Assembly (NCBI GenBank): GCA_030149205.1
Contig: JASBSB010000001.1
Coordinates: 930,001 to 962,000, forward strand
Length of the DNA: 32,000 nucleotides
From: Candidatus Heimdallarchaeota archaeon
GTDB lineage: Archaea > Asgardarchaeota > Heimdallarchaeia > Heimdallarchaeales > Kariarchaeaceae
Reading direction: 5' to 3'
Shown: positions 1 to 32,000 of the stretch, in pieces
Layout of the letters: the number at the start of each line of letters is the position of its first letter
How positions within the stretch are numbered: the first letter of the stretch is position 1
Program-made: the position numbers and the translations under genes
The notes under the pieces: model-generated
What the model was told of the DNA's origin: nothing
Seen by the model: the letters and a program-made list of their open reading frames with translations, nothing else
The model's database searches: none

Positions 1-90
1 ATCAAGGGTCAGGTTGACCGGTTAGTTACAGATGAGATCATCAGCAAGGATGACAGTCAAAAGCCTTACACGGTCACCCTTCTCTCTTAA
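1..90 (+). CDS. 3' end of a gene truncated by the window start (IKGQVDRLVTDEIISKDDSQKPYTVTLLS*)
   Basis: Frame 1 is open from base 1 to TAA at 88-90 and reads as protein-like sequence; too short to assign a function. Confidence 0.5.
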   Translation: MKGQVDRLVTDEIISKDDSQKPYTVTLLS

Positions 91-130
91 GGTAAGACAT
101 CTCCTTATATTCAGAGCTATTTTGTAAGTG

Positions 131-190
131 ATTCTTCCAGATATTTCCACATATTTCCACATATTTCCAGATTTTTCCAGATTTTTTTAC
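131..190. repeat. 10-bp tandem repeat, 6 degenerate copies (consensus ATATTTCCAG/C)
   Basis: attcttccag atatttccac atatttccac atatttccag atttttccag atttttttac, read directly at 131-190. Confidence 0.9.
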
Positions 191-205
191 TGCCTCCCAA
201 TAATA

Positions 206-213
206 TTTTTATA
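206..213 (+). promoter_or_regulatory. Putative archaeal TATA box for the 235..660 gene
   Basis: TTTTTATA lies 22-29 nt upstream of the ATG at 235, the spacing expected for a leaderless archaeal transcript. Confidence 0.4.
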
Positions 214-234
214 GCATTTTATCATACACAATTT

Positions 235-660
235 ATGAATCCCGAATCGGATGTTCCAACCTGTGAGAATTGTAACAAACCCATGATCGCTACCTTTTAC
301 AGGGGAAGAGATCAATCAGAGCGTGAGATTTCCAGTGTTTTTGTCTGTGAGACCTGCAATTTTGTGCTGAAATTAGAGACTGCTCCAGCAGTAAACAGCA
401 AGGAGTTTGAAAATGAATTAAGAGGTTTTGTCAAAGAAAACATTGCTTTGAAATCGCAGTTTATTGACCAGAACACAATTCATAGCCTGGAGATCACAAA
501 GCCATTACATCTCTTTAGGTACTTTGAAAGTTATATGAATGATCAGGACAGAGCTTTTAACATGCTCACTGAGTATTGCAGAGAGTCATTTAGGGAGAAC
601 CAACAACCCATGTTTACGGAACTTGACCCTGAAAGAATAGCTATATCGGTCACCATGTGA
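235..660 (+). CDS. Hypothetical protein with an N-terminal zinc ribbon
   Basis: Two CxxC pairs (CENC, CETC) in the first 41 aa; the rest is not recognised. Confidence 0.7.
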   Translation: MNPESDVPTCENCNKPMIATFYRGRDQSEREISSVFVCETCNFVLKLETAPAVNSKEFENELRGFVKENIALKSQFIDQNTIHSLEITKPLHLFRYFESYMNDQDRAFNMLTEYCRESFRENQQPMFTELDPERIAISVTM

Positions 661-745
661 TAGTTTTCAATAGAATTCATATTAGAGATTTTGTAACTTT
701 GTTTCAAAAGATTTAGAGTTTGGAAGAATAATTTATCCCATAGAC

Positions 746-1786
746 TCAAAGAATCTTGACTGTTGTACCCAGTCTATGGGATTCTCTTACTGCATCCAGC
801 ACCTGCTGATTCCTCCAGCCGTCAAGTAAAGATGGAGAGAGACTTGTAGATTTTGAAAGTGATAGGGAAAGTTGATCTAGCAGTTTTAAGAAGGGTGGAA
901 TCCTCCTGTCTGCTTCATTTGCCTCAAGCGTAAACTCATCTGGAACTGGCACTGGTTGAAAAGTACCTTCATCATCAGACAGAAGCACCTCTGATCCTCG
1001 TAACATGACTGTTCTATCACTACCCCCAACAATGATGGTGTTTTCGGGTGCATGAACCAATGTGGCTGTGACAACCATGTGACCTGTTGCACCATTTTCC
1101 ATGGTGAAATCTGCAAAGAAGCCATCATCCGCTGTGACTCTGTGTAATACACCACTGGTGTCTTTTCGGTGGGATGTTCTGGTGAAGACCTTCCCCTGCA
1201 CCTCGACCATGTCCATCATGGTACTTGCCCTGACCTGATCAATAAGGTGAGACCCAAGTGCACCGAGTATACCACCATCATATTTACTGTTCCAAAGCCA
1301 TCCAAATGGGGGTCGTTCAGTGCTGTGGGCGAAGTTCATGTAAGAGTTTACATAGACCTCCTGAATATCACCTATGCTTTCCTGTACAAGCTTGGACAGT
1401 AGTCTTCTCTCAGGAACCCATCTGAACTCATGGCAGAGCATTCCAACCAGACCTCTCTCCTCAGCCATAAGAAGCAACTCTCTTGCCTGTAATGCTGTGC
1501 TCGTTGTGGGTTTTTCAAGAAGCAGGTGTTTTCCACTCTTTAGCACCTTTTTTGCCATCTCATAATGGTGGTACGGTGGAGTGCTGACTGTGATTACCTC
1601 AGCATCAGACGTGAGGAGGTCTCTCCAATTTGTGGTGTATGAGATGTCGTGTTCCTCTGCAATTTTCCTAGTTTTCTCAGGGTTTCTTCCTGCGATAGCT
1701 GTGACCTCAAAATCTGGGTGATGTTTTAGAGCTGGTAGATGTACTCTTGCTCCAAATCCGGTTCCGATGATTGCAACCTTTGTCAT
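746..1786 (-). CDS. Gfo/Idh/MocA family NAD(P)-dependent oxidoreductase
   Basis: Rossmann motif KVAIIGTGFG, STPPYHH, GKHLLLEKP, and GGILGALGSHLIDQ. Start moved to ATG 1786 (MTKVAII) because the family starts there. Confidence 0.92.
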   Translation of the reverse strand: MTKVAIIGTGFGARVHLPALKHHPDFEVTAIAGRNPEKTRKIAEEHDISYTTNWRDLLTSDAEVITVSTPPYHHYEMAKKVLKSGKHLLLEKPTTSTALQARELLLMAEERGLVGMLCHEFRWVPERRLLSKLVQESIGDIQEVYVNSYMNFAHSTERPPFGWLWNSKYDGGILGALGSHLIDQVRASTMMDMVEVQGKVFTRTSHRKDTSGVLHRVTADDGFFADFTMENGATGHMVVTATLVHAPENTIIVGGSDRTVMLRGSEVLLSDDEGTFQPVPVPDEFTLEANEADRRIPPFLKLLDQLSLSLSKSTSLSPSLLDGWRNQQVLDAVRESHRLGTTVKIL

Positions 1787-1910
1787 GAGCTGAGATTGTA
1801 GCTCTCCTTTATACCTTTTTGGAATTGGGTAAATCAAGAATCATCTTGACCAGTTTTTGTTTCTGCAATGAGATACGTTGGACACGAAATGAAAAGAAAC
1901 GAGGCAAGCA

Positions 1911-2717
1911 TCACACAAGTATGTCAAGAACATCCTGTAGAAAGAGTGTTATGAGTTCCTTTTTTGTGGCCGATTGTTGGGTTTCATCGACAAAAATCTG
2001 TTCGAGTGATTCGGGAGAGAGGTCCCCTATCATCTGGTGAGTCAGCCCATGGTTGTAGAAGAGTCTGGCATCAGGGAACACAGCTCTTTCGGGAGGATTA
2101 ACGACACCATCATTATCTGAGTATAGGATGTATCTCCTGGCTCTAACCACCTCTTCATCAATGATGATTTTCTCAGCCAGCTCATGAAGAAGGGTGTCTT
2201 TTTTCAGGCCAAGCAACAGGGTAAAAAGAGTACCAAGGAGGTACACACCCTTCTTGATCTCTTTTTCAGCTGTCTGCGAGATCAACAGGGTTGCTGCTGT
2301 TGAAAGAAGTGGAAGTGTCTTTTGAGCTATTCCTGCCAGATGTGACCCATTGATCGCTGGGGCTAGCATAAAGTGATATATTTTGGGGAGGTGTCCATTC
2401 ATGGTATCCAGCACTTTTAAAGCATCTTCAACCAAAACACTCCCGGTTGAGTAACTGAAAAATACTAATGGTTCATACTGAGCAATCGTCTCCTGAATAA
2501 TTGGTTGAATCTGTTTTACGACCTCTGCCACGATGTCTTCATAATGACGCAGGTCAAGGAGGTCTGTTAATTTTTGAGAAATGGTCGCATCCTGTTGCCA
2601 AGAGATTGAGGCTACTGAAATTGTTTTGGGTAATTCGGTTGCACTGAGCACCATCTCGACATTTTTTCTGAAGTCAGAAGAAGGCTGTCCCCAGGCGGAT
2701 GCGCATAAAACTCTCAT
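1911..2717 (-). CDS. Divergent lipase-like alpha/beta hydrolase
   Basis: Nucleophile-elbow-like FFSYSTG, MLAPAINGS (lipase-type strand plus P-x-x-G-S), YSDNDGVV (Asp) and LTHQMI (His). Confidence 0.6.
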   Translation of the reverse strand: MRVLCASAWGQPSSDFRKNVEMVLSATELPKTISVASISWQQDATISQKLTDLLDLRHYEDIVAEVVKQIQPIIQETIAQYEPLVFFSYSTGSVLVEDALKVLDTMNGHLPKIYHFMLAPAINGSHLAGIAQKTLPLLSTAATLLISQTAEKEIKKGVYLLGTLFTLLLGLKKDTLLHELAEKIIIDEEVVRARRYILYSDNDGVVNPPERAVFPDARLFYNHGLTHQMIGDLSPESLEQIFVDETQQSATKKELITLFLQDVLDILV

Positions 2718-2980
2718 AGGATAATCTGTAATGATTCAAAGATTAAAAAAATTGCTTTTGGGGAGTTTTCACCTCATCTCCCTTCATATTGTGACTGTGC
2801 CCTCCATCTTTGGTTGAGCGCTCTCAATCTCGATTGAGAAATCAATTTCTTGATTTTCATTATCCCAGCAAAGTTATTTCGTATTTTGATGTAGGAACCT
2901 GTTGAAGCGAATCAACATCTGAAAGAACAAAAAATTTGCAAGTGGGGATACTATCCAACTGTTTAATGTCACCCAAGGTC

Positions 2981-3028
2981 TTGCTGATATTCAACTTTGC
3001 TGATATTCATCTTCGCGGATATTCAACT
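2981..3028. repeat. 16-bp tandem repeat, 3 copies
   Basis: ttgctgatattcaact / ttgctgatattcatct / tcgcggatattcaact. Confidence 0.85.
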
Positions 3029-3183
3029 GTGTCATTAGAGAAACCAACTGCCTGATTAAGGTATCCATCAGTTTGGGGACATCTCCTACCCTGATGAAAC
3101 CAAGCAGTTAGGTGTTTCCTGTAGGTTTCAAATAAATGGTTTAGCCAAGATATGTTTAAATTGTGATATCACCTTCATTGCAT

Positions 3184-3852
3184 ATGGGTACATTTACAAA
3201 GATCAGGGAAGACCCACCCCTTCCCACCTACGTTTCCAAGCCAGAGGGGGCTGGCCCGTTTCCAACAATCTTTTTGTTTATGCATGCACATGGTGTGGAT
3301 AGCTCCCAGCAAAAGGTCTGTGATGATCTAGCTGCTGCAGGTTATGCTGCCATAGCAGGAGATGCATATCAGGAGGGGAAATTCAATTTCCAAACACAAA
3401 CTGATGAGTTAATATTTGACACCTTTGACTTTGTCTACAACTGGGGTAAGTCCCAAAAATTTGTTGATACCTCACGGATGGGATTAATTGGCTTTTGTAT
3501 GGGTGGTAGACATTCTTACCTTGCGAATGTGAAATATCCAGACTTTAAAGCTGTGGTCTCTTATTATGGGTTCCCACATCGTGGGAAGACTCCTGAATCC
3601 ACACCTATGAATCTGATTGAAAAGTTCCATGCACCTGTCTTAAGCATCTTTGGAGAGCTTGATCAGGGGATTCCAGTTGAGGTGGTTGAGGAGTACAGGT
3701 CAAAGAGTGAAAAACATGGACATCAAACCATCCTCTATGAAGGTGTTGGTCATGGCTTTCTTAACCCTGATTCTCGGAATCATCTTCCTGATGTTTCTGC
3801 CAAGGCATGGAAGGAGACCCTGAAACATTTTAACACTCATATTAAATCTTAG
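3184..3852 (+). CDS. Dienelactone hydrolase family protein
   Basis: GLIGFCMGG Cys nucleophile elbow, FGELDQGIP (Asp), YEGVGHGFLN (His) and the AWKETLKHF ending. ATG 3184 preferred; GTG 3163 possible. Confidence 0.92.
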   Translation: MGTFTKIREDPPLPTYVSKPEGAGPFPTIFLFMHAHGVDSSQQKVCDDLAAAGYAAIAGDAYQEGKFNFQTQTDELIFDTFDFVYNWGKSQKFVDTSRMGLIGFCMGGRHSYLANVKYPDFKAVVSYYGFPHRGKTPESTPMNLIEKFHAPVLSIFGELDQGIPVEVVEEYRSKSEKHGHQTILYEGVGHGFLNPDSRNHLPDVSAKAWKETLKHFNTHIKS

Positions 3853-3965
3853 CTGAACCAAGTATTTTCTCCTTATTCATGAGTTGATCCAATTCCTGAA
3901 GATTTATCCTGGTTGGAAATGCTTGTGAAAGGGGAAATTGTTCTCATTTCACATGTGTTTGACAT

Positions 3966-4069
3966 TTTAAATCCTCTTCTGATTACTGATTTGGGTTTAG
4001 ATTGGCTCAAGACCTCCTTCAAAAGATTAAGAGGGGAGACTTTAAATCCTATTCTGATTGCTGATTTGG
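3966..4069. repeat. Pair of 29-bp direct repeats (27/29 identical) with a 46-bp spacer
   Basis: tttaaatcctcttctgattactgatttgg at 3966-3994 and tttaaatcctattctgattgctgatttgg at 4041-4069. Confidence 0.85.
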
Positions 4070-4079
4070 TGGTGTGTAT

Positions 4080-4730
4080 TCATTTAGTATACAAGACAAA
4101 ATACTGTGTCTCTTCATGATCAATAAATGTTGTGACATTTCTGTACATAGATACAAAAGTCATCCCCAGAGAATCCAAAGTTTTTAGATACCAATCAACA
4201 GGAAAGTTTGACCAATACATCTGGTCTGCACCGAGCCAATCATCCTCAGTGCCCTCCCAGTTACTTAGATGACAGGTAAACAGAAATGGTGCATCTGGTT
4301 TCAGTATTCTTTGGATTTCAACTAGCAGCTCCAGATGTCTCACCCGAGGGAGATGAAAGATGGAAAACATTGCAACAACTCCTCCAAAACTTGAGGGAGC
4401 AGAAGTTTTGCAGAATTCAAGCATCTCTGCCTCTTTGAATCTTTGCCTGGACTTTGGGTGAAGTGACTGAGCAAGATTGACCTGAGTTGTTGACAGATCA
4501 ATACCGAGGTAGTCAAACCCTGAGTTAATGAGATCCTCGGCGATCGGTCTTCCATTTCCAAAACCAAGTTCCAGAACATTTTCTTTGATCTTTGTTTTGA
4601 ACAGATGGTAGATAGACATCTCAGTTCTGGTAAGATCAATATACTTCTGATGGTTGACTCCTGCCTTATTATATCCAACCCTTACAGTTTCCATGGGGTC
4701 TCTGTCCATATTGATGCTTTGATTTTCCAA
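4080..4730 (-). CDS. Class I SAM-dependent methyltransferase
   Basis: Motif I VLELGFGNG, YLGIDLS, FGGVVAMFSIFHLP and ILKPDAPFLFT. Confidence 0.9.
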   Translation of the reverse strand: MENQSINMDRDPMETVRVGYNKAGVNHQKYIDLTRTEMSIYHLFKTKIKENVLELGFGNGRPIAEDLINSGFDYLGIDLSTTQVNLAQSLHPKSRQRFKEAEMLEFCKTSAPSSFGGVVAMFSIFHLPRVRHLELLVEIQRILKPDAPFLFTCHLSNWEGTEDDWLGADQMYWSNFPVDWYLKTLDSLGMTFVSMYRNVTTFIDHEETQYFVLYTK

Positions 4731-4922
4731 ATATTAAAGTCTAGATTATTGAATGAAGAATCTCTACCTAAGAAGATGAAAGCTGCTGGCTATTCCTAAA
4801 TTAATTTTAAACAATGGTTGAATAGTCATTTAGTATTTTTTTTTGAGAAGAGAATAATCTGGGACTCAGTTAAATTTAAGTGGTTAAGAATCCTAAAAGC
4901 TCAGGTTTGAATCTAAGAAAAA

Positions 4923-5549
4923 CTAATCAGGGGTTAAATACCCTGTAATGGTATCTACGCCTTCAGAAATTTCCCCAAAAAATTTGACAGAGACACCGTT
5001 AAGATTCTGGATATCTCGAACAGTCTCCTTCCCAAAAATCGAATAATACTCCTCAACCTGCTGTTGTGATACTTTTTGAAGCTGATTTAGGATAATCCAA
5101 GTGACTCCTTCAGTGTGGGGTTCAGTTGTTAAAGACCCAGAATAAACAAAGTATCCCCTGCGAGTGTCAAGTAGATTGCTAGGGTTTAGAATAAATGATT
5201 TGCCCTCTTTGAATGCTTCTAAAGCAGGGGTCAAGATATGATTTGTCTCTCCAGTGTCAAAAAGACTTGCGATTACCAGCAGGTCACCACCCGTGTTTGA
5301 ATGAACAAAATGAGCAGTTAGTGGAAATCTCAAACCGTTAAAGGTGTGTTCAGCACTGGTGTGAAGATGAAATTGGACGAGCCTATACTTACATTTATTC
5401 CAATTAATAAAAGATTCAGCATCAGTAAAGTTTAGTAGAGTCCATCCTGTATTCTCGGGATAGAATTCACTCTCACGGTAAGCGATTGAGGGAGGTGCAA
5501 TATTCGTATAATCTAAAGAATCAGAGCCTATGTCAATCGGAGACTGCAC
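4923..5549 (-). CDS. Alpha-class carbonic anhydrase, N-terminally short, no signal peptide
   Basis: QSPIDI, QFHLH, AEH, AHFVH, YSGSLTT, EGVTWII and RDIQ match the alpha-CA motifs in order. GTG start with an in-frame TAA four codons upstream. Confidence 0.9.
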   Translation of the reverse strand: MQSPIDIGSDSLDYTNIAPPSIAYRESEFYPENTGWTLLNFTDAESFINWNKCKYRLVQFHLHTSAEHTFNGLRFPLTAHFVHSNTGGDLLVIASLFDTGETNHILTPALEAFKEGKSFILNPSNLLDTRRGYFVYSGSLTTEPHTEGVTWIILNQLQKVSQQQVEEYYSIFGKETVRDIQNLNGVSVKFFGEISEGVDTITGYLTPD

Positions 5550-5780
5550 AGGTTGATTTTAAACTTTATTTAGTTAAAGTTTATTAAAGTGAATCTGTTC
5601 GATCTCACATCACATATCCGCAAGAATTACAATCGAGGAGAGAAGCATCACCGGTGACCTTGTAGATCAAATTTCAGTAAATGATGAATAAAAAGTATAG
5701 GTACAATTTCTATAGCATGTTATAATTTAGATTATCAGTTAGTAAATATATTTTATACCCCCATATATAATTGATAAAAC

Positions 5781-6056
5781 ATGTTAGCAGAACAAGTTTA
5801 TTCAAAAGAGATGATTGATGAATTCTCTGAGTTTATCAAATCATTTGATTCTGAGTACGGGGCCGAGATGGCGAACTGTAACTTAGATGGATATGACCTA
5901 TTGGTTGAGCTTAGAGGCATCACCAAGGGTGAAGAGGTCATACCTGCAATTAAAAATTTCTACAATGAGACTGCTGATGAGTTGGAAGCATGTTTCCCAG
6001 AGGCGTTTGATTCTTTGTATGATGTGTTAGTGAAATATAATTTAGCAGAAAATTAA
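5781..6056 (+). CDS. Small acidic hypothetical protein
   Basis: 91-aa ATG ORF filling the gap between two minus-strand genes; 21 D/E versus 6 K/R by hand count. Confidence 0.7.
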   Translation: MLAEQVYSKEMIDEFSEFIKSFDSEYGAEMANCNLDGYDLLVELRGITKGEEVIPAIKNFYNETADELEACFPEAFDSLYDVLVKYNLAEN

Positions 6057-6179
6057 AATTTATAGGTTAAGGAAATCTACCAAATTCGGTGTAAACCGTT
6101 TGTAATTTCGATGGGAAAGTGGAGAATAGGATGACTGTTTCAATAATAATAGAATAATTCGGTTCACTATTGTTTTGAT

Positions 6180-7004
6180 TCATTCCTGACTTCTCGGATC
6201 CCAACCAGTTACCAAGCCTTCTTCCCAGGATTCCATCTCTTTCAGGTCAACGTCATTGAGAGAAAAATCAAAAACATCAGCATTTTCCTTGATCCTCTCC
6301 TGCTTGCTGGTCTTTGGGATAGCAACAGCCTTGCTTTGCAACACCCAACGGATCAGTATTTGTGCGGGTGTTTTGTTGTATTTCTTGGCAATAGCAATCA
6401 ACCTTTGATCATTCAGTCTTTTTCCCTTGGTTAGAGGGCTATACCCCTCGAAGACTATCTTTTCCTTGTTGCAATATTCTCTAAGCTCCTTATGCTGCAG
6501 ATAGGGAGAAAATTCGACCTGGTTAACCGTGGGCATTTCATAACCATGTTCCTTTAGTTCCTCAAGATGTTTGATCATATAATTTGAGACCCCTATAGAT
6601 TTGGTGAAACCCTTATCTCTCAGCTTGATAAGCTCTTCCCATGCCTTTAGTCTGCTCTCTTTCACTGGCCAGTGTAAAAGGATCAGATCCACAGATTGGA
6701 CTTTTAGCTTTTTAAGACTCTCTTTTATGGAATCTCGTGTTCTGGTCTGATTGGCATTCCAAACCTTTGTCGTCAGGTAGATTTCCCCCCTTGGAACCTT
6801 CAACTCAGACATTGCTTCACCAATTGCTGCCTCATTCTGGTAAATTTGAGCAGTGTCAAATAACCGGTATCCTTCCTTGTAAGCCCATTTAACGATGTTT
6901 TTCACCTCTTTTGAGCCAGTCCTGTAAAATCCCATTCCAAAAACTGGGATGGAAGTTCCATCAGACAGTTGAAACCTGCTGTTAATATCAAACTCTTTCT
7001 GCAT
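6180..7004 (-). CDS. Aldo/keto reductase (2,5-diketo-D-gluconate reductase-like)
   Basis: FDTAQIY, TTKVW, DLILLHWP, SIGVSNY, NQVEFSP, YSPL, AQILIRW and IPKTS. Confidence 0.95.
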   Translation of the reverse strand: MQKEFDINSRFQLSDGTSIPVFGMGFYRTGSKEVKNIVKWAYKEGYRLFDTAQIYQNEAAIGEAMSELKVPRGEIYLTTKVWNANQTRTRDSIKESLKKLKVQSVDLILLHWPVKESRLKAWEELIKLRDKGFTKSIGVSNYMIKHLEELKEHGYEMPTVNQVEFSPYLQHKELREYCNKEKIVFEGYSPLTKGKRLNDQRLIAIAKKYNKTPAQILIRWVLQSKAVAIPKTSKQERIKENADVFDFSLNDVDLKEMESWEEGLVTGWDPRSQE

Positions 7005-7312
7005 GTGATTCTATCCTTTGTCATTAGAAACTTAAATCATCTGATGTAAGCAATATATTTGGAGAAACATTGTAATATTGAAATAAATAGAGAGCCGATG
7101 CACACCTCAACAAATTTTTGATATCCATTGATAATTTATAATTCAGTTTAAACAGCTTGATGATATATAGTGCTTTAACTCATAATCAAGTCAAATATTA
7201 TCTTCGAATTTTTTATGATTTTTACAGTCCTTCTGTGAATTCTTACTACTATTTAAATTGTTTTGATGATGGTTAAGGTATGAATTATGCACCAGCTGCA
7301 GGGGAGGTAGAA

Positions 7313-8056
7313 ATGAGGAATCAACAAAACACTCGAAGGTATCAGATACTGATCTTTGCATTGTTGATCCCTAATCTGATGTTAATAGTATTTTATACCA
7401 ATCCTAAACTTCCAAATCTTGAATTAATCTTATCAATAGCGAATATTTTTTCCATCCTTCTGTTGATTTATGTGTTAATTTCACCAAAATTGACCACATC
7501 TATTGATACATATTCCGATCCTGAAACTCTTAAATTGGACGTAAAGTATGGAGTAAAGTCCTATTTTGAGCCTTTTAATGAAATACAGCTGTTGACTATT
7601 TTTGTTTATACCTCAATTTTTTTGGTTTTGATCTACGAGGGAATGATCCTGACCTCTCAGTTCTTAAAAATTGCAGAGAAACCATTTTCCCTCATAACAA
7701 TACCTCTAATCACACTCATTATGGGGATCCTGTTCAGCAGATTTAGAATATGGACCGAAAATGATGTGATTCGAGGAAGCCTAGGTATTTGGTTTCCTAA
7801 GTTTAAACCTGAAGATATTGAATCTGTTGAGATCATAAAGATTCAGGCTCTAAGAGATTTTGGGGGGTATGGAATAAGGTTTGGTAAAAATAAGACTATT
7901 GGATATATCACAGGCACACCTTACGGATTACGTATTCAACGTAAATCTGGAAGAAACTATGTCCTTTCAACAAATTATCCAGATCTTCTCCTTCAGAGTC
8001 TAGTCAACACAAAGCGCAACAATGAACAAACCGAATCAAATAGTTCAGGAAAATAA
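7313..8056 (+). CDS. Membrane protein with a C-terminal GGYGIR-type soluble (possibly PH-like) domain
   Basis: About 4 hydrophobic segments, then FGGYGIRFG. ATG 7313 follows GGAGGT (7303-7308) and is preferred over 7280. Confidence 0.7.
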   Translation: MRNQQNTRRYQILIFALLIPNLMLIVFYTNPKLPNLELILSIANIFSILLLIYVLISPKLTTSIDTYSDPETLKLDVKYGVKSYFEPFNEIQLLTIFVYTSIFLVLIYEGMILTSQFLKIAEKPFSLITIPLITLIMGILFSRFRIWTENDVIRGSLGIWFPKFKPEDIESVEIIKIQALRDFGGYGIRFGKNKTIGYITGTPYGLRIQRKSGRNYVLSTNYPDLLLQSLVNTKRNNEQTESNSSGK

Positions 8057-8113
8057 TTCTATTTCGTTTAAATTTCGGAAACTATTTGATTAAGTAAGGT
8101 AAGAAAAAAGTGA

Positions 8114-8965
8114 ATGAGAACACAGATTGATGCCCTTGACACTTTCTCGAAAAGGGAGGTGTTATTCAAAGAGAAAACAGTTACCTACTATACCTCATTT
8201 GAAGAATCTTCAAAGGAGAAACCTTATATGGTATTTTTACATGGTTGGGTTGCTGATTCCTCAGCTTGGGCTTTAGTGGGTGAGAAGATAAAAGAAGAAT
8301 TAAATGTCGTTCTAGTGGATCTTCCTGGTCATGGTAAAAGTCAGGTACCAACTGACGAACTGCAAATAAGCTACATGGTTGATTCAGTTCATGAGGTCAT
8401 CCAACAACTGGGTACAAGGATTTTTTTAGTGGGTCATTCTATGGGTAGTGCAATTACACAGGCTTATGCCTTGAAATATCCAGAAAATTTACTCGGAATC
8501 GGTCTAGTTTCAACAACCCTTTCCTTCAGTACATTTATTCCTCCTCAGGTTATGGAGGTATTGATTCCACAGGGGAAAAAATGGTGGGAGTCTGTTGTAG
8601 AATCTACTTTGAAGAACTTCTCAAAAATAATATTCGGAGATAAATCCGGAGAGAACCGTCATTTACTGAATGCTGCAAGTCAGGTGATAATGCAGACTCC
8701 TGAAGAAGTCGTTGATCAGACCTACAGGAATATCATTTACGCATGGGATAACACAAAGGAGGCTGAAAACATTCAATTACCCACCTTGATTCTTGTTGGT
8801 AGCGATGATAGATTAACCCCCGTCTCTCAGGGTTTAAAGGTCTGTCAGAAGATTCCCCATGCTTATCTGAAGGAGATTGAGGGAACAAGTCACCACATTA
8901 CCTTGCTTAGACCAAATGAAGTTGTTGACAATATTCTTTACTTTTTTAGATGTGAACTGTTGTAA
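8114..8965 (+). CDS. Alpha/beta fold hydrolase (Abhydrolase_1/6 type)
   Basis: VFLHGW, DLPGHGKS, LVGHSMG, LVGSDDRLTP and GTSHH. Confidence 0.93.
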   Translation: MRTQIDALDTFSKREVLFKEKTVTYYTSFEESSKEKPYMVFLHGWVADSSAWALVGEKIKEELNVVLVDLPGHGKSQVPTDELQISYMVDSVHEVIQQLGTRIFLVGHSMGSAITQAYALKYPENLLGIGLVSTTLSFSTFIPPQVMEVLIPQGKKWWESVVESTLKNFSKIIFGDKSGENRHLLNAASQVIMQTPEEVVDQTYRNIIYAWDNTKEAENIQLPTLILVGSDDRLTPVSQGLKVCQKIPHAYLKEIEGTSHHITLLRPNEVVDNILYFFRCELL

Positions 8966-8973
8966 GATTAGGA

Positions 8974-9285
8974 TTAGGAACTTGAACTAAGAACCCTTGG
9001 GTCAAAGTCATAGCTAACACCAATATTCTCCTCAAGCTTCTTGAGGGTTGCCTCTAAATATTGTTCGTACTCGTCAAGTGTCAATGCATGAGATTTGTAA
9101 GATTCTTTTAGTAGAAGATAACATACTGCAATATCTGGTATAGCTTGTAACATGATCTCTATTTTCATATCAAGGTCACAATCTAGTTTGATTAAATTCT
9201 TGAAGACCTCACGGTGTATATCAAGGTCAGAGTAATACCTAGCTTCAAGCTCTCGAAAGTAGTTTTCTAATGTTCCCACACTCAA
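8974..9285 (-). CDS. Hypothetical helical protein
   Basis: 103-aa TTG-start ORF convergent with the hydrolase and not overlapping other genes; no motif recognised. Confidence 0.55.
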   Translation of the reverse strand: MSVGTLENYFRELEARYYSDLDIHREVFKNLIKLDCDLDMKIEIMLQAIPDIAVCYLLLKESYKSHALTLDEYEQYLEATLKKLEENIGVSYDFDPRVLSSSS

Positions 9286-9527
9286 ACTATATCATAGGAG
9301 TCCACCATGTATAAAAGGGATTCCCATAAAATGACGGAAAATCGTTAAACAAATTCTGTATTTTCTATCGCGATGAGTACGAAAAACGAAACCTCAGAGG
9401 TTGGAAAATGATTTTATTTTTTTGAATTACTGCCAGAGGTGGTGTTTTAGTTGAAAAGAGAAGTCAAATTTATTTACGCTGCAACGTGTGTTGATCAAGA
9501 GAACACTGTTGGTCAGGTGAAGGATTT

Positions 9528-10061
9528 TCAGAGAATTGCGACCATAGACCTCAGCTTGGCCATTGTTTTCCAATTACGGGTTGTAGCTGTAACCTGAAGC
9601 TTTTTCTCAAGAACAGAATTTTGAAGCTTGGTGTTCCGGTACCCATTGGGGGTTTTAAGGTATATACAATTTTCTGTCAGGGCGTAATCCTCATTCTCCT
9701 GCTTTAATGTTTCAAGGTTGAAATCAACTGGGAGTTTGTTAAAAATTGTTACAAACAGAACCTTGGGATCATGGTTAATAAAAGGGTTTGAGTCAAAAAT
9801 ATGGATAAATCTCTCAGCTGAGATCAATATTGCTGATATCTCAAATCCAAACTTTGATACCAAAGATTTTGATATGGTCTTTTCTGTTTTTTCAATTATT
9901 AAATCTACATCTGACTTAAAAACTATATTTCCACTTTGAATGTAGCTTTTGACCTCTTTGAAACCTAAGTCAATGTAGATTGACCTTAAGTCCTCCATTT
10001 TGACTTTTCTTTTTCCACCAACATTAATTCCTCTCAGCAGGTGAAGATATGTATGAGTCAT
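9528..10061 (-). CDS. DUF1697 family protein
   Basis: LLRGINVGGK, SYIQSGNIVF and TTRNWKT are the family signatures. ATG 10061 preferred over TTG 10076. Confidence 0.9.
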   Translation of the reverse strand: MTHTYLHLLRGINVGGKRKVKMEDLRSIYIDLGFKEVKSYIQSGNIVFKSDVDLIIEKTEKTISKSLVSKFGFEISAILISAERFIHIFDSNPFINHDPKVLFVTIFNKLPVDFNLETLKQENEDYALTENCIYLKTPNGYRNTKLQNSVLEKKLQVTATTRNWKTMAKLRSMVAIL

Positions 10062-10101
10062 GAATTTTTCTACCAAGCAGAGTTTATAAGTTCATTGTGA
10101 T

Positions 10102-10141
10102 CCACGCCCAATAGGCTGCTAGGTGTTTCCACCTAGCGTGG
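10102..10141 (-). other. GC-rich intergenic element able to form a three-way junction with a GAAA tetraloop
   Basis: Minus strand reads CCAC GCTAGGTG GAAA CACCTAGC A GCC TATTG GGC GTGG; all three stems are Watson-Crick paired. Function unknown. Confidence 0.45.
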
Positions 10142-10435
10142 TTGTTAGGTATATTACTGAATATTGAATGCAATTTAAACCTACATATTGCTCAGATGAT
10201 ATACAATCTGGTACATTCATACCAGTATACTACATGGATATCTTTTGAGTTGTTCATAGAAAAAAAACAGAATTTACCCTGAGATGCAAAATATCCTAAG
10301 ATAGTCATAAACATATTAGTTTTATTTACAACAGTGATTTCAGAAATTTACACTGGTTAAGGTCGACAATATTAACAAGATTTAAATTAAAATTTTGTAA
10401 TTAAATGTTGCCACAACAATAAGCGGTGTAATATA

Positions 10436-10801
10436 ATGAAGAATAAAGAGACAGCAATCAATTTTCTAAAGTTTACATCCTCAGGAAGAGTTAAGGATGC
10501 CTATGAGAGATTTGTTCACAAAGATTTTATCCATCACAATGCTTATTTCAAAGGTGATCGTGAATCCTTACTTAAAGCTATGGAAGAGAGTGCTAAAGAA
10601 TTCCCTGAAGCACAGTTATCTCCCATTCATGTGTTGGAGGATGAAAACCTCGTTGCGGTATTTAGTAGGATCAATTTAAACCCTGAAATGACTTTTGCCG
10701 TGACACATGTTCTTAAATTTAAGGACGGCAAGATCATTGAAGCATGGGAGACCAATCAGGAGATGCTAAATGACTCTCCAAATGAGAATGGAATCTTCTG
10801 A
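10436..10801 (+). CDS. SnoaL-like / NTF2-fold protein
   Basis: FVHKDFIHHNAYF, VLEDENLVAV, HVLKFKDGKIIEAWE. Confidence 0.88.
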   Translation: MKNKETAINFLKFTSSGRVKDAYERFVHKDFIHHNAYFKGDRESLLKAMEESAKEFPEAQLSPIHVLEDENLVAVFSRINLNPEMTFAVTHVLKFKDGKIIEAWETNQEMLNDSPNENGIF

Positions 10802-11103
10802 TGTTGAAGAGAATTAAAGCGGAACCAAGAGTCTGTGCTAAGGGTCACCAATTTTTTAAGAGCTCAGATTGCCCTGTCTGTCCAATTTGCTGGCCAGGAC
10901 AAAGGAAAAAATTGGAGAGTGATTTTCCAAAATTACCTGCTCCTGCCTTAAGAGCCTTAAATTATGCCGGAATAAAAAATATGGAAGAACTTTCATTTAA
11001 AACAGAAGCTGAGGTTTTAGAAATGCATGGTCTTGGTAAAAAATCTTTGTCTATACTAATTAAAGCCCTTAAAATAAGAGGATTGAGTTTTAGGGAGAGT
11101 TAA
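10801..11103 (+). CDS. Zn-finger plus RNA polymerase alphaCTD-like (helix-hairpin-helix) protein
   Basis: CAKGH..KSSDCPVCPIC, then LPAPALRALNYAGI..L..MHGLGKKSL. TGATG overlap with the upstream gene. Confidence 0.8.
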   Translation: MLKRIKAEPRVCAKGHQFFKSSDCPVCPICWPGQRKKLESDFPKLPAPALRALNYAGIKNMEELSFKTEAEVLEMHGLGKKSLSILIKALKIRGLSFRES

Positions 11104-11542
11104 GATTGGTTAAAAAAGGGGATAATATTAAAATTAATGAAATCAGTCAGGTTGTTTGAACTGTTTTTTGGAATGACACTACCTTACGTGGCTGAACAAA
11201 TGGTGTAGATACCAGGATATAGCTAGGTGAGGAACAAAAGGAGTGAAATCTGATTCAATTTCTCTCGTTAGTTAACAGTTAAGAGGATTAGAGCTGGGTA
11301 AAAAGGCTCATCCCGTATAATTTCGTTTTATTTGAAATCCTTGGCGTTACACAATATGTTGGATAACATAATTTACAAAATTATGCTTGAAGGATTTGAG
11401 AAATATAAGTTGTAACATTGATAGATTAGAAATCCAATTAGTTTCAAATTAAGATAAATACATAGATTTCAGTAATCTTGGATACATAAATTTTGGTCAC
11501 TAATTCCTAAATAATTAAATAGTTCATAGATTAAATGGTATA

Positions 11543-11986
11543 ATGAACAAATTTATTGGGGCAAAAGTTTTTCTTACCACATTTCTTACTTATGGGGTGG
11601 TTCTTGGATCTATAGCATCTATAATTTTAGTTCTCACCCTAGGACGTTCCGTCGAAGGATCTTTTGTTTACTTATTGCTTGGTTTCTCTCTTGCTTTCCT
11701 ACTAGGACTTGTTATTGGCACCTATATGTTTATTGAGCTTAGTTGGCCCTCTATGGTCTCTTTTCAGTTTTCAGACCGTGTTGCATTTCTAAATGAGTTG
11801 ACTCATGAACTTGGAGAATCAAATATTATACCTGTGAAGCTTACCGGTTCAACAGTGGTATACAAATATTCTAATGTGTTTTTTGAGATCCCTATTCAGC
11901 TTGAGTTGGCAGAAAATAAGGGGATTCTAAGTGTACCTCGAGGTTTATTATCTTCCTTAAGGTCATCCTATATTACTAAGCAATAG
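11543..11986 (+). CDS. Hypothetical membrane protein (2 N-terminal TM helices plus a small domain)
   Basis: Two long hydrophobic segments in aa 8-65; 147-aa ATG ORF. Confidence 0.7.
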   Translation: MNKFIGAKVFLTTFLTYGVVLGSIASIILVLTLGRSVEGSFVYLLLGFSLAFLLGLVIGTYMFIELSWPSMVSFQFSDRVAFLNELTHELGESNIIPVKLTGSTVVYKYSNVFFEIPIQLELAENKGILSVPRGLLSSLRSSYITKQ

Positions 11987-12168
11987 GTAGATTAATTCAA
12001 TATTGTAGCAGAATGTGTTCTGGTTAAGAAATACCGTAGATTTATATTTCAGCTTTTTGAGGAAAGAATCAATTATCTTTAACTTGAAGATATTGGATTG
12101 AATGAAGCAAATTATGTAGAATTTGATTAAGTTTCTAATTTATATGATAAGATCAGTCAATTTTTCTA

Positions 12169-15100
12169 TCAGAGGTAGCGGGTAAAAATAGACTCATAAC
12201 CAAGCATCGGTCCATTGAAGGCCTGTGTGGGTAACTCAATTCCTAAGACAGTTGTTGTTGAAGGGATGGAAGCAGGGGTTACTGGTGCTATAGGGTATGT
12301 TACTGTTAGCGTGAAGCTTGCTGAACTTCCACTGTAATGATTCACCCTGATTGCCCATCTCCCAGTAGTTGTGGCAGAAAATGACAGGCTTTCTGGATTT
12401 GCGGTTGTGTAGGCTCTGGTGGCATAACCTGTTCCATAAACGTTTACTCCGGGTGCATATAGATACATATCCACGTCCGGACCGCTGGCCCAAGAAAGTG
12501 TGGCACTGATTGTTCCTACAGCAGTCACGTCAAAGTAGTAAACCTGATCCTTCACAGAAGTTGATACTATCCCTGTAAAGGTTGAAGTTTTGCTTGAGCC
12601 AGGTACAGGTACATTCACATCCAGTGTAAAACTAGCTGAGCTTCCACTGTAATGATTCACTCTGATTGCCCATTTACCCATTGTGCTGGTAGAATATGAC
12701 ATAAATTCTGGATTTGCGGTTGTGTAGGCTCTGGTGGCATAACCAGTTCCATAGACATTTACACCGGGAGCATAGAGGAACATATCTACATCTGGACCTG
12801 CTGGCCATGATAATGATGCGCTTATTGTTCCAGCAGCAGTCACATCAAAGTAAAAGACCAAATCTGGTGAGGTGCTAGAAACTGTCCCTGTGAAAGTGTA
12901 TTTCCCTGGTGTTGGAGGTGGAGTGTTGCTCACTGTAAATGTCCCACTGGCTGTACCGGTATTTGTCGCTGCATCTATTCCGCGTACCTCAATAGTGTGA
13001 CTCCCGTCAGCTAGCAAAGTTGTGTCCAAAGTAGCAGTCCAAGAAGTTCCAGTTCCTTTTGTAAGTGCAGTCCAGACCCCAGCGTCGATTCGGTAGTCAG
13101 TAGATGTAACCCCAATATTGTCAGTAATTGTTGCCTCTATGAGAGTAGAACCAGAAACCGTACCTGTGGGAGTAACTATGGTTACCACAGGGGGTATGGT
13201 ATCTGCGGGATTTAGTGTGGTTGCACTGGCACTTGTGGATTTGAGCCCTTCATTTGCCGAGGTATCCACAGCGGAGATCTGATAACTGTAGAGGGTGCTT
13301 GCTGTTAATCCAGTATCACTGAAGCTGGTGGATGTGGTGGTGGTAAGAAAGACTCCACCTCGGTAGATCCTATAATTCGCTAAGTCAGGCTCTGTATTGG
13401 CTGACCAACTCAGATCTATCTGAGTGGAAGATATTGCTGTCGCAGTTAGACCTGTGACCTGTGCCGGGGGTGTGGTGTCAGTTGGAGTCAATGTTGTAGC
13501 ACTGACACTTGCAGACTTAAGCCCCTCATTGGTAGAGGTATCCAGAGCTGAAACCTGATAATTGTACAACGTGTTTGCTGTCAGTCCAGTATCGCTGAAA
13601 CTTGTAACTGTTGTACTGGTCAGGTAAACCCCATCTCTATAAATTTTGTAGCTAGCCAAATCAGGTTCTGTATTAGCAGTCCAGCTTAGGTCTATCTGAG
13701 TTGTAGACACAGCTGATGCGGTGAGACCCTTGACCTGTGCTGGTGGTGTAGTATCTGATGAACCCCAGAGATTAATGAATGCATCCACATTATAATGATC
13801 GGAACCTGTATTTGCTGAAACAGTATCACCTGTGGTTGAATTTATGAGTAGGTTGTTAAATTTTTGATTTGTCACCAGAAAATCAATCCTTGATTGGTAT
13901 ATGGGATTTTGATGCCCGTATGTATATCCTGGAAGTGTAGGATTGAGTGTTCTGAATACATCTGTGAAGGTATGAACCGTTGATGAAAAAGCCCCATATG
14001 TTGGATCTGAGGGGTTAACCAGCATACTCATTGGGCCTATCCCTAGGTCTCCTTTTGGAGCAAGGGAACCTGTATCAAATGGCGAAAATGAGTTTAAGTC
14101 ACCAGCGAATACAATTGGGACATTCCCTAAGGTATCCATGTAATTAATTATACCTTCCATTGCCTTGTTTCTTTTATCCTCATTTGTTGCTCCAGAGCAA
14201 CATTTTAGATGAGACCCAATAATGTGGGTGTCAATACTGTTAATTTTTACTGTCACATCAAAGAAGTCATGAGAGGGGTTAAATGAGACACCACTATCTA
14301 AAGTCACAGTTGCAATCTGGTTAACTGTCACAATTGGATATCTGGAAAATACCGCTTCCCCACTTGTAGAATAACTGATTCCTTGAGTGACCCGACCCTG
14401 ATACGGTGCTTCATTGACGAAATATGTGTTAAACTCATTTAAGTATTGATTCATCAACAAGTCACCTCCGTCGTCCCAAGTTCCAACCTCCACAAACACC
14501 ACAATATCTGGGTTTTCCTCTTGAACAACCTTCTTCCAGTCGGGATTTAAACCTGATTGCTCCACATTATACGTCATCAGCTTGTAGGCTGTGCTGCTGG
14601 TGGGTGGTGGTGGAGGTGGCGCAGCATTATTTACCGTAACTGAAATTGAGGACTGCCCGATATTCCCAGCCGGGTCAGTGGCTTTAGCAAGCAAATTGTG
14701 ACTTCCGTCAGTGGTTGTGGTGGTATCCCAAGAGTAACTATTTGTTGAGGAGACGACAACTCCATCTATTGACAGTTCATAGGAGACTATACCGTTTGCA
14801 TCTGTTGCTGTAAATGTAACTGGAACTGTACCTGAAACTGTAGCTGCAGCAACAGGATTAGTAAAGCTGACAATGGGGGCAGTTGTGTCGGGTGGTGGGG
14901 GACCAGTGGTATAACTTCCTGCTTTCGGATCTCCGAGTGTCCCAGAATTTTCCCAGTCACTTCCAGAATCAGTGTCTGTGGCTGTGATCCTTCTAATGGT
15001 CATGTCTACTGCTGAAACAGGCCATCCAGTCACATAGTTTTCCCATGCGACAAAGTCAATCTCTGCATTTGAGGCATCAACCAACCTGACTTGATCTCCT

Positions 15101-15447
15101 GAATTAGAGAGTGCTAAACCTGACCACACCAAATCTGGTGCGAAGTTATAAAGTGCTGTAAACCCTGTTGAGTCCCTTGCAATTACAATGTACCCATTTG
15201 CTGGAATGGAACCAGAGAGTGCAGAAGAGCCAACATTGTCTTTTATAGTCCATCCTGCCAATGATATGGCGTTTGGTGTAGGGTTAAATAGTTCAACCCA
15301 TTCTTGTGTAGCGTCTGATGTTGGAGCGTCATACAACACCTCAGTTATAATCACATTCGTACCTGCAGGATTTGCAGATACCAATGCTGAGAGTTGTGCG
15401 CTGCTCAATATCAGAAGTAATGTAATTATTACGTACCTTAGTTTCAT
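12169..15447 (-). CDS. Secreted multidomain protein: signal peptide, lamin-tail domain, Ig-like, endonuclease/exonuclease/phosphatase (EEP), 2x FN3, Ig-like, 2x PPC-like
   Basis: Signal MKLRYVIITLLLILSS. LTD: VIITEVLYD..EWVELFNP..LSNSGD. EEP: TYNV, VFVE, GSHLK, GDLN, IDF, GSDH. FN3: DLSW..Y.IYR..F.DTGL..Y.Y.VSA.D. PPC-like: LSW..DVDMYLY..G.WAIRV. Confidence 0.88.
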   Translation of the reverse strand: MKLRYVIITLLLILSSAQLSALVSANPAGTNVIITEVLYDAPTSDATQEWVELFNPTPNAISLAGWTIKDNVGSSALSGSIPANGYIVIARDSTGFTALYNFAPDLVWSGLALSNSGDQVRLVDASNAEIDFVAWENYVTGWPVSAVDMTIRRITATDTDSGSDWENSGTLGDPKAGSYTTGPPPPDTTAPIVSFTNPVAAATVSGTVPVTFTATDANGIVSYELSIDGVVVSSTNSYSWDTTTTTDGSHNLLAKATDPAGNIGQSSISVTVNNAAPPPPPPTSSTAYKLMTYNVEQSGLNPDWKKVVQEENPDIVVFVEVGTWDDGGDLLMNQYLNEFNTYFVNEAPYQGRVTQGISYSTSGEAVFSRYPIVTVNQIATVTLDSGVSFNPSHDFFDVTVKINSIDTHIIGSHLKCCSGATNEDKRNKAMEGIINYMDTLGNVPIVFAGDLNSFSPFDTGSLAPKGDLGIGPMSMLVNPSDPTYGAFSSTVHTFTDVFRTLNPTLPGYTYGHQNPIYQSRIDFLVTNQKFNNLLINSTTGDTVSANTGSDHYNVDAFINLWGSSDTTPPAQVKGLTASAVSTTQIDLSWTANTEPDLASYKIYRDGVYLTSTTVTSFSDTGLTANTLYNYQVSALDTSTNEGLKSASVSATTLTPTDTTPPAQVTGLTATAISSTQIDLSWSANTEPDLANYRIYRGGVFLTTTTSTSFSDTGLTASTLYSYQISAVDTSANEGLKSTSASATTLNPADTIPPVVTIVTPTGTVSGSTLIEATITDNIGVTSTDYRIDAGVWTALTKGTGTSWTATLDTTLLADGSHTIEVRGIDAATNTGTASGTFTVSNTPPPTPGKYTFTGTVSSTSPDLVFYFDVTAAGTISASLSWPAGPDVDMFLYAPGVNVYGTGYATRAYTTANPEFMSYSTSTMGKWAIRVNHYSGSSASFTLDVNVPVPGSSKTSTFTGIVSTSVKDQVYYFDVTAVGTISATLSWASGPDVDMYLYAPGVNVYGTGYATRAYTTANPESLSFSATTTGRWAIRVNHYSGSSASFTLTVTYPIAPVTPASIPSTTTVLGIELPTQAFNGPMLGYESIFTRYL
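12298..12897 (-). repeat. Intragenic tandem PPC-like repeats (105-aa / 315-bp period)
   Basis: Both units contain the identical YAPGVNVYGTGYATRAYTTANPE and WAIRVNHYSGSSASFTL. Confidence 0.9.
13213..13755 (-). repeat. Intragenic tandem FN3 repeats (92-aa / 276-bp period)
   Basis: Units DTTPPAQVKGLTA...SVSATTL and DTTPPAQVTGLTA...SASATTL align without gaps. Confidence 0.9.
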
Positions 15448-15722
15448 TTTGTTTCACATTACCCTTGACTTTGAGTCAAAGCTGTGTCTCAGAATAATTA
15501 CAGATATAAAAAAATTCTTGCCATTCTCTAATGTTTTGTGACAAATATATAGATATGCAGTAAATATATATTTTTTGCAATTTTATTTAATTTTTATCTC
15601 TGTTTAAATTTTTATGTCGGTAAAAGTAAAGGTCGTTAAAATAGGTTTTAACGCGGATAAAAAGATATAGTATAGAGATTTTCCATAAGGTAATTAAAGT
15701 AATACGAACATTAGAAACTATA

Positions 15723-16178
15723 ATGATTGATAGTGTATACTATCTTCTTCCTTCAGGAATCCCCATCCTTAGTGTCCCTATTAATGAACAGTTTGAGAAC
15801 GCGCTAAATGATGACACGGATTTATTATTTTCTGGGATGATTCATGCCATTTCTAACTTCATGAATGAAATTGCTGTTGGTGAGGCAAGGGCTTTCCAAA
15901 CTGATAAGTTCAATATTTTTATTTCAACTAAATCTTCTTTCACACTTGTTGTTATTGCGGGACTGGATACGAAGACTAAGGAAAATGAACTGGAAGAGCT
16001 AGCAAAGGAACTTGTCAGTCAGATAGCCCCGTATTTACTTGATGTAAATCTTTCTCTGTTCTCTGGAGAGTTACCTTTTGCTGATGAGCTTACTTCTAAA
16101 GTAAGGAAATCAATCAAAAAATGGGAAAGTGAGAACCAGAATTCAGCTGCAAGTAAATTAAAGAAGAGCTTATGGTGA
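15723..16178 (+). CDS. Stand-alone longin-like domain protein
   Basis: Inferred beta-beta-alpha-beta-beta-beta-alpha-alpha pattern: VYYLLPSGIPIL, LLFSGMIHAISNFMNEI, FNIFIS, TLVVIA, then two helices. Resembles longin-like proteins of Asgard archaea. Confidence 0.72.
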   Translation: MIDSVYYLLPSGIPILSVPINEQFENALNDDTDLLFSGMIHAISNFMNEIAVGEARAFQTDKFNIFISTKSSFTLVVIAGLDTKTKENELEELAKELVSQIAPYLLDVNLSLFSGELPFADELTSKVRKSIKKWESENQNSAASKLKKSLW

Positions 16179-16185
16179 AAAATTT

Positions 16186-16929
16186 ATGGATTTGTTTACA
16201 ATTCAAAACCTGATACCCTTTTATTCGATAATTTTAGAGGGAAGTGCAGGTCTTGGTATTTCTGTCTTAGCAGTAAGAATGATACAAAAATACAGGTCAA
16301 GACCTCAACCCGCAACCATACCACTTTTAATTACGCTGGTTGGATATTCCTTGGCAGCTTTCACTGCGTTTAGTGGGAAAGTCTTGGATTTTTATTCAAG
16401 TGTTCCCCAATCGGTGATTAGTTTCTCTGGATATTTTAATAATTTAAGCTATATTGGTATAGGTATTGCAAACATTGCGTTGATCTATTTCACAATGGTA
16501 GTGTTCAGAGAGGTAAATGAAAGACTGTTGTTATACTTTACCTTCATTGAAGCGATTGTTGTGGGTACGATAATTGAGGTCAATTCATTTGTGTATGGTA
16601 GTTACTCAGATACATTTCTAAGCATAATAGGGATAGCTGCCCTTTCGCTTTTTGCAAACTTATGGCTGGTGATTGAAAGTCTCAAGGCTCGCTCACAATC
16701 TGAAGAGAGACTCAGCCGTACAGGCTTTTTCTTCATTGCAATATTTGGTATCTCATTGACCCTGGTCTTTGTCTTTTTTGGTCTTGATGTGGTAACAATA
16801 CAGCTAGGAGGCCCTGGCTTTAGTATTTTCTATGTTTTAGCATGGTTTATGACCTTTTTTGCCTCATTTTCAGGGTACCTTGGCTACACTATGCCAAACT
16901 GGTTTAGGAAAATACTTTCTTTGGAGTGA
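16186..16929 (+). CDS. 7TM membrane protein, paralogue 1 (stand-alone receptor-like)
   Basis: Seven hydrophobic segments, no soluble domain; ends GYLGYTMPNWFRK. Confidence 0.8.
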   Translation: MDLFTIQNLIPFYSIILEGSAGLGISVLAVRMIQKYRSRPQPATIPLLITLVGYSLAAFTAFSGKVLDFYSSVPQSVISFSGYFNNLSYIGIGIANIALIYFTMVVFREVNERLLLYFTFIEAIVVGTIIEVNSFVYGSYSDTFLSIIGIAALSLFANLWLVIESLKARSQSEERLSRTGFFFIAIFGISLTLVFVFFGLDVVTIQLGGPGFSIFYVLAWFMTFFASFSGYLGYTMPNWFRKILSLE

Positions 16930-17687
16930 TTTTAATGGTTGATATAAATATAGTTCAAAACACAATTCCGTTCTTTATACTATTGATTGAAGGGATAGCT
17001 GCAATTTTTGTTTATCTGGTTTCCATCCCTATCTATCAAAAATACCGAAAATCAAAGACAAGTGAAATTCTCTATCTATTTCTTAGTTTCTTTGTATTTG
17101 CTGTGTCAATCACAGCAACATTAGTTGGAAACTATCTTGATTTCACCTCGTCTCAATCGAGACTACAGTTTAGCTACACCGACTTCTTCCTCTTAGCATT
17201 CTACATGTTGTTTTCAATAGCAAGTATCTTTATGGCAATCTTTTACAGTGGAATATTCATTGAAAATGTAGGGTGGAGACATCTGACAAGGATCTTATTC
17301 GTCTTTTTAAACGGATCAACAATTGGGATATTTTGGGTGGAAATCTCTAATGGGTTTAATTATGGGGAGATAAATTCACAATTTTTCCCACTTTTGTACC
17401 AGTTCAGCGTAACATTTACTCTCTATGGGTTGCTAATTTTTAATGCATTGAAAATCTATACTACATCTTCTGAGGGAGTGAGTAAATTTGGATCATTGAT
17501 GATGATTTTACACGCTGTTTTTCTCCTCCTCGGACTAGCCTCTTTTGGTGTTGATTTCTCAATATTATCTCAGACACAATTCACCGTGTTTTATGATTTA
17601 GGTTGGATTATGTTCATTCTGAGTGCACTTTTTGGATATCTAGGATATGCAATGCCCTCATGGTTAAAGAATAGACTTCAGTCATAA
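16926..17687 (+). CDS. 7TM membrane protein, paralogue 2
   Basis: Seven hydrophobic segments; ends GYLGYAMPSWLKN. GTGA overlap with paralogue 1; ATG 16935 is an alternative start. Confidence 0.8.
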   Translation: MILMVDINIVQNTIPFFILLIEGIAAIFVYLVSIPIYQKYRKSKTSEILYLFLSFFVFAVSITATLVGNYLDFTSSQSRLQFSYTDFFLLAFYMLFSIASIFMAIFYSGIFIENVGWRHLTRILFVFLNGSTIGIFWVEISNGFNYGEINSQFFPLLYQFSVTFTLYGLLIFNALKIYTTSSEGVSKFGSLMMILHAVFLLLGLASFGVDFSILSQTQFTVFYDLGWIMFILSALFGYLGYAMPSWLKNRLQS

Positions 17688-17730
17688 AGTATAAAGCAAA
17701 GAATTATAAAAGTTCTTAAGATACTTATCT

Positions 17731-18486
17731 GTGGCAATTGTATTTGGATACGAGTTAATTATCTTTGCCTTTATTCTTGGAATAAAACATAGTTTAGATG
17801 CAGATCACCTGGTTGCTGTGTCATCACTGATTACTAGAGCAACAGGAATTAGAAAAACATCAGTCCTGTCTGCCTTCTGGGCACTTGGACATATGTTAAC
17901 CGCTTCAATCATTACTGGGATCCTCTATCTTTTGAAAGATCAGTTTCTAAGTGCCTATCTGAGTGTATTCGAATCAGTTGTTGCTTGGATGTTGATTCTC
18001 ATCGGCGTATTGACAATATTGTGGGAGTTTGATGTGATCTCATTTGGGAAACACTCACATGGACATATCCATACGGGGGAAACGGTCGAAGTTCACGAGG
18101 GTCATACCCATGATCAAGAGGGTGAAAACCTAAAAGAAATTGAACACCACCACTTTTTCGCTGTGAAAAGTGAAAACAAAATTATGGTCGGGATTGGAGT
18201 GATACATGGGTTGGCTTCAAATGATGAGTTATTGATCCTATTAACATTAACCTTAGGCTTAAACCAGTTAAGTGAGATGTTGTTTGGAGTTCTCATATTT
18301 TCTCTTGGGGTGGTCTTAGGTATGATATTATATGGAACATTATTGAATGCTTCAGTTATAGCAGTCTACAGAGAGAGGATTACAAAGGTCATCAATCTGA
18401 CCATTGCAGTTTTAGCTATCTCTTATGGTATTTACATCTTGTTAGGTGGTTCTACAATTAATCTTTTCCCATTTGTCAATGCTTGA
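17731..18486 (+). CDS. Nickel/cobalt transporter, NiCoT/UreH-like family
   Basis: TM signature KHSLDADHL, WALGHMLT, His-rich loop HSHGHIH..HEGHTH..EHHH, and GVIHGLAS. Confidence 0.88.
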   Translation: MAIVFGYELIIFAFILGIKHSLDADHLVAVSSLITRATGIRKTSVLSAFWALGHMLTASIITGILYLLKDQFLSAYLSVFESVVAWMLILIGVLTILWEFDVISFGKHSHGHIHTGETVEVHEGHTHDQEGENLKEIEHHHFFAVKSENKIMVGIGVIHGLASNDELLILLTLTLGLNQLSEMLFGVLIFSLGVVLGMILYGTLLNASVIAVYRERITKVINLTIAVLAISYGIYILLGGSTINLFPFVNA

Positions 18487-18608
18487 AATTCAAGTCGATG
18501 GAGTTTAATTGAACTGTTGAACCATTACATTACCAAACCAACTTTACAAACTTAGTTCCTAAAATAAGATAGTTTAAATATTTCCAATTTTACTTACATT
18601 TTAGCAGA

Positions 18609-20381
18609 ATGCTGGTCAGCGAGAACAACCGATTTGAGGAGATTCCAAAAGTTTATTCAAAATCTGTTATAAGTGTGATTTTGGGGGTATTAATCCTCCT
18701 AGTTGCTGGCTTGATCTCTTTAAGCATTGGTCAGGTATTACAGGGGGAATCTCTACTTCTTGTTAGACAAATTTTCGTGTTTGTACTCCCAGTTATCATC
18801 CCTACAATTTATACTCTCATTGTACTCCTAATTTTTTACAATAGAATAATAAATTCTACTAATTTTCATAAGGTGTTCAGTTATTTTTTTGTATTCGCTA
18901 CAATTTCTGTCTTGTTTAGTCTGCTGTTGAATACTGACTTGACAAGATTATTACAATACTTAGGTTTTTTGACACTCCCAAGATTTTGGATTGATATGAC
19001 TGCATATGCTGTTATTGCACCTCTGGTCGAAGAACTTGCTAAGTTGCTGCCATTATTTGTGCTGAGTGTGAGCTCTATCAAGGTCTGGGGTAATAAGCCA
19101 AAACGTGTGGTAGAAAACCCCTCTGTCTTAATTTTCTATGCTTTCATTATTGGGGGGATGTTTACTTTTTTGGAGACCCTCTTGTACATATATAATACCT
19201 TGCAAAGATTAGGGGTGTCAACATTTGACCTTTTGCAAAAGGATGTCTGGGATGCTGTATTTGCTCAAATCATGATTAGGTTTTCTTTTCCCCTCCACAT
19301 AGTCACTCCAGTGATCATGGCATTCTTTATTCAAAGGTCACTCTTTAATAGCAGAAATCTATTACCTGAGGTATCAGGAAATGCTATTGGAATTGGATTT
19401 GTAAGTGGGGTGATTCTTCATTCCTTTTGGAACGGAAACTTAGTTTTTTCAGCGTACAATAGCCAGTTCCCAACTATATTGGTATATGGATCAAAAATGC
19501 CAGTCACTGTGTTTTGGGAAGGTCTTCTACTTTGGACAATTTTATTGGTCATCCTGGTTTCAGTTTATCTATCTGACCTCCCGTTACTCAAATGTAATGT
19601 TTGTGGTAACTTTCATTACCCACCTTACTCAGCTAAAGAACATCTTCAGGAACAGGGAGAGCTGGGGATGCTTTATTTTATAAGCTCATTCTCATCCCTC
19701 AGATTAAGCCACCTTTTGAAGAGGGTCTATTATAAGCTTAGAAAACTGCCTTTTTCACCAGGAGTAAAATATTGTCCAAATTGCTCGGAAGTTATGACAG
19801 GTATAACATGTGAGAATTGTGAAAGTGTTCCCACGTTCATATGTAAGTTTTGCAAGTTTCCAGTTCCTGTTTATGCAAACTCGTGTTGGAACTGCAAAAG
19901 AGAGTTAGAGGTGGTGTTTGATCAGTCATTTAGATTACGACAAAAACCTATTGAGCAGATATTTCTGGGTATTGTATTTATACTTACAGTATTTGTTTAT
20001 TACAAACTTTTTGAAACCATATTGTATTTTACCTTTGCACGAAATCTAACACCTGCCCAGAAAGATATTCTCAACTTTAACCTTATTTTTACAATTTTCT
20101 TTAGTCTTCCATTGTTCTTCCTTGTACGATGGGCGATTGAAAAAAAGAGCCGGGATCAGGTAAGGGTTATAGGCAATTTTATTGGATCATTAATGGTAAT
20201 TGAGACAATGTTTTACATTATTAGTCTATCATCACTCATTGTTGCAGTTGGTGGAATAGTCAATCCAGTCTCTGGATTTCTAGGGACAGGCTTTATTCTG
20301 ATTCTAACAGTATTACTAGTACTAGACTTTCTACACCTTTTATTTCAACAGAAAGTGCTGTTTGAGGAGGATTCAGTATGA
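18609..20381 (+). CDS. PrsW-family intramembrane metalloprotease fused to multiple zinc ribbons and extra TM helices
   Basis: PrsW motifs EELAK, FTFLE, PLH and HSFWN; then CNVC..H, CPNC, CENC, CKFC, CWNC; then about 4 more TM segments. Confidence 0.82.
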   Translation: MLVSENNRFEEIPKVYSKSVISVILGVLILLVAGLISLSIGQVLQGESLLLVRQIFVFVLPVIIPTIYTLIVLLIFYNRIINSTNFHKVFSYFFVFATISVLFSLLLNTDLTRLLQYLGFLTLPRFWIDMTAYAVIAPLVEELAKLLPLFVLSVSSIKVWGNKPKRVVENPSVLIFYAFIIGGMFTFLETLLYIYNTLQRLGVSTFDLLQKDVWDAVFAQIMIRFSFPLHIVTPVIMAFFIQRSLFNSRNLLPEVSGNAIGIGFVSGVILHSFWNGNLVFSAYNSQFPTILVYGSKMPVTVFWEGLLLWTILLVILVSVYLSDLPLLKCNVCGNFHYPPYSAKEHLQEQGELGMLYFISSFSSLRLSHLLKRVYYKLRKLPFSPGVKYCPNCSEVMTGITCENCESVPTFICKFCKFPVPVYANSCWNCKRELEVVFDQSFRLRQKPIEQIFLGIVFILTVFVYYKLFETILYFTFARNLTPAQKDILNFNLIFTIFFSLPLFFLVRWAIEKKSRDQVRVIGNFIGSLMVIETMFYIISLSSLIVAVGGIVNPVSGFLGTGFILILTVLLVLDFLHLLFQQKVLFEEDSV

Positions 20382-21136
20382 GTAAAACAAAATTTTATAA
20401 ATCTTACACCTTCTATGACCTCGATTCTCCAAAGGAGCTTGATGCGCTCCTAATTCTTGTTTTTGGGCTGGTTGGTGCATATGTCAGTCAATTGGTGCTT
20501 TTAATTCAGTTACAAGATATCCAACCTCCTGCAATAATTGTACCAAACCTCCTAACCATTTCTGGGGAATTGATTTCAAAGGCTTTCAGTGGATTTTCAA
20601 TCATTTATCTTGGGTATTTATTGGGAATGGGTACAGCTGGGGTCTATTATAGGATAAAATATGGAACAGAGACAATAAACCTGGTGAAAACTGTTGCTAA
20701 ATTATATTTTATGTTTTTCTTGGGGATTGCTTCTATTATAGTCCTGATTCTGTTGTTTACATTTATTCAAGCTTTGATTTTTGTAGCTCTAGCCATACCA
20801 TTCATTCTGTTTTACTTGGCAATTGTTGTTGGGGTGATCGTTGCTCCTTTTGCGCTTGTTGCATTGATTCCTTTTGAGAAGATATTCACATACAACCAAA
20901 GCTCATCATCCCCCTTTCCACCCATGCTTTCTTTCAATCGAACTTACCTGGTTTTAAATGTGATTCCAAATGAAAAGCCAAAATTTTGTCCTTTTAAGGA
21001 TGTGGAAAAAAATGGTTGTTCTTATTTAGGTTATGGAGCTCCAAAAGAATCATTGATCTGTGATTTTGAAAGCACCTTCACTCGTTGCTATGTTTACAAG
21101 AAATTGGCCCCAGAATTTTCGGAGGTTAAAAAATGA
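20378..21136 (+). CDS. Membrane protein with a C-terminal four-cysteine domain
   Basis: About 4 TM segments, then CPF-x7-C-x13-C-x7-C. ATGA overlaps at both ends. Confidence 0.8.
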   Translation: MSKTKFYKSYTFYDLDSPKELDALLILVFGLVGAYVSQLVLLIQLQDIQPPAIIVPNLLTISGELISKAFSGFSIIYLGYLLGMGTAGVYYRIKYGTETINLVKTVAKLYFMFFLGIASIIVLILLFTFIQALIFVALAIPFILFYLAIVVGVIVAPFALVALIPFEKIFTYNQSSSSPFPPMLSFNRTYLVLNVIPNEKPKFCPFKDVEKNGCSYLGYGAPKESLICDFESTFTRCYVYKKLAPEFSEVKK

Positions 21137-21999
21137 GTAGGATTCTAAGTTTTGTTACAAAATCATTGATGCTGGTTATAGTTGGGGTTATAACGTTCAT
21201 TTCAGTCAGTCTTTTCGCAATGTTAAATGATGGACCACCTATAAACGGAAAGGCCTCTCTATTAGAAAGATTATGGTATGAACTTAACAAGATCATGATG
21301 AAAATTTTGGTAGAATTTTTAAAAATACTTTTTGAAATTTTGAGAAATTTATTTGGAAACCAATCCAGTGGTACTCAACCATCAAGCTCTGATTTCACAG
21401 TACTAGCAACTATCCTGCAATATATACTAGTTTTTATAATGACGATCTTGGTAATTTACGTCCTCCACAGATTAATTAAAAGCTATAGGAGGAGCGCCTC
21501 AGATCCAAAAGTCAAAACTGACAAGAGAGAAAGGGTTGAAAATTTAAAATTCTCTAGAGAGAAAGCCAGAGAGATCCTTATTAATTCAAAAGCCACTGGA
21601 GAGTACACTTCAGGGGTGATACTTGCTTATCAGGAGTTAGATAGTGCACTTGATAATTTTCGTGAAGCTAAGCGACCCAAGCACTGGACCCCCAAAGAAT
21701 ATGCGTTCAGTGTGAAGGAACCACTGTTTAAACCTAACGTTTACAGAATTGTCAATGTGTTCTACAAGACCCGATATGCAGAGATAAGCTCAACTCTTTC
21801 GGATGTAGATGAATTCTTACAGGCGTTGGATATGTTATTTGTTAGTGAAAATTCTCCAGAGGAGAAATCACGACTCCAAACCTTTTTTGATAAAGAATTT
21901 TCAAAGGAGAGACATTGGAACATCATACCTACAGGTGATGTGTTAAAGCCTAAAAAGCTTCAGGAATACACACTTTTTAAGTTACAGGAGAAAGAATAA
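21133..21999 (+). CDS. DUF4129-like domain membrane protein
   Basis: N-terminal hydrophobic segments, then AYQELDSAL..HWTPKEYA..FYKTRYA, resembling the DUF4129 pattern; position in a MoxR/DUF58 operon fits. Confidence 0.68.
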   Translation: MSRILSFVTKSLMLVIVGVITFISVSLFAMLNDGPPINGKASLLERLWYELNKIMMKILVEFLKILFEILRNLFGNQSSGTQPSSSDFTVLATILQYILVFIMTILVIYVLHRLIKSYRRSASDPKVKTDKRERVENLKFSREKAREILINSKATGEYTSGVILAYQELDSALDNFREAKRPKHWTPKEYAFSVKEPLFKPNVYRIVNVFYKTRYAEISSTLSDVDEFLQALDMLFVSENSPEEKSRLQTFFDKEFSKERHWNIIPTGDVLKPKKLQEYTLFKLQEKE

Positions 22000-23420
22000 T
22001 GACAACAGTATTAATAAGCTTACAAAGATTAAGAAGGTATCTCTCCTTTGAAAATTTCATAATCCTTTATTTTGCTATCTCCTTTGGTGCTTTAGGGCCC
22101 GGATTTTTAAATTTAAATCAATCATGGGTACCATATGGGTCGATAAATGATTCAACAAGCTACGGTTATCAGACTTCTGCTAATTACCTTCATTCAATTG
22201 GCATTTCTACAGTCAGAAATGTAGCCTCCTTACCTGTAATTACTGAAAATGGGAAATTACTGGCATACCTTAATCCTAAGGAGGACATAAGTAAACTAGA
22301 GCTTGAATACTTAATTCAACGGATTTCAACAGGTTTACCAACCCTTATAGTAAGTGATAATCTTAACTCCTTCCCAAATTTCAGAAATCTTTTAAACCAA
22401 TTTTTTGTTGCGCCTACGAGCTGCAGAATGTATGAACATGTTGATCAGGTAACCTTAAATCGACAGGCATATCCATCTGTATTTGGTCAATTTGCTAAAT
22501 TTCAGGGAATCCTTCCCACAGCACTCGATGTAGCTGGAAATAGTTTCGTTTCGCCATTATTGGCTGTAACTCAATTCAATGCCAGCTGTGACAGTTTTGC
22601 TGACAATAATTCAACAAGGTTAATCAGTGTTAGGACTTCGTCATTGATAGTGTTATCTGACCCATGGATGATTACAAACAATTACACAAAATTTTATCCA
22701 GAAAATTTAGGATTTTGGAACCTGGTGGTTAATGAATTCAAATCATCACTCAATATTCAAATTACGAGTATGGTTTCAGCGGAGTATCACTTAAATTATG
22801 CACCAATGAACAGAGAATCACTTCAGATAACTCTGGAGAAAAATTTCCAAAATGTCTTTTTAGTTTTTATTCTTTCAATCTTCACGGTTGGATTTCCAAT
22901 TCTCTTAGGGATAATTTTCAAGATGTTCTCCTTTGATCGTCGAGAAGGTAGAGGTAAACAGCTAAAGAAGAGGTTTATGACCCTTCACACAGAACGGTTA
23001 TACGCAGTGCCTTTAACATTGGAAGAAAAAATTATAACTGATGAAAAGATTAGGGTGTCTATATCTGATCGTCCAACTTATTTAAGGGAGACTTGTTCTC
23101 AACTCTATGACTTCATTATTCAATACAAGCTTGAGGGATATTTTAATGAGTCATTGATTAATGAACTCAAGGATAGGACAGCAGCGACATACGTAGTTGA
23201 TGACGTTTATTGGATGACGATCAGTAAGGTCAACCTCATTATGGACGTGCTTCAAGAGGACACGATGATTTCTAGTGGATTAGGTTATGAGGAATTTATA
23301 GCGAAACCCTCATTTGACACAATATTGAAAAAGATTGAAAGTAAACTTAGTGAAAGAAGCCTCATGATAAAAGTAGCTCCGGATTATAAGCTGATTAATA
23401 GCGAAAAAAAAGAGGACTAA
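21999..23420 (+). CDS. DUF4350-like membrane-anchored protein
   Basis: N-terminal TM, putative extracytoplasmic domain (..LIVLSDPWMITN..N..FW), second TM, cytoplasmic tail; lies just upstream of moxR as in known operons. Family call rests largely on context. Confidence 0.55.
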   Translation: MTTVLISLQRLRRYLSFENFIILYFAISFGALGPGFLNLNQSWVPYGSINDSTSYGYQTSANYLHSIGISTVRNVASLPVITENGKLLAYLNPKEDISKLELEYLIQRISTGLPTLIVSDNLNSFPNFRNLLNQFFVAPTSCRMYEHVDQVTLNRQAYPSVFGQFAKFQGILPTALDVAGNSFVSPLLAVTQFNASCDSFADNNSTRLISVRTSSLIVLSDPWMITNNYTKFYPENLGFWNLVVNEFKSSLNIQITSMVSAEYHLNYAPMNRESLQITLEKNFQNVFLVFILSIFTVGFPILLGIIFKMFSFDRREGRGKQLKKRFMTLHTERLYAVPLTLEEKIITDEKIRVSISDRPTYLRETCSQLYDFIIQYKLEGYFNESLINELKDRTAATYVVDDVYWMTISKVNLIMDVLQEDTMISSGLGYEEFIAKPSFDTILKKIESKLSERSLMIKVAPDYKLINSEKKED

Positions 23421-23465
23421 ATATTTTTTGTTAGACGATATAATTAAATATATCTGTCATTATCG

Positions 23466-24419
23466 TTGATTGTGGCAGAAGCAGATTTAGGCTATATAAA
23501 AGAAGTTACTGACAAGATTGTCAATGAGATGTCAAAAAGAATTATTGGAAATGAGGAGACATTATATGTAGTCCTTGCGACATTATATGCTAGAGGGCAC
23601 GTATTGCTTGAAGGTGTTCCTGGGATTGCTAAATCTTATCTAGCCTCAAGCCTCGCTGAAGTTCTTGGCTTGAAGCACAAAAGAATTCAATTTACACCAG
23701 ATTTAATGCCAGTTGACATAACAGGGTCTTCGATCTATGATCAAAAGGAACTGAGTTTTAAGTTTATCCCAGGTCCGATCTTTGCGAACATCATTTTATG
23801 TGATGAAATCTCAAGAGCTCCTCCAAAAACACAGGCTGCTCTCCTTGAGTCTATGCAGGAAAAGCAGGTAACCGTTGAAGGGAACACTTTCATCCTAGAA
23901 AAACCCTTTTTTGTGATGGCAACTCAAAACCCCATTGAACAGGTTGGTGTTTATCCTCTCCCTGAGGCACAGTTAGATAGATTTATGGTGAGGTTGATCA
24001 TGAGACTCCCAGATTTCAAGGAAGAAGTATCTATCCTTTTGAACAAAAGGGAATCATTCGATCCAGAGATACAGACTGTTAGTTCTCTTGAAGAGATACT
24101 AAAGATCCAAAAGGAGATTGAAAAAGTAACCATTTCTGATGAAGTGTTAGAGTATATTGCTCGATTGGTTGTGAGAACAAGATTCTTACCTAGCCTTACC
24201 CTTGGTGGATCACCAAGAGCAAGCCTTGCTTTGATGACCATGGGGAGAGCTTTTGCAGCAATTAATGGAAGACAGTACGTCGAACCTGATGACATTAAAT
24301 CACTCTTCTATCATGTGTTGAATCACAGAGTTATACTGACACCTCAAGCAGAGGTTGAGCAGATCCCAATAGAGCAGATTTTGGCATCGATAATTACAGA
24401 TGTACCTGTGAAACTATAA
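23466..24419 (+). CDS. moxR: MoxR family AAA+ ATPase
   Basis: GHVLLEGVPGIAKS, RIQFTPDLMPVDITG, ILCDE, PKTQAALLESMQE, ATQNPIE, YPLPEAQLDRF, SPRA and HRVIL. Confidence 0.96.
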   Translation: MIVAEADLGYIKEVTDKIVNEMSKRIIGNEETLYVVLATLYARGHVLLEGVPGIAKSYLASSLAEVLGLKHKRIQFTPDLMPVDITGSSIYDQKELSFKFIPGPIFANIILCDEISRAPPKTQAALLESMQEKQVTVEGNTFILEKPFFVMATQNPIEQVGVYPLPEAQLDRFMVRLIMRLPDFKEEVSILLNKRESFDPEIQTVSSLEEILKIQKEIEKVTISDEVLEYIARLVVRTRFLPSLTLGGSPRASLALMTMGRAFAAINGRQYVEPDDIKSLFYHVLNHRVILTPQAEVEQIPIEQILASIITDVPVKL

Positions 24420-24430
24420 GAGGAACTGTT

Positions 24431-25900
24431 ATGAGTAAAATGGAGCAGATAGCTTCCCCCTTTATCAATGAAGAGTTGGTCGAGCAGGCAAAGAAGACTG
24501 GTAAAATTTTAATGTCTGAGGAAGAGGTAGTATCTAAGAGTCTGCCAGTATATTTCTCACTTACATCAGAGGGTCTGATCTTTGGAATTTTTAGCCTTCT
24601 TCTGGGAATTATTGGCCTAGCAAGCCTTAATCCACCGATATTTATCGTGGGATTTGGAATGAGCATTCTTTTGGTATTATATTTCCTATATCTTAGATTT
24701 ACCTTAAGTAAAACGAATGTTTCTATGGATGTGAATCTACCTGTAAGAGAAGTTGAAGCAAAGCTTTTTGCCCCTGTTCAGGTCGAGGTAACAACTACTA
24801 GGAATTTAGTAGTAACATTTGAACTCGAAACAAGTGATGGGCTATTTCCTGTATTAAGACCGGCGTCCTCAATATTAGATGCAAAAAAAGAAAAACTTGA
24901 AGAAGAGACATTTATGTTTTATGTTCCAAGGAGAGGGAAAGAGAGGATTGAAAGAGTTGTCGCTCAGATTGGAGGTCTTCCTGGTCTTTTTTTCGGAACC
25001 AAGACAATAATCATCAACAAAGAGATAATTGTTTTACCTGAACCTCAACGGGTTCAGTTACCTTGGACATTGAAGCAAAAAATAATGGATCAGTTTATTT
25101 CAGAAATAACAGTCACAAGGAAAGGACGGGGAAGTGATTTTTTTGCACTTAAAGATTTTCAGTTTGGAGATGAAATCAAACATATCGCATGGAAAAAATC
25201 CGCAAGGGTTGGAAAGTTAATCTCAAAAGAGTTTGAAGAACCTAACCAGCTTAAGTTTGTCATTGTTATAGATGCTTCATTATTTATGTCTGGCCCAAAA
25301 TTAGAGTTTGCACTTTCATCAGCAGTAGAATTATGTTCAGTTCTACGTCGAACAGAACACTCAGCATATGTCATCGTTCACGGAAATGATACATTAAAGT
25401 TTGTAAAATTAGGGGTTTCAATTTCTGCTATGAGGAGATTAGCAGTTGAACTTCACTCGGTCTCACCTTCTGGTACCACCTTTAACTACGACACTCTTTA
25501 CTCGACCTTGTTAACCCGACGACTATATGATTCTGTGGTGATATTCATTTCTGACGTTGAAGCACCCCCCAGTACTGTACAAAAAGGTTTGAGCTTGATA
25601 CAACCGTATATGCAGCGAACACTTTTCTTTGCCTGTTATACACCAGGGTTTGGAACCTTGTGGAATGAAACTGAATTTGGAGATTCTGGAATCTCAATGG
25701 ATGAATGGAAATATAAAAATTTCCAACTAAACCCATTAGTTAGAAGATCTTACTTGACAAGAATTCAGGAGTTCAAACAGAAGGTAACAGCCACAAGTAC
25801 AGTGTTTCATCTGATTAAGAATTATAACACCAACATACTACTTGAACTAAAAGCTACCCTGAGCTTTTTGAATAAGGTTGGTAAAAAAGGAGGGAAATAG
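24431..25900 (+). CDS. DUF58 domain protein (VWA-like) with N-terminal TM helices
   Basis: GSDFFALKDFQFGDEIKHIAWKKSAR..SKEFEE, VIDAS and FISD; directly follows moxR. Confidence 0.88.
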   Translation: MSKMEQIASPFINEELVEQAKKTGKILMSEEEVVSKSLPVYFSLTSEGLIFGIFSLLLGIIGLASLNPPIFIVGFGMSILLVLYFLYLRFTLSKTNVSMDVNLPVREVEAKLFAPVQVEVTTTRNLVVTFELETSDGLFPVLRPASSILDAKKEKLEEETFMFYVPRRGKERIERVVAQIGGLPGLFFGTKTIIINKEIIVLPEPQRVQLPWTLKQKIMDQFISEITVTRKGRGSDFFALKDFQFGDEIKHIAWKKSARVGKLISKEFEEPNQLKFVIVIDASLFMSGPKLEFALSSAVELCSVLRRTEHSAYVIVHGNDTLKFVKLGVSISAMRRLAVELHSVSPSGTTFNYDTLYSTLLTRRLYDSVVIFISDVEAPPSTVQKGLSLIQPYMQRTLFFACYTPGFGTLWNETEFGDSGISMDEWKYKNFQLNPLVRRSYLTRIQEFKQKVTATSTVFHLIKNYNTNILLELKATLSFLNKVGKKGGK

Positions 25901-26683
25901 ATGAGAGAAGACCCTATAGTATATGAGGACTGGCAGATCGGAAAGGCATCTAATACCTTTTTAAGACCATTAAAACTGGTTGAAGGAGGATTGAACCTTC
26001 TGCTAATACTTTCATTGGTAGATATTGTGATTAGTTCTAGGGTATTTTCATTGATTCCCATAATTGCAGTTTTGGGTCTTGGGGTGCTTCTCGTAGATTA
26101 TTTTGGAGACAATCTACTAGAGACCATACTGGCTAAATTAGTTAATGTTACAGTCTTATTTGTTATTACTGGACTTGCTTACTTCCAATCAACACAGGAT
26201 ATAAACCCCTTTATTGGACTGATTCTTGGAACGGTCTTCTTTTGGAAAATCTCTTTGATACCAATTTTTGTGCCACTTAGAAAGGTGAGTGGAGAAATCA
26301 TCCTTCCGAAAAATGAAAAGGTGGAGGTTCGACTCTTACAAGCTTACAAGAATCTATCAACCACAAGCTATGGAATGAATTTAGATTCTATTTTTGAGGG
26401 AAGAAAAGCACTAATTCGAAAAAATTTTCCATTTACCCTAATTGCCTTCGTCTTTAGTCTGAGTATGGGTACAATTCTAGGATTAGGAGACTCTCTCCAA
26501 ATATACCTTATCAGATTTTTAATGCAGGTGTTTTTGATCATAATGTCCCTATATTTAAGCTATTTGCTCATTGTTTGGTATACAGCCCGTGAAGATACGA
26601 GTTTATCAGGATTAATTTTTTCTAGGATGAAGAGATGGGTAAAGCGCAGATTTTCAAGAAAGAAAAAACCTAATACTTTTTGA
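25901..26683 (+). CDS. Hypothetical multi-pass membrane protein, last gene of the MoxR operon
   Basis: About 6 hydrophobic segments and a basic C-terminal tail; starts on the base after the DUF58 stop codon. Confidence 0.8.
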   Translation: MREDPIVYEDWQIGKASNTFLRPLKLVEGGLNLLLILSLVDIVISSRVFSLIPIIAVLGLGVLLVDYFGDNLLETILAKLVNVTVLFVITGLAYFQSTQDINPFIGLILGTVFFWKISLIPIFVPLRKVSGEIILPKNEKVEVRLLQAYKNLSTTSYGMNLDSIFEGRKALIRKNFPFTLIAFVFSLSMGTILGLGDSLQIYLIRFLMQVFLIIMSLYLSYLLIVWYTAREDTSLSGLIFSRMKRWVKRRFSRKKKPNTF

Positions 26684-26993
26684 CTGAGGGATCAACCTCA
26701 TTTGACCATCGAATAATTCCACCAGTAACATTATACACATTAGGAAATCCATTTGAACGAAGATACATTACTACTCGACCAGACCTCGCTCCACTCCGGC
26801 AGATAAAAGCCAATTTTTGATCTTTGGAAAGATTTCCGAGGTGATTTCCAAACTCACTCATAGGGATAGAATCTGATCCAGTGACACTGGTGTATGCAAA
26901 TTCGTCCTTCTCGCGGACATCAATTAACCGAATCTCGCCAGTTTGCATGAGTTTGTGAACTTCTTTGGGTAATAGGGAAATAGAGTTATTCAT
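26670..26993 (-). CDS. Single-domain rhodanese (sulfurtransferase)
   Basis: LIDVRE..EF, active-site loop ICRSGARS, NVYNVTGGIIRW. Confidence 0.93.
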   Translation of the reverse strand: MNNSISLLPKEVHKLMQTGEIRLIDVREKDEFAYTSVTGSDSIPMSEFGNHLGNLSKDQKLAFICRSGARSGRVVMYLRSNGFPNVYNVTGGIIRWSNEVDPSVKKY

Positions 26994-27063
26994 AGTTTTA
27001 AGATTTTTCTACCTAATAAATAGCTTAGGTTAATTTCAGATGAATAAATTTAGTGCATAAGTT

Positions 27064-27666
27064 TCACACAAAAAGATTTGCATATTTGGATTTAAATTCT
27101 TCATAACAGTTCTCACAGCAAAATGCCATCAGGTGGTTGGGTTGCACCTCTCTTACAAACCCTCTTCCAGACATTGTTGATTGACACTCTGGACAGTATA
27201 ATTTATCAACTGCTTCACCTTCGATATTTACTTCTGTCCCAATATCTTGATTAGAGTTTAAAATGGGGATCAGTTGAAAATTTAAGATTTGGTTTTCTGA
27301 GAAAAACTCGGTCAATGTCTTCAAAGAAAGATTAGAGATGGGAATAGTTTCACAGATGTAATTATACACCCCCGCAACATGATATACTTTGGTTAGAAAA
27401 TTAATAGAGAGTAGCTCAGTAAGAAAATTGCTTGATGCTGTGTTCCTAACCTGAATCTGAATGAGATAAGCCTGGTAGCTAGGAGTGAGTTTACTCCAAT
27501 TTACGATCAAAGAAAAACCGAGAATATATTTCTCCTTTTTTAATTTGCTTATTCTATAGGTAATTGTTGCAGGTGACACTTCTAGTTTGTTAGATAGCCA
27601 ATTGTTTGACACTTGTGGATCTTTATTGAGATAGTATAAAATCTCAAGGTCTGTTTGATCAACCAT
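27064..27666 (-). CDS. Lrp/AsnC-type HTH regulator with a C-terminal TRASH domain (archaeal CopR/CopT-like)
   Basis: DQTDLEIL..L..LEVSPATITYRISKLKKE (wHTH), an AsnC-like middle domain, and CPEC...FCCENC. ATG 27666 preferred over TTG 27675. Confidence 0.85.
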   Translation of the reverse strand: MVDQTDLEILYYLNKDPQVSNNWLSNKLEVSPATITYRISKLKKEKYILGFSLIVNWSKLTPSYQAYLIQIQVRNTASSNFLTELLSINFLTKVYHVAGVYNYICETIPISNLSLKTLTEFFSENQILNFQLIPILNSNQDIGTEVNIEGEAVDKLYCPECQSTMSGRGFVREVQPNHLMAFCCENCYEEFKSKYANLFV

Positions 27667-27736
27667 AAAATGCAATTTGAAAAGATTTAAATAAACCCTG
27701 TGATATTTGAAATTTTTTTAGATGTTTAGATATAGG

Positions 27737-27755
27737 TTTGACATATTACATCAAA
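27737..27755. promoter_or_regulatory. Imperfect palindrome between the divergent CopR-like and CopZ-like genes; candidate operator
   Basis: tttgacatattacatcaaa (TTTGA-N9-TCAAA). The region is AT-rich, so a chance match is possible. Confidence 0.25.
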
Positions 27756-27842
27756 TTTATTCTTAAATCGCCTGATTATTCATTAAGCATCATTGAAATA
27801 TTTTACAATATACCATATAAGAATTGAAATAATATTAACATT

Positions 27843-28421
27843 ATGAATTCAATCAACACCGTTAGTGGTAAAGTATTTGAAGGAGAAATCTCTGATCTGA
27901 AACTCTGTCCTTTAGACCAGACAAAAGGACAGAGACTCTTAAGAAAAACCTTAGCAAGCTATTTTCTTCCAGAATATTGGCCGTTGATCGGGAGTTCCAC
28001 CTTTTACTTCTGTGGTTCACAAAATTGCCCGATTATTTATTTTAATAACGAAGACAAACAATATTTTAGTTTTGAAGATGTAAAGCGAAGTGTTATGCAC
28101 AAGATGCCAATTAACACACCTAACAGACCAGCTTGCTACTGTTTAAACGTTTTGGAATCCGTTATAGTTGATGAGCTTTTGGTGAAGAAATGTTGTGACT
28201 CCTTGAAAGATATTCAGGAGTATACTAAGGCAAATACTGGAAAGGATTGCACCATCACAAATCCTTCAGGAAGGTGCTGTGGTAAGAAAATTCAAGAAAT
28301 TATTGCTTGGGCTAGAGATCAGAGAGATGAAATTCATGTGCCTACCTTTGAAGAAGCTGAGAGTTGCTGTGCTGAGATCAATTCAAATACAATTCATTTG
28401 GAACTAATAGATAATCATTAG
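27843..28421 (+). CDS. CopZ N-terminal-domain-like Zn/[2Fe-2S] metallochaperone (Archaeoglobus fulgidus CopZ-NT type)
   Basis: CPLD..G, FYFCGSQNCPIIYF, PACYC and CTITNPSGRCC parallel A. fulgidus CopZ-NT (FYFC..C.VVYF, PVCYC, CVVTNPSGRCC). Confidence 0.88.
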   Translation: MNSINTVSGKVFEGEISDLKLCPLDQTKGQRLLRKTLASYFLPEYWPLIGSSTFYFCGSQNCPIIYFNNEDKQYFSFEDVKRSVMHKMPINTPNRPACYCLNVLESVIVDELLVKKCCDSLKDIQEYTKANTGKDCTITNPSGRCCGKKIQEIIAWARDQRDEIHVPTFEEAESCCAEINSNTIHLELIDNH

Positions 28422-28927
28422 ATTTCACGATAATCGAATATCTCAGATTCTGTTGGGATACTTTGATTTTTCCACTCCTCAGCCTTAATCATTTTTCCCA
28501 AGTATACGATCTGCCCAGTATGATGAGAGTAATGAACCAGTTGTCTCACGATTGCTTCAAGTAGAGAATGTGGTTGTTTACGAATGTAAATTATTCTTTC
28601 CAAATCTTCTTCATTCAGAGAATGCAGAAATTTTAAGAACATGTCCCATTGCTCTTTCCAATATTTAATTAATTCTGGTCTTGTATTGCCAGTTTCATCA
28701 AACTCTTTAGGTCTGTTACGGTCTGGTTTCTCTCCATCCTCAGTGAACACATTAGTCCAGCGTGACCTAATATTCCCAGAGATATGTTTTACAATCACTG
28801 CAACAGAATTAGAAGTGCGGTTTGGCTTAAAAAAAAATTCCTCGTCTGTAAGTTGATCAAAGGTGGACTCTGCTAGTTTTTTCTGCTTTTCCAACTGGGT
28901 TATAATAGGGTGTAATGTTTCATTCAC
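28418..28927 (-). CDS. DUF1572 / DinB-like four-helix protein
   Basis: NSVAVIVKHISGNIRSRWT..DGEKPDRNR..EF and HYSHHTGQIVYLGK. Confidence 0.9.
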   Translation of the reverse strand: MNETLHPIITQLEKQKKLAESTFDQLTDEEFFFKPNRTSNSVAVIVKHISGNIRSRWTNVFTEDGEKPDRNRPKEFDETGNTRPELIKYWKEQWDMFLKFLHSLNEEDLERIIYIRKQPHSLLEAIVRQLVHYSHHTGQIVYLGKMIKAEEWKNQSIPTESEIFDYREI

Positions 28928-28972
28928 TGTACAAACTTAGATTATATTAGATTAAAAAAATATCCGATTCCT

Positions 28973-29203
28973 CTAGTCTGATTTTGTCCCACCACAATTT
29001 AGACAGTATTTTTTGATTTTCCCCAATTTGATGAATGAGATGAATAAGGGACTATCACAGTCATGTTCTTTGTTGTGACGGGGTAATCCTTTCATCTTTT
29101 CCTGGATTTTTGCTTCAACTGATTTATAATACTCCACTAAATTGAGTAGTTCACTCACACATACCCTAACTAAATGGTCTACATAAATATTTTGAATACT
29201 CAT
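28973..29203 (-). CDS. Small protein with a C-terminal putative zinc finger
   Basis: HDC-x17-CLNCGG at the C-terminus. ATG 29203 preferred over TTG 29269. Confidence 0.5.
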   Translation of the reverse strand: MSIQNIYVDHLVRVCVSELLNLVEYYKSVEAKIQEKMKGLPRHNKEHDCDSPLFISFIKLGKIKKYCLNCGGTKSD

Positions 29204-29290
29204 ATAACCTAAAGTACAGGAATCTAGATCAATAGACAAGATGGTAATTTTATAGAAATCAGTACCCAATCTACTAGTATCGTAATTAAA

Positions 29291-29299
29291 TTTTATATA
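29291..29299 (+). promoter_or_regulatory. Putative archaeal TATA box for the LRR-GTPase gene
   Basis: TTTTATATA lies 21-29 nt upstream of the GTG at 29320. Confidence 0.45.
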
Positions 29300-29319
29300 G
29301 ACTCTCCAAATCAGAAATT

Positions 29320-30522
29320 GTGGACGATCTAGAGAAGTTAAGGAAGATATTTACTGAAATCGACCTTTCTGACTCTATTGATCAGATACTGAACTCTAAG
29401 AATACAAAATTTGTAAATAGAAAATTAATTTGGCTGGATCTTGGGTGTGTTTTGGAGGATGTTCAGGAGGAAATTAGGCTGGGTGAGTTCACCGAACTAA
29501 CCTATTTGGGGCTATATGCAAATAATTTGAAGATTCTACCTGTAAACATGTTTCAGGGATTGCACAGGTTACAATATATTGATCTAGGTGAGAATAACTT
29601 GGATGAACTTCCTGAAGAAATTTTTCGTGGGTTAGAAAAGTTGGATGCCCTATGGTTATATTCCAACAATTTACGAGCACTACCAGTCTCACTTTACAAC
29701 CTACACAACCTTAGAGAATTAAATGTTAATTTAAACAAGCTCAATTTCAATTCAATAAGAGAGTTAAGAACACTTAAAAAGTTGGAGAGGCTAGAAGTTG
29801 CTCTGAACCCTGAAATATCACCGATTGAGCTGGCGAAATTAAAATTTGGAAAATTAAAATATCTTATTGTTGATGATACACTTCCCGATGGTAACATAAT
29901 AATCAAAAACCTTTACGAAATCCAGGAGGAAGAAGATTCACACACGAGGTCTAGTAAGGTAATCTTTGGACTTATAACCGGGTTTATGGGCTCAGGAAAA
30001 TCAACTCTTATCAAACATATCCCAAATAAGATACAGACTGACATTACTCCCGACATTCAACCTAGATTGTTTTTTGATAAACATTTCATGATAAAGTATT
30101 CTCCAGATACAAATTTAGTGTTATTTGAGTTGGACGCGCCTACAATTTCAACTTGGACACAGTACATATCAGTTTCAGAATTTGTCTTCGTGCTAATCTC
30201 CGAAGAAGATCTAAGTAAAAGAGATGATGAATTTAAAGAATTCCTTGAACACATAATCAAGAATAGGTCCAGAGAATCTAGAGTTCTCCTTCTTGTGACA
30301 AAGGTCTCTAAGGGAACTAAGAAGAAAACAATTAATTCTAACCTTAGTTCCATTGTAGAAAGGATAGATGACTGTCCCATAGATTTATCTCATGATTTGT
30401 TTCTTGTTTCAATGGGAAACCCATTTCCAGATCTTGGAGGTCAACAAAAAGTCAATCTGAATGAAAAAGAAATTCAACTGATTTTTAATAGTATCAAACC
30501 ATTGAACAAAAACCTAAGCTAA
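29320..30522 (+). CDS. Leucine-rich repeat protein with a C-terminal degenerate small-GTPase-like P-loop domain
   Basis: Five clear LxxLxLxxNxL-type repeats (LTYLGLYANNL, LQYIDLGENNL, LDALWLYSNNL, LRELNVNLNKL, LERLEVALN), then the P-loop GFMGSGKST and a Ras-like strand order. Confidence 0.85.
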   Translation: MDDLEKLRKIFTEIDLSDSIDQILNSKNTKFVNRKLIWLDLGCVLEDVQEEIRLGEFTELTYLGLYANNLKILPVNMFQGLHRLQYIDLGENNLDELPEEIFRGLEKLDALWLYSNNLRALPVSLYNLHNLRELNVNLNKLNFNSIRELRTLKKLERLEVALNPEISPIELAKLKFGKLKYLIVDDTLPDGNIIIKNLYEIQEEEDSHTRSSKVIFGLITGFMGSGKSTLIKHIPNKIQTDITPDIQPRLFFDKHFMIKYSPDTNLVLFELDAPTISTWTQYISVSEFVFVLISEEDLSKRDDEFKEFLEHIIKNRSRESRVLLLVTKVSKGTKKKTINSNLSSIVERIDDCPIDLSHDLFLVSMGNPFPDLGGQQKVNLNEKEIQLIFNSIKPLNKNLS

Positions 30523-30524
30523 AT

Positions 30525-32000
30525 CTATTTGCCTGATAAGAAAAATAGGGAATAGATCAGGATGAGATCAATACTTTCTGGGTCAGTTAGTATAGTGGAG
30601 AGTGTTTTTAATATTAGGTCAGGCTCTTTATTTTCATAACTGACACCAATTAAATGATAATATTTAGGAGTTCCTATGATTATCTCTGTCTCAGTCTCAT
30701 TTAAAGGGATTGTGTCAGCTTGAAACATGAACCTAAAAGATTCATTATTAGATTTAGCTATAATTATAAAAATATCGTTTCTTATTCCATTCATACGTTT
30801 TTTGACCGAGGTAAATGGTGTTTGCCAATGAACATCCCTGTAGTAAGATGAACCTACTGTAAGAATTGTTTGATTTATCTGTAGGTTAGGAAGAGAGGAA
30901 TACATGATGTTTTCAAGAACCTCACCATCAACAGAAACTAATTCAGGGAACACCTTACTTGAATTGTGGAACTTGATCAATTGAGTTGAGTTTATTTCCA
31001 ACAGGCTGGAACCTGACGCTAGTTGTTCTGCAATTGTTTGGTGGTCGATTTTGTCTTCTTGAATTACGATGGCTTCAAGAACATCAATCAAATTTTTATG
31101 TGGAATCCCTAGGTAAATTCCATCATTCTCTAACAGAACCTTCTGAGCCAGTTTGCTTCCAATCTCCTTAATCTCTTCAATAAGATCATCCCTGTTTAGC
31201 AGCTTGAATAATTGTTGGAGAGCTTCTTTTCTTTTCCCTTCTGAAATCAGACCTTCAGCAAGGATATAATCTAAGTATTGATCATAAGGAGGAATAAGCT
31301 CATTTTCAAGGAATTGTTGTAAATTATCAGGTGAAAGTGAATTGCTCCACTTAGAATTATAATTTAGTATTGTAAAGATTCGGGCCAAGGATAGATGAAG
31401 CCATGCTTGGGCTGGAAGAATTGGACTCCACTGATCAACAATTGATTTTAATTGGATGACTAACAATTGAGTTTTGTCCAGATCATTTTCACTAAGTGAA
31501 ACTGGGTTCCAAAGAATTCCTGTTGAGAATTGAATATAATCCCTCAAAATTGAAGCATAATACATAGGATCATCTTTTTTTCCCAATTCTCCAGCCAACA
31601 CCACAAAGTTCCCCAATTTACGAATCTCGTCAATTACCTCATCGGACAATGTTGCTTTAGATTGAACTATTTCGATTTGAATTATTAATACCTGTACACT
31701 CACTAATTCCTCAAGCTCTATATTGTCATCTTTTGTAAGCCTCTTTGATGTTGTAAATTTAACTGTCAATTTTTTTAATTTTGAGGTAACCTCATCTTTA
31801 ATCTCATTCAATGCTTCTAACTGAACATAGTTGCCACCAAATAAGTTGCTTAGCTGTAGAGTTAGATAATTCTTTAATGATGCATATCCAAAGTCTTTGT
31901 TGTAAATTAGCTCTTCATTCGAACTAAGTATACCATATCTCAAATTTTTTATCCTATAAGAATATTGAGCAAAATTCGTTAATTCAGTATCTCCATAATT
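30525..32000 (-). CDS. Large hypothetical protein, 5'-truncated by the window end, with possible TPR-like helices
   Basis: The frame of the 472-aa ORF stays open 19 more codons (NYGDTELTNFAQYSYRIKN) up to base 32000, so TTG 31943 is probably not the start. Confidence 0.75.
   Translation of the reverse strand, partial: NYGDTELTNFAQYSYRIKNLRYGILSSNEELIYNKDFGYASLKNYLTLQLSNLFGGNYVQLEALNEIKDEVTSKLKKLTVKFTTSKRLTKDDNIELEELVSVQVLIIQIEIVQSKATLSDEVIDEIRKLGNFVVLAGELGKKDDPMYYASILRDYIQFSTGILWNPVSLSENDLDKTQLLVIQLKSIVDQWSPILPAQAWLHLSLARIFTILNYNSKWSNSLSPDNLQQFLENELIPPYDQYLDYILAEGLISEGKRKEALQQLFKLLNRDDLIEEIKEIGSKLAQKVLLENDGIYLGIPHKNLIDVLEAIVIQEDKIDHQTIAEQLASGSSLLEINSTQLIKFHNSSKVFPELVSVDGEVLENIMYSSLPNLQINQTILTVGSSYYRDVHWQTPFTSVKKRMNGIRNDIFIIIAKSNNESFRFMFQADTIPLNETETEIIIGTPKYYHLIGVSYENKEPDLILKTLSTILTDPESIDLILIYSLFFLSGK

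Follow-up and report, generated by a model that had tools for sequence, protein, structure and literature searches.

A leucine-rich-repeat protein with a predicted, divergent small-GTPase domain from a family of Heimdallarchaeia

The window, the whole stretch of 32,000 nucleotides that was analysed, comes from an Asgard archaeon of the Heimdall group and contains a forward-strand gene for a leucine-rich-repeat (LRR) protein with a derived small-G domain, here called LRR-G (Table 1). Its reading frame begins at a GTG codon, the first start possible downstream of an upstream stop, and the placement of the TATA-box-like TTTATATA ahead of it would fit an archaeal transcript with a short leader or none. 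The gene is real and conserved: full-length orthologues occur in three genomes of its own genus and in one of the sister genus, and the AF2 model of the full-length protein has a pLDDT of 88.9 and a pTM of 0.81. The product, of ~45 kDa and with no membrane parts, is best explained as a cytoplasmic two-module protein. In the AF2 models the chain terminates ~8 residues past helix α5 of the G domain, which leaves no space for a COR domain; a preliminary description of the locus had likewise stated that the protein ends after the G domain without COR.

Table 1. Features of the LRR-G gene (window coordinates; residues are those of the encoded protein)
Feature	Residues	Coordinates	Strand	Evidence
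Whole gene, 400-aa LRR and derived small-G-domain protein	1–400	29320..30522 (stop codon included)	+	ORF call, orthologues, AF2
TATA-box-like TTTATATA, ~24 nt 5′ of the GTG start		29292..29299	+	Read from sequence
Two-helix N-terminal cap, kept in orthologues	1–33	29320..29418	+	AF2/DSSP, alignment
About seven leucine-rich repeats, period 24 residues	34–200	29419..29919	+	Pfam, AF2
Predicted small-GTPase-fold domain	213–392	29956..30495	+	AF2, Foldseek, VIA-align
G1/P-loop GFMGSGKS, canonical GxxxxGK[ST]	221–228	29980..30003	+	Sequence, family alignments
Switch-I region	243–254	30046..30081	+	HMMER, hhalign, family table
G3-equivalent E270-L-D272-A-P274-T275	270–275	30127..30144	+	HMMER, hhalign, AF2, family table
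Invariant W279	279	30154..30156	+	Aligned with conserved switch-II Trp of Arf-related GTPases
G4-equivalent T327-K-V-S330 in place of NKxD, guanine-specificity Asp lost	327–330	30298..30309	+	hhalign, HMMER against 8oun, clade table
Extended β6 and extra β-hairpin at the position of the G5 SAK loop	360–380	30397..30459	+	DSSP
DLGGQ hairpin turn	371–375	30430..30444	+	AF2 DSSP, sequence

The N-terminal half opens with a cap whose two helices (residues 3–13 and 17–24 by DSSP on the AF2 model) have a pLDDT >90. Residues 39–163 of the repeats that follow give significant Pfam matches to LRR_8 (4e-13), LRR_14 (4e-12) and LRR_4, and their strands recur every ~24 residues in the AF2 model; the LRR plus G-domain architecture that had been proposed for this protein is thereby borne out. 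Along LRR1–6, the concave-face residues W38, D40, G42, Y62, G64, Y66, D88, G90, W112, Y114, E133, N135, N137, R157 and E159 are nearly invariant in the clade of LRR-fused proteins. The conservation of the concave face (0.75, compared with 0.43 for the convex face) equals that of the repeat scaffold. Such conservation across the clade suggests that the concave face probably binds one fixed partner, or else docks onto the protein's own G domain. Asgard archaea contain many LRR proteins, whose function is not known (bioRxiv 10.64898/2026.10.28.762692).

In the C-terminal half, DSSP on the AF2 model gives the order β1-α1-β2-β3-α2-β4-α3-β5-α4-β6-(hairpin)-α5, a six-stranded sheet with an antiparallel β2 and five helices, as in the Ras-superfamily/TRAFAC fold; this small-GTPase order of strands and helices is found in two AF2 models (pLDDT 88.9 and 89.5). 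A wide VIA-align search returned TRAFAC GTPases as 50 of 50 among the matches listed (Z 12.2–14.5), with scores alike for Rag, Arf, G-alpha, EF-Tu and Roc, so that the subfamilies are not separated by them. SIMIBI and ABC folds were not found among these 50 listed matches, and sequence similarity to them is of P-loop length. Foldseek with the G domain alone retrieved mostly Arf and Arl proteins and favoured Arf-GDP structures.

Membership in another P-loop class was considered and set aside as unlikely. Pfam and NCBIfam matches to AAA_22, cobW, KAP, ABC and Sll1717 are weak and extend barely beyond Walker A, the PDB matches to YjiA and UvrA overlap the domain over a P-loop length of 15–45 residues, and the predicted fold contradicts all of them. 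The resemblances are local. TGFMGSGKST of LRR-G compares with TGFLGAGKTT of the G3E protein YjiA (CobW/YjiA), and ExxG is the G3E form of G3; similarly, UvrA has TGVSGSGKS, and ELD[AE]PT compares with the Walker-B LDEPT of ABC ATPases. Unlike ABC ATPases, LRR-G possesses neither a Q-loop nor a signature motif, and its Walker A and Walker B are 43 residues apart. The GTPase-type β2–β3 hairpin of the AF2 model further counts against SIMIBI G3E or ABC membership. On the modelled structure and its VIA-align matches, the domain is assigned to the TRAFAC GTPase fold and is probably not of another P-loop class.

The G motifs were mapped by profile alignment, using HMMER for Arl6 and for an ArfR structure from Asgard archaea, and hhalign for the canonical small GTPases of the same genome. 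The four strings on which the preliminary description was based (an intact G1, TPDI, FELDA and TKVS) are all present, and these independent profile alignments map them to the G motifs. G1 reads GFMGSGKS(T) at residues 221–229. TPDI occupies residues 243–246, where P244-D245 sits at the P-T of the Arf family and D245 is aligned with the G2 Thr, which is absent; the D245 position varies throughout the family, and D253 is invariant, its counterpart in Arl6 being an acidic β2 residue. (L)FELDA covers residues 268–273 and belongs to a family G3 signature ExD[GA]PT, in which the [GA] position is Ser in one aligned row and Glu in another. Most alignments equate E270 with the Walker-B Asp, A273 with the Gly of DxxG and P274 with the catalytic Gln. 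The register carries an ambiguity of 2–5 residues: hhalign against the ArfR set shifts it, and β3 of the AF2 model ends at D272. Alternative registers read D272-A-P-T, with Pro or a gap at the Gln position. A canonical DxxG(Q) is absent in every register, and the alignments place the deviant residues on G2–G4 themselves. Owing to this ambiguity, the roles given below to E270, D272 and T275 are uncertain. At G4, NKAD occurs in the basal P0014 only, the stand-alone relatives mostly have NNxD, and the Asp is missing from the fused clade and from the proteins of marine group III (MGIII) archaea; by this pattern of residues, guanine specificity has probably been lost in the fused clade. The G5 SAK is missing, its place being taken by SMG and the hairpin. 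The stand-alone clade also has a 6-residue insert in switch I.

It could be argued that the motifs have migrated and that LRR-G is a normally cycling, GTP-specific GTPase, for example with the C-terminal DLGGQ as a displaced G3. The string is literally present, P-[DN]-x-G-G is conserved at that turn in the fused clade, and stand-alone relatives mostly keep NNxD, with NKAD in one of them. However, we rejected DLGGQ as a G3, since in both AF2 models it forms the turn of the hairpin that follows β6, which puts it on the G5/base side and not behind β3. Its Gln is not conserved (the variable fifth residue is N, L, Q, S, G or I), and neither the stand-alone nor the MGIII clade has the hairpin motif. 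With the G4 Asp and SAK both lacking in this copy, we regard migrated motifs as unlikely.

The family to which the domain belongs is apparently small and undescribed. An exhaustive phmmer search against 1.84 billion representatives found only 16 relatives, and a profile search gathered 331 proteins, of which the few with a source name come from Heimdallarchaeota, Kariarchaeaceae or a marine 'Euryarchaeota' MAG. A word-based homologue search with the single domain matched only the query itself, and no paralogues were found in the same genome. The closest relatives are stand-alone proteins of 150–220 aa, and the form in MGIII archaea has 158 aa. Within one Heimdallarchaeial family the gene is present in one copy per genome in all 12 of 12 genomes, fused to LRRs in two genera and stand-alone in four; among 400 genomes of the phylum, it was seen in 1 of >30 taxonomic families. 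Family members with longer architectures (393–2000 aa) were not found by a search that is weak evidence on this point. In the tree, the MGIII clade adjoins the LRR-G sequence with support of 90/80, with both on long branches whose exact placement is not trusted.

Across 31 family sequences with just 19–31% identity to the LRR-G domain, M223, G226, K227, S228, D253, E270, D272, P274, T275 and W279 are invariant, and T220 and G221 are present wherever the aligned rows span them. The resulting signature is TGxMGxGKS, D253, E270-x-D272-[GA]-P-T and W279. That the P-loop and new acidic residues are strictly conserved speaks for a nucleotide-binding switch that has been rewired rather than for a domain in decay. 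The earlier term 'catalytically dead' is accordingly too strong, as the deviant residues constitute an invariant signature of the whole family and point to a rewired site. Same-genus LRR-G orthologues are only 35–37% identical overall, compared with 70–73% for ArfR between the same pairs of genomes, so that LRR-G has evolved about twice as fast as ArfR; alternatively to the rewired switch, such fast evolution could reflect relaxed constraint.

The limiting case of decay is a fully dead pseudoGTPase of class i, which would bind no nucleotide and serve as a structural or protein-binding module behind the LRRs. The four-class scheme of pseudoGTPases (classes i–iv) is reportedly that of Stiegler and Boggon (2020). 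Examples of pseudoGTPases are AAGAB, the pG domains of p190RhoGAP, and CENP-M (PMC12490416, PMC5593906), and LRR-G resembles them in combining a GTPase fold and non-canonical catalytic and specificity motifs with a protein-interaction setting. A dead domain would agree with the absence of G5 and of the Thr of G2, the catalytic Gln, the Asp of G4 and, in this copy, the Gly of G3, as well as with the low identity within the genus, and class-i proteins that have a GTPase fold, such as AAGAB, provide a precedent (PMC12490416). However, class-i examples are wholly devoid of G motifs, whereas G1 is intact and, at sequence level, canonical and invariant in LRR-G. At such divergence, the invariance of GxxxxGKS and of two to three newly conserved acidic residues would be difficult to account for if no phosphate and metal were bound. 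A dead domain therefore appears decidedly improbable, and the conserved residues suggest that LRR-G could at best be placed in one of the nucleotide-binding classes (ii or iii), or among non-canonical NTPases, rather than in class i.

The adjacent gene encodes a 606-aa protein that matches no Pfam family and whose TPR-like resemblance is a lead only. It is syntenic in four genomes of close relatives, in differing orientations; in genomes with a stand-alone G gene it lies on other contigs, and the ~760-aa neighbour of those genes shows no relationship to it. It is not put forward as a functional partner, the synteny being limited to close relatives, and no conserved partner gene was found. The stand-alone gene lies between PAC2 and the 760-aa unknown in Heimdall MAGs, and follows a SpoU methylase and precedes a 144-aa gene and PPDK in MGIII; these arrangements may represent synteny among close relatives, and they suggest no mechanism.

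A role in defence had also been proposed, and could take the form of a sensor of viruses or of conflict, on the pattern of NLRs or AP-GTPases: the LRRs would detect an invader and the NTPase would trigger a response. LRRs with a P-loop NTPase are common immune-receptor logic, the orthologues diverge fast, and there are weak, sub-threshold matches to nSTAND and KAP P-loop models. However, the fold is that of a small GTPase and not of STAND proteins, an effector domain is absent, and PADLOC gave no significant match for defence. Moreover, each of the 12 genomes of the taxonomic family has one copy of the gene, which lies among ordinary genes and encodes a concave LRR face that is conserved instead of diversifying or hypervariable. 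We thus do not retain the proposal of defence, and consider a conflict sensor very improbable.

The affiliation of the G domain was evaluated by profile comparisons. The best matches in a PDB profile search were Arl6 (E 3.5e-5), an Asgard ArfR structure (1.7e-4) and Arl3, the margin in favour of an Arf-related assignment being modest (27 versus ~20 bits). In hhalign, the ArfR-like set of the same genomes scored 96.4% (E 1.2e-9), compared with 36% for Rag-like and 43% for Rab/Ras-like sets. Pfam Arf (PF00025) gave 14.3–16.3 bits, below its gathering cut-off of 22.3, and matched four of nine relatives (best E 4.5e-7). These comparisons identify Arf-related GTPases, not Roc, as the nearest relatives. 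With the Asgard ArfR and Arf–Arl proteins (PF00025; 8OUK–8OUN, and 4V0K for Arl6), which give its best profile matches, the domain shares the TRAFAC fold, and W279 (the Trp after switch II) and D253 (the acidic residue of β2) are conserved and align with their counterparts. Unlike the Arf family, it lacks the Thr of PT(I/V)G, DVGGQ, NKxD and SAK, has a hairpin inserted at G5, and is preceded by the LRR domain at the place of the N-terminal amphipathic helix.

In contrast, Pfam Roc (PF08477) did not match the LRR-G protein at E up to 10, and the protein is absent from the 24 Roc-HMM matches in its own genome, which encodes 24 or more canonical small GTPases whose motifs are intact. COR (PF16095) was not found in this genome, which is 93.5% complete. 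LRR-G resembles the Roco proteins (LRR-Roc-COR; C. tepidum Roco 6HLU, LRRK1/2) in that a single chain carries LRRs and, directly after them, a Ras-like G domain, and a logic in common, with an LRR surface coupled to a nucleotide switch, is plausible by analogy. Unlike Roco proteins, it has no COR, no Roc–COR tandem, no output domain and no Roc-type sequence, and the fusion arose within a family of stand-alone G proteins. The stand-alone closest relatives, the Arf-nearest profiles and the absence of Roc and COR together identify LRR-G as an independent, Roco-like fusion and not a truncated Roco, and the 'Roc-like' label has been dropped accordingly. Descent from an LRR-Roc-COR ancestor by loss of COR and erosion of the Roc motifs is very improbable and already opposed by present data: the best Foldseek matches of the full-length model are indeed C. 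tepidum LRR-Roc-COR, LRRK1 and LRRK2 (E 1e-10 to 1e-6), and the LRRK1 Roc domain matches structurally with a Z of 13.1, but the Foldseek matches have TM values of 0.25–0.30 and arise from the joint LRR and G fold, each genome has its single copy in either the fused or the stand-alone form, the search for longer family members, itself weak evidence, found none, and Roco proteins are defined by the Roc–COR tandem (PMC6337361).

Another point of reference is Rup3, a group of Heimdallarchaeia-specific GTPases that have expansions between G1–G2 and G2–G3 and are class-wide in distribution (bioRxiv 10.1101/2024.02.28.582541). Both are divergent Ras-superfamily groups confined to Heimdallarchaeia and have no eukaryotic counterpart. 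By its description, Rup3 would differ from LRR-G, which shows no such expansion and has a Ras-like G1–G3 spacing (43 residues from K227 to E270), and from the ExD[GA]PT family, which among 400 genomes occupies one taxonomic family of the phylum.

Taken as a whole, the observations are best explained by a minimal LRR-G sensor or adaptor with a rewired Arf-related G domain, to which we assign a probability of roughly 0.6. Judging by the residues present, a nucleotide triphosphate and Mg2+ would be bound by K227 and S228 of the intact P-loop together with a Walker-B acid, which may be E270, D272 or both, and the family-invariant D253, D272 and T275 would assume contacts to Mg2+ and the γ-phosphate. 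The γ-phosphate sensors appear lost (the G2 Thr and, in this copy, the Gly of DxxG), as do the catalytic Gln, replaced by Pro, and the guanine-recognition elements, the Asp of NKxD and SAK. Because sensors, Gln and guanine contacts are missing, a GTP-specific switch cycled by GAPs and GEFs is unlikely. The domain would most likely be a slow-hydrolysing, or partner- or dimer-activated, nucleotide-dependent switch or scaffold with relaxed base specificity. Its nucleotide state would be coupled to the ligand of the LRR face, in a mode of action analogous to the LRR-Roc part of Roco proteins though without membership in that family. The preliminary description had envisaged a catalytically dead or non-guanine-specific nucleotide-binding scaffold with an LRR recognition surface; insofar as it posits a non-guanine-specific or hydrolysis-poor module, it probably remains the most reasonable reading, and its 'dead' part does not hold.

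A more comprehensive reading joins these points, and we offer it tentatively, as possible but rather doubtful in its entirety. The ExD[GA]PT proteins would represent an undescribed branch of the Ras superfamily, whose rebuilt active site centres on E270/D272, with D253 and T275, and dispenses with the universal switch-I Thr and the catalytic Gln. The fused clade, no longer guanine-specific, would be an ATP-using or base-promiscuous Arf-related switch that was joined to an LRR sensor separately from Roco, within the archaeal lineage nearest to eukaryotes, and the stand-alone form would have been exchanged with MGIII.

The origins of GTPase signalling in eukaryotes are sought in Asgard archaea, and LRR-G, with an LRR surface hard-wired to a G domain, provides a compact and tractable case. 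The arrangement of LRRs with a small GTPase arose at least twice, in the LRR-G family and in Roco. The invariant residues of the family break the supposedly universal rules of G2, G3 and G4 yet retain the P-loop, which makes it a natural test of how much rewiring of a Ras-like fold is compatible with nucleotide binding or hydrolysis. If merely a constitutively loaded scaffold, the domain would be one more pseudoGTPase; if ATP-using or dimer-activated, it would represent a new mechanistic class among archaeal small G proteins.

The C-terminal half of the LRR-G protein, a 400-residue fusion of leucine-rich repeats (LRRs) to a putative G domain, matched no Pfam or NCBIfam model at threshold; weak matches to AAA_22, cobW, KAP, ABC and Arf (14–16 bits) mostly covered Walker A alone, and a single-sequence PDB search returned just 22 residues of YjiA. 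AlphaFold2 models of the full-length protein (16-sequence family alignment; confident, with pLDDT 88.9 and pTM 0.81) and of the domain alone (31-sequence alignment; pLDDT 89.5) both have the order b1-a1-b2-b3-a2-b4-a3-b5-a4-b6-a5 with a b2–b3 hairpin, the one addition to the fold being a prolonged b6 paired with an extra strand ahead of a5. A Foldseek-independent structure scan of 48,161 PDB representatives (VIA-align) gave only TRAFAC GTPases among the best 50 matches listed, including an Asgard Rag-like protein (Z 14.5), Arf1 (14.0), Arl2/Cin4 (13.9), G-alpha and EF-Tu (13.8 each) and the Roc domain of LRRK1 (13.1), and Foldseek with the domain alone ranked mostly Arf and Arl structures at the top. 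The GTPase fold is therefore clear, rather than that of another P-loop class, the alternative raised in the preliminary description; the structural scores do not separate GTPase subfamilies.

Subfamily affinity was assessed with a profile of the family. Among PDB sequences Arl6 ranked first (E 3.5e-5), followed by the Asgard ArfR structure 8OUN, Arl3, Arl2/Cin4, G-alpha, Der, HodArfR1 and Sar1; Ras and Rab scored lower, and UvrA matched in the P-loop only. Compared by hhalign with three alignments built from the window's genome and its taxonomic family, the profile gave a probability of 96.4% with the ArfR-like set (E 1.2e-9, 130 aligned columns) versus 43% with the Rab/Ras-like set (E 2.4e-4, 117 columns) and 36% with the Rag-like set (E 3.7e-4, 111 columns). 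A protein-language-model look-up, used as a lead only, agrees, returning clusters of marine group III archaea (MGIII) and then of Gtr1/Rag, Arl16 and Arf. The domain is thus best classed as an Arf-related G domain, though a very divergent one. Its earlier designation as Roc-like falls away: the LRR-G protein has no Pfam Roc match and is absent from the 24 Roc-HMM matches in its genome (3.3 Mb, 93.5% complete), where no COR domain was found. Full-length Foldseek ranks place C. tepidum Roco and LRRK1/2 high, at TM-scores of only 0.25–0.30, a ranking that reflects a common two-domain layout. The feature that defines Roco proteins, a Roc-COR tandem (PMC6337361), is lacking in the LRR-G protein; the fusion of LRRs to an Arf-related G domain is independent of Roco. 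The same genome encodes at least 24 canonical small GTPases matching the Ras/Roc HMM and one Rag-like protein of 529 aa, with motifs intact where inspected.

The motif equivalences in the table are those common to HMMER (against Arl6 and 8OUN) and hhalign (against the genome's canonical GTPases), and they uphold the initial reading of an intact G1 with deviations at switch I (TPDI), G3 (FELDA) and G4 (TKVS). The G3 register is not unique, as hhalign against an ArfR-only set moves it five residues with low local confidence, and strand b3 ends at D272 in both models; either E270 or D272 may thus serve as the Walker-B acid. In every register, the canonical DxxG followed by Gln is missing. An Arf-type string, DLGGQ, near the C-terminus was considered as a displaced G3 and rejected, since both models place it at the tip of the extra hairpin after b6, as a tight turn. 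Only P-[DN]-x-G-G is conserved in this region, in the fused clade alone and with a variable fifth position, and the string is predicted to have a structural role, as a turn on the side of the domain where the base binds.

Coordinates of features in the window, in the LRR-G protein (residues) and at loci of relatives (L numbers); G000 is the window's own genome
Feature	Position	Strand	Remark
LRR-G gene	29320..30522	+	GTG is the earliest start possible; in-frame stop ten codons upstream
TTTATATA box	29292-29299	+	~24 nt ahead of GTG
G1 GxxxxGK[ST]	G221-S228		Intact
G2 Thr (P-T of Arf)	P244-D245
G3 D-x-x-G-Q	E270-L-D272-A273-P274
Switch-II Trp of Arf	W279
G4 N-K-x-D	T327-K-V-S330
G5 SAK			Not recognisable; 'SMG' and a beta-hairpin instead
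DLGGQ string	residues 371-375; 30430-30444
606-aa protein gene	30525-32000, on to G000:C4:962345 (L018:2526-4346)	-	TPR-like at best
Ste24-like CAAX prenyl protease	L015:7853-9034; equivalent in L016	-	Peptidase_M48 and N-terminal 5-TM domain
All-LRR protein	L062:5679-6830	-	384-386 aa
All-LRR protein	L063:2108-3265	+	384-386 aa
Carbonic anhydrase	4923-5549	-	Eukaryotic-type (alpha) family match, PF00194, E 8e-26; unusual for archaea
1092-aa multidomain protein	12169-15447	-	Lamin-tail, Big_7, endonuclease/exonuclease/phosphatase, fn3 and PPC domains; orthologue (57% identity) in a genome of the same genus

Across 31–37 family members, only 19–31% identical to the window's domain, M223, G226, K227, S228, D253, E270, D272, P274, T275 and W279 never vary, and T220 and G221 occur in every sequence spanning them. 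The motif deviations are family-wide, not confined to the LRR-G gene. In a maximum-likelihood tree that includes ten canonical small GTPases from the window's genome, the family is set apart from these (support 100/99). The stand-alone Heimdall proteins group together (99/97), as do the fused and MGIII proteins (99/96), with MGIII on a very long branch whose exact position is not trusted. Tree and family table together indicate stepwise erosion of G4, from NKAD in the first-branching member (P0014, the only one with this motif) through NNxD, retaining N and D, in most stand-alone Heimdall proteins and NR[VTI]x in MGIII to the fused clade, where Asp is lost (NNY[TN], NKYT, [ST]xxP or TKVS).

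The family is small. When 1.84 billion cluster representatives were searched exhaustively with phmmer, just 16 relatives emerged, about half with the LRR-G architecture (~380–393 aa) and the others with the domain alone (144–224 aa), except that one of 224 aa is a fragment of a fused protein. With a profile, 331 proteins were recovered; the best matches listed are dominated by a 158-aa subfamily from marine metagenomes, assigned to MGIII/Poseidoniia archaea, with stand-alone proteins besides; the few named matches (Heimdallarchaeota LC_2, Kariarchaeaceae) carry only generic annotations such as 'GTPase domain-containing protein', 'hypothetical protein' and 'GTPase SAR1 family'. Of 400 genomes of the phylum, the 12 that make up the window's taxonomic family (its own and 11 relatives) each gave one strong match to the profile and those of other families gave none, the LRR-fused form occurring in two genera (frames of 383–418 aa) and the stand-alone form in four (193–222 aa). 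The window's genome holds no paralogue, and no family form longer than 400 aa was found, which is weak evidence. Because the family occurs in both Kariarchaeaceae-like Heimdallarchaeia and MGIII, transfer between pelagic archaea is suggested. Full-text literature searches found no paper describing the family or its signature. The Asgard ArfR group has canonical motifs, and Rup3 is class-wide in Heimdallarchaeia with expansions between G1-G2 and G2-G3 (bioRxiv 10.1101/2024.02.28.582541); judged by its Ras-like spacing and much narrower distribution, the present family does not look like Rup3. At four stand-alone Heimdall loci (L047, L059, L060, L061; four MAGs) the G gene has the same neighbours, encoding a PAC2-family (proteasome-assembly-chaperone-like) protein, a ~730–795-aa protein without Pfam family and a class IV aminotransferase. 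At the MGIII loci (L040-L058) the frame of the 158-aa form overlaps those of its neighbours, a SpoU-type RNA methyltransferase on one side and a 144-aa unknown gene on the other, after which comes pyruvate phosphate dikinase, an order that recurs in most MGIII contigs long enough.

In the N-terminal half, Pfam matches to LRR_8 (4e-13), LRR_14 (4e-12) and LRR_4 (residues 39–163) join the modelled GTPase fold in bearing out the proposed LRR plus G-domain architecture. The full-length model has a two-helix cap (residues 3–24), short strands every ~24 residues to residue 197, or about seven repeats, and a short low-confidence linker (206–210). Among eight fused-clade representatives clustered at <=50% identity and scored by commonest-residue frequency, the exposed concave-face 'x' positions of the LxxLxLxxN strands are nearly as conserved (0.75) as the structural Leu/Asn positions (0.79), and far more so than the convex side (0.43) or the whole G domain (0.475). 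Concave residues W38, D40, G42, Y62, G64, Y66, D88, G90, W112, Y114, E133, N135, N137, R157 and E159 do not vary. This pattern fits an unchanging binding partner, or docking within the molecule, and does not match a diversifying immune receptor; together with the lack of any significant PADLOC match, it speaks against the suggested role in defence. Asgard archaea have many LRR proteins to which no function has been assigned (bioRxiv 10.64898/2026.10.28.762692). Two genomes with a stand-alone G gene encode an all-LRR protein, 1.9–2.1 kb from a homologue of the 606-aa protein, that equals the LRR-G protein in length and shares its N-terminal cap, a hint that the G domain took the place of C-terminal repeats in an LRR gene already present.

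The reading frame (400 codons) is exactly as first described, and the position of the TTTATATA box would fit an archaeal promoter for a leaderless or short-leader mRNA. The window (G+C ~34–44%) sits on a 995-kb contig of a Heimdall-group Asgard archaeon, and the gene's neighbours there are functionally unrelated: an AsnC/TRASH regulator, a zf-CopZ protein and a DinB/DUF1572 protein upstream, and convergently downstream the 606-aa protein, without Pfam family. The latter is restricted to the same Heimdallarchaeial family (10 of 11 relatives); its gene is close to the LRR-G gene in four genomes, in varying orientation, and on a different contig from the G gene where that stands alone. It shows no homology with the large protein encoded next to the stand-alone G genes. 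In two of the four genomes, both of the window's genus, the Ste24-like protease gene lies between the two, probably by coincidence, since the LRR-G protein has no CAAX end. No operon partner pointing to a pathway was found in the LRR-G gene context.

Class-i pseudoGTPases such as AAGAB lack any G motifs (PMC12490416), whereas the LRR-G family has a complete, invariant P-loop. This P-loop, with its Mg2+-ligand Ser, and two or three invariant acids near b2 and b3 are what would be expected if phosphate and metal were still bound and of functional importance. The LRR-G protein lacks the gamma-phosphate sensors (the Thr of switch I and the Gly of DxxG, which is Ala in this copy), the Gln by which the catalytic water is positioned, and the guanine-reading Asp and SAK. 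In Ras-like GTPases, guanine specificity is abolished when the NKxD Asp is substituted, and both intrinsic and GAP-assisted hydrolysis are crippled when Gln and Thr are lost. From the retained and lost elements we infer a module that binds nucleotide with relaxed base specificity and would hydrolyse it slowly or in dependence on a partner or dimer; D253, D272 and T275, which are specific to the family, are candidate stand-ins for the lost Mg2+ and gamma-phosphate contacts, and the module may be coupled to the ligand of the conserved LRR face. The gene evolves fast, within-genus orthologues being 35–37% identical, as against 70–73% between the ArfR orthologues of these genome pairs; that the signature residues and concave LRR face nevertheless stay fixed argues for functional constraint rather than drift towards a pseudogene. 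Of the proposal of a catalytically dead or non-guanine-specific domain, the non-canonical motifs stand, and 'dead' is less likely than 'rewired' given the invariant P-loop and acids. Overall, the LRR-G protein belongs to a lineage-specific family of Arf-related G domains marked by a novel set of conserved motifs and joined to LRRs independently of Roco, and its interest would rise if biochemistry were to reveal an ATP-using or acid-catalysed small G protein.
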